From NCBI GenBank assembly GCA_001929475.1, contig LXFE01000152.1, positions 1-64,000 on the forward strand: a DNA stretch of 64,000 nucleotides. Direction: 5' to 3'. The stretch comes from Neolecta irregularis DAH-3. Its lineage: Eukaryota. This document shows, piece by piece, positions 1-64,000 of this stretch. Positions within the stretch are counted from its first letter, which is position 1, and the number at the start of each line of letters is the position of its first letter. The notes under the pieces were generated by a model that was given only the letters and a program-made list of their open reading frames with translations, had not been told where the DNA came from and did not search any database. A program made the position numbers and the translations under genes.

Positions 1-729
1 ATATATCACTCGAGTCAAAAATATTTCTCCGGTGTGCTACTTCTATACCATTAAGATAGGCAGTCGATTCTGAGACGACTGAAAACACGATTTCCGAAGC
101 GAGACAAGCGATTAGAGAAACTCGTTGTTAATAATATTCGTCCAGAGGTAAATATACCCGCTTTTTCTTTGGACATGGTACTTACGTTAGAGGAATGTGC
201 GGGTTGCATATTGTAATTGAAGACAGCGAGACGGCTATGCGGCTTTGAGGGCCGACTAATATTCACATTGCGACCCGGGCAGGGGTTATGATGCAATAGC
301 GCCACTAAGACATATTTGCTCTGCTATGCCCTCAACTTGCTGAGTATTTAAATGATTCTGAAGAGAGATTTTAGTTTCAGATATAGACTGAGAATAATGC
401 TAGTTGATATAGCGCAACTCAATGTGATGTCGATTGGATAATGAGAAATGAGAAGCAATGGATCAACTCTTTGGTAAACCCATATATGTCAGCTGTAACT
501 GGACCAATGAAGAATTATCCATGAAGAATTGGGAATGAGAATGTGGAAATATTACGGTGTAGAGCGCGTGGCCGGTGCCGTAGACGCCTGCGCGCGAAAT
601 ATCGGCAGGGGCGCCGTACTGCGAAATGGAGGTGCAGGCGTCGACGCTATTCGAACTCCCGTCCCGCCCGCCTCTCCCATCCCGCCCCTGCCTCCTCTCC
701 CGTCCTGCCTCGGCTATCCTGCACGTACT

Positions 730-780
730 CCCGCGCGTCCCTCCTGCCTCGCCCGCGCGTCCTGCCTCGCCCGCGCGTCC
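730..780. repeat. 18-bp tandem repeat (TCCTGCCTCGCCCGCGCG x2 plus partial copies) within a C-rich low-complexity block (~560-945)
   Basis: Perfect copies at 742-759 and 760-777, with partial copies on both sides. The surrounding + strand is strongly C/T-rich. Confidence 0.85.
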
Positions 781-1285
781 CACGCTTCCTGTCCGTCCTG
801 CCTGACCTGCCCCTGCCACACATCCCGCCAATCCCGCCCGACTCACGTGCCTCTCGCCTCTTTCCTGCCGACCCATCTTTCCTGTCTCCCACACCCATCT
901 GGCCTATTTGGCCCACTCACCTTGCCCGCCTGCCTGTCAGTTCCTTGCCAATATTTAAATAAATATAGAGAATTATATACATAATATCGTCATGTAAACT
1001 TGCTTTTTAACATATTCCTGCTTCTCAGCCCATCTCTGCCCTGAACGCCAGGTCACATGTTAGGTCCGGCCCATGGGCTTCTGCCCGTCTCTGACACTGC
1101 ACTGTATACGGATGCGGCTATCCCTACCCACTTTCGGCATTACGGTAAGGAGTGTATGGTTAATTTAACCGCATTTTCCGCCGTAATGCCCAAAGTGGGT
1201 AGGTATAGCCTCATCCGGGAAATCAGAAATCCATGCTGTTTTGAATAAATACACCACCAGACGATCTCGAATCTTAACAGATTCC

Positions 1286-1420
1286 ATGAAGTTCATTATT
1301 GCTCTGCCAGCGTTTCTCCTTATTGTGTCAGCTCTTCCAGCCCAGTGGAGAGACTCGAGTGGCTACATGCTTAAACGAAGGTCTATCGCTGGCGATTCGT
1401 TGAAAGCAAAGGGTTTTTAA
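1286..1420 (+). CDS. Putative 44-aa secreted prepropeptide (signal peptide + KRR processing site)
   Basis: Manual translation MKFIIALPAFLLIVSALPAQWRDSSGYMLKRRSIAGDSLKAKGF*. It has an MKF start, a hydrophobic core, a VSA-LP signal-peptidase-like site and a KRR Kex2-like site. It is below the ORF-track length cutoff. Confidence 0.5.
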   Translation: MKFIIALPAFLLIVSALPAQWRDSSGYMLKRRSIAGDSLKAKGF

Positions 1421-2146
1421 TGGATGCCCGGGAGAAGACTGTTTTCCCATTTGTTTACGAAGCAGGTGTGTTTTGCACTAGTTGTTAAGATACATGCTGT
1501 GTACTGCTGTTGTCTTTGTGTACATGATTTTGATTTATTATTCTTATTATGTTATTATCACCGGTTCTTGACACTATTGCAATATGTATATCAGTTGAAA
1601 GAATGGACCATTTTTATATCGCAGATCTTAGAAACGTGGAGCTCGATGTGGGGACTCAATCATGCCGCACGATCAGGCCACACCGGCTTTCCCCATCCCA
1701 AGCGACCTTGGCCCCCACAACGGGTCAGGACTCCGTGACATCGACAGCGACCAAAGCAGCCTGACGGTGGCAAGCAGTACCACCGAGCCAAGTCAGGACT
1801 GTCACAAGCTTTGCCACCCCGGACCCGAGAGGTGAGAGGTAGGCAGGGAGACAAACAGAGATGAGCAAGCGCAGAGGCCAGTCTTCTATGAGTAGGGCCT
1901 GGCTTGATTAGCAATTCAGGCCAAACCGGACAATATTATTCGAAGTTGCCAGGCTGACAATCCGCATCCAGTTGCTAAGCGATGATGCAGATGGATATTG
2001 CCTTGATCAATATCCGTAAAGTAACCATTCAGATGATTGACACTATGCTCATCATTATCCCCCATATGATTGAGAAATATTCGCTAAACTTGAAACTCTA
2101 TTTTTACATTGTGTATGCAAATTAAAAACCTTGCCACATCATGTCT

Positions 2147-4463
2147 TCACTTTTTCAAAAGCTCCACAACAAGTTTGGTGCCTTTTTTCTCAGGTTGCTT
2201 AGCAACGTTCTTTAATCGATCGAGATGGGTATTTAGTATCGACACAATTTCATTCTTTTTCATGCTGTCTACGTTTGAAGATTCCAGCAGGGCGAGAACT
2301 GTGAAAGCACCATCTCCTTCAGCCCACGCTTCGATATGGGCTAAAATAGAATCCATCAATTTATTTCCAAATCCGAGATCTTTCATTGTTTCAAACCCTT
2401 TGCCCTCTGAATTGAAATGGCCGCCTTGCACAAGTGTTTTGTAGAGACGACATGCATAAGAGAGATGAACAACATGCTGTGATTCGGCTGGATCACCCGA
2501 GGCCAGCTCGGCAAGGGAATTAAGTATTGAAGAAGGATTGGCTTAGCATGTGAGATTTTTCAGGATTCGATATACCTTCAGCATTCAAAACAACCTCCAT
2601 CACCACCTGACAGGCCAAAGAATTCCTAACCAGAAACTTCAAGTTGTTCTTCACGAATTCGAGTAAGCTAGGGGAAATCTTGCTCAGCAATTCCTTCTTC
2701 CGGACACAAGCGTCTTTCTTACTAAAATGATCAGAATACTGTTACATCCGATTATCGCAAACCTGGTATCCTTTCTAATCTCATGACACTTTTCCAAAGT
2801 GGATAAATTCTGTTTGAAGAAGTACCTTGGACTTGGGCCGACTAGTAAGTACAGGATGACTTTTCTCCCATATTTACTCATACATAGCTCTTCCAGCTTT
2901 GTCTCGAGCTCCGATATGATTGATTTGGAAGATAGGACAGTGTCGTCGAGAATATCGAGTATAGTAATCAGAAACATGTGGCCGAATTCATCTTCAGCCA
3001 TTCTAACTATGTAGGGCTTGCATGCTTTGATAATGATTTTTCGATTCTTAGGAGAAGCATAAGCAAAAAGGAGCATGGCGGCGTCGCAACCTTGCTTTGT
3101 GTGCACGATTTCCGGGATCTGTTCTAGGATCAACTGTAAAAGATCCTAGGCGCCATTAGATAAATCAACAGAAGATGATGCCTCGGCCTCAGCTCGATTT
3201 GCGTGAGTCATGTAGTCGAAAAGAAGGCGATGAACAAGAGTGAATCCAATGACGCCTTTATCAAAAATTGGGGCGAGATTCTCTCGAATGTTTCTTATGA
3301 TATGTTCACGCTTCTCCGGGTTGACCTTGAGGATGTCATCCAATGATCGAGGACCGTCTATTTTCTTGAATGATAAGTGTTGATCCCAAAGAGAAAAGAA
3401 ACCTTGAAGACTGCAAACTCGGGTCCATAAAAATCTTGCAAAATAGAATTCTTTTGTTTTGAATTCGTATAGTCTCTAAAAGCTTCTTCCAAAATATACG
3501 AAGCCTCCTTGTGCCGTATCAATTTGAGTATATTTTTTTCGAGTTCACCGAGTATCATCTGTTTCGTCTCTACTGTTCTTCAACGTTAGCACGATTTTGG
3601 AAAATATCTGAACCCATGATGTAGCAATTTCACAACCAAAAATTTCCCGTATAAGGATTTAGACAAGTCGACGTAATTTGTCTTTAACTCTCCCGCAATC
3701 GAATTTCGCTGAGATTTATTGGAATATTTGACCAGAGTTTGAATGATTCGAGAGGCATCGTGCTTGCATACAATCGACTGGACTTGACCTTTCACAGTCT
3801 CGTTTAGCTGTTCGATCAATTTTTGACGCTTATTACCGGGAATGGTTCGGCGCCGAACTTGTTCCCATAAATATTTGGCTTTTGCGATAATTTCGGCTAT
3901 GACCTCAGATTATATCCTAACTGTTTTAATGTACCATTTGATTTCAAGGCCCGCCGTTCTTTAGCAAGTTGTTTTTGCGCAGCATGGGCTCGCCTCGATG
4001 CTAAGAGATCAATACTACCATCAGATCTTGATTTTATACCTTCTGCCTTTTCCTCAATCGTTTGGTCAGTCGCTCTCATGGATACAGCAGCAGTGTCTTT
4101 TTCTGCTGATCCATGGCCTTCTTCACCTTCATTAATGTTCTTCCCACTTTCGATAGCTCTGGTGAAGTCATTGGTATTGCTGATCGATTCTTCTAATTGA
4201 TCAAGAACATCTTCATCATCGTCAAGATTGAGGTCATTTGCCTCTTCTAAACCTTCTTCTACATTTAATTTCTCATCGGTTTGCTCAATTTGCCTCTTGT
4301 GGAGTTTTTTCATTTTCAGCTCATATTTTTTATCCGATTTTGTTGAGCCTGGGAATGTAACTTTGGAGACCTTTGAAGTGTTCACTTTGATTTTCTTTTC
4401 GCTGCTATGTGGATCTGAAGGTTTAGAGAGAAATTTTCGCTTATTCGGAATTGCCGAAGGCAT
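2147..4463 (-). CDS. PUF6: Pumilio-homology ribosome biogenesis protein Puf6 (multi-exon)
   Basis: Exon ORFs show a basic/acidic N-terminus (MPSAIPNKRK), LAKERRALKSN, KHDASRIIQTLVKY, FYGPEFAVFK, PEIVHTKQG and DDTVL..KSII, all typical of Puf6/PUM3. Confidence 0.92.
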
Positions 4464-4954
4464 GTTGATATTAGAGGGAATGTCTACGTGCAAGCTGAGA
4501 AATAAATTTCCCTGTCGAGTTACTGAAGCAACCACGAATATGCATTTTGCCTCCTGAATCTACACATATGGGGCTGAAATCCCGAAAATATATTCTAGAT
4601 TGGCATTATTATATCATCTCTTCTTATCTTTTTTTCTCAATTTGTAATCTTATCCGAAATATCTTTGGGCGGCATCGCCATAGTAGAATTATGTTGCTGA
4701 TACCTGAAGAAACTCTGGGACAATGTCAGATATCAATAGATGATACTGTCTAAGTTCTATACTGCCTCTACGTATAATTACAGATACAATTTCAAGAACA
4801 ATACTCACGATAGCAACGCACAAGTACCCTGCAGCAAAAGGGACCGCCGACATCCCATCATCCCAACAGTATCTACACGTTAGATCAAAGGAAGCGCGAA
4901 GCAGGACATACTATCAGACCCAAGCTCACACGAGCACCAAATCCCACAAATTTG

Positions 4955-6101
4955 TTACTTTGACTGTTTACGTCGGTTAGACTCACTGCGCGATGACACC
5001 ACAGAAGTCTTCGTATTGCCAGAGAGACCCAATTCTTTCTGCATTAAATGGGACATAAGCATGATCTCTGCAAAGGTCCTGGCTCGGCCATTTTTTGTAG
5101 TTCCGACATCTGTGATTTGTCTCTGGTTCGAAAGGCTTCTGGAGTTTTCTCTTCCTCCTTTCTCAAGACCATGTAAAGTGTTGCTAAGACCTTGAGAACG
5201 AGATCTGGCAAGTTCATCAGCAAATTGGGTGACTATATTATTCACTCGAGAAAAAAGTTCATCTTTGCCTTTCCCATCTGTTGAGGAGGGAAGATCAAGG
5301 ATGCGCTCATCAGTCATTTTCATTCGCTGAAATTTCTCTGTTCGTTCTTCCTCAGTCAAAATCTTTTCTGGTTTATGGCAAATTGCGATAGAGACGCGAT
5401 GAGGGGATGTTACTGGTTCAAAATATCTCCAAATAGTGCTACATGCTTGTAGGACAGTCTTATACTTGCGACTGAGAGCATTCGCACACATCAGGGGGAT
5501 CATTCGGCCGGGTAAACCATCATCCTCAGGACGGAGCACTTGTGTGTTAATGCAAGACTACAGATTAAATTGAAATGAAAACTAGACTTACTGTGAACCA
5601 AATAACATCGAATTTTCTCATCTCAGGGTTTGTACTTATAGGTTCCGTTGCTTGGAAGTCTATATCATCATTTCATTCGAACGCCTTTGCTTGGGAAATA
5701 CCTGTCAAGAACTCCCAAAGATTTATCATCCATTTCTTTTGGTTTCCTACCCGTTGTGGAACAGGTTTGGTTTTTATAGCCGTGAACTCATCAACAAATC
5801 TTTTAAGAAATTCCCAATCAGAAGGCTCGAGGTAAGCTGGAAGAGGGTCAAACCCGTAGCTATTGCACGCGTCGATGGAACTCTGTCTGTGTATAGTCTT
5901 GAAATGAATTTGTGATCACAGGGTAAGTCTTACAGAAATAACATGCTGAGACTCTGAACGAGGAAACGAAAGCTTGGTCGGATCGAAAGGAATTGGGTGT
6001 AGTATCAAGTCCGAAATAGGAACTCGAGAGGTAGGATGATCAAATGGATCTTCCCGAGTATAGGCGACGATGGCAGCTGTGAGATAAAAAAGGGCGCGCA
6101 T
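4955..6101 (-). CDS. Hypothetical protein, ~3 exons, signal-peptide-like N-terminus
   Basis: ORFs 5916-6101 and 4955-5539 are joined by an open middle exon (~5591-5910) with short GT-AG introns. No family recognised. Confidence 0.55.
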
Positions 6102-6505
6102 GTTGATGATAGAATATACGAAAAATGTAGTCTATAATAACAGAAGCAGAAAAGATTCTCGAAGAGTCGAAAATGTCACGTGGTATTCCGTTTCGGGAGA
6201 AGCCCAATTCAAATCAAATACTGAATCATGCTCAAGATGATCTAGCTATCCGATTGGGCGAATGTGATTGGTTACCTCAAGTGATCAGAATGGTACAAAA
6301 CTACAAGGGATTTGTACCACTGACATATTGGAGTATTTTTAGGGTCAAAGTCTCTGTTAGGGACCCGAAAAGAGATATTGATCGAGCTGTCTGAAGATAA
6401 ATTGTTTACCTTGATTTTTGAGACGTGATATTATCAAGTTAATAGCAAGATAAAGTAACGATAAATATTTGAAATAACGCCAGAAGATACCCTTCTTTTC
6501 CCTCT

Positions 6506-7767
6506 TCATTTTTCCTCGATAATTGGGTCTCCTATTCCGTCCTTATTGATAGCAAAAATTGCTTCACTTTCTGGAAGACACGGTGAATCGTAAATTTTAC
6601 AAATCCGCTGTTCTCCACGTCCCTTTTTGAAACTTAGTCGTGTGGTTGATGCATGGGCCAAGATATTCTAGAGTCAAATTTTTGTTTCTCACCACCACAT
6701 ACTCCTCCAATGGGTTTCTTCGGATCTGGATTAAACATTCCTGCCGAACCATCTACCTGAGCTACGACTTGATTCGTTATGAGAACGGCGATACCAAACT
6801 GCAAATTTAGATCAAATCTTGAACAGAGGAATACTTCATCTGCCAGTCGTTGTAAGAGCCTTAGGAATTTAGCTAAATGGGTTTGTCTTGCTGAAAGTTC
6901 CCCTCTTCCTGCGAAGTCTGTCCGGTAGAGACTAGTCGCACTATCTATAACCAACAAAGAGAACCTTGGACATTAGTGGACCGCTATATCAAAATTTACC
7001 GTGACTCTGCCATCATCGACGCAGCCTGGTTCAGAAGACTCAATTGATGGTCTGCATTGTATGCTCTAGCATACGCAACATTGTCCAAGACTTCCTCCCC
7101 ATTTAACCCATACCGCTCAGCAACAGCAAGCAAGCGAACTGGACGGAAAGTTCCTTCGGTATCAATATATAGACATTTGCCTTCTCCGCCACCCATATCA
7201 ATTGGCAACTTCTCATTAATTCCCTTCACTAGTTGACGGCACCTGACATGTAACTGCTAGTGTGTGGCAGAGTTGGCTTTTACCTGTCCGAAACTCTCCA
7301 AAGACTTCCGTGATTGAACCTGTTTCAATTCCTCCTTGGAGTAGTGTATCGAGTTGTTTGGAGCCTGTGGTCAATGAAATTAATTCGCTTCTCCGAAGAT
7401 GAAATTCTGTTGCTGTTGTGAATCCCATGGGGACCATTTTTGAAGCTGAGTTGATCAAAAAATACAATGGAAAGATTCTCATACCTTCTGCAAGAATTCG
7501 ATCTGCTTTCGCTTCGGAAATGCCTTTGATTGTAAGGAGCTGCCTTTTTGGTCTGGAAGTTACTATAGCATTTCAAAGCTTCATACGTATATGCGATTGC
7601 TTCGACAGTGTTATATCCAGCTTCCATAATCTTTCGGATATCACCGCTGGTAATCCCGTTGCCCTAAAATATTAGGATCTTCCTTCGATCGAAACAACCT
7701 CAATTCTGCTGAGCGGTGTAGGTCCACTTATCTCTTCCTCGAGATTCTGCTCTTCTGTTTCTGCCAT
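6506..7767 (-). CDS. RAD51: Recombinase Rad51 (8 exons, 7 introns of 34-39 nt)
   Basis: Walker [54 protein letters not shown] and [18 protein letters not shown] and MGFTTATE favour Rad51 over Dmc1. Confidence 0.97.
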
Positions 7768-7879
7768 TTGCAGTAGGTACAAACAGACTAAGGCAATCCC
7801 GGATTATTGGTCTAATAACGTGGTGTTGAAAGAATTCGGCTTAATAGAAATCTGAAGTTGAACCGCTAACAGGAAAATG

Positions 7880-7919
7880 GCGCGTTATCGGTGGCAAAGT
7901 GAGATATACATATACGCGT
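7880..7919. promoter_or_regulatory. RAD51 upstream motifs: MCB (ACGCGT 7914-7919; GCGCGT 7880-7885) and PACE-like GGTGGCAAA (7890-7898)
   Basis: Matches to known yeast MBF and Rpn4 elements 110-150 bp upstream of the RAD51 ATG; ACGCGT and GGTGGCAAA are exact. Confidence 0.55.
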
Positions 7920-8012
7920 CTATAGCTGAGTATAAACGCCCTAGTATAAAGTGAATGGAAAAATATTGTATATCAAGACATATTGTCCGCCAAAAAGAAA
8001 AAAATAGTTAAA

Positions 8013-11000
8013 TTACAGAGAACCGCCGATTAACACGCCTATTTCATTCGCGATTTCGCGCAAGACAGGTCTGTCTTTAAGGATAATTTCCCCCCGGACG
8101 CGCTTTCTTTTGGAATTCCCTTGGCCAGGACCGAGTGAAACTGAAGGTATCCTGCTAGACGGGTGTAAAAGATGGGCAGACCGTGGCAACCGGTACGCCC
8201 ATCGATTCTCCTCCATCATTTGAAGAAATTCGTTCAGTAAACAGTTGGAGGACAACGTAGATCTACTGCCGAAGATAATTAATTTACTTTTAGCTCGAGT
8301 GAAGGCAACATTGATTCTCCGCCAATCACGAAGCAATTCTCCAACCTTCAAGATCAGACAGTAACGAGAACATCGTACATTCCGTTTCGGATTCGACCGA
8401 ACCAGTGAGATCACGATACACTCCTTATCCCTCCCTTGATATTTATCCGCTGTATTGATTTCCACTCCCCCATAATCTTGGAGCATATGCGAGATGATCT
8501 TTAACTGCGATCGATATACCGAGATAACACCGATGTCTGTGTTTTGAATACCACAGCTCGATAATGCTTCGACAGTCTATCAACCTTTAATTATTGAACA
8601 ATGTTGAAATACATGCCTGACTAACCAAATGGGCCTCAGTGTAATTCGTTATGCGGTCGCCCTTACGCTCTTCAACCGCTGGAACATCATCAGTATCGAC
8701 AAACGTCACCTTCTTGCTAATTGTTTAAATAGGCCCAACAGGGTAAATACCGTTCATCAAGTAAATCCTTCAGCCAACATTGATTCCCCAGACATAAGTT
8801 AATCCTAGAATCATGTAGAAGACTTAAACCTCCGTTCTTTGGAATTTTCAAGAATTTATTGCCGATACTATCATCTCCAACCTTCAGTTTTCCCGAATAT
8901 ATCAGCCGATTTGACAAAGCCATAATCTCCTTATTCATCCGATACTGATGTTCCAGGTTGACTACACTCTGCGGATGTGTTTCACAGAGTAATTTGAAGA
9001 GACTCACATCCAAACCACCTCTTTGAGCCTCAGCGTTTCGGACCAATGGAGGAAGCTGATAATGGTCGCCGACAAGTACGAATGTTTTCGAATAACGAAG
9101 AGGTCCGAGACTTACAGGTAATGGTATTTGGGACGCTTCATCAACAATACAATAATCAAACGTTCGTTTGGTGAATATCAAGCTGAAGGATTATTAACTG
9201 TAAAGTAAAATAAAATATACTGATTGATGCTTAAACATGTCGCTGCGACGATCTTGGGGGTAAAGTAAACTTCTTCGAGTTCGTCATAAGTTGAAGCTTC
9301 GATATCTCCTAAAATTGCAAATTTCCTCACATCCGGGTGGACCTACAGTTAGCAGCCTCTCATTTATTTCAAGTACCTTCCCTGAAGCTCCCAGTCGTAA
9401 TATTTTCTCTTCGTCATCTTTCAATTTCAAGAGGATATTGTCCACAGCAGTATGTGTATAACTAGTCAGCAACACACTCTTTCCCATAGCGACGATGGAC
9501 CGAATAATCCAAGCAATTGTGGTCGTCTTCCCCGTCCCCGGCATTCCTAGAATTAATGCGTAATCTTTGGCGCTGAGAACTTTCTCAATCGCACGTTTTT
9601 GGTCTGTGTTGAGCCCTGTTTGCGTGGTTCTAGGAATTTGAGTCTTTTCCGAAGAAAATTCAGGCGGAATATGGTGAATCAACAGCCTTTTTCGATGTTC
9701 AGGTCCATTCATGAGTTGAATGAGGTTATTTCGCACGGTTGCCATGCCATTTTTGAACTCATCTCGGTCGATTCGATATCCTATGCTTCTATCGAACGAT
9801 ATTTGCGGGGTAGATAACCCATCAATTTCAATGATTCCGTTAAATAACTGATTATGGTCTTTATTAAAACCAGGAAGTCGGGTTCGAGTGTTATGGAGTC
9901 GGCGGTCCACGGCAACGATAATAAATTCTGGGTGCAAATCTACTACAAACCCATTTGCTAAAGCGAAATGGCCCGCTTCATCACTGACAACAATTGGTTC
10001 ACCCATATTTATTTGAGAATTGAGGAACGAAAATGTTGAAGATCGCGGAGTGGTTGTCATTCCTTGTCTCTTTACAAATCGATATTGATAACGGTTGATT
10101 TTACTCCTACTTGCGTCCGATTCTGAAGGCTCGATTCCTTCGATCTTCATATCTGAGAAACAACGCCCAAGATTCTCCCGCTCAGAGCTGGTCATACTCC
10201 AAAGTTCCTTTTGGAATTTGAACATATCGGATTCCTCCTTGGTTAGGAGGTCATCCCAGTGTTTGAAGAATTGGGTATCTAATGTCGTGATATGGGAGGT
10301 TTTTTCACTAAACCAATCATGCAACCCACTCGATTCAGGAGTACCATCTTCGAGAGCCTAAAAGTCAAAAGATGATTTCAACAAGGGATCTACCTTATGA
10401 TATGTTAAACATGTGTCGGCGGCATAACACCTCTTACATGAACGAAGATCCTTCAACATGGGGGGAAGTTTGACTCGGTCAGAGATATATCTCGCCAACT
10501 CATTTCGCCTGATAATCATACCACGAATCTCATCCCTTAGAGCTGGAACCCGAATTGTTTCTTCGGTTTCCATATAATAAAGCACTCCACTCAAGACATC
10601 GATGTCTACAGCATTAACCAAATGACATCGAGGAGAAGATACCATAACGATCAGTCATCATCAATGTGTAAAGTACAGTTTGAGCACGGTGATGCAAAAC
10701 TTTTGAATTCCGTCCCGTTTTGAGTTCCAATGGCGCTATGATGGTTTTGGCAGGTTGACCGGGATGAGATAGCTTCATTTGTATGCTGACATCGATGTTG
10801 CCCTTTAGTCCGTACTTGGGTGACCAAATGTGTTCTTCAATATCAAGGATTTTGTTGATGCACATTGTGGGTTTTGATTGAGATTCACCCCGATGTTCGA
10901 CTATGGATGCCATATGCTGAGAAAATCAGACCAAATCTGTAAAGGATTATACTCCCGGTTCTGCTTTCACGAATTTATTCGCCCATCTCTGCAATAATCT

Positions 11001-12972
11001 CATTTTTTCATAAAGTTCATCTTTCACGGCTTCCGGGTTAAGACCCAGAATATACAATTGTTGAAAGTGTCCCATAACAAGTTTTTGAACCACACTGGTC
11101 ATAAAACCCGTTGAAAAATCGTTGACTTGTATAGCTTCTTGGAATATTTCATGCAAGATACTGCCAAAGACCAAGGGTTTCGAAATATCACTGGTAGCTT
11201 TGACCCGATCCTGAAGAACGGCACGTCGAATGCAACCATACGAATCGGCGACAACAGTCGACGAAATAAGCGTATCAGGATTCAGAATCACAAAGTTATG
11301 AGAGTTATCGGCAACGAAACTCTCCGATGTATTGACCTGACCGATAATATGAATAATATCACCTATCTATCAAAATATCCCATTCACAAAAACATACCTG
11401 GCCTAGCATTAATCCCGACCCAATCACCTCGTAGATAAATGATTTTTTCCACATCTGATCTTTCATTCATTACTCTTAGTATCTTTTGCATGTACAATGG
11501 GTTGTCATCCTTTCCGAAATACCCCATTCGAATTTCCAGAATTACGTATCGAGCTAATAAGGAAGGGCTCTTCAGATCTAGCTATAAGTAATCAGTCCTG
11601 TATTAAGAATAATAGACCTCATCATCAAAATTATCCCAATTATCGAAGTCAAGATCTCCAAAGTCCTCCTCCATAAGGTTGTTCCGTACTTCTTTCACAG
11701 AATCTGGTAGATTCAATTCTGTGAAAGTTGTACACGCGGTGTCAGTTAATTCTACATCAAGCATCTGAAGTTCTTGATCTAATTCTTCGCCTCCATAATC
11801 TTCCTCCTCTTCTTCAATAGCAGCTCTTTGAGATTTAATTTTATTTCGCAAGGGACTTGACGGTAATTCAGAACTACCTCGATTGACCTGCTTTTGAGGA
11901 CTTCCAAAAATCCTTGACCTCTTGCCTAACATAACGGGAGATAACTGGCCTTTCTGAGCTTGGAAAGCTTGCGTGGCGCGCATTTCTAACACATCAAGAG
12001 CTTCTATATCAAGACCTTCAAAATCGTTTCCAAAATCTTTCCCTGGACTCTCCTGAGCTTCTTTCGTGCTAGGTGAACATAAGTTTATCATCGCACTTTT
12101 ACTTCGACTGTATTCCTTTTCTGCTCGTCTGACCAAGGCCGATAGTTTCGAGTATTGAGGTTCACGACGGATTGGTTCAGAGTTGCTGCAAACTCTCCGC
12201 CTTTTGCTTTTGGGTAAAGAATGGGCTACAGGGGGCGAGTATCTTCCAGACATACATAATGGGATGGTGCTGGTTGACAGTGGATGTTTAATTGTATAGG
12301 TTTTCCATAAGTCGTTGGAAGGATCGGGTGAAGATTTGTCCTGGAGACGAACTGGCCTAATGCGCGGACGGCATTGTGGTGAGCTGGGGAGTTTCTGTCC
12401 ATTTCGAAGTAATTCAATCATTGCTATCCATAAATGCATGAAATTCAAGAAACACATACCGGCGTCTTTTCCGGAAATTAAATCGCCAGGTGATGTTTGC
12501 CAGATGACCCGATCAGGAGAAGGTTCTACCATCATTTTATCTTCTTGAGGAGTTCGGCCCCCAGCCAATTGAGAAAGTGGAAACCGATGATGAGCAGGCG
12601 TTCTAGGAAACTTCGAGTCATTAATTTTTGATAACTCATCTCTAAGAGGTTCAACTGAATCGTCCATCAATCCTTGGGGGGGCTCGGTAACAGCTCTCAT
12701 AGTCTCTCGGTCATCGTCGGATATCCTCTCAAGTAGAGGCGCTGAATTTGAAGTCATCGTTCGTTCACCGTTGTAGGCGAATCCCTTCAGCTTTCCACGA
12801 GAAGAAGCCAATTTAACAGCACTTTGAATGTCATACAAAGATGGATCATTCTCCTTCAAGTGGTGTGGCCTATGAGGACATTCATATGGCTACTTTTTAA
12901 TCATGTTCATGGCCAAGATACCTTTTTGAAGTGATCTTGCTGGAAGGACTTCGCCTTCTGACGATATGTCAT
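8013..12972 (-). CDS. DNA2: DNA replication nuclease/helicase Dna2 (multi-exon)
   Basis: Nuclease motifs FGSILHEIFQ, DIEEHIWSPKYGLKGNIDVS and PLELKTG; Fe-S cysteines CKRCYAADTC; SF1 helicase motifs GMPGTGKTT, DEASQ, VGDHYQLPP and DKYQGRDKE. Start codon approximate. Confidence 0.96.
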
Positions 12973-13281
12973 AGGAAAAGGGTGAAGGGGTCGATGGGCT
13001 GTATATGGTGGTCTATCTAAATTGAAGTCGGTGAGTAATAAATTGGATTGGATTTAACTTGGTCGATCACGGGCTCCAAAGGGGACCGCAACACGAAAGT
13101 GCCGCGAATCAGCGGAAATCATTCAAATTGCGATATTGTACAAAGCAAGGAATTACATTGACCTTTTTGTGCTGTTCGAGTATAAATTAGTTATCTTTGC
13201 AATATACTCATGTTGGTCGAAGTTGCCGGGTATTGAGCACAGCCTGTTCGGTGATTCTCGATTGACGTTCCCCTGTTAATT

Positions 13282-13870
13282 ATGGCCAAGATGTATGCAA
13301 AATCTTTCGATGTATCCATTTAATGTGAAAACTCCAGTCCGAGGAACTTTAAGCTTTTGGAGGAACTCGAAAAGGGCGAGAAAAGCTCTGGAGAAAGTTC
13401 TATTTCATACGGTCTAGCAGACAGTGATGATTCGACACTTACGTATTGGAATGGAACTGTCCTTGGACCTCCTCACGTATACTCTTCCAGTTTCGTAGTT
13501 TGACACTCATAAGAGTACCCATGAAAATCGAATTTATTGTCTCGCTATAGAATGCGGAAAGAACTACCCTGACGAACCCCCATCACTCAAATTTATCAGC
13601 AAAATTAATCTACCATGCGTGAACGGTAAGACTGGAAGAGTGTGGCTAGGCATGTTTTCAACTGTGCTAATCGGGCAGGTGGAAATGTCTCGACTGGATT
13701 GTCTAGCCCACTGGAGACGTGAGTATGGGATTGAAACCGTTCTGGTTGCGCTGAAAAAGTAAGAAGTGGTCCCGGTGTCACACCGTATATGCTGATCGTG
13801 GGGTCTCAGGGAGATGGGTCTACCGCATAATAAAAAGCTGCCTCAACCAGCGGAAGGATCGGAATTCTAG
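13282..13870 (+). CDS. MMS2: Ubiquitin-conjugating enzyme variant Mms2/Uev1 (5 small exons; absent from the ORF track)
   Basis: Spliced translation [19 protein letters not shown]...[24 protein letters not shown]...HENRIYCL...INLPCVN...[12 protein letters not shown]. Confidence 0.93.
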
Positions 13871-14151
13871 TTCTGTCGCAGTTGTTTATTGTCTGAATGG
13901 TATAGATTCGTGTGTTCCCCACCCACGCATTGATAGTCCCGGTGTTTTTGTAGCAAGAGTACATACAGATAGGATGACGTGGTCAAAGCACCTGTGACTG
14001 GCACCTGTATAGACCCAGAAATGCGGATTGGTTATGCAGACAGCGTTGTAGGAATCGGAGAATGTTCGTTCCGCCTTGAAATGCCGTGTCCCTTTCCATC
14101 GTATGCAAACCACCAATCGACGGTCTGATCTGACTGACACCGCCGGTTCAA

Positions 14152-17100
14152 ATGGTAAGTCTACCACATCTCTGTTCCTTCAGGCGCCCATCGCTGCCCA
14201 AGAGATGTCCTGCCAGAAGGTATCAGGCTTTTAGACACCCAACACTTACCTTCGTAGACCAATACACAAACTTCTGTACAGGTAGTGTCGTTTTTTCTGT
14301 CACAACAAGGTTTATTTAACAAGGTTTGGCTTCTGGGTAGCCACACGGCCAGTTCTCGTCACTGTTCTGTCGGTCCTGGTTTTGACGACCCTGTCCTATC
14401 CTGCCGCCTATAAAGTTTACTACGAAGGCTTGGGAACTGATCTCGTTTTGGAGCATTCTAACCATCCGGCCGACTATTACATCCTCAATCAAACAGAATC
14501 TACAAAGTGCGAACCTAATTGTATTAAAATCGATCAACTTGATCGAATTGTTGTTTTCGGGAGCGACTGTGCATGTGAAGTAAATCATCAATGGGATCGC
14601 ATACAAGTATTTCCGGCCATCTCTCGACCCTTTCCAACTATCTAGCTCTCTAATTATCCATACACCGCCACGAAGGCTTTTCTTTTGCGGACATGCTATG
14701 CTCTCCTTACCCTCTATGGTCTGATATCTGTCCGAAATCTCCGTTATGTGAGATCTAGATTTGGATTGGCTGTCAGCGCGCTTTTTAAGTTCTTTGCAGT
14801 ATTTGCATCCGCACTTACCGTATGCGCTCTGCTCGGTCGCGATTTAAGCATCATTGTTCCGTATTTATACTCTTCAAACCAGTGAGTTTGACTAGAAGGG
14901 AAGCTCTTCCGTTCATTGTCATTGTCATTGGAATGGAGAACGTGTGAGTTTGCTATAGCATTAGTTGACTGATGGATAGATTTCGGCTTGCGAATAGTGT
15001 TTCCACGTCTCCCATGGAACATCCTGTCTCTCAAAGAATAGCAAGAGGTGATTAGTCGAGTTATTCTTCATATTGACAACCAAAGGTCTCGGAGATACAG
15101 GATTTGTGTCCTTTTCTGTGGTCTTGTTCAACATCACCTTTCTGGTCTGCCTCAGCCTGATAACACATCCTGCGATCCGTGAATTTTGTGTTTTTACATC
15201 AATTGCCCTGGCGATCGATTTCACCGTGCACTTGACATACTTCCTGGCTATCTTGGCAATAGATATTCGTCGTTACGAGGTATTATTATTTCTTCACCGT
15301 ACTTACATTTCCAGCTGCAGGATCTGATACAGCAATCCCCTTTCGCGGAAACTTCACCGGCAATAATGGGTCATTCCCCACATACTCTGAAGGACGCATT
15401 GAGTCAATACATTTATCATGCTTTACCATGGAGCACAAACGTAGCCGGGACAAGAATAGTAACACATCTCCTTAATTGCATTACAGTGGTCTGACTTTTT
15501 ACTTTATAGGGACTTGTAATGATAACTGTCCTGATGATACACTATATGGAATTCATGAATTTGAAAAGTGTTCTTTCGATTCAATATCTCAATAATTTTC
15601 TCGCCCCTCGACGATCATATAGCCCTGAAATTCTACGAATTTTAAAATCGATTGCCAGGGGCATGCTTAAGGGGAAGAGGAGTGTGACTTTCGAAGTAGA
15701 CCTACCACCTTATCGTCCGACTTTGAACTTTATGGAGTTTTACAACTCTATCAAACCCCACTTCCGCTCGTTTTCAGCCGTATCCCTCATCATTCTGATT
15801 TCAACAGGCATCATTCTACGACTAATAATTAGAGGGATAACTGAAGAACCGAACAGTCGATCTGTGTCTGAGGAAACAGTTAACATAAAAAGTTTTGATC
15901 CAGGTCATAAACTCGATATCGTGCTAATAACATCTGGCGGTCGAAATATTGTTTCCGTCGATATGGGTAGGACCATTATTGTGTCTTGCATTTCCAAAAG
16001 AGGCCGAAAGTATAGATTTGAAGTTCCATCACGAATCCATGGAATTGCGAATGATGAGGACAACGTTGCACTTGTTACTGATCGATCTGTTCTCATTGTC
16101 TGGGAAGGAAAGCTGATCTCGAGCTGGGATGTCACTGAAGATTCAAAACATTATGTTGTGGGTATTTGGTATGCTATTGATGGAGCCATAGTTGTTCTTT
16201 ATCGGAATGGTGTCTTGCGGGAATTTCGGGATCGAGGGAGCTCATCGAGGTACGTAGTCATTAAAGCGAAGAGCGTCAAAAGTGTGGTCCCTTCACACCG
16301 AACCCTCAGGATTGAGTATCTACTTTTAGTCGACAATGAGGAGAACGTATGGATGATCGGCAAGTTTGGCGGACCTCTGTGGAGGCCTGTTCGAATAGAC
16401 ACAAAAGGCATTGATCAAATTACCGGGATTTCACTGATTCCTGACTTGAAAATCATGGCTATCGGCGGAAATGTTAGTATCTCTCTAGTCGACATCACAT
16501 TAGGTAGGCGATGTATCCCAGATTTACGCTGACGACTAGGATCTGTCCTCTTGTCTGTACCAACGGGTCAAATACGTCAAAATTCGCTCCGCGCTGCCAT
16601 TTCTTCCCCAGTACCCTGCCAGCGTTGTCATTCGGCATCTATTCGAAGCTTTTCTCTCATTTACACAGATGATGACCGTGGATACCTTCAAGTTCACAAT
16701 TTTAAAGCACCCGAGTCTTCCACAATATGCCTACGCTGTTCAGATCTAAATCCTCTTGTTGCAGACGTCCACTGGCTGGATGGTGTAGTTGCCTGGGATA
16801 CTTTACCAAGTATGTTGGTAATGGGTATTCGGCAATCAACGCCTTCGGATTCACCAGAACTTAGGCTCCGAAAACGCACGAACCGAGACTCATCCAATCT
16901 CAGTAATTGGGAGACCTGGTATATGACTTTAGATGGCTATGTCACTACTCGGCCTTTGAAAATAAAAATCTCTCCTCTCGACCGACCCGGGCCTACCACT
17001 CTTGTGGGACGAAAAGGTCTTGCTATTTCAATGGGAAAACAGATCATTTTGTTAAGCAAAAGCATTGGAAGCCATGAAGCCACGAGTCTTTCATCGACTA

Positions 17101-17162
17101 CTTTGTCCGCAGATCAAAGCATGGAAAGTGATCGTCGGAAGGGTTCTCGAGGATATATGTAG
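14152..17162 (+). CDS. scp1: SREBP cleavage-activating protein (SCAP/Scp1): sterol-sensing domain plus WD40-like C-terminus
   Basis: TM1 RFGFWVATRPVLVTVLSVLVLTTLSYP; SSD segments SRFGLAVS, IVIVIGMEN and PAIREFCVF; spliced IDIRRYELQDL matches the SCAP IDIRRMELADL motif; GHKLDI opens the WD region. Start approximate. Confidence 0.85.
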
Positions 17163-17316
17163 AAATTATGTACTGTCTCTTCTTGGATTATAAAAAGGTA
17201 TTTGGTTATATAGAACAGAGGTTATTGGTATTTTGACCACTCTTAAGAAAATACTGGGTCACATTGTGTAGTTTAATTCGCAAAATTATTTGCGACTACT
17301 CCAAATTTCGCCCAAT

Positions 17317-18074
17317 ATGCCCCTGATGGTTCCATTGCCTGTCAAGAATGGTCCGAATATTTGGATTGCGGTTGCTGAAGGAGATAAAAAACGGGTCGTG
17401 GTATGTCGATTCCTTGGAAACAATGTCGTAAAATTGATGCTGTAGAGGTGTTGTTAGACGCGGGAGTAATACCCGATGTTAAAGACGATACTGGTTATAC
17501 GTATCGCCTTGTCGCCTTTTTTCCATTTGATAATCTAGACCGCTCCATGCTGCCTCGTCCTATAGCCATCATGAAATCCTACGTATGCTGGTAGAGCGGG
17601 GTGGAAATATCAATGTTCAAGACGAGGATGGAGAAACGCCGTTATTTGTTTGTGAGAATATTGATACGGCGAGGCTACTCATTTCCCTTGGCGCTGATCC
17701 CTGGATGAAAAATTCTGAAGGATTGATGGTATTATTTCTCAGCTGTGGGATTGACGTGTTCACATTTCAAGGCAGCGGAACGGATTGCAGCTGAAGAAGA
17801 TTATATCGAAGTTGCCGACTTTATTCAATCGCAATCAGGAAATACAAATTCACAAAGAACCGCTACGGCGGCCCCTCGGCCTAATTTCGAGTTTGAAGTT
17901 TTGAGGGGGGAGGAAGTCGGCAATGTTGACCAATTACCTTTTGAAACTCGAGAGAGGATTGAACATCTTTTATCTCTTGAAGAAAGTCAAGGCCGAGATG
18001 AGGCGTTGAGGAATATTTTAATGGAGACTATTTTAGGCCAAGAGGGAAGGAATAGTCGCGAGAGGACTCAATAA
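17317..18074 (+). CDS. Small ankyrin-repeat protein (YCR051W-like)
   Basis: NIWIAVAEGD, KDDTGYT/PLHAASSYSH, GGNINVQDEDGETPLFVCE and LGADPWMKNSEG across 4 exons. Confidence 0.85.
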
Positions 18075-18699
18075 AATGACACTCCTGGACGAGAATGAAA
18101 TTATATGAATGCAAAGGAATACTGCGTTCACCTCGAGGAACACGTCTGGATCGCCATGAACTTGGCCCCAGTTGGGATTCCAAGTTGCCGTGTTCAACTG
18201 ATGATATATAGTATATGGAAAATATCCTCCGTATAGAATTGAAATTTGCTTGTACATTTTCACTCAGCTGCCTATCAACGAGGAGAATTTGGTCGACAAT
18301 GTATATCTGATTCTTTTGTTTCACATGAAACATTTCCATATTTCAATCCAGCATGTCAGACAGACATCATGCAAGCCAAAATATCAGGGTCGTCTTGTTT
18401 TTAACGAACTATATCACGCTACTCAGTACAAATTCCAAAGTTACAAGGACGACAACAGCACGATTCAATTCTTTACTCTTAGAAAACCAATCCACCCACA
18501 TGACTTTTAGTGGTCAGACAAAAATTATAGAAAAGAAATAACAAGAAAGCACTTGGATATCTTCGACATTAGCTGTATCGTCTCCTGTACTACCGGCTTC
18601 TGCAAAGGCCCGAACGGACAAACAAGGTCAGGTGACTCTGTTGTATTCCGGATAAGGCATTTCAAGTGATATGATATTCACCCCACAAAATCAACACAA

Positions 18700-20354
18700 A
18701 TGTCTGCCCAAGACACGGATAAATCTAGTGGCAAGTTCATAAGATATACATCGCGCTTATCCATCTAGACAGTACCCAAGCACAGAGCCTGGTAGATCGT
18801 TTATCTACATATCCAGAAAACCCAACAGGTTAACAAAGTGTAACATTTAACAGGTAATTTACATCTTAGAAATACAGTCGCTGTTGTTGTCTTTAAAAGA
18901 AATCGGAAGAATAAAAGAAAATGCATCGCCCATATATTCTGAGCAAGTATTGCGAAATCCTTTTTTGGAGTGTATTTGACTATGGATTAGGGAATTTCAA
19001 TGTTGATTTACTTTGCATTTGAAAATAAATATGAGGATGTGCAGGTTGCCAGAGAATGTCAACTGGAAGCTTTAAGATGTCTTGCTAATGCATTATTACT
19101 TGAGCCCTTGACACGAACGACATTTGGCTCAAAATCGGGGTACGAATATACGTTAAAGTTGTATAATGTGTGCACCTATCGTTGCTGTAGTTGAAACGAC
19201 TAGGAACAAGATTTCTCTCTGGAGTTTTTATTGTCAAGGATGTGTTTTTTGGGAACGGTTGAGAAAGGATGTTTATCTATCTATGAATGGTCTGGCGATA
19301 TTGTGACGATGACTTTCCACAAGGTATGGCGGTTTCAATGGGAACAGCTTTTTAGGATAGTTACTCGAGCGACATGTTTTGTCAGAGACGGACGATTTGG
19401 ATCGATTGAAAGCGTTAGCCGAGACGCTAAAATTTATGTTCAATGTGACGTTGTATTTACCCGATGTCAAAAAATATGAGGGGTATGTTTACTTGATTTC
19501 TTGATTAACTTCTGGTTAGCATGATACCGCTGTTGCTTAAGCTCCTAGAAAGATTACCAAAGACTTTGACTTTGCCAACGACTCAGATAGTAAACGCCTT
19601 ACTCAATCTCTCAATAACACCTGCCTATTTCCCCTCGGCTACTCCAAGGGTACACGTTGCTACTCTGGTATCGATTCTCGATGATGTTTTTGAGAAAGCA
19701 TCCCGTGCAGACCAGTTCGAGGATCAAATTGTTCAAGTGGGAGATGAACTGGCGTCTTTATTCGGCGTTCTTCGTCAAATATTTCAAGCTTGTCCAGAGG
19801 ACGTCTTGAAATATGGCAAAGAGAAATTGTTGCCTACTTTAGCGTATGTATGTCGCTTAGACGAGGATCTCATTTTAGGGACCGGAAACATCCTCTGGGC
19901 AAAGGTCACAGTCTTGCGGATCATCTTCTTCGGACAAGTACTTGTGTCCACGAGAATGTAAGAGAACATTCCGCAAGTTTGTTATTCGAATTGAGTGACT
20001 CCAACGGTATTTCACCATTTATAAAAAAAGCTGACCTGTCCAGCTTCAAAGTTTGTGCAAAATATTGGGTTTGGGTATGCCTCGGGCTTTCTTGTAACGC
20101 ACAATATTCCGATACCTCAGCTAGACTCTGGTTCAGGCGAGTATAACCATGTGACTGGCCAAGATCTTGCAGAAGAAGATAAAATGAATATGGAGATGAA
20201 GGCAAAATTTATTGAAATGACTGATGAAGAAAAGGAACAGGAGGCTGAAAGATTGTTTGTTTTGTTTGAACGGATGAATAAGACAGGAGTTGTGGACGTG
20301 AAGAATCCTGTACAAGTTGCGAGAGAAGAAGGGAGGTTTGAAGAGTTGCCTTGA
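18700..20354 (+). CDS. RIC8: G-alpha guanine nucleotide exchange factor/chaperone Ric8 (synembryn)
   Basis: EALRCLANALLL, NIGFGYASGFL, YNHVTGQ and EMTDEEKEQEAERLFVLFERMNKTGVVDVKNPV are characteristic Ric8 motifs. Confidence 0.93.
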
Positions 20355-20499
20355 TACAACACTAGTATGTATGGATCACGATGTTTGCTGTATGTCATTT
20401 GACACTATATTAAGAATGAGGTGTCAAACTTTTATGACAAGCGGATATCAGACGACAAACAAGGATACCAACGTGAGACTCTTTATTAGAGTGTAGTAT

Positions 20500-21705
20500 T
20501 TAGTCGCCTGATCGATCGAGGTCGTGGAGCAGAGTCATGCGTTCCTTGTTCTTGCGCGCCTCTAATTCTAGACTCTCATGGAACCTAGGATCAACAAGGG
20601 GGGGGAGAACAAATAGATACATGTCGTTTAGTGCTGCTCGTAGGACCGAGTCTGGTAGTAAGAACAAGAGTTCTTTGACCTGGCTCATGAGGACTTGGTG
20701 GTCTGTGTCGGGGCCGGCTTTGGAAATATAGTGTTTCGTCATGGCGACAAGGGTTTCTAGGGAGGCGGCGAGGTCGCTGTTGCGGTGAAAGGCAAAATGG
20801 AAGAGATCCCATAGTTTGTGGGGGGTGTTTAGGGATTCTTTCCACATGAGGCGATCCGACTTGAGGCCTATGGATTTTGTGCCGGAGCCTGATTCTTTTG
20901 CCCAGGCGGAGACGATGCCTTCAAAGGTGGGTGGCTGGGGGTCAGACGAGTCAAAAAAGGAGAGTACGGCGTCGCCATCGAGGATTTCGATGAGTCTGCG
21001 GAAGCGGCTGGTGGACTCGATGTTGTCTCTCAGGTTTCCACGGGTCCACTTTGGTTCTGTGAGCTGGTTTTCCTTGTTTAGCCATATTTCTATTTTTTTC
21101 GCTAGGGCGAGCTGGCCGTTGGTAGGGTCTGTTGTGACGATGGCGAACTGCGGGTGGTACGAGTGGGAAATATCGTCGGTAAGCTGTTCAAAGGCGGCCC
21201 ACCCGTCGCAGTCGATCACGACATGGCCGCGGTCGCGGTGGAAGGCGATTCTGGAGATTCTGTCTGAGGGGATGATGATGCGGGCGCGGCCGCGGAAAAG
21301 CGAGATGCTGATGCGGTCCGGGTCGAGACCGGGCGCAGTCGGGCGGGAGTCTGCGTGACTGCGAAAGTATATGCGCAGGCGCGAATCGCGGTCGTCCTTG
21401 TTGGGCTGGTACTCATCCGAGTGGAAGGTGCCAATTGAGATTGCCTTGATGCGGAAATCGGAAAAGGTCTTTTTCCAGGGTTTGTGCTTGTGAGCTGGAG
21501 CATGAGGACCGCTCAACGGGCGCACGCTGGCTGCTGCTGATGGAGGGCGGGGACGCGGAGGATAGGGCCGTGGATATGCGCGCAGGGAGGCAGTGTGGGG
21601 ATCGTATTCGGGGTCGCGGCGAGGAGGGGCATTGTGGTGAGCAACGGGCAGGCCATAGGCGACTGGCGGCTGGGAGTAGTGCGGTGATCGCGGGTCCGCG
21701 TACAT
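20500..21705 (-). CDS. Hypothetical protein: Pro-rich N-terminus, beta-rich middle domain, helical C-terminus
   Basis: 401-aa ORF with gene-like composition. It probably includes two stop-free in-frame introns (33 nt near 20934-20966; 36 nt at 20585-20620). Confidence 0.75.
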   Translation of the reverse strand: MYADPRSPHYSQPPVAYGLPVAHHNAPPRRDPEYDPHTASLRAYPRPYPPRPRPPSAAASVRPLSGPHAPAHKHKPWKKTFSDFRIKAISIGTFHSDEYQPNKDDRDSRLRIYFRSHADSRPTAPGLDPDRISISLFRGRARIIIPSDRISRIAFHRDRGHVVIDCDGWAAFEQLTDDISHSYHPQFAIVTTDPTNGQLALAKKIEIWLNKENQLTEPKWTRGNLRDNIESTSRFRRLIEILDGDAVLSFFDSSDPQPPTFEGIVSAWAKESGSGTKSIGLKSDRLMWKESLNTPHKLWDLFHFAFHRNSDLAASLETLVAMTKHYISKAGPDTDHQVLMSQVKELLFLLPDSVLRAALNDMYLFVLPPLVDPRFHESLELEARKNKERMTLLHDLDRSGD

Positions 21706-21870
21706 GGTGGCGATGGGGTGGGAAAGCGGCGAGGTGATGGATTTGGTGGGAACGGCGGGTGGGGAGGGAATTCAGGAGGTGGATGGAGGTTGGCGGTGTG
21801 AGGTGAGGATGACCCGACGAACGGACTGCATAAATGTACTTTGGCAGCATACACTCAGTCTAGACCACAC

Positions 21871-23358
21871 TCATGCAGACCCACTGCTCTCTGCCGCTAT
21901 CCGGCATACTTCCTCTGCTTCCTCTTTTCTCTTAGTGACCTTGATGACCCCTTTGCGGACACTCGTGGCCTGCAGCACACCGGCCCACTTGTGCTTGTCG
22001 AACTTGTCGACGAGATCCTCCGCGATGCCGCGCAGGATCCAGTCGCTGCCGCGCAGAGACACCAGGAAACGCTCTCTGCATGCCTGCGGGGACCGCGGGC
22101 GGGGCAGCAGCTTGCAGATGCGCGACCAGCGGAAGCGGTGCAGCTCGCACAGCTGGAGCAGCTTGAGCAACTCGCTATATTCCCAGCGCAGCACATCGTG
22201 GTGGAGCGTCGTGATGTAGGTGTAGCGCGCCGCACACTGCCCGGGCGTGCGCGGGCCGACTCTGCGCGCGATCTCGACCCAGAACCCGGAGAGCATGGCG
22301 CCCTTGTTGCCGGTAAAGTCCGGCGTCAGCGCGGCCACCCCGCACACCAGCCGCTCCGTCTCGTCCTTAGACCATTGCCCCGACCGCGCGGTGGCGCGAT
22401 ACGACCGCGACCGCACGTAGCACTGCCGGAACGATTCCGCCCGGTCGAGGAACTCGGGCATTTCCGCCGCCACCATGGCCGTCCACCGCACAACACCCTG
22501 CGGGTTCGTATACGTGTTCTTTTCCAGCAGCGCGTCCACCTTTGCAAACACCGCTGCGCCGTAGTTCGTCCGCTGCGCCTGCGGCTTCAGGCGGCAGCCC
22601 GACCGCCAGAACGCGCGCAGCTGGGCGCACGTCCGCCTCGGGAAATGCACCTTTTGGATCACGCTCCACTGCTGGTCGTACTCCTCGATGGCCGTCTTCA
22701 GCACTTCCCGATCCTCCGCGCTCAGCGGCGAATGGTCCCACTGCGGGTGCAGAATCCTGCTCCACCGCGTCTTCACCCCGTCAGCACTGCGCCGCCCCAG
22801 CTGCTTCGCTATTTCCTTCCACTGCGCGGCCGTCGGCTTTCGAGAAGCATCCCCTTGCTGGATCCGCTCCACTTCTTCCTGGATCTTGGCATCCTCGTGC
22901 GGCCAGAACCGCCCGAAGCGCTGGCCCTCGGTCGCTTGCTCTACCGCTGGAACAATGGGTCCCTCGAGCACTGCATTCATCTCCTTCCATTTGGCTGTGC
23001 ATTCCTCCTTTGTCCGCCCATCTAGCCCCTCTGCTACCATTTCCAAGTCATCAAATACCAGCCCCCGTCGATATAAAATGACTTCTTCATCTTGCGTCCA
23101 CGGCTCTCGCTCCGTGCTACAATCATCCGCCCTTGGTGCTTCTGTCACTTTGCCCGCTCCACCAAGTCTCTGCCTAGTCTTCCTATGTAGGCTCGTTAAA
23201 TACTCTGATTTCCCCAGTTCATTCTTCTCCACGGCAGCACTCGAATATGTCCTCCTGCCAATACTCTTCAACCCATATACCCCAGGAAATACCCCCACCC
23301 TAGGCCGGAATTCTCGTAAAATTGCCCTATTGGTCAAGAGTCGACTGGTTCGGTTCAT
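21871..23358 (-). CDS. Intronless multi-Myb/SANT-repeat protein with putative mitochondrial presequence
   Basis: The 495-aa ORF contains repeats such as PWTQDEE..GRTKEECTAKW, WKEIAKQLGRRSADGVKTRW, WSVIQKVHFPRRTCAQLRAFW, GQWSKDE..WVEIARRVGPRTPGQCAARY and WSRICKLLPRPRSPQACRERF. The N-terminus is Arg-rich and nearly acid-free. Confidence 0.88.
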   Translation of the reverse strand: MNRTSRLLTNRAILREFRPRVGVFPGVYGLKSIGRRTYSSAAVEKNELGKSEYLTSLHRKTRQRLGGAGKVTEAPRADDCSTEREPWTQDEEVILYRRGLVFDDLEMVAEGLDGRTKEECTAKWKEMNAVLEGPIVPAVEQATEGQRFGRFWPHEDAKIQEEVERIQQGDASRKPTAAQWKEIAKQLGRRSADGVKTRWSRILHPQWDHSPLSAEDREVLKTAIEEYDQQWSVIQKVHFPRRTCAQLRAFWRSGCRLKPQAQRTNYGAAVFAKVDALLEKNTYTNPQGVVRWTAMVAAEMPEFLDRAESFRQCYVRSRSYRATARSGQWSKDETERLVCGVAALTPDFTGNKGAMLSGFWVEIARRVGPRTPGQCAARYTYITTLHHDVLRWEYSELLKLLQLCELHRFRWSRICKLLPRPRSPQACRERFLVSLRGSDWILRGIAEDLVDKFDKHKWAGVLQATSVRKGVIKVTKRKEEAEEVCRIAAESSGSA

Positions 23359-23465
23359 GTCGTCAAGATTGTATCAGGTGAATGACACCGCTCTGAAAAA
23401 ATCTTTTTTTCCCCGCCACACATATTTTATATCTTTATCCTTTTACATAAATTGTCTACCTGCTA

Positions 23466-24262
23466 TTAAATAATGCTCAAACTCTTATCTATGATATCAA
23501 TCTTTTTACTCTTGGGACTGCGGAGTCGTTTTCTGAGACTTTGTTTCACATGACTACAAGTCTCTAGAAACCTAGTCTCCTCCTCTGATTCCTCGCTTGT
23601 AGATTCATCCATTTGTTCCTGTTCGTCACTTGCTCGCTCCCGTTCCTTTTCTCTTTCTCGTTCACGGATCAGTTGATCTTGAAGCAATATCCTCGGATCA
23701 ATAAACCGCATTTCTCCTCCAATTGCGTCCTCGCAACACTCCACAAATGACCTACACCCCACTTGAGACGGAGTAGCATGACTCAAGTCCACAATGATAT
23801 CTATCTTTATATCAATTTCTCCTCCCAGCCAAAATATACTTACTTTTGTGAATCGTAGTGTTGAACATGAAGGTTCCTTCCTCTGGATATCCTTTTCTCC
23901 CAAAATGATTAATACAGTATCTTAATAGCGTAACCCGGTCATATTTAGATACATTACGAAACTTTTGTCCAAACTGTCTTGTCAGATTCACACCAAGCAA
24001 AATGTATATACCCGGTAGCGCAGTTCTTCTTTTATCGCGGGACCTAGTTTGTCAAAATTTCGACATTGGCCTATTCCAACTTCATCGATAATCGTCGTCG
24101 TGCGTTTCTGAGTAAAATCAGCCGCTGTAAACATCGGTATTCTTGCAAAGAAGTCCTTGAAATCGGATCGTGTGCAGAACCCAGATCGGGTAAGAATCTC
24201 GCCAATTCTTTTTCCTTCTTTCTTGTTCTATGTGCTAGCTTGGATCTCACATAAAGGCACAT
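23466..24262 (-). CDS. Hypothetical multi-exon protein with charged (RE-rich) C-terminus
   Basis: Short ORFs can be joined by GT-AG micro-introns into ...IKEELRYRFGQKFRNVSKYDRVTLLRYCINHF...NIIVDLSHATPSQ...RERERE.... The 5' end is uncertain. Confidence 0.45.
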
Positions 24263-24740
24263 ACGATTGGATACAGCGGCATCAGATCAAAATGATAAAG
24301 ATGTTAGATTGTTAAACCCTGAAATACACCGCTCGGAAACTGAAACACTTTACCAAGCGCCACATCCGAACTAGCATTCAGGAGTCAAATTCAAATATCC
24401 AACTTGTGGTCACGAATCACTCTAAAACATCGCCGAATGACCATATATATTCCGCTACTAGCTGAGAAAGAAACAAAAACGCAGAGACAAAGAAAAAAAA
24501 GAAATAGATATGACAACGAGAATGGGAGATTCATCAACATCCCCATTTTCAAGCGCATACTTCTAGTGCTCGCCCCAAGACTCTTCCAAACATAAGTCAT
24601 ACCAATGAAAAGGAGACGTAAAAAGAAAAGGGGAAGAACCAATTATTACATGAACAAGTCTCAATGATGAAACATAAAGATGATAACGAGAAGAATTGTA
24701 AGCCAGATAATGAGCTTTTGAGTTGACAGTAACACCTCAG

Positions 24741-26229
24741 CTATGCTAGCATGCGCCCTTGTTTATAATTCCTATCCTCTCCATTCTCCGAAGGTTTTGA
24801 ATATCCGTGCTTGATGAGCCAGTCCCGAACAAAAATACTCGCTTTCATAAACTTCTTATTTGCATATTTCTTGAAGAATGCATCATGTCGGACAGGCTCA
24901 GAGCCCAAGTAATCCAACATTAAAGCTTCGACGGGTTTGATTTCAGACTCTTTATAACCAGAATAATGCACAAGATTGGCATCCTACAAACAATTAGATT
25001 GAATGCAACGAAAAGGTATACCCAATCTCCTCGATACAGTGTCCGTCGAGCGAGATACATGCCCGCAGCAGCAATCATGCTGGGGGGGTATTTCAAGAAT
25101 CGATGATCGAGACAACTGATTTCCATGAAATACTTAGCGACTGTCCGGGTTTGGATATCGTAGTTATCAGCCTTTGAATTCCGTCGCAAGAAATTCATTG
25201 GGTTGGGATATGATAGATTGAAGTCAAGTACACCTAAGACGTACCGTTCGGCCGTGAGGATCTCATCATCGGTGTAGCCATTATCCGCCATATAGACAAA
25301 CGACTGGATAGATGGAGCCAGGACCTCTTCGTACTTGGCAGCGATAAACATAGCAGTGATACCAACCAACTGGAGTTTTGCCAGGGAGACGACTCGAAGG
25401 GATAAAAAACGGTCAATGATGTTAATTGCGAGGAAAAGAGTTTCTGGCAATAACCGAAATTTGGCGTGGACTTCAATCAGCCAGTCGACCAGTATACCGC
25501 GCATAGACCATTGCAGGTCCTTCTGAGTAGCCATATAGTCAGGATTCGGTAGAGTCGAGATCTGAAGAAATTAACATACTTCTCAAAGGCTACAACCTCA
25601 AGTTCATTCATATAATCAAAAATCTCAACAACATACTCGCTGACCATCAGAGGGTCACTTGCATCCTCAGCATCGAGGTCATCCCAGTCCTTGGTATCCG
25701 AGACTTTGATTTTCTTTCGAGTGGGTTCATGTTTGCTACCAGGAGCCTCAACTTTGGTATTTGTCCGCTTCTTTTTTGCAGGCTCGGCGACGGATGCTTC
25801 CTCTTTCACTTTCGGAAGAGATGTACTGCTTGAGCGAGTGGTAATCCTTGGCTTGACAGCTGCTGCTGCTGCCTTGAGAACGGCCTTTGCGTTCTCCTTG
25901 TTGACATTGGATACATCTCCCAACGCCGCGCGTTTTCGCGTAATCCCTCCCGCAATTGTGCTTGACTGCTTTGATACGAGGCCGGAGCCACTCTTGGCCC
26001 TCGTGACTCGAGTAGTCATGTTTTCATCGTGATGGTTACTGGAGACAGTGGAACCTCGTGTTGCTCGACGCTAGGATGTGTTTTAGCGACGACACTCAAA
26101 AATAGGAGGAAAAAGGGGGCTACAGGAAACAGGAAATGGAGTGTATGCATCAATTCAGATAGCGAGAATCAGTGCCAAATAATCCATAAAGTTTTTTAGA
26201 ACAGAAAGTAAACATACCTGACCGTTCAT
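24741..26229 (-). CDS. cdc13: G2/M B-type cyclin (Cdc13/Clb2-like)
   Basis: Destruction box RAALGDVSN, DPLMVSEYV, cyclin box MRGILVDWLIEVHAKFRLLPETL, AKYEE and PNPMNFLRR. First exon MNGQ ends at a GTATGT donor. Confidence 0.95.
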
Positions 26230-26450
26230 TTTTGGGAAAAATTAGGAGTTGGGTATGGTTGGTGAGTGGACAAAACGGTCTCACGTCCAACGAAAGACAA
26301 GGGTGGGCAGACTGAGACGGGAGAAGGGAGAGAGACCCAAAGGGACAAATGGTCGGGCTCTAAAGGCGATAACAAGGAAGCAGAGTGGGAAAGACAGGCC
26401 GATGTCTAATGCGGAATGCGGGCACGGGAAATACGACCGCCCTGATGTGT

Positions 26451-26493
26451 GGATGGATGGATGGATGGATGGATGGATGTGTGGATGGATGGA
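26451..26493. repeat. (GGAT)n microsatellite
   Basis: (GGAT)7 at 26451-26478, a GTGT interruption, then about 2.75 more units. Confidence 0.95.
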
Positions 26494-26595
26494 ATAGCGG
26501 TGTGTGTGAAGCGGTTGGTATGTGAGATGCTTCGCGTGTTGGTGGTGACTGCGGGACACGGGTTGGAGGCCCAGTCTCGCCCAAGAGGGTAACTT

Positions 26596-26604
26596 GTAAA
26601 CAAA
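26596..26604 (+). promoter_or_regulatory. Forkhead-binding consensus GTAAACAAA upstream of the B-type cyclin
   Basis: Exact match to the Fkh2/Sep1-type site, about 370 bp upstream of the cyclin ATG. Mitotic cyclin promoters are known forkhead targets in yeasts. Confidence 0.45.
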
Positions 26605-26824
26605 CCCTCGCTCTTCCGCCATCCCGAACGTGCCTCGAAACACTTTTATAAAATACATTATTCGCGAGATCCATCTAGTCTTCTGTAACGACCAGTTTTA
26701 GCGCAAATGTGACAGTAAATGTAGATCGTGTGATTTACGTAAAGGCTGTGAAAAGCTTGGTCTCAAAAACAGTCTCGAAACTTGCCACCACGCTTTCGCT
26801 GCGGCCTGCGATATTGATCTTACG

Positions 26825-29197
26825 ATGCGTGAGAGACGTTACGAGTATGTGCTCGATACTGTTAAGTAGATTTGAATGTTTCCAGCTACTTTGACCCTAT
26901 CTTTGCAAACCCCTCTCGTCTTAGCGACATTGAAGTCGAAGGTGTCCAGCTCCCACAACTTAGGACCAGTACAAACTGGAGGAACATCGTCAAGGTTATT
27001 ATTTCCATAGTCCTGAATACGGTGATCGTTGTTCTGCCAAGCTCACGATTTCTCGGAGCCACCTTGTTTCTTCCATCCCTTTTCACAATCTTCAATCATC
27101 CCGCCAGACCTTTTGGCAACCTTATCAACAATACTGCCTCAATCTTATTTGGCATTGCTCTTGGTTCTGCATGGAGCTCGATTTCTATCGCTATCGGTCC
27201 GAAATCACGTTTGCCTTTTTGCATCGTCGGAATATGGGTTTTCACCTTTTTAAGGCTCAAATTTGTGCGGTTGTATCAGGGAATGATCATAAGCGGTATC
27301 TATGAGGTGTATATCTGCTTATTTGCGCATTCTTGGACGGGTATGAGAGATTTCACAATCTGTAGTGCGATTGGATTAGGCATCTCTGCGTTTGTTGGTC
27401 TCTCATTATGGCCAGAATATGGAGATGAGAGCGTTCGGTACACTTCCTTTGACAAATAAAACTCAACTCTCATAGAAAAACGCTCGAATCACTTCTCTGC
27501 ACCCTTCGAGAAACGATCAAGAACGATAAGGGGGTTTTCCTACTCCACCACACCTACAAAGAATTTGAAGATGCTATTACCTGCATGCGACAGGAAGTTG
27601 TCTTTACTGGATATTCCGTTGAGAAACTCGAAAACATATCCTCAATTTTCGCAAACATCATCCAGGAACTCATCACAACACCAATTCTGGATGATCAGAG
27701 AATAACATTAGATAAGAATATTGAGTCCATCCTTTTAACACACGTTCAATCGAGGTCTGAAATGCAATTACTACCACATCAACATCCAGAGTCAGCCATT
27801 GAGCGTAATCTTCAGAATTTAGCCGGCTGTGTGATTCAACGACCTCGTTGGTTTCGGCTGCCGCATACGACTCTCCATCAATACTTTCACACAATATCGC
27901 CAGTTGCAATCTTGTCACGAGGAATTCACCTAGCAGGCCATTTTATACAATTGTCCAAGACCATTCTGCCACTTGATCCCGAAGTCATCATCCATGTTGG
28001 TCCACTTACCTCCGACGATTACACGACTTCTACAACTTATTCCAGCAAGCTTCGCTATCGCGTCTGGAAAGTTCTCCAATGGATGGAGGGTTACGAAAGC
28101 CGATTCGCCTTCAAAATGAGCATTATTGCAGTTTTCCTCCTGCTGCCTTGGTATCTGGGCAGCTCCGACTATTTAAATTGGCTTGGCGGTGTTATGTGTA
28201 TTCTATGTGTTACAAGTAGGGTTGGCGGAAGTGTAAGCGACTTGTGTTTGCAGATTACTGGTGTTTTTCTTGGTTGCGTTTTTGGATTTTTGGCTGCCTG
28301 GACAGGGAAGGTGTACGCTTTTCTCTTGGTCGAGTTTTGTTTCCTCGCTCCATCAGGTGTGGCTCCCTCTTCGTCTGACGCTGATCATTATTCTTCGTGT
28401 TTCAGGGTACAAAGTATACTAGACCAGCGTTTCTGGCAATGTTTTCTCTTTTGGTTGTGTCTACCTCGATATATCATTCGGATCAAAGGCGGCACATTGC
28501 ATTATCGATCACTAGTACATTACTTCTTTCACTAGTCTGCAGCACACTTCTCAATTGGATCATATTTCCCTTCGTCCCTCGTGCTCTTCTTCGTAAATCA
28601 TTGTCTACTATGACTCTCAACCTCGGTATAGTGTATCGAACAGTCTTAACGAAGTATCATACATATTGTTGGACTACGCTAATAGACAAAGATATCTTTA
28701 CGCAACAACACTTCCAAGTCCTGAAGAACTTCTTATCGCTTCCAGTCATGATCGTCAACTTCGAACTTCCTTTGAAAGTATTCGAGAACTAATCGAAATG
28801 ACATCTCACGAACCTCTTCGTCCATTCGAGCAGGACAAGTATCTCAAATACATAGGTCTTCTTGAAACTCTCTTTGAAGAACTGGTCCACGTCCGCACGA
28901 ACACCAGTGGTTGGAAGGAAGAGAAATGGCAGGAAGAAGTTTTCCTTCTTCGACGAGATGAAATGGTACTCATTTTACTCCACTCTGCTTACGATATAGG
29001 CAAGCACTTTACTTATCTTGTATATCCTTGCGGGGGCCGTTCGCAAAGATTCCGGGAAGCTGCCTAGGTATTTCCCTTCTGCTCAGGCGGCAAGAGAAAA
29101 ATTGGTCAAAGTAACAGGGGAAGAAAATGAGAATTTAATGCATATTGTTGGCGTTTTAGACAAATTAACGGCGTTGGTTTCAGTTTTTGAATACTGA
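26825..29197 (+). CDS. BRE4-like / FUSC / aromatic acid exporter family membrane protein
   Basis: Two blocks of TM helices separated by a soluble region. Motifs IFNHPARPFG, LRYRVWKVLQWMEGYESRFAFKM, LLNWIIFPFVPRALLRKSLS, EMTSHEP and KLPRYFPSAQAAREKL. Confidence 0.8.
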
Positions 29198-29697
29198 TTT
29201 GTGTTGGGTTTTGGAAGTCTGCAAAAGTAATGTTACGTTGCTATACACTTGAGAGTTTCCACTTCTCTGAGTCTTAGGCTCAAGTCGTGCCTTGTAGATA
29301 TCTCAATTTCATTTTGAGCTTTGCTTTCATCCAAGCGGGCTCCACTGGGAAGCCGATTCGATCATCTGGCCCGTCATTCCATTCGAGATACATTTTCTTA
29401 TCATTCCTCAATTTATTAAATATTTATGTTAGTGTAAGTGGCAGAGAATTCCTTGACATCAATCCTTAACCTGGCGTGTTCATTGTTGCATGCAAGATCC
29501 ATCCATCTGCAGTTGTTACAAAGATAACTAGGTGCTATTTGGAAGAAATTTAGAAGAGTTCTACATCTAAAATTTTGGGGAAGGGGGGATCTCTTCAAGC
29601 TGCCATTCAAGATCGTGCCCAAAATTTAGCATCAGATCTTTCATTGAGTCTTATCTTGGGTTTACTGTAAGACATAACCCTTTTCCTCAATTTAACT

Positions 29698-31155
29698 ATG
29701 ACAGACGAAATTTTGCTCACATTGGTGGAGATGTCAAAAGATACTCTCAACTATTTTTGCGACAAAGGTCATAAAGATTCCAAACGCCCTGTTGGTTACC
29801 ACAACACAGTGAAGAAAGTTGAGCGTGACCGTAGGATTTGGTCTAGAAAGTCCCAAGATGATGTTCTCATGGACGGTGATGATGTCCTTTATGAGTGAAG
29901 TCACTAGCTACAGATGAAATTAATGAGCCCTAGAGAACTTGCTTCGAAACGCCCCGAGTTTCGATATCAGCCAAACTTTGATGAAGTTCCCTTCCTGCAA
30001 ACCCTTCCATTTCTGGAAGGTCGTCACGTCTTTGGCGCTGAAACCACATTCTGCTCATCGACATTCAAACTGCCTACATGTTCTCGAGTTGCGGAATCAT
30101 CGTGCAAGTTACCAGATCAAACCAGTTCCTTACGAGAAATCCGTGAGCCTACAGGTTCAAAATTTCGAAATACAACAATAAAATGTATCCCGGTCACAGA
30201 AAAGCCTGAAAGCTGTCATGTTCGCTCAAGAGTGTCTCGTTCACTTCCAAAAGAGATAGTCACTTGTATAAAACAAGAAGATTCTTTATCCTGTACCAAG
30301 GAAACAACGCATTCGAAGGTATCAACTAGGTCGATTTTGAGACCAATCCGATCCCCTCTGTCAGCTCGCCGCAAACCGCCCAAGGATATTAATGTTTCTC
30401 GTACCCACGAAGAAACCATCGATTCCACTGGGCTCAGAAAGAAATACCGCGCCTCGCTGCCTGCTCAAATTTTACCAGGTGGTTTCGAAAGTCCCTCAAT
30501 CATGTCTGATAAATCTGTGCCAGAGACACCTAAAAATCTACACAAGGAGGAACGGGATTCAGGTGGTTTACCTTTAGGATGTCCAACGAGAGTCTGCGCA
30601 CTTCGACGTTCTGCTTCATCGGCCACTAACATCAAAACTTCAACATCAACAACAAGGCTCAGAAATTCCATTCCGCTGACAATCCAATCCTTGCTCGATT
30701 GCGACAGTACCTCGTCTAAAAAGCCATTAATCCCAGGATACGATAGAGCCGTAGAGATCAACATGTTCGAGTTGTTCAATGCTGGTTATATCAGGCGAGG
30801 GGATTATTGGACTTTTCGGCGTGCAATACAAGATCATCTTGTGGAATTGAATATTCGACTCCTTTCAGTTAACCAGGACAAAAGTCTGAAAGTAGAATAT
30901 CTCGCTGAGACAGGCGAAACCATTCCTATAGATGTTCCCTCGCTCTCTCAGCTTCAAAGACGGCTTTTAGAATTTGACGGATCTATTCCTCGCGAAAAAT
31001 GGAAGAACGGAGCTACATTGAACTACTTCTTAGTTAAAAGAGGCGGTAATCCAGTCGGCTCATTACATCAACTCCGAGAGCTAGCATGGCGTGAGAACTG
31101 CGTTGTCAAAGAGGCAGGACGTGAATCGCCCAGCGATTTGCCTTTGCAGCATTAG
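29698..31155 (+). CDS. Hypothetical nuclear protein with disordered middle and RAMA-like C-terminal domain
   Basis: A 413-aa ORF plus an upstream exon. The C-terminal GYIRRGDYWTF...SLSQLQRRLLEFDG...NGATLNYFLVKRGGNPVGSLHQLRE resembles the domain at the end of fungal Asx-homology proteins (from recall). Confidence 0.65.
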
Positions 31156-31888
31156 CTTGCTTTCATTTACATCATTGTTGATTTGGAAGTTTCATACTAT
31201 CGCATTGCTATGAATTATTTTTAGCTACTTTAGGCGTTAACGGCAGTCTTAGTATATAGTCATCGCTGTCATAGTTTTAGATTTAGTATGGACAATCTTT
31301 CATTGTACTCCGGATACTCTGAAGAAGTCTGGCTCTTGAGCTTCTCGGAGCGCCAAATTGAACAGAGGTCTCTGACATTTCTATCCACATATGTTTGAAG
31401 AAAAACTGAAGAAAAACTCCTGAGCAAATCTTCGGGCAGGAGCTCGCTGCCGGCTTCTATGATTTTGTCGTAGGCGAATCATCCAATAGCTGAAGGTGTG
31501 TTTTCCATGAAGTAAAGAACGGTGCGAATATTTTATAAGATAGAAAGAACTGTTCCCCGAGCGCTAAGCAGGCCAACCGAGAACATCTTTCATTTGCCGA
31601 AGGTTATGTAGATTGCCTCAATAGCAAACAGTCCCCACCTTGAAAGATTTACTGCGTTGGAGAATTGTTGCACAAAATGACTGTAGCTCAAAACAGCTGC
31701 AGGATAATATTTAAATTACTCTTGCTCCTACATCTTGCGAGGTAAAGCATAATACATAAATATGTATTAGTACAAATGAGAGAGGTGGCTCTGAAATAGG
31801 ATGTATGTCGAGTCCGTGTAGCTGACTCCGCTCCTTTCGTCTGAATCAGTCTGCATCAGAGCAGCCTTTTTCACCAAACAGCGCTGAC

Positions 31889-32826
31889 ATGCAAAATCAG
31901 CATGATCCATTGGCTGAAGAAGATATAGAAGATATTGAAGAGGAAGATGATGGAGAAGGTGTTGAGCACCATGAATTATCGACTCTGTCCTACGAATCGC
32001 AACAATCTTCGTCACAGTCTGAAGCCCTGAGTTGGATAGCATATTATTGCAGCTGTGTGGGGCATGAATATTTTGCAGAAGTTCAAGAGGATTTCATTGA
32101 AGATGATTTTAATTTGACCGGTTTAAGTGCGCTTGTACCGTATTATAAAGAAGCACTGGAGATGATCCTCGATATCGAACCTGGTATTTTGACCATAGCA
32201 AAAGTTTTCCTCATGATATAGAGGATTGGCACGCTGTACCAGATACTGCCCTTGTAGAGAATAGCGCAGAGCTGTTGTACGGGTTAATACATCAACGATA
32301 CGTTGTTTCAAGACAGGGGATTCAACAAATGGTATGCTGTTTTATATAGATGGACCCTAAACATAATCTAGTATGATAAATACGAAGCAGGCCATTTTGG
32401 TTACTGTCCCCGTGTGTTCTGCAATCAAACTCAAGTCGTGCCTTGTGGAAGATCAGATCTTCCTCGACTCGACACTGTTAAGCTTTATTGTCCAAACTGT
32501 TTTGACATTTATATCCCCCCAAATTCTCGGTTTCAAAGAATTGATGGTTGGTGTTCCCTTCAAAATCTTAAAATTAACATGTAGGTGCGTTTTTCGGTAC
32601 CACGTTTCCCCATCTTTTCTTCAAAACATACCCCGAGTTAGTTCCCATCCCATCTACAAAAGTTTATGAACCAAAAATATTTGGCTTCAGGGTCTCTGGC
32701 CGGGCGAAGAGCGGTCCCCGGATGTCGTGGCTCCGCATGAGACCACCCATCGACAGTGGTAATAATGATGATGAAGAGAAGGAAGAAGAGGAGATTGAGT
32801 CTGAAGAAATGATTGATGGACTGTGA
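31889..32826 (+). CDS. CKB1: Casein kinase II regulatory beta subunit
   Basis: SWIAYYC, GHEYFAEVQEDFIEDDFNLTGL, AELLYGLIHQRY, zinc ribbon CPRVFC...CPNC, DGAFFGTTFPHLF and YEPKIFGFRV. Confidence 0.95.
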
Positions 32827-33242
32827 GATGTTAGCGTACGTCTATAACGTAGATATGTATGATTGGAGTCTGGGCAATGTAAATGGCATTCGAAGTAATA
32901 TTTCATTTTAAGCACAAGGCTTTTTGTTCTTAAAATATATCCTACGATGGGATAAGGATCCATTTCCCTGTAATTGCGTATACTATTGGAGATTTCCTTA
33001 TAGATCGGGTATTTTATGTGTATATGGCTTGACCCAGAAATGTCCTGTTTAAGGGATTTCATTGATTCTGAACCTCATAATCAACAAACCTATTCAGAAA
33101 TCTTTCACTATATAGAACATCATGATTATTTTTGGCCCATGGTTACTTAACCGGGTGGAGGAGGCATTTCATTCGACGGCGACGCTGGAAGTTCACCGCC
33201 AAAAAATTGTCGCTTTTCCAAACTATTAGTTTCCAATCATAG

Positions 33243-34440
33243 ATGGCCACAGCCTGTAGACTGACCAACCCATGCCACTCGATGTTATCACGGCTTGATT
33301 GGACCTCTTTTCCCCGATTTTCAAACTCAGCACGTCCTTTGATTGCCGTCAGATATGCTTCAGTTCTTTCGAAAACCCCATTAGAAACACCAGTCTCGGA
33401 GCCAGACCCCTTATTCACTCTCGACATAAACTTTGGAGAGGCATCTCGCTCCAAAAGAACATTCGAGATGAAAACGTACAAGCCTGTAACTCCCGGAATC
33501 AGACACCTTCGTCGACCTATTAACCCGCATCTATACCAAGGTCGTCCTATTAGAGCTCTTACTGTCGCAAAACGAAAAAAAGGTGGACGGAATCGTACAG
33601 GACAAATCTGTGTTAGGCACCATGGGGGAGGTCATCGTCAGCGAATTCGTATGGTGGACTATTTTAGAAACGAACCTGGTCCCCAGGTCGTACTACGAAT
33701 TGAGTACGACCCAGGAAGAAGTGGCCACATTGCGCTTATCGAACATACTCAAACAAAGGTGTTAAGCTACATACTTGCAGCAGATGATCTGAGGGCTGGA
33801 GATATTGTACAAAGTTATCGAGCAGGTATTCCTGACGAGTTATTGAAGGAGATGGGCGGGTTTATCGATCCTGGTATTCTTGCTGCAAGAACTGTCATTA
33901 GAGGGAATTGTCTGCCTATTAAAATGATTCCGATTGGTACCTATATCCACAATATTGGATTGAAAGGACGTGGACCAGGGAAGTTATGTCGGTCTGCGGG
34001 GGCATCAGCTCAAATTCTTGCCAATGCGGAAAATGTATTTGCCACTATTCGTCTGCAAAGCCATGAAGTTCGGAAAATCCCTGTGGAAGCATGTGCAACA
34101 ATAGGGATTGTCAGCAATATTGATCACCAACATACAAAACTTGGAAAGGCAGGGCGAAGTCGTTGGATGGGTATTCGACCTACGGTTCGTGGTGTTGCAA
34201 TGAATGCATGCGACCATCCTCACGGTGGTGGACGTATTGTTCTTTGAAATGGGATTTTGAATCTGAGGCTTCTAGGTGGTAAATCCAAGGGTAACAAACA
34301 CCCCCGAAGCATCTGGGGTTGGAAGACAAAGGTTCGACATTCCTTGTTAAACCTTTGGCTAATGTTGTTAGGGTATGAAGACGAGAACGAAACCAAACAA
34401 ACTTGTGATCAGAAACAAACGAATGGCATTGAAGAATTAA
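33243..34440 (+). CDS. RML2: Mitochondrial large ribosomal subunit protein uL2m
   Basis: [43 protein letters not shown] and [20 protein letters not shown], with a mitochondrial-type N-terminal extension. Confidence 0.96.
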
Positions 34441-34532
34441 TCTACGTTTAGACATAGTCTTCCATCAATCTTTACAAGCATCGTTCCTGAACACCATATA
34501 AATTAATTTCAAAGCTTCTCTATCAATTACAG

Positions 34533-36738
34533 TCATTTAAACGGCCCATTATTTCGAATAGTAGTATCGTCTTGATGAGTAGCATTACTGCTCCTAGGTT
34601 CAGGGCTATAAATTATCTTATCTACTGTCTGCTTTACAGCATCAAGGGCTCTCTTAAGCTGTGTTAGATCAACAAAAGAATGAAACTTGAGTTTACTTGA
34701 GCAAGAAAAACCCCAGCGCATGGACGATATTCTGATATCCTTTCCAAGACTGTCATGAGAAATTCTAAATCGTCATATAGAGGATCTGTGTTAGTTTTGA
34801 CAAATCTAGCCAAAATTCTGCACGCGCTGAATACGGCGAATATCGTTGCTAATGGAAGTTTCGATGTCTCAACATTTGTAAGAATACGCAGAGTTGCCAC
34901 AACCTCGAGAACCGCGACCTTTAGCTTCGATGTTGGTGTTATAGCATCTAATCCATTTTCCTCAGCATGCGTGACTGCGCCTTCGTACAAATTAATTCGA
35001 CATCTGTACCATTGAGTTTGACGTCGCATCAAGAACGTACAAATAGCTCGTGAGGTTGACCATTATCACCAAAGACTCTGTGGAATTTTGGACTTTGAGG
35101 AAATCCGGCAAAGAAAGTTCAAACTTGATCAGCATGTTTTCAAGATACCTATGACGTTCTAAGAATGGGACGTCATGACGTGATCGATTGCGATGTTCTG
35201 ATAATCTCCTCACTAGAGCAGAAAGATATATGTCCGCAACGAAAGCCGATCTGAAAGATGGAAACTCGGAGGGTAATGGATACAGCGAATCGCCCGGGCT
35301 TCCAGCACATATATTATCAGTGAATCTTGAATCACTTGCAGGCATTAAAGTTTCAATATCATCTTCGTTTAGAGCCATGGACCAGCCTGTTCCCGATGCG
35401 GAGTGAGAATCGAGTCTATAAACCTCCCAGAATACACGCCGGCTAAGATAATGAACACATCTCAATGACGGATTACGATACCGCTCCTCTTTGATTATGG
35501 GATCAGATGCTGGCGGTAATACTAACCTTGAGGCGGGGCGATCAAGCTGATTTAGTTGGAGCTTTGTTGATAAGCGAACTGCTGAGCCAATAGTTAGCCA
35601 AGCTCTATCCATCTGCGCAGTGGCTACGAGATAAGCAAATAGCAACTGGCGATACCTTGCCAACTTCATAATATGAAAGTAAAACCATTGCCTGTAGCAA
35701 AGCATGTGTGCGCATTTGAACTGAATCATCTTGCCATTCTCGGATATAACGACTTGCTCGTTCATAGTAAGTGATACCCAGAGCCCGCATTGTAGGACTG
35801 TCTGAGACCGAAGCACCTGAAAGGAGAACAGCGTAAATTAAGCCTAGATGGGGACGAAAAGGCGGCGGAAGATGCATTGAATACCGAAAGCTCTCAGGCT
35901 CCGAAGTTAGTTGCCTATATTCGGAAGGCAATGGACATATACATTTGATATTGAGCCTACAGGCCAAATCTTTTGAAAGTAGATATCAAACCTTTGTGGG
36001 TTAGTTAGCATTAAAGCAATGGAATATTACAAGGAATCCATTAACTCCGTGCTTGGCAACGCCTCGTAATGCCCTTGAGATAATAGACTCCAACCCATTG
36101 GGTTAAAGTAAGTGTTTGACCCCAAATGGAAATTGGGATCAAGCGAGATTGTATGTTGAGTATGATCAGACAGAATATCAGGCACAAAACTCTGGTGAGC
36201 TCCGAATGACACATCTACTCCATTGCTGCAGCTGTACACCATATTGTTGCCAGGATGAAGATCTGATAGATTGGTTGACGAGGCGAGTTCGAAAACTGGA
36301 AGAGGTCTATTTTGTGCTCCTTCGGCTCCGATCCCAGTAGCAAAAGTAGACATGTTCTGCAGCTCCGGAATGCCGATTTGAAGGGCTTTTATCTTTTGTG
36401 GATGAGCCCTTGACTCTTCTAATAGCTTCTCGAGCTCCTGTAGACGGGTTTCGAACCGTTCTTGTACTTTGCGTGAGTGACCTTTCTTTGGACCTCGTTT
36501 GGCAGTATATTCCGGATACGAGCTTGTTGGGGATAAGTGGAAAGAAGAATGGCAAATCATACCATTCATGCCCGAGACGTGCACAAGAATGACATTTGGG
36601 TCGTGTTCCAGAACATTCTGCCGCATGTCAGACCGGTTTATGAACGGAAATATTACTCAATTTCCTCTTACGGCAGACCAAACACGCTTGGTGCAGTCTG
36701 GAAGGGGGAGAATTCCCGTGGGAGAAGGAATTTTGCAT
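34533..36738 (-). CDS. Zn(II)2Cys6 transcription factor with fungal-specific TF domain
   Basis: Spliced ACLVCRKRK..CSGTRPKCHSCARLGHEC binuclear cluster; middle homology region RAWLTIGSAVRL, KEER..RRVFWEVYRLD. Confidence 0.9.
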
Positions 36739-37348
36739 AAGGACTGGGATATATTTAGAGACAAAGACTGAGGTTTTGGCGGAAAGCTTGCCATTGAGGT
36801 AGGTGTATGTGGTATCAAGATGGAGATCCACGTGGGAGGCCAGGGCCGTTTATTCCAAACTAGCAAGATAGAACTGCGCTAGAGCAATGACACTGCATAT
36901 ATCATCATCGCATCGGCCATGCCAAGCACATAGAACATGTACAGTATAATAAGAAAGGAGCGTGCATTTATGCGCATGATGTTTCTGTGGTGTATTTGAC
37001 TGTTGGAGGTCAGTCGTGCTAGTCACTCCACCATCCCCTGGCATATATCTTTTCCTCAATTCCGGTTCGCGTTCCACACCATCCTGTCTAATTCTGTGCA
37101 TCGCAGAGCTTGCAGAAAGGTGAAACAGGGACAATTCAGGTGGGGCAGCACTATCCGAGCGGCTGGAGTCGTAACAGGTCGATATTCCAGCATACGTATC
37201 ACCAGCTGCAGTAATAACAGGACCATACTCTAATATGTGCAACACCAGTTGCAGTAATGACAGTTCGATACTCCAGTATGAAATCACCAGCTGGAAACAA
37301 TAAGGTCAATTAAGCCACTTACCCCAGTAAATACGCATATACCCCATT

Positions 37349-38346
37349 TCATGCAAATAGTTTCCCCCAGACGCGCTGCAAATAACCGTCTCCAGTATCC
37401 TTTGGCTCTGCACCTTGGGCCACTTTTCTTTGTCTAAACTGCCGCCGCACATCCACCGGCTCAGCGATAGCACTGCTCCCAGCCCTCTCCTGTTTCTGTG
37501 CCTTCATGTTTGCAATCATCTTGCTTCTCTCAACATTCTTGACAAAGGCCTTGTTTTCTTGTGCGGCTTGCGATAGCTCTGTCCGCATCCGCGCCTGCCG
37601 TGAGGCATTCTCGTAAGCTATATTATCAGTAAACCCTGTATGCATAGCCCTAGACCAATCTGCTCGGTCAGATGATGCCATTTGAATTTAGGCAAGTATT
37701 TCATGTTCCATAAATCATCATGATAAAAATTACCCTTCTTTCCCCCTGTCTGGTCAAATGACCATTTCAGCAAACCCATACCTATTATTGTCCCATTCAG
37801 ACTGCCAGCAACCATTTTTGACTTCCTTTTATCCTTGAACTCGACCCATCCTTCTGTGTAGTTTTTCTTTTTGTTACCACCAAAATGGACTCTTTTTGCA
37901 TAGCTCTTAGGATCTTCGGGTGCCAAGAAAACTCGGCCAATCTCTCCATATTGTGAAAGTAAATGCTTAAGCTTCTGAGGCTTCATAAATGGGGGTATCC
38001 TCGAAAGGTAAATAACTCCAGCTTTGTCAACAGCAGCGTTTGCGGCGGCGAGTGCAGCATGCGAAAGACCGTTTAGCTTATGCGTTCTAGTCATTTTTCT
38101 GCTACCTCTTTCACCTGATTCATTTCCCTCTAATTTCTCATTCATTTCAGTATCACTGTCATCACTTTTAGCCTCGTCTTTATCCGACTCCACAGCATCA
38201 TTATTACTTTCGAGCGCAAGACCACTGTCGCTTTGGACACTTTGCTCCTTGCACATATCGTTACGTTCCTTCTCATCAAGAACTATCGTGGGAGTTTCTT
38301 CTTCCTTCTTGCTAGGGAGGAAGGAGTCCCTTTTAGCAGGCGGCAT
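37349..38346 (-). CDS. ESF2: Pre-rRNA processing protein Esf2/ABT1 (RRM)
   Basis: GVIYLSRIPPFMKPQKL, YTEGWVEF, GGKKGNFYHDDLWNMKYLPKFKWHHLTEQI and ENASRQARMRTE. Confidence 0.95.
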
Positions 38347-38562
38347 TTGTAAGTGCAAGTACTGACTAGAACGTTCAGTTATGACAGAACCACGTGCCTG
38401 ATAAAATTGATCTCAGTCAGGCCTATAGCACATTCCACGACGAAAAAGATTGGAGTCAATAACTTGTAATCTTTTTTCCTTGTAGAGTTTCTTCCTTTCG
38501 TTCGCTTTCAAGAATCCTCGCATATATTTCGCTTTTCTTTCCTATTATTTATGTCTTGTAGT

Positions 38563-38570
38563 TCACGTGA
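38563..38570. promoter_or_regulatory. Palindromic E-box TCACGTGA in the ESF2/CEF1 divergent promoter
   Basis: Exact bHLH (Cbf1-type) consensus, recurring in other promoters of this window. Confidence 0.45.
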
Positions 38571-38641
38571 TCACAGACATTCAGAACGTCGTTTGTCAGG
38601 CCAACCGCTCCGCGTCCTCGATACTTATTCCTTACTACACT

Positions 38642-41139
<2,498 letters not shown>

Positions 41140-41729
41140 GTTAGATTTCCAGAAAGAAAACCCACAATCATTATTTCTTAGGTAATAAAACCGGATCATC
41201 ATTAGGTGCTAGTATATATGAAGGCTTCGCCCATATCAAGTTAACAGTTTAATATTTAAAAAGACAAACTTGGTCATATCAATCACTAATTTTATTGGAC
41301 TGAATTATGAGAATACAACTATGCAAAGCAGGATGGCAAATAGCCCTCCATGGTATAGTTTAGAGTACTTTTGAGAATGGCTTCTATCCTTTTTACTAGC
41401 CTAAGTATTCATACTTCTTACAAAGGGACAGTTAAGGATGAGCTTAGCAAGTGAATGGAAGAGACTGGATGATATAACTGTGAAGTGGGCCTGCATGATG
41501 TGTATGCTGGAGTTCAATGACAAGGAGCTGATGGTTTGTCAAAGGGAATATGTCCATTTGATATTTTCAAATAGTGGTAAGGTTGATGGATTTCACACGT
41601 GGGACGATTCCACAGGGGACAGAACAAATGCTATTGCATTTCAATGAAGTTTTCAACAGATCGCGTGTCACGTGATATTGGTCTCAACTTCTGGAGGATT
41701 ACGCATTGTATCTATCAGTCATCAACACC

Positions 41730-42212
41730 ATGAGAATTGTACCCACATCATCAGCCGCTGAGAAAGTTGAAATTACCGAAGGTTCAAATGCTGTGCCTGC
41801 TGTTCATGATACGCTACGGCATGGTACGATGTCATTGGCCTCAAAGGTCAACTCCCGACTTGATTTGGAATCTCGACTTCGGGATTGGAATCAAACACAA
41901 CTGGATCTTCAGATGGATAGTATGAGACAGGTATATGGGCTGCATGAACCTATCAGGCGAGGAATGGAAATAGACTTGACCACCGTACGTTCTTGTGGTG
42001 GAGATGCTCATATCAGGACTTTTGGCCCGCTACTTTAGGTGGCCCTAGTAATCTTCACCAGGATATATTGCTGGGTCGAGATACGAAGCTTGACGTGGAA
42101 GACATCTTTACAGGTGCTTTACTCTTCAAAAGTTCCATCTCATTGGCTAGGTAGCGAGAAGCTGAATTTTCCGATGCAGAGTGAGATAGACCAAAAACTA
42201 CGTATCAGATAA
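41730..42212 (+). CDS. UMP1: Proteasome maturation factor Ump1
   Basis: MRIVP start, VHDTLRHG, LESRLRDWNQTQ, MRQVYGLHEPIRRGME and SNLHQDILLGRDTKLDVEDIF. Confidence 0.9.
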
Positions 42213-42398
42213 ATAATATATGATTCTCCAAATCGTCCAATTAGTCCAATAAAATACTGTACAAGAAAAAAGCAGCCAGACTTACATGCCATTGACAAAA
42301 GATTATATAGGATTGGCCACCCCCCAGACCCCCTGTAGATTTCATCCCCCAAGAACTCGTAAACGCAGCCATGAGAACTCCAAAACAAAGATGCATGG

Positions 42399-43019
42399 TT
42401 AAAGAAGGATACAGTGGCAACGCGAAGGCGTTGCCTCACCTGTACGGGGTTGACCTTTGGATGAGTCTAAATACATTAGCATAGATAAATGTATTTTAGC
42501 TCTATACGTTCTTCTTTCGGGGAATCGATAGGCTTGATAGAAAGATGAATCGTGTTTTCTCTTTCGGTTTGTAGCTTAACGTCTAGTCCGTATCAGTTGA
42601 CGTTTATGGATAGCACCGTTAAACCTCTCAATTGAACTTTGTCTTCCAGCACACTTCCAAAGAAGATTAGTCTCATATAGGATGAGTTCGGCGGTCTTTG
42701 AGTAGTCCAAGCTAAATATCAGCATATATGGCATGTATAAGTCCATACTCCCAGGCCAGTCCGCCCAGAGAGCATCTTTAATTTGAGACACGGATGCATC
42801 CTTCCAGTCCGACAACTTCTCCTTCTCCAGAAAATCCATGCCAAGCGTCATATTGTGACTACTCCCTTGGACAAGGAGGAATCTGATTATGAGAGGAGGA
42901 ATATTGTCATTTTCGGTAGAACCAGTCATTTCAGTAGGGATGGGGTCGAAGGGCGGACTTGTAAAGCGGGCAGGCGAGTGCGTGACTTGTGCAGATCCCA
43001 ATGCGTCACACGACGCCAT
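42399..43019 (-). CDS. Membrane-anchored ubiquitin-fold protein (UBL3/MUB-like) with CaaX box
   Basis: Spliced 4-exon product: IRFLLVQG, SVSQIKDALWADWP, RLIFFGSVLED, TIHLSIKP, ending RCHCILL*. Confidence 0.85.
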
Positions 43020-43162
43020 TGACTTTCCGGGTCTATAGTTGTAAATGACGATAAGAATACCGTGAAACCGACAGAAAGCTTCTGCAACTATACCCTATAT
43101 ATACTCGCTACTAGAGATAAGAGGTTCTATATATGCGGACACACTTTATTTTGCGACATACT

Positions 43163-44829
43163 TTATTTTGCAATCAGACAACCATCTTGCCGAAACTTCC
43201 CGTGGATATCGAGTTTAAGCCATCCATCGGGGGTAGGGGCTCCTAGAGCGACCGGACCCTTGGCGGCAAGTCTGCCCCAGCAATTCATGGAATTATCCGT
43301 TTCCTTCATATCGAAAAGCTTGAGTTCGACACATGCTGTTGGCGGGCCGTAAGATACATCAGAGCATGATCGATAATCATACATCATAGTTTGAGCAAGA
43401 GGACCGAGCATGGGTGGAACTGAAAGACATGAGATAATTCGTGCACCGGTGTTTGCGCGGATGCAATTGAGCTGATCGGGAGAAACAATTTGGTTTACAA
43501 TATAGAGAAGACGGACAGAGGACGAGAGTATTCTGGGGGACGAGCGACATAAATATTTTGGTGGCATTCTTCCTCGCGAAAGGAAGAAGTTCTGAAGAGC
43601 TGACGGCTTTTGACCAAGCAAGGAATTGTTCAAGGACGAAGATCTCTTTGTGAGTAACTCACAAGATAGATCAATCATACATGACCCATATGCTTGGAGA
43701 GATGTTGAAGTTCATTAAAACTTCCTTGGAACTAAAAAGACACAAGGTAGCTCCTTTAAAATTAGAATTGTGTATATTCTGACATAAGAAGATACCAAGT
43801 GCAACTCCGGTGAGATTCATAACCCGTTCATACGAAGAAGAAAGATCTCCTTCGATGTACATCAAACCAGACTTCTCGTATTCTTTACTGCTTCGGAGCG
43901 CAATCAACTGTGCTGAAACCGCCGCAGCAAACGATTGGTGAGCGAATGAATAGACACCCTGGGCGTCGATAGTTTCCATTGCGATATCACTGAACGACTC
44001 TGGACACTCCATCTCGGGGCTGCCGAGATATTCCGACCAAGCCGACAGAACAATGGATCCCATTTTCCCTGTCCAATCCATATGCGCTGAACCAGTATCG
44101 ACTTGAATGACTTCTTGTATACTCTCTGCACCCGCGAAGTTTTCCGATGAGAGCACGCCGGCTGCTATGATCAAGATCTCGATTCGAGACTTTTCGATCA
44201 GAGATGATACGTTCCCATTGATCGAAATAGGAACACAGATAAATCCATATTGAGCACATGCTTCATTGTTAGAGTGAGGACCATGGGAATATATACCCAT
44301 AGAAGCGATGAAGTTCTCAAGATTATTTGGGAGACAAATACCAATCCGCACAGCATGAGGCCTTGCGTTTCGTAGATTTGAACCAAAGATCTTTATAAGC
44401 TCACTCACTTGATCTGAAGTTCAGTAGTAACCTACAAGACAGACTACCATAAGTCAACTAGCGATGTCAACTTCAGAGACTGCCCAAGAATCCACATACG
44501 TGTTCGATTTTCCCTTGCCGCAAACTGACGACATGAGAGCCATTTGATATGGCCTTTTGGCGGCCCAGCTCCCAGATGTCTCTAATGTCACCGTCTCGTG
44601 GAGTCTCATAGGCCTTTTGCAGACGCAAACCGGTTACGAGCGGTTGTCCGGGTGGACTTTGCCTGTTTCGATACAAGGCAGATTCTGTGGGAAGCCTGAC
44701 GCTGCTGGAATATGATTGTTGGGCGAGAAGAAGCGGGTGATATTCTTGTTCGAGTAGTGTTGGAAGAAACAAAACCCCGATAATCAGCAGCAACACGGTT
44801 ATAGTCAAAATATCAATCGTGATATCCAT
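43163..44829 (-). CDS. AMP-binding/acyl-CoA-synthetase-like protein, apparently degenerate, with N-terminal TM anchor
   Basis: TM helix, then HPLLLAQQS..VRLPTESALYR, IGICLPNNLE, AQTMMYDYR, GPPTACVELKL and GRLAAKGP..GW....GKFRQDGCL, resembling long-chain acyl-CoA synthetase segments. Confidence 0.72.
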
Positions 44830-44924
44830 AGCGGGCAGGAGTGTTTGGAGGCGTGGTGGCTTGAGCCACACGGCTGTGTCTTCCAAAATCTTTTTGTACT
44901 ACTCGTGTCCAGATTTCGCAAGAA

Positions 44925-47900
44925 ATGGAACAAAATGTCCAGGATCTAAAGCTTTTACTCAGACAACAGTCCTATGAACCACTTAGGAAAGGTACACCAG
45001 CGTCGAAAGACTTTGTTAATGTCAAGATCTGCAAACCTTTCGTCAAATCGCAAGATCTGCTGAGACTGAAGAACATCATAAAAATCTTCTTGTCCACTTC
45101 GTCGAACAAGAGAGTCCATGGCAAGATCTACTCCATCTGTGGGATTCTATATACCAGCTCAATTACAATAATATCTTTCCAATCTTTCCGTCTTTGCTGC
45201 GAAATATACTATACTTTTTATCGAATAGTCCCGAATTACACAAGAAGGGTAACACTCTCATCCACATGATTCTCGAAGACCACATAAAACTAATATACCG
45301 GAATTTGAATTCTAACAGACCTCAAACAATCTCGCCAACCCTTGATTTATTGCTCTCAATGGTAGCTTTTGCAGAAGGTAAATTTTCTCGAGACATTTTT
45401 GGTGCCCTCGACTGGACGCTAAAATTCTGGGGGAAGCTTCTTGGAATGAAGCAAACTCAGCCTAGCAGAGAAGTAGGAGAACCTGATGCCAAAAGGAAGA
45501 AATTTGATCATCCAGATGTTCGCACTAGGATGATTAAGCTTGTATTCAGTCTTTTAAAGTATGGACATGCTTTAGAAGTGCTGGGAATGAGAGGCTTAAT
45601 GACACCATTAATCAAAGGTGTGAAAGAGGATGAAGCATGGGTAGTCAAACAGGTTTTCGATGGATTGAAGGACATAGTCGCAGATCGAGAGACACCTAGG
45701 TCCTTCAAAATATCATTCTTCAATGAATGGGTCCTTGGACAGGTGAGGCATTTCGTTGAAAATACCACAGTTGATGAATAGCTCTCACAACTGTACCTGC
45801 GACAGGATGAAATTGAAAATTCTTTATCAGTCGCGTCTATCACCCACTCTTTTTTCATCGCTCTTTGTACACATCCCAACATCGGTGTTTGCTTTCAAGA
45901 TTCCGGATGGTACCCTCAGAAATATGTTCCTGGCAAATTCTCCACTAATCTTTACAACAAAATTCTCAGTTCGTTTGTCCTTTCTCTAAAACCCTTTGAG
46001 AATGTTCATCATGCCGAATTGCTTCTTGCAATTTGCAAGAGTTGCCCAGAGCTAATAGCTCATATTACTCGGCACACTACAATTTCACTGGAACTGAAGT
46101 CAGCCACAAAGGCTATTGCCACCTTTGCATTGCTCGAGGAATTTGTAAATATGCCGATCCCATCTCAAGAAGTCACATTCAATACGCCTCCACCAGTTGA
46201 AATCATACTGGAGAATGTTCTTCCAGCAGTAATCAATCGAACTGTTCTTGCGAAAGCATTTGGTCACGAGAACGCTCTCATCCGCCTGTTTTCTGCGAGG
46301 TTATTAATTGCAGCGTTGACGAAACTTCAGCTCCTCGGACTTTGGCTTCATGAAAACTTCCCCGGTTCGGAGGACACTTTCTTGGAACTATCAGATTCAA
46401 TAACGAAACGAGTTCCGGATCTCAACATGATCATTTATGCCTTCTCATCACCTGCAACCGAAATTCCCTCAACATCTGAAGTTCGTCTACATCTTATTTC
46501 TCTATACAATGAAGTCATCCCGGAATTTACTTCGTTGCAAAAGTTTGACCCTACACCTATTATAACAGCAACCATTTGTCAAAGTGCCACAACGAGTGTT
46601 GAACAGACTTATGCTTTTCGTATATTGAAAATCATGGAAAATGTGAAATGGTGGCATAAATCAAGTAATTTGGACCCCTTGACATCCTGCTAAGTCTTAG
46701 CGGCCTCTTCTCCTTTAATCGTTGTGCTTCGAGCTTGGTTTGCTTCCAATGATCGAGATACCCGCGTTCTAGCAGAAAATGTCCTCAATAGTTGGTTCAA
46801 AGAATCGATGGCCTTTCAAACTGAAACCGTTGTCCCCGCAATATCACCCTTATTATCTTCCTTATCAATACTCACTAATGAGGAGCGTGATGTGTGTTTC
46901 AAATTTTTGGAAGATTGTGTTGCTCGATGTTTCCGTTCGCCTTTCAAATATCTTGATAGAGCAGCCGAATTATACGTCGAAGAATACGGCAACACAAAAC
47001 AGCCCAAATATATCAGTCCACTGGTGCTTACTATCGTCGAACAAAGGCCATTTGCAGAAAGCAACTTATCTACCTTGGAACAAAAGAGTTTACGAAGGTG
47101 GATTGGAGTTTTTCTGGAACATCTCATGCTTTCTGGAGAGGATGGACTACTGCTCTCAAAAGCAGTCTTCAACTTGAAGGGGAAATTCTGGAAAACCCTT
47201 CGAAGGATACTGAGTAACTGGTCCAGCAAAAGTGAAGACAATAACCCCACTCATCATATTTGCTGCGTTTGTGAGAAAGGCGGTATTTGCCCGATGTTGG
47301 AAGACCTTGTCAAAGGATTACAAAGTCCGTGTCACCTTGGATTTTACAATGAGGTGCTCAGGTACTAACTCACGAGATTGAAACCTGTTAACCTTTGACA
47401 GAGTTCACCCTCAAATGTTAAAAATTTTAACTCCGGTTGATGTTCTTCGACATATCAATCTCGGGGTACACAAGACTGATGATACCAACTTTATCAAGTT
47501 GGTCAAGGATTACTTTCAAGTTGCTTCAAACTCACTTGATCTTTTTGCGGTCAATATTATCACCCGTCGTATTGTGGCACTTTCCAAGGCGTGCGAAACA
47601 AATACTGACCGGATCGTCGAGATCAATACCTGGATGGATTTTTTTCGTTCGATTTGGTCGAGTTGGCAAGTACAAAGCAACGTGGGAGCCTTACACCTTT
47701 GGTGCATCATATTTGGCGATGACCAAATTATGCTAAAGATGGCATTCCCTCAGACCCTTGGCGACCATATCAACTTCGAGCTCGCACGTCGTAATGACAT
47801 CTCCAAGTGACAACAGCTAGCTAATTTATAGAAATTGCGCTTATGCTAGATGAGGTTGGAAATCCCAACGAGAGATTCGCTGAACTTCTCGATTACTTTG

Positions 47901-50387
47901 ATAATTTTTCCCTTGCAATTGTAGATGGAAAGACTTTCATGGATAAAAGTAGAACAGAAATGGTATGGGTTACCGAGAAGAATTCTATTGACGACAGTAC
48001 AAAACTATCTTTTCAATTTTCGTGGAACATATGGCCGTTTCGAGATGTTTCTTGCTTCTAATGAAAATCATGAACTTGAACTCTGTTGCCACACTCTCTA
48101 CCAGTAATCGAGATGAAAATTGCCTTCAAGCCGAGATCGCGTCGTATTCCATTGCTTCGTTACTACGCAAATGCTCTGATGATAAGTTCACAGAAATCAT
48201 TCTTAACTTCGAGTTCGAGAAGTTTATACTGATTGATTGTTTAGCCACCAATAGACAGCGTGGGGAACCCCATATCGGAAGATGTTTTCTTGAAAGGCAT
48301 TACAATGCAACACTCCCCTTAATTAGATCTCTCAGAGAGCAAAGTCGGTTAAATTTACTGCGTTGTTCTCTGGAGGATCTCACCCTTTCTGGCGCAGATG
48401 TCATTGTCGGTTTCTTTGGTGATGACGAGAATTCTATTCTCCATATCGCACAGTATATCTCCACAGCGGATTTTTCTGGGGCTCAGGTTAATGCTTTCTT
48501 GACTCTTCTCGCTCTCTGTTTAAAAGGACATATACAACCGAGGGGCAATGACATTGAATTGAACAATTCAACATCTGAAGTCGTTCACGCTTGTGTCGTC
48601 GAGGCTATACGAAATCAAATTGATTTTTTGCTCCAAGAATTATCTTCAATCAATTTCCTTCACTTGCCTGTGTTTGAGAAGCTTTTTATCATATATCCAG
48701 ATGGCTTGAAGTCGAAATTAACTAAAATGCTGAAGAAATCTACCTTCAGTAGAAAAGAGACGATTGTGATCAAAATCATGGCGTCTCAAATAGGACCTGA
48801 GGGCGGTTCTCGCTTGTTACATGGTTGGATCACGTCTTCGCTAGACATAATTACTCGAAGATTCGCTCAGGATCCAGTGTTAAGTGAAGACGTTGTTGAT
48901 TTCATTGATGCCTTTGGTGAGATGTCACACTTGCTAACTAACTGTAAAGTGAACATTCTACGCAGCGATTTCAAATTCTCGTTAGATGCCAGGGTTGTAA
49001 ATCCAGTCTTTGAAACTGGGTTGAGGAGCCATATCACATTGAAACAAACTGCGGAACTTCTCCTCGCATTAACTGTCTTCGTGGACCCGAATGAACTCAA
49101 TACGTCTCGTGCATTGCAGATCATCTTCGGTCATCCTCCCGAGAAAATTTTTCAAACACTTGAGCCACCTTCTGCTCTTCGCCGTGATATAGCGCTGTTA
49201 CTGCATCAACTTTATTTCATATCTCCCAAATCGAATGCAACTGTTTCTACGTTAGAAGGCCTTTTACAGCTCTATAATGGATCGATCGACGAAGCTGACA
49301 CGTCGATCTTGGCAATGATTGTTGATATTGAAAGTATCAGAGGAGAGTCCGTAGCCATAAGGTATAACTCGTGGGAGTTTATTGAGAAAACAAGTCATAA
49401 ACCATTTGACGTCAAATCGTCGACTGCGATTTTCGACTCGAAACGCATTCTGAAATCTATCTATAATTTTCCCATTGAGGTTGACCGCTCGCAGTTGAAT
49501 CTGTCAGATATTATGGCTTCTAGGACAGAATTGTTACAAGAAACAGAACTTAAGGCTTCAATTTATGACCCCGTCCTCCTGTTGTCGATGATCGCTATGT
49601 TTCTCAAGCAGCACGAGCCAAACCAGGACTTTCGCAAACTGATCGAAAGTAATGCATTTGGATATATTCTGATATGCCTCTCATCAACTGAAAAGAATAT
49701 CCTTAAAATGGCTTACAATATCTTAGAACATCTTTGGTACACTCTCGAGGTATACCTGATCTCAGAACAGATCGCCCGTTAACACCTTAGACTTCCAAAT
49801 TTCGTGAACAAGGGCAAATCACTTTGATTTTCACACTTTTGAGAAACACATTCAGCGAAGAGGAAGGTCTTCCAACCAGAATTTCCTCTGCATTTGCCAC
49901 TTTTCTTGCGATTGCACCAAGCGTATTACTGAATCCTGGTCATATGATGTACGAAAAGCTTAATAAGTTTCTTTTGCAGCGGCCAGTATTCGATATACAG
50001 GATATCCCAATGCTATATTCTATTATCTATACAGATGAGGATTGGCAGAAGGAGGTCTGTTGGTTCCTTGAAATTTTGGCGTCTGGAGTCAAGTGCTATG
50101 ACGTATGCCTAGCACCATTTTTGTTTGTCGTGGCAAGCTAACCCTCTTTCTAGGACTTTGAGCATTTCTGTAAACGGCATATATTTGAATGGTGCTTCGA
50201 GCTGTACGAGTCACATGTTTCGAGTTCTTCTGTAAAAAACCTGGTGGTCTTGTTATTAGAGCGAGCTGGACTTATTCGTGAGGTGCGAAAGGGCCTAGAA
50301 ACCCGGTATGGCATGGTTTCATGGCTCAAGTTGCACGGCCAGGATGAAAAACTACGGCCTCTATGCGAGGCCTACGAATTAGAATAG
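44925..50387 (+). CDS. URB1: Nucleolar pre-ribosome-associated protein Urb1/Npa1
   Basis: About 5.4 kb helical-repeat gene with DVRTRMIK, KISFFNEWVL, LCTHPNIGVCFQDSGWYP, YDPVLLL and LNPGHMMYEKLNKFLLQRPVFDIQDIPM (NopRA1-like). Confidence 0.88.
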
Positions 50388-50506
50388 ACTACCGTGTACA
50401 AAATTGTATATTAAAAGTCATACTCTTTTCTCATGAGGAAACTAGAACCCCGACCAGTTAGCTGCTCTTACTTCATCTTCCCTACCGTCATTAACCACCC
50501 ACCAAG

Positions 50507-52526
50507 ATGCCTACCTATGACATTCAGGAGCTTCTTAATTTCCGTGACCTTGAAATATGCAGCCATAGACCGGAAAAGCTTCCTCCTCAACTGGAATGGA
50601 TGGGGTACAATATCCAATATCCCATACCCAACGGCTGTTAATACTATAGAAGTGCCGAAACGTTAAGACAAGAACCTGGAGCAAGGAAACATGATGACAA
50701 AAACTTCTGCAAAGATACCTTGAACAAGTTTGGTGCTCTCTGGAAGTTCTGCTGATAGTTGTCTTAGCCATAATAATGAGACTGAGAGCCAGAAGAGGCA
50801 TGTTAAAGAACGCACAGTCCAAACTTCTGCGAGTAAGTCCTCTTAATATCTTATTAGAGAGAGGCCAACTAACTGAAAGGCCACGAAACTATCATTCTAG
50901 GTCCACCTCGTAACCAATTTGCTTCGTCATCTCCGCAGCAAACTCAGCGAAAACATGATAAAACAGAAGGTCAACGGCGGCTCGAAACTCCTCTTACGCG
51001 GAGCTTTGATAATTCAGACGAAGGTCTCAGAGATGATTTCTTGACTCCTAATCGCCGTCGCAAGAACGAAAATATCGATGACAGTGAAGAATGGCACACA
51101 CGTCATCCTCGAAAGTCTCTCGGACAAGATGATAAGCCCAAAAAGAAAGTGGGTCCCACCGGACAGTCTTGGGAAAAGAAGCCAGACAAAACTGCTGATG
51201 TTGGCAACTGGAGAAATAATACACCAGTCAAAGATCGAATGAACGAGCGTACTACTGAGAAGAATAGCAGAAACCGAACGTCAAAAATGGATTCCAAAGA
51301 GAGTTCAAGGAAACCTAAAGACCCTGAATGGATGGAGTCGGACATTCCCGAAGATACCGTTGCTCAAGCGAATTCAGCCGATGCTTATGAGAAATGGAAG
51401 GAGGAGATGAAAAGTAAACATACCAAACAAGAAGATGTCTTCGAACCGGAAGAGTCGCCAGTTGAAACTTCTCAAGACGACTCAATCGATGGTAACATCT
51501 TAAGTCGACTATGTAATTTAATCACTAGACTTCATTGGCGCCGATAAAGCCTCTGCGGAAAGCTCTCTTTTTGCTGTAGAACTCAGAATTAAGAGTTCCA
51601 ATGCCCCTCTGGCTTCTTCGACTCAATCTCGGTCGCTTCCTATAGATTCCCACAAGTCACACAAACCGTCTCGCTTTCTCTCAAAGTATATTGGCGATAC
51701 TACTCCGCCAGTAGACATCGAAACTCAACCTAATCGGCATGAAACACCACAAACAAATCCTTCTGGAATTCAAAATAGCCACGTAGCTGCTCCTAATGAG
51801 AATTTGAACGTACTCATGCAAAACCAAACCCCGGTATCCTGCCAATCTCACTCACCTCAAAATGAAGGTTCTCAACGACTCATGTCAATTCTCACTGGAG
51901 GTCGGCCAGCTGAGCAAGACTATTTTCAAGAAAATATTCGACCACAGATGCGGCCGACAGAGTTGGACGAGTATATTCATCCGCAATCATATTTGAGTCC
52001 TCCACTTCACAACGAAGGCACACCCAGGAACGGTTTTTTTCATTCTCTTTTACAACCAAGAACCCCTTCAGGTTTTGCTACTGATGTATCTCGTGCTCAG
52101 GTTCACAATTACGAATCAGATCGCATCCAACATACAGTTGAACGTTCCCTTGATCGTAGTCCGTTCCCTTCCCCAGGTTTTATGCCACCGCCTGGGTTGA
52201 GAGGCCCGGAGCCTTTTAATCGAACCCATTACAGCGACATAGGACCGGGCATGCACCCACCTGTCCGTTCAATTCATCCATCCTCACCGATGTCTCCTCC
52301 CCCTGGTCCTCTTATACAGTTTGGCAACTACCAGCAACCCTTGCCTCCCCAGTACCCGCCACATCAGTATATGATGCCTCCTCCACCCCAGTTCCGCGGA
52401 AATCACCCACATTACATGAACGGTCCCCCTATCCACCCCCAAATCGGGAACCAAGTTTACAGACCTGGTCCTATCCCTCCCCCAGGACTTGAACAATATC
52501 CCCTTGGGATGCAAAATCGTCGTTGA
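50507..52526 (+). CDS. Putative eIF4E-binding protein (Eap1/4E-T-like), largely disordered
   Basis: First exon MPTYDIQELLNFRD..PEKLPPQLEWMG contains YxxxxLL; internal DPEWM..DAYEKWKEEMK; Pro-rich C-terminus with PPPG repeats. Confidence 0.7.
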
Positions 52527-52791
52527 AGTCACACGAAAACGCCTAATGTCTAATCTTTTCTCAGTCTGCGAGAAACCTGGTGTTCTCGTTGATTCTGGCT
52601 TTGACTTTTCTGTTTTACTAGCAATATGGGGTTATCGGGTGGCATTTTTGCTCTTTTTCTACCTTTTCGAGTATCTTGTACATCTGGAATCTGGCTACTT
52701 GTTTTCCTCTTTCTTTTGTGTTCTGAATACATTATACCCTCCTTTGCTACTTAATACTGTGTTCCGGAATCCATAATTTGAGCAACCCGCA

Positions 52792-55700
52792 CTACGCTAA
52801 GGGGAAAGGACCACTAAGCATAGCTCTCATACGAGCTAGCTCTGCACTATACTCTTGACGCAAGTCCTTCAGCGTCAATAATTTCCTTCGAATGTTGTCT
52901 ATTGTTAACGTGCAATTAGTCAGGATCATACTCTTTAACCCATGTGAAAATTTTGGTTTCTTGGCAGTATGAGATTCTGCTTCCACATGATTCGCAATGA
53001 TCCAAGCATCGTCGTCCTTCAAACATGACAAGGCACTTATCAGAGCCAAATATGACTCTGTAATCTCTAGCGAATTCATCATATAACCGTGGGTGCCTGT
53101 TGTTGAGTTTTGTAATTGTTTTATTCTTTGGTGCATGATCGAAGCAGCTTCTAATCAGAACATCGTCCAAATCTATGAATATACCTCCACGATAATTTGA
53201 CTTCTTTACCCGCCAGGCATAGAGAATTCTATGGTAATTCGGATGAGCATGTGTATCAATTACGGCTTCAGCTTTGTTTTGAAGGATTTCATCAACATCG
53301 TCTTGAAGACTGACAAATGGGTATTCGCAAAGCTGAATTGACCGATTATCTTCGCACATCCTGGCAACAAGTTTTCGGCCTGCTTCTATTTGCCTAAGAA
53401 TCAGAAGACGTGAAAGTAACGCAGATCTACGAGTTTCTAGATTCGAAATGCCGAAGGCAAAGATACGCCTCATCATAGAGTCCGCAGCCAATTGCGCTTT
53501 TAAAGAGCTTGGTCCAAATATCACCGTCAAGAGAGAAAGCCTTTGAATTAACAAACACCTGGATTTAAGATCATGCCTTGGATTTCAGTAGACTAGACTC
53601 TAATGCCAGGTTGCAGGCGTTGATAACGTTTTTATGCATTGCTTTTTGCTCGAATAGAGAAGCAACATGTAAAAAGAATTGCGAAAGACCTTTCCCAATG
53701 GTTGACACTTCCGCGTCTTCCAGAGCCTCTCTCGTCGCACGACCTTCATCTGAATTTAATTCTTCTTCAGCAGCTATCATTTAGATGGCAATTCTCCAAC
53801 TAAACGTACCAAGACCAACACTAGCCTTTGAAAAAGACAGTTCCGCTTTGAGAGATTCGCCAAGCTCGAGAAATATTCGTCCTTTAACGTACATCCCCCA
53901 ATGACTTTGGGGTAGCCATTCTAGAAAGCTATTCGCGTCTTCAATCCTTGTCTGTTGTCTCAAAATATTCAGGAGTTTCAAAGGGAATATCGAGGCATTC
54001 TGACTGATATCTAATTGGAGGAGGGTGGAGCTAATTAAAGAGGAAAAAGAAGTTCCATCCGAATTCGAAGTGAAAGAAGGATTCGTCAATAGATTTAAAA
54101 TTTGGTGCATAAATGATCTCCCCGTTATTTTTTTTGACGACTTCAATGTATCAAGCATGCGCATATTTTCAAGATGCTGTGATAAGATGTTATCGGTATT
54201 GATGCTCTCATGGGATATTCTTTGTATCGCAGGCCGATAAAGACCAACTTCGGCAAGAAGGCTGTAAGCTTTGTAACTCTCCAGATATCTGGTAGAAAGT
54301 TTCTGGAGAACTTCTGGAGAATGCTCAATACCGATTTCCGCGTTAGCGATATAGGCAATCAGTAGAATCACATCCAAGAGGGCATCTCGACGCGACAACC
54401 CAACTTCTACGACCCCAGCGCTAAGCAATGAAAGTGAAGTGTGAGTGCAGATTGCTGTGCGAGAATCGACTTCGTCAGGATCCTCGACAATGCATACCAA
54501 TAGTTCTTCCAACGCCTTTTCGAGGCTGAGAGCATTTAAGATTTCTCTAAGACTGTTATGGACAGATTCTGTAAGATGTTCGTAGAGGCATGAATCATAT
54601 ATCATCCAAAGACGATCCTCGATGGTAAATGTTGGGTTGCGGATGATTTCTTCGTGTAGTGCACATCGAATATCATCCAGAGCTTGCTTGGTAAGATTAT
54701 GACGCAAATAATTGGCAGCTGTGGCGACCCGACTGACATTTGACAACAACAATGGATCTTGGATTATGCGATATATGGGAGAAAATTCAGGAATTTTTAA
54801 TTTTGCTATACTTTCCAGATTCGATAAAAGGTCATCGTTATTGAGGTTTAAAAGTTCTGCGCCCTGACATCCACGAATAACAGAAAGGCGACCAGCCTTG
54901 GCAATTAGAATCTGTCCACTTATTAGATCGTGGTATATTGAATGAGGTTCGTGAGCCCGCCGATCTAGTTCAGAACATAGGCGGGAAAAGCGATGCCAGG
55001 CCACATTAACATCGGATCTGTACTTATCAAATAGGATGCTTCCATTATCTGAGTCGATCTGTTGCTTCACAGATTGGGTGACTATTCTGCGAATCTCGTG
55101 CTCCAAAACTTTTTGCTCGGCACTAAATGTAAATTTCGTGAGAGATTTAGCTTCATCAGGATTCTGACTTTGTTGATAGATTTGGAGAGCTGTCCGGAGA
55201 ACAGATGACGGATATTGAGAGCCCGAAAAAATCTGAAAAATCCAAAACTCAGTCACATCTTCTGAGGTAGCAACCGATGGTCCACTCATGATTTTACTAG
55301 TGTTTGGACTGACAGCTGGAAATGCAGATATCCAGTAGAATTTTCCAGGGCTTTTCAGTTTGATACTGGTGGTTTGAGTTATAGAACTGGTATTGCTTTT
55401 CCAGAGGATCCATAGATCTAGATTCTGTTCTGTCCGTGAATGGTGAGCAAGAGAGTGGCTTTGCATCCGAAGATCGCCAGACACAAGAAAGTCCATAACA
55501 ATCCAAATGGAGTCGCTCGATGGAATAGATGCTTGAAGTCTCGAATCTGATCCTGCAAGAATATCTCGCAACTCAACCCCTTGTCCCGAAGGCCCACGAT
55601 TGCCTTCCCATATCACAAACGAACCTTCGTCTTGAGGATTGAAAGTTACTATGTAAAAACGTGTGTCATGCGATTGTTGAGTTTCATGCAGAGCGATCAG

Positions 55701-56645
55701 GTTCCTTGGTGTTGAATCAATAAGGGGACCGCGGCCGGAGCGATCGGCAGAGAGGTCGTATACTTTCAGTAGTTGATTCCTTGCCAGTGACCAGATTTTG
55801 AACTTCAAATCTACGGAAACAGAGAATATAAGTGACAACTTTTTCGAGATGAGTAGTGAAACTACGAGGTTGGAGGGATAATTTCTGCGAGAATTCCGAT
55901 TTTCCTTTGGCGATCCGGACCATGGTATTATGTGTTTTAACGAGGTAAGATAACTGCTGTCACTATAAATTGTCTCGAACCAGTCTTTCAAGTTAATATG
56001 ATGCAAAAATAGTGACATACCGAATGATTCATTTCTTTCAAGTTTCAATAATCCCCCATCTTGGAAGGCAAAGAGTACCGAGTTCGTGTCAACTACTTTC
56101 ATGAATTGCGGCGGTCTGATTTCGAAAGAGGGAGGAAGAAATAGCGAACACCATCCTCTCCTATCCTTAATATCGCAGGAAACAAGTTCTGTGGATGTCA
56201 GATTTATCGAATAGAGCAAATTTGCTTCCGTTAAGACGTGAATAATCATTACATCTGAATCTTGGGTTTCGCAGAGACCGACAGAGCAAGGAACAATTTT
56301 CGCGGGAAATTGTATTCTAAGACTATTTCCATTTGGATCTTCAGACTGTAAGGTCAAATCGATTGCCGAGAGATGAAGTATTCGATGATCGAGAATCCTC
56401 CAAAGAACACTCCTCGGAGATCGCCCAAATGCTCTTGTGTGGATTGAGGCATCGTTTGCGATATTTTCCTTTGCGAATTGGATTTCTGGTTCTTGGGATT
56501 CGGCATCGCAACGAGTTCGCGCATCGTTATGGTGCTGTGGGACATGAGCCGTATGGGATTTTCCCAGAGGCAACAGTCGTTCTAAGGATACACAAGATTC
56601 GCGCAACCAGCTTGGGCTATGAGGGTTGGGTGGATTAGCGGTCAT
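52792..56645 (-). CDS. NUP120: Nucleoporin Nup120/Nup160
   Basis: 984-aa exon with PRSVLWRIL, DGGLLKL, FSVSVDLKFKIWSL and LWILWKSN; C-terminal YHRILYAWRVKKSNYRGAA and RRKLLTLKDLRQEY. Confidence 0.88.
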
Positions 56646-56833
56646 TATTACAATGTTGTTATAGACAAGCGAAAAGGATGTCGAGTCTAAATTAGAATCG
56701 TCCATTAACATTACAACACCAATTCTAGGACACAACTACACGCAATCCATACAAAGACACAAAAACGTATAAGACGCACCGAATAGCATACCCATTCATA
56801 AAAATATAAAAACAAATCATGTGTCACGTGAAT

Positions 56834-57566
56834 TTACGATAGAGCAGAAATAGCCTGCATTTCTCCTCCATCAATCGTAAATCCCGACTTTCGAATTCGC
56901 GACCGGACGCCAAATCTTGAGAGATAATTAGACTTTTTGATGGGCTTAGCATCATGGTCCATGACCACCATTCCGTCTATTAGATCTTCGTCTCCAGGTT
57001 CTTCCACAAACGGAATAAAAGGTGTAACTTTAGTTGACTTTCCACTGGAACCGCAGTTTCCATCCAGACTCATGCGAGGTGCGAGGTGCTCTCTGGTACA
57101 TCCACCCAAATCGAATGAGCGGCGATAACTGTCAAACGACTCTCGAGAAATAGAGGAGAAAGGCTCCTCAAAAAGAGAATCTGTTTTGCCTGTGCTTCTT
57201 GACCGATGACTCCAGAAGCTTGACGATCTTTCTTGCGGAGAAGGCTATATATGTGAACTGTATGCACAAATAGGTAATACATACTGGAAGGTAGACTCCG
57301 CTATCGTTTATTACTAGGAGATCAGTCATCTGATTTTTTTAGAAGGGAGGTTGTTGCATACCCGATAATTTGTACACATCATCGTCTTTTCTAGAAGGAC
57401 TTGTAATGATATTGAACTTGCTACACTCCTTTATTATAACTATAGGTGTGACAGTGGCATGATGAGAAGAAACACTTGTCTCTTGGGTAGTGCTCTGACT
57501 TGAAGGTGGGAACGATGATTGAGAAAGAGGCAATTTTTTGAATGGGTTGCGGATGAAGGGAGCCAT
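56834..57566 (-). CDS. Small conserved-looking fungal hypothetical protein (3 exons)
   Basis: Spliced MAPFIRNPFKK...VYKLSVINDSGVYLPPSP...SRESFDSYRRSFDL...PRMSLD. Confidence 0.7.
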
Positions 57567-58515
57567 ATTAGCGGTGGATGCTGGGAGGGACTGGGTCATA
57601 TAACGGGAATCGGAGTTAGCAAATAGTGCGCCACGGAGCTTCGGAAGGGGTCAAAGGGGGCGGATTTTTTAGTTGTTTCAAGATTAGTTTCTGAGTAAAA
57701 CTGCCCAGAAAAGTACCAGGGATTCGCTTCTATGCAGAACTGTAGCAACCGTTTATATATGGTGGCGAGGCGGATGCAAAATGTGTCAGGTTTCCGTCAA
57801 ATGTCTGTTGTTGATTTATGGCTGATTCTTGCGACTGCACTATTATATGCCAAGAAATGATGATGACATGCTAGAATGACGCATCAATTATTTCGATATC
57901 AACCGCAAACGATTCAAACTACAACGAATTGCAAGTTTATCTATCTAAGCGTGCGGAATAAAAACGAAGGAGGAAAATCCAATTGAACGCATGCGAAAAA
58001 GTGGCGGAACGCCTATTGATAACATCCTAACAATGGGACATGTAATCCGAAAATGATGTTAAATTTACTTTATATGAAATACACACCATGGAATCCGGTA
58101 TATCCTATTCTGCTTATTCGGCATAAAGCAAATATAGTTGGAGAAAGTCATAAATATTTGTACCTTTCCCTTTCTTTGAGGGGGGATTCATTAGATATTT
58201 CACCATGAGAAGAAGAAGCGTGTACATAATCTGATCGAGAACTTGCTGGAAACTTGATTTGAAAAAATGCCTTAAAGCTAACATAGGTGTGCAACTCAAA
58301 GGACGAATAGTAGTCCACCTCGGATGAAACAACCACCCGAGATAAACTACATATGCTAACTAGATTATATTCATAGCATCACAGGGACTTCTTTAAGAAT
58401 AAAAGTCTTCGTTCCGTGAATAGTATGAGAAACTGACGTCAGCAAAATCATGCGGCCTTCCATGATAAAGAGCACCCAGGAGGCGGGGCGTGTGTCAACT
58501 CGTACGATTTACACC

Positions 58516-58812
58516 ATGTCTTCTTCCGATACCAAAAGAATCATCGCTGACTGGCAAGAGAAGCTGGTTGGAAAAGTTCTCAGTGAGGAGCATGGTCCTG
58601 ATGTATCAATGTTCTATGCATCAATATTTACTCTAACAGACATTTAAAAGAGCAGACCTTCCTTTGGATTTCCGAGTCTTGAAAGCTGGAGCTATGCATA
58701 CCCAGGAGCATAACCCAGGCCGGTATGTCTGGCCAATTGACTTAATTAATCGCATAGAATGAATGTTTATTGTGACAAGAATATGAGAGTTAGTCGACTG
58801 GCTACTGGATAG
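58516..58812 (+). CDS. Small serine-protease inhibitor, I78/potato-inhibitor-I-like (3 exons)
   Basis: Spliced MSSSDTKRIIADWQEKLVGKVL...DLPLDFRVLKAGAMHTQEHNPGRMNVYCDKNMRVSRLATG*, fitting the W..KLVGK / RV / T....P.R.NV...V.....G pattern. Confidence 0.75.
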
Positions 58813-58903
58813 ATCATCTGGTCGTCGGAATAAATCAACAAGAATAAGAGTGTCTATATGAGCGTCAGATGATTCCTCAGTTTTCTATATCTACAAATCT
58901 CTA

Positions 58904-61656
58904 TTATTCAGTATGATCATTATTGCAATCATTTAATGCAATCCCGTTGCCGTTTGAAACTAGATGAAATGCATTTGCCATGGGCCATCGTTGTCCCGCT
59001 TTTACTTTATACGATGAAACTTGAGGACTTGTCCATTTTTCAAGGATCGCGAGGCCGAGTTGAGCATCGTGTATTGTAGTCGAATCTAATTGAAGGATTT
59101 CAAATAGTATTTTTTCTGCGTTTGGCGAATTGATTACGGCGAGGGCTTCGGCGGCTGAGATGTCGTTAGTCACATAGAGCCTTTTTGCGTACTAGATAGT
59201 AAACCACGAGCACTCGACCGGCTCCTGTCTAATACTTGGTTTAAATATACATCAAGATCGACATCGGGGTCAATGAATGCTTTCAGTTGGGAGTTTAAAA
59301 GTTCTTTGACCGGGTCTGCAAGTTGGGCTTTTCGTACTAATAGTTCAGTAAAGAAATCAATTTCACAAAGTTCACTCTGTGTAAAGAATCGGGCGATTAG
59401 CGGGCATAGCCTAGGATCCGAGGAATCTATTGACGAAATACTTTGCAATGCTTTAGCTGATGCAATGTAATTACCTGGAAAAAGTCAGAAACATGAATTG
59501 TTCAATGTACGTTACCACTTCGAATATAAACTTCAAAAGCACTCAACCAAGTTTCAATCTCCTTCGAACACAACTGCACCAGTGGCTTCAAAAATGCATC
59601 GACGACTTTAAGCGGTTCCGTCGTCTTCGCCAATTTCTCACCAAAAGGATCATCATCGCCCGGCAACACATATACATCATTCTTTTTCGCTGCAAATGAT
59701 TTTTTAGCCTTTTTAATCGCTCGTTTCTTTTCCGATTCGTTTAGACGGATATTATCAATACCATGCGCAAATTCAGGGTTGTCGTACAACATACAATATA
59801 TTTTCACGGCAGAATGCGCAGCCTTGACAAAATTAGGATTCGAACGAAGTTGATCTTCCCATTTTAACATATCAATATATGTTCTAATGGTCCCTTTTCG
59901 TACTGCATATGCGTGAAAATCGAATTGATCATCGGCCCATTCATCAAATATTTTTAAAATCGTGTGGAAGCGTTTTAATGCGAGACCCAATTTTCCTTGG
60001 CGGAGGTATGATTGTCCATCTTCAAGGATAAACCAGAAAGCCTGCATTTCTGATAAATCGCCTACTGAGCCTCCTGGTGCATCTTTCTCGGTATGTTAAT
60101 TACTTTAGAGAGATAGAAGGGTACCCTGGTGAAAGGTTTGGCAATTTCTGCGGCAAGAGTATTTTGATTGTCACGTAGATAATATTTTACACATTTCGTA
60201 TTGACGAAACGATCTCGAAGATCTGATTCTCGCGCTTCGTTCATGGTTTTAGCGGCGCCAGGGATATCGCCGACATGCTTTAGTATTCGAGCTTTAAACA
60301 TTCTCAATTCGACTGTTTCTGGGGACAACTGAATGGTAGTCTCGATATATTCCTGTGCCTTGTCAAAGTTGGCGATGTAATCGTGGTGCTGTGCAAGGTA
60401 ATAATGCGCCCATAAAAGAGAATTATCCAAGGTGTCGAGGGAAGCGATGTACTCATTCACGACTTGGAAAGCAATCTCACGTTTAGATTTGTCTTGATAT
60501 AGAGATTTGATATTGGCGAATATGGATGGAATCCCCTTCTGAAAAGCGGCGATCAAGTAAGGTTTTAGCAAATCTCGGAATTCGTCGCCTGAATAAGAAG
60601 AGAAAAAGAAGGGGCGATACCATTGAGGTGGTCTAGAAACCTTCGCTTTGCAGCATCAGACTTTGGATAACGTTGTTGCAAGTCGTGGTATAATGTTTTT
60701 AGAGCAGCTTTGTTTACAAGGACGTTGTTGTCGTCGATTGCCTGTCGAACCTGTTCAAGGGCAACAAAGTATTCAATTTTATCACTATTCCTGTCCATGA
60801 GGACAAAATATGCCTTTTCTGCTTGTTGCCAATTTTTTAGGAGCAAAAGGTATTTTGCGTGCAATTCTGCGACGGTGAGTTTGTCGAGGACGTTTAATTC
60901 GATGGATTGCAGATGGGAGAGGGCGCGTTCGATGTCTCCGGACTGGTAGATGACCATGTTGTGATAGAGGAGAGCCTCTGAATTTTCCAAGTCCCATGGA
61001 TTGACGCGCTAGAGAGTGGGTTTTGAAAAAAGAAAACAAGGAAGGGTACCTTCAAGGTAGCCTGGTACGAGGCGAGGGTTGATTCTGCAGCGGAGTAGTC
61101 GTTTGAGAGGTGTTGGGCGAGGGCGAGGGCTGACCAGTTTTGGCGTTGCTCTGGTCTTAACTGAATGATTTTTGAGCGAGATTCTGCGTAGTGGGCAAAC
61201 ATTCTGAGCTGGACCTGGAGCATTGCGAAGTCGCGGAGGATCTGGTGATTATCCCTGTCGAACTTGAGGGCGTTTGCATAGCACTTGAGAGCTTCGTCGT
61301 AGTTTTTGTCTGCTCGTTGGACGATGCCGTAGACGTGCCAGCAAATGTGACTTGTGAGATCGCACTTGAGGCCTCTGCGAATAAGATCGTAGCCTTCCTG
61401 CTTGCGGTCGGTGTTTGTGTAGAGGAGTCCTTTCATGGCAAGGGTGTCTGGGATTAGAAGGGACAATGTGAAAAGAGCGAGTACCGGGATGGTCTGGGAA
61501 TCGTTTGAGGATCAGGTCTGCTGTCTTGATGCCTTTCTTGTACTGCTTCGTCTCATAGAGACGCTGGTGGTTAGTGCAGCAGCGGAGGACAAGTACAAGC
61601 AGGGCCTTGAACAGGGCGAGTTCCTTTGGTGCCAGTGCTGGCTTTGCGGGAGGCAT
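58904..61656 (-). CDS. NAT1: NatA N-terminal acetyltransferase auxiliary subunit Nat1/Naa15
   Basis: YETKQYKKGIKTAD, SHICWHVYG, QILRDFAMLQVQLR, DLRDRFVNTKCVKY, DDQFDFHAY and DDDPFGEKL. Confidence 0.96.
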
Positions 61657-61869
61657 GGGTGGTGGTGATGATACCAATGTGAGTACTGATACCAGGTTCC
61701 GTCTGCACTGATACTATCCAGGATTGGTATTCTCTACTTCAGTACGCTTCCGTATTCCCAGTACTGCTCGCTGTAGTCCGCCGCTACTCTTGATTGTTGT
61801 CCACCCGACTCTTGGTTGTTGTCCACAACTCCACTGATACCACCGCACTTTACACACTCTACTCATATT

Positions 61870-62960
61870 ATGGTGCATCCACGCCTGTCGCTGCTGACTC
61901 CCAGGCTGCTGCTGCTGCTGCTGCTAATACCACCGGGACTGTCGCCCAGACACTCGACACCCACCATGACGACATGATTGCACGTTCTCCTGCGGACCCC
62001 GCTGACTCCAGCACGATGCCGTTCTTGACTACTACGGCAAGCGCCTCGCGACCTGCTCCTCAGACAAGACCATCAAGATTTTTTCCGTCGATGGGGCGAC
62101 CCACAGACTCGTCGAGACGCTGCGAGGGTGCTTCTTGCGCCTTTTTTGACCGGCACACTAACTTTATCCAGCCACGACGGCCCCGTATGGCAGCTCGCAT
62201 GGGCGCACCCCAAGTTTGGCACCATCCTCGCAAGCTCCAGCTACGACGGCCGTGTCCTCATCTGGCGCGAAAACAGTCCAAACAACTGGTCCCGCCTCAT
62301 CGAACACACGCTCCACCAGGCAAGCGGTATTTCTCACCGTATCTCTCCGCTAACCCCAAAGTCAATTCAGTCGCCTGGGCCCCGCATGAACTCGGCGCCA
62401 TTCTCGCCTGCGCCTCCTCGGACGGCAAGGTGTCTGTCCTCGAATTCAAAGATGACGGCACCTGGGACACTAGGACTTTTCCCGCCCACGCAATTGGCTG
62501 CAATGCCGCGACTTGGGCTCCCAGCACTCTCCCTGCCTCCCTCATCACCGCAGGCTCCTCGCACTCTCCCGCCGTCAAGCGCATCGCTACCGCCGGATGC
62601 GACAATCTCATCAAAATATGGTCATACAGCTCAGAATCAAACAATTGGATAGAAGAAACGGTCCTCGACGCGCATACAGACTGGGTCAGAGACCTCGCTT
62701 GGGCTCCAAATATCGGCCTCCCAAAATCATATCTTGCATCCGCCAGCCAAGACAAAACAGTCCTCATCTGGACCCAGAGCGGCAACGCACCCTGGGAGAA
62801 ACGCTCATTGCGAGCAGAAAAGTTTCCAGACGTCGTATGGAGAGTCAGCTGGAGCCTCTCCGGAAACGTCCTCGCCGTTAGCTGTGGAGATAACAAGGTC
62901 ACCCTATGGAAGGAAAATCTTAAGGGCGAGTGGGATTGCGTGAGTGAGATTGATAGTTGA
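61870..62960 (+). CDS. SEC13: COPII/nucleoporin WD40 protein Sec13 (5 exons)
   Basis: [58 protein letters not shown] and [16 protein letters not shown]. The first exon is ATG only. Confidence 0.97.
61905..61925 (+). repeat. (GCT)7 trinucleotide repeat encoding poly-Ala at the Sec13 N-terminus
   Basis: Seven GCT units directly after the first intron acceptor. Confidence 0.85.
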
Positions 62961-63239
62961 TTTATGCTCTAACCCGTCATCGTTCTCCTTTTAATCGTCA
63001 TCTTATCCTCTTAACCGTCACTTCAACTTCCATCTTCGTAACACCAATTTATCCTCTTTCACCGTCATTTCATCCTATTTTCACTTCAACTTACCTCTTA
63101 CTCGTCATCTTATCCACTTTTACGTCAACTCATCCTCTTTCAAACTTTCTTTCACCTCAAACTGGCCTCCTTCCTGCATCCCGTCTTTGTATTCGGGCAC
63201 TGGTCCCATGTCATTCTCAGCAATAAAGCCTGGTACAAG

Positions 63240-64000
63240 ATGGTGATGCAGGCCATCTCCAATCTATTGCCTATAGCCATATGGATGGCCATATACATCA
63301 ACGCTCCAGCCATACCGGCCCACTGGAGACCCCAAATCAACGTCGCCATCATGGACCGCTGGGACCAATCGACATTTGACTACAAGCCAGGCATCATTAT
63401 ACTCGTACTCTCTCTATTTGCATTAGGGTATATGCTCACCTATGAAAATCCAAAACTAACCATGAGATATATTTTCTCCTTTTCTTTCTCAAAAAGTTTA
63501 TTCATCTCTATAATCCCCGTTATCCTAAACATACAATTCTCTTTTTCCCACAAAATCTACCCATTTCTCGACATCCTCGCTTTTCTCCCATATACAATAA
63601 TCCATGTTACTTCTCCGTTTCTAGCCTCGTCTTGGCTCTGGTTATTCGCTCCTGCCGGCAAGAATGCACCCTTTGTCCGTATTATAATGTGTAGGTACAG
63701 TAGGGTCGTTTGTCTGGGCGTTTGGTTGCCAAAGCATAGCAGGACTATTCACCCATCTCGTATTTCCAAATGCAGCTCCATGTAAAATCTACGTTTGAAA
63801 CGCAGAGGAGTTCAATTTTAGGGTACGAGGATGTATATAAACGACCGGCTCCAGTTGCTACTTACTCTATGCCTGGCAATCCTGCTGGTTTACAACGAAT
63901 CGATTTAATCTTGGGAACACAGTTTTGTGGGATCAAGTTCAATGGGTCGCCGGTAGTTTTTGGTGCCTTTCCTTCTTTACATTCTGCTTTCGCTTGTCTC
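63240..64000 (+). CDS. Inositol-phosphoryl transferase, IPT1/AUR1 (PAP2) family; 3' end beyond the window
   Basis: LDILAFLPYTIIHVTSPF, AGLFTHLVFPNAAPWY, PGNPAGLQRID and SPVVFGAFPSLHSAFA. Confidence 0.88.

Follow-up and report, generated by a model that had tools for sequence, protein, structure and literature searches.

A Myb-repeat protein of Neolecta irregularis with a presequence-like N-terminus belongs to an undescribed fungal family related to SNAPC4

The window, a stretch of 64,000 nucleotides from contig LXFE01000152.1 of Neolecta irregularis DAH-3, contains a gene whose product, P0001, consists of an array of Myb repeats behind an N-terminus that resembles a mitochondrial presequence. 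To our knowledge, all characterised Myb arrays are nuclear. The known mitochondrial DNA- and RNA-binding families are the HMG-box, mTERF and PPR proteins and the phage-type polymerase with its methyltransferase-like factor. The locus thus raises the question of what P0001 is related to, and whether it works in the nucleus or in mitochondria.

P0001 is encoded by a single open frame that starts with ATG (Table 1). An in-frame TGA is found six codons 5' of this ATG, and the next methionine is residue 106, within the conserved first repeat R1. Since no methionine occurs until residue 106, M1 is the sole possible start, barring an upstream exon. The preliminary description had considered a start downstream of the putative presequence; before residue 106, which already lies inside R1, there is no alternative methionine for it. 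The two relatives from Saitoella and P0001 also start alike (MRQ.LSL.. versus MNRTSRLL). The continuous frame and its unbroken alignment with the relatives indicate that the gene is intronless, confirming the intronless frame of 495 residues first described among intron-rich neighbours. As an indirect check of the neighbours, the cyclin and Cef1 frames of the window begin within their own Pfam domains.

A GC peak of up to 70%, versus about 42%, spans the P0001 gene and its downstream neighbour, which is likewise intronless. The GC3 of the P0001 gene is 0.74; the other measured frames, with one exception, have values of 0.34-0.52. Two intronless genes in such a peak might be taken for a foreign or decaying GC-rich insert, in which case the frame would be no working gene of the organism. 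However, all 495 codons are open, and core residues are kept in all six repeats, with 26 invariant columns in the five-sequence alignment that are mostly the core Trp and the Cys/Arg positions of each repeat. In addition, the nearest relatives come from the lineage suggested by the other genes of the window, and the GC profile is bell-shaped and ignores gene borders, unlike an insertion. An insert is therefore very improbable. Horizontal transfer as the source of the GC peak was rejected on the same shape of the profile.

Table 1. Position of the P0001 coding sequence and of its segments in the window
Feature	Position	Strand	Basis
Complete intronless CDS, 495 codons + stop (P0001)	21871..23358	-	ORF; colinear relatives
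Residues 1-42, presequence-like N-terminus: 8 R, 1 K, 1 acidic	23233..23358	-	Composition, low-confidence helix 2-16
Residues 35-40, RRTY/SS, R-3 type motif R-x-[FYL]-[SA]	23239..23256	-	Motif match
Residues 43-83, disordered linker absent from relatives	23110..23232	-	Alignment, model
R1, residues 84-131, acidic SANT-like (net -5)	22966..23109	-	Signature W..E..IL.RR......(W)..V.EGL.G.....C
R2, residues 148-203, Myb repeat, long helix 1-helix 2 insert	22750..22917	-	Aligns with helix-1 + SNAPC4 Rh
R3, residues 208-255, Myb repeat, first Trp replaced by Leu	22594..22737	-	Aligns with SNAPC4 Ra
R4, residues 265-325, degenerate Myb repeat, long basic third helix	22384..22566	-	Aligns with SNAPC4 Rb
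R5, residues 326-385, Myb repeat with insert	22204..22383	-	Aligns with SNAPC4 Rc
R6, residues 389-436, most basic repeat (net +7); best Pfam stretch 391-432	22051..22194	-	Aligns with SNAPC4 Rd
Tail, residues 437-495, two helices, possible partial seventh repeat	21874..22050	-	Alignment, model

The Pfam family Myb_DNA-binding (PF00249) matched P0001 with an E value of 6.4e-28, with four stretches passing alone, and Myb_DNA-bind_6 matched with an E value of 1.7e-26. The AlphaFold2 model, built from the five-sequence alignment and of modest quality (mean pLDDT 61.7, pTM 0.26), revealed six three-helix bundles, R1 to R6, at residues 89-131, 153-203, 214-255, 268-325, 331-385 and 394-436. Two tail helices follow at residues 440-453 and 459-491, with W441 and W459 at Myb-like spacing. 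The model thus recovers the at least six Myb/SANT-like repeats and the partial seventh that had been read from the sequence. Residues 1-83 are disordered save for a helix at residues 2-16 predicted at a pLDDT of about 35. In the model the bundles are separate from each other and adopt no fixed mutual arrangement, and P0001 resembles beads on a string rather than the solenoid of PPR proteins or of mTERF, the known mitochondrial terminator family. No PPR or mTERF Pfam family was found in P0001 at E<=1. A search of the ESM Atlas returned generic Myb clusters only, all under 0.8. Besides the charges of R1 and R6, the net charges are +4 for R2, neutral for R3, +3 for R4 and +2 for R5, and the protein from residue 39 onward has a pI of 9.2.

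To find relatives, a HMMER search with P0001 was performed over 1.84 billion cluster representatives. It found 316 proteins at E<=0.001, of which 20 reached E<=1e-10; at E<=1e-30 the query was alone. Among the best 150 of the 316 matches, which were examined, only two proteins from Saitoella and two from Pneumocystis matched full-length P0001 in a single stretch; the rest matched piecemeal. All of these are hypothetical proteins. Those of Saitoella have 491 and 423 residues, the Pneumocystis canis protein has 374 residues, and the P. murina gene model is truncated at 299 residues. These relatives share 23-27% identity with P0001.

Further matches are proteins of 600-730 residues with about ten repeats, labelled hypothetical or 'Homeodomain-like'. 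This ten-repeat family was found in the Mucorales (Mucor, Rhizopus, Cunninghamella, Circinella, Phascolomyces, Spinellus, Rhizomucor and Apophysomyces), in Calcarisporiella and Bifiguratus, and in the Glomeromycota (Paraglomus and Ambispora); examples are KAI9259584.1 of Phascolomyces, EPB89871.1 of Mucor circinelloides and KAG2219491.1 of Circinella. Comparison of the group of P0001 (the window group) with seven ten-repeat proteins of Mucoromycota by hhalign yielded a probability of 100 and an E value of 2.2e-40 over 325 columns. Residues 82-445 of P0001 pair with residues 205-650 of the ten-repeat protein P0153, colinearly and with R1 included. The two groups are alike in their colinearity from R1 to the C-terminus, in an acid-poor extension directly before the first repeat, and in the signature of R1, W..E..ILLRR..LYG..W..VAEGL.GRT...C, which makes R1 the most recognisable mark of the family. 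The ten-repeat proteins differ in having three additional N-terminal repeats and, between R1 and R2, a further repeat together with a helical insert, and P0001 is the equivalent of their C-terminal two thirds. Several of them match the SNAPC4-domain profile twice, once per half, and the family therefore resembles a tandem duplication of a module. Judging by these profile matches, the ten-repeat family looks like two SNAPC4-type modules in tandem; by the alignment, P0001 keeps a single repeat of the first module.

The relation to SNAPC4 was examined with a canonical SNAPC4-like set of nine proteins with the canonical layout, assembled from the HMMER matches. The window group matched this set by hhalign with a probability of 99.8 and an E value of 3.5e-28 over 262 columns (residues 147-433 of P0001). 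R2 to R6 align in order with helix-1/Rh, Ra, Rb, Rc and Rd, the four and a half repeats of the SNAPC4 Myb domain, and the domain ends at the same position after the last repeat. The ten-repeat family matched the canonical set with an E value of 3.3e-43, and the best PDB match of its profile is human SNAPC4 (E 1.7e-41). In a Foldseek search of the PDB with the P0001 model, SNAPC4 again came first (7xur_A, E 6.6e-5). The low TM score reflects the lack of a fixed arrangement among the repeats. Since R2-R6 are colinear with the whole Myb domain of SNAPC4, we conclude that P0001 is a SNAPC4 homologue.

The best PDB sequence match of the window-group profile is c-Myb (1h88_C, E 1e-28), which shares the three-helix repeat with P0001. 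However, this match is confined to profile positions 96-207 (R2-R3), so the similarity to c-Myb and the R2R3 Myb proteins is generic, and P0001 has no transactivation domain. Reb1 gave a weak match (5eyb, profile E 3.5e-11; Foldseek E 8e-4) that is partial and non-colinear, pairing profile positions 256-344 with chain residues 206-292 of 5eyb. No colinear match in P0001 was found for the two Myb-associated domains plus two Myb repeats of Reb1, TTF-I and Rtf1.

Thiedig et al. reportedly treated the evolution of plant SNAPc4 in 2021, with a survey of SNAPC4 across eukaryotes that may extend to fungi. According to a passage in PMC8854648, which cites that study, the 4R-MYB SNAPc4 is conserved across a broad range of eukaryotes. 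In the passages of PMC9652321 on human SNAPc, Rb, Rc and Rd lie in the major groove of the promoter element, whereas Rh and Ra serve the assembly with the other subunits; the base-specific contacts are described there as few, so that partners are required. The charges in P0001 fit this division of labour, as R4-R6, which correspond to the DNA-docking Rb-Rd, are basic. On the other hand, P0001 differs from SNAPC4/SNAP190, a nuclear snRNA promoter factor and the largest subunit of the snRNA-activating protein complex, by the lack of the long C-terminus and of the region N-terminal to the Myb domain that the canonical set shares and that binds subunits in human SNAP190, and by the presence of the extra acidic R1 and the presequence-like N-terminus.

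The homology raises the possibility that P0001 is a nuclear DNA-binding factor, either the working SNAPC4 of its lineage or a different factor acting at nuclear promoters or terminators, whose basic N-terminus is no targeting signal. The colinearity of R2-R6 with a complete SNAPC4 Myb domain, the identical end point, and the first rank of SNAPC4 both in the Foldseek search and for the sister family all favour this reading. In addition, no canonical SNAPC4 of Taphrinomycotina was present among those matches listed that were named, and P0001 could serve as the nuclear factor if the genome has no canonical SNAPC4. However, several results set P0001 apart from canonical SNAPC4. The hhalign match stops short of the canonical N-terminal region upstream of the Myb domain, for which no counterpart was found in residues 1-146 of P0001. 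In Spinellus fusiger, a canonical SNAPC4-like protein, P0068, and a member of the ten-repeat family, P0080, are both present; P0068 has the N-terminal region shared by the canonical set, and its score on the SNAPC4-domain profile is 357 bits. On the SNAPC4 Myb-domain profile the canonical proteins score 308-365 bits, although these scores are inflated because every one of these proteins except P0189 (308 bits) had been used to train the profile, versus 98 bits for P0001 and at most 160 bits per module for the ten-repeat proteins. HMMER found three SNAPC4 segments, each of which matches the same last two repeats of the ten-repeat family, and these matches are not colinear.

A maximum likelihood tree (LG+G4, quick search, no mixture model) of 29 domain segments points in the same direction. 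All five rows of the window group fall into a single clade (SH-aLRT 98), which is united with the 12 rows of the C-terminal module of the ten-repeat proteins (support 90), whereas the 10 canonical SNAPC4 rows are on the opposite side (91), where the N-terminal module of these proteins is also placed. P0001 is on a long branch (1.6), and its placement deserves a fuller analysis. The presence of both kinds of protein in Spinellus fusiger and the separation in the tree led us to reject the view that the family is simply fungal SNAPC4. Taken as a comparison of sequences, the evidence makes P0001 a SNAPC4 paralogue, not an orthologue, and a role as the nuclear factor rather unlikely. The preliminary description had named orthology to nuclear SNAPC4 as a result that would count against a mitochondrial protein; the homology is real, whereas the orthology is opposed by the tree and by the coexistence in Spinellus fusiger.

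The N-terminus was then examined. The first 42 residues of P0001 are rich in Arg, Ser and Leu, with E16 as the sole acidic residue, and the RRTY|SS motif lies where an R-3 type cleavage site had been noted, so that this part of the preliminary description was borne out. The sequence RTYS from residue 36 fits R-x-[FYL]-[SA]; Arg at -2/-3 and R-x-[FYL]-[SA] form the consensus for MPP/Icp55 processing. Matrix presequences are positively charged, poor in acidic residues and able to form an amphipathic helix; the composition of the P0001 N-terminus agrees with this, and its maximal hydrophobic moment is 0.71 over 11 residues but 0.41 over 18. The mitochondrial ribosomal L2-type frame of the window has an N-terminus of similar composition. 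However, E16 counts against a presequence, as does the 40-residue acidic/basic linker, which no relative shares.

We compared the N-termini of 16 family members with complete N-termini with those of 11 canonical SNAPC4-like proteins and 113 other rows. Eight further rows of the family, with gene models that start at a repeat or within one, were set aside. The 16 members include two weak rows (P0077, which matches the family profile only partly, and P0026, a partial protein close to P0019). In 15/16 family members the first 30 residues contain no more than one acidic residue, versus 1/11 canonical proteins (Fisher p 1.4e-5). The value for the other rows is 23/113 (p 1.3e-8), or 22/112 without the window neighbour P0002, which is not a Myb match; the measure is crude, as Myb proteins are generally basic and these 22 of 112 unrelated Myb matches pass too. 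Some of the other rows with presequence-like starts may be unrecognised family members. The motif R-x-[FYL]-[SA] was present in the first 60 residues of 7/16 family members, 0/11 canonical proteins and 13/113 other rows. In 13 of the 16 members, the entire stretch of 28-65 residues before the domain has 0-1 acidic residues and contains 2-8 Arg and many Ser/Thr and hydrophobic residues, frequently starting with ML or MF. The start of the Paraglomus protein, one of the rows set aside, is also acid-poor. The Pneumocystis canis model, another of these rows, has just 14 residues before R1, which are basic and too few for a typical presequence. The presequence-like character of the N-terminus is shared across the family of P0001, which supports the preliminary description on this point.

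The N-terminal extensions cannot be aligned among family members, whereas the repeats that follow can. A composition kept without the sequence, directly before the first folded domain, is the pattern of a cleavable targeting peptide. In fungi, a cleavable targeting peptide of such kind means mitochondria. These acid-poor N-termini across the family are difficult to explain for a nuclear factor. Therefore, a mitochondrial import signal appears to be the best-supported reading of the P0001 N-terminus, with a probability that we place at even or somewhat better. That P0001 as a whole is a mitochondrially imported member of a fungal Myb-array family derived from the SNAPC4 Myb domain has, on the present comparisons, about an even chance.

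The same N-termini, acid-poor in 15 of 16 members, would also fit a P0001 that is imported into mitochondria but works on RNA or in nucleoid packaging rather than in sequence-specific control of transcription. RNA is the target of most known organellar repeat proteins. According to the title of the matched PDB entry 6jui, the Myb domain of Cdc5/Cef1 binds nucleic acids through two distinct surfaces. However, the basic repeats of P0001 are those most like the DNA-docking Rb-Rd of SNAPC4, and nothing in the sequence points to RNA, making this function distinctly unlikely.

The family, found so far in Taphrinomycotina, Mucoromycota and Glomeromycota, is undescribed in the literature searched, and no description of a mitochondrial Myb protein was found there, most subscription journals being outside its reach. 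To this extent the preliminary description, which knew of no such family, was right; yet P0001 is not without kin, as it is related to the Saitoella and Pneumocystis proteins, to the ten-repeat family and to SNAPC4.

Based on the import reading and on the comparison with SNAPc, we propose a working model of P0001. The N-terminal extension would be a matrix-targeting presequence, which would be cut near RRTY|SS at about residue 38. The mature basic protein would bind a long site on mtDNA via the basic repeats R4-R6, which are the likely DNA-docking part because they are the positional counterparts of Rb-Rd. The acidic R1 together with R2-R3 would probably hold a partner; for R2-R3 this role is suggested since they are the counterparts of Rh-Ra, which take part in the assembly of the SNAPc subunits. 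Once bound, P0001 would recruit or arrest the mitochondrial transcription machinery. By this analogy, its most likely role would be that of a sequence-specific factor that labels promoters or terminators in mitochondria for recognition by the transcription machinery there. Reb1, TTF-I and Rtf1, as well as mTERF, offer a possible functional analogy, in which several helical DNA-binding modules occupy a long site and stop or direct polymerases. We tentatively suggest, at somewhat less than even chances, that the SNAPC4 Myb domain was duplicated early in fungi, gained a presequence and was redeployed in mitochondria as a sequence-specific DNA-binding factor.

If this is true, the family would be of a new kind, the first organellar nucleic-acid-binding family built of Myb repeats, and a nuclear basal promoter factor would have been copied for organellar use. 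The family is absent from the matches listed for the yeasts in which mitochondrial gene expression has mostly been studied, whereas Mucoromycota, Glomeromycota and early-branching Taphrinomycotina have kept it. Pneumocystis is among the latter, and retention in its reduced, gene-poor genome suggests an important function. The family would then open a way to study the control of mitochondrial transcription, a subject on which knowledge is scarce for Mucorales, arbuscular mycorrhizal fungi and Pneumocystis. Were P0001 nuclear after all, it would still be a second, undescribed SNAPC4-type factor of fungi.

Among the Mucoromycota relatives of P0001, the six-repeat Myb protein of Neolecta irregularis, the N-terminal half of P0050, P0023, P0054, P0080 and P0016 matched the full profile of the SNAPC4 Myb domain, and in some of these proteins the C-terminal half did likewise. 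In P0050, the profile scored 133 bits at residues 49-298 and 123 bits at residues 378-596. These matches make the ten-repeat proteins look as if a SNAPC4-type module had been duplicated in tandem. In the maximum-likelihood tree, the N-terminal module of the Mucoromycota family lies nearer to canonical SNAPC4.

The GC profile of the window revealed a bell-shaped peak at 20700-23100, with a maximum of 70% at about 22.2-22.5 kb versus approximately 42% over most of the window. The peak covers the Myb gene together with its downstream neighbour, and the profile does not track the gene borders. Within the Myb gene, GC3 rises from 0.5 at the 5' end to 0.9 in the middle of the gene, compared to 0.34-0.43 in most other ORFs of the window. 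The peak seems to reflect a local bias in mutation or gene conversion, and not an insertion. Lesser increases in GC were also observed at 1-2000 and 60000-64000.

The neighbouring ORFs are listed in the table. The ORF encoding P0002 lies 165 bp downstream of the Myb gene on the same strand. No Pfam family was found for P0002 at E<=1, and the PDB search returned no match. A weak Atlas feature match to TRF2/HOY1 PH-like domain clusters, with a score of 0.83 that is under the meaningful level, is the sole lead on this protein. On the other side, the upstream ORF stops just 108 bp ahead of the ATG of the Myb gene, leaving scant promoter space for the latter; this ORF is possibly the final exon of the cyclin gene found at 24920-25534.

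Features of the window around and beyond the Myb gene
Feature	Position	Strand	Remarks
P0002 ORF, 401 aa	20500-21705	-	intronless, Pro-rich N-terminus
Upstream ORF	23466-23903	-	acidic Glu/Arg-rich stretch; same strand as Myb gene
Mitochondrial-type ribosomal protein L2	33243-34247	+	extension of ~114 residues
Cef1/Cdc5, C-terminal part	39412-40788	+	Myb_Cef, E 1.5e-53

Cef1/Cdc5 is the canonical nuclear Myb protein. The extension of the L2-type ORF is acid-poor at its beginning.

Long Myb arrays were also found in two further related proteins, P0014 and P0003. In P0014 (654 aa), about ten copies of a Myb-like unit of roughly 58 residues, nearly identical to one another, follow an acid-free, Arg/Ser/Leu-rich N-terminus; its database label is that of an 'archaeon' MAG, and the protein is eukaryote-like. 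P0003 (2487 aa) harbors 32 Myb stretches. Myb arrays with organelle-type N-termini may also occur outside fungi.
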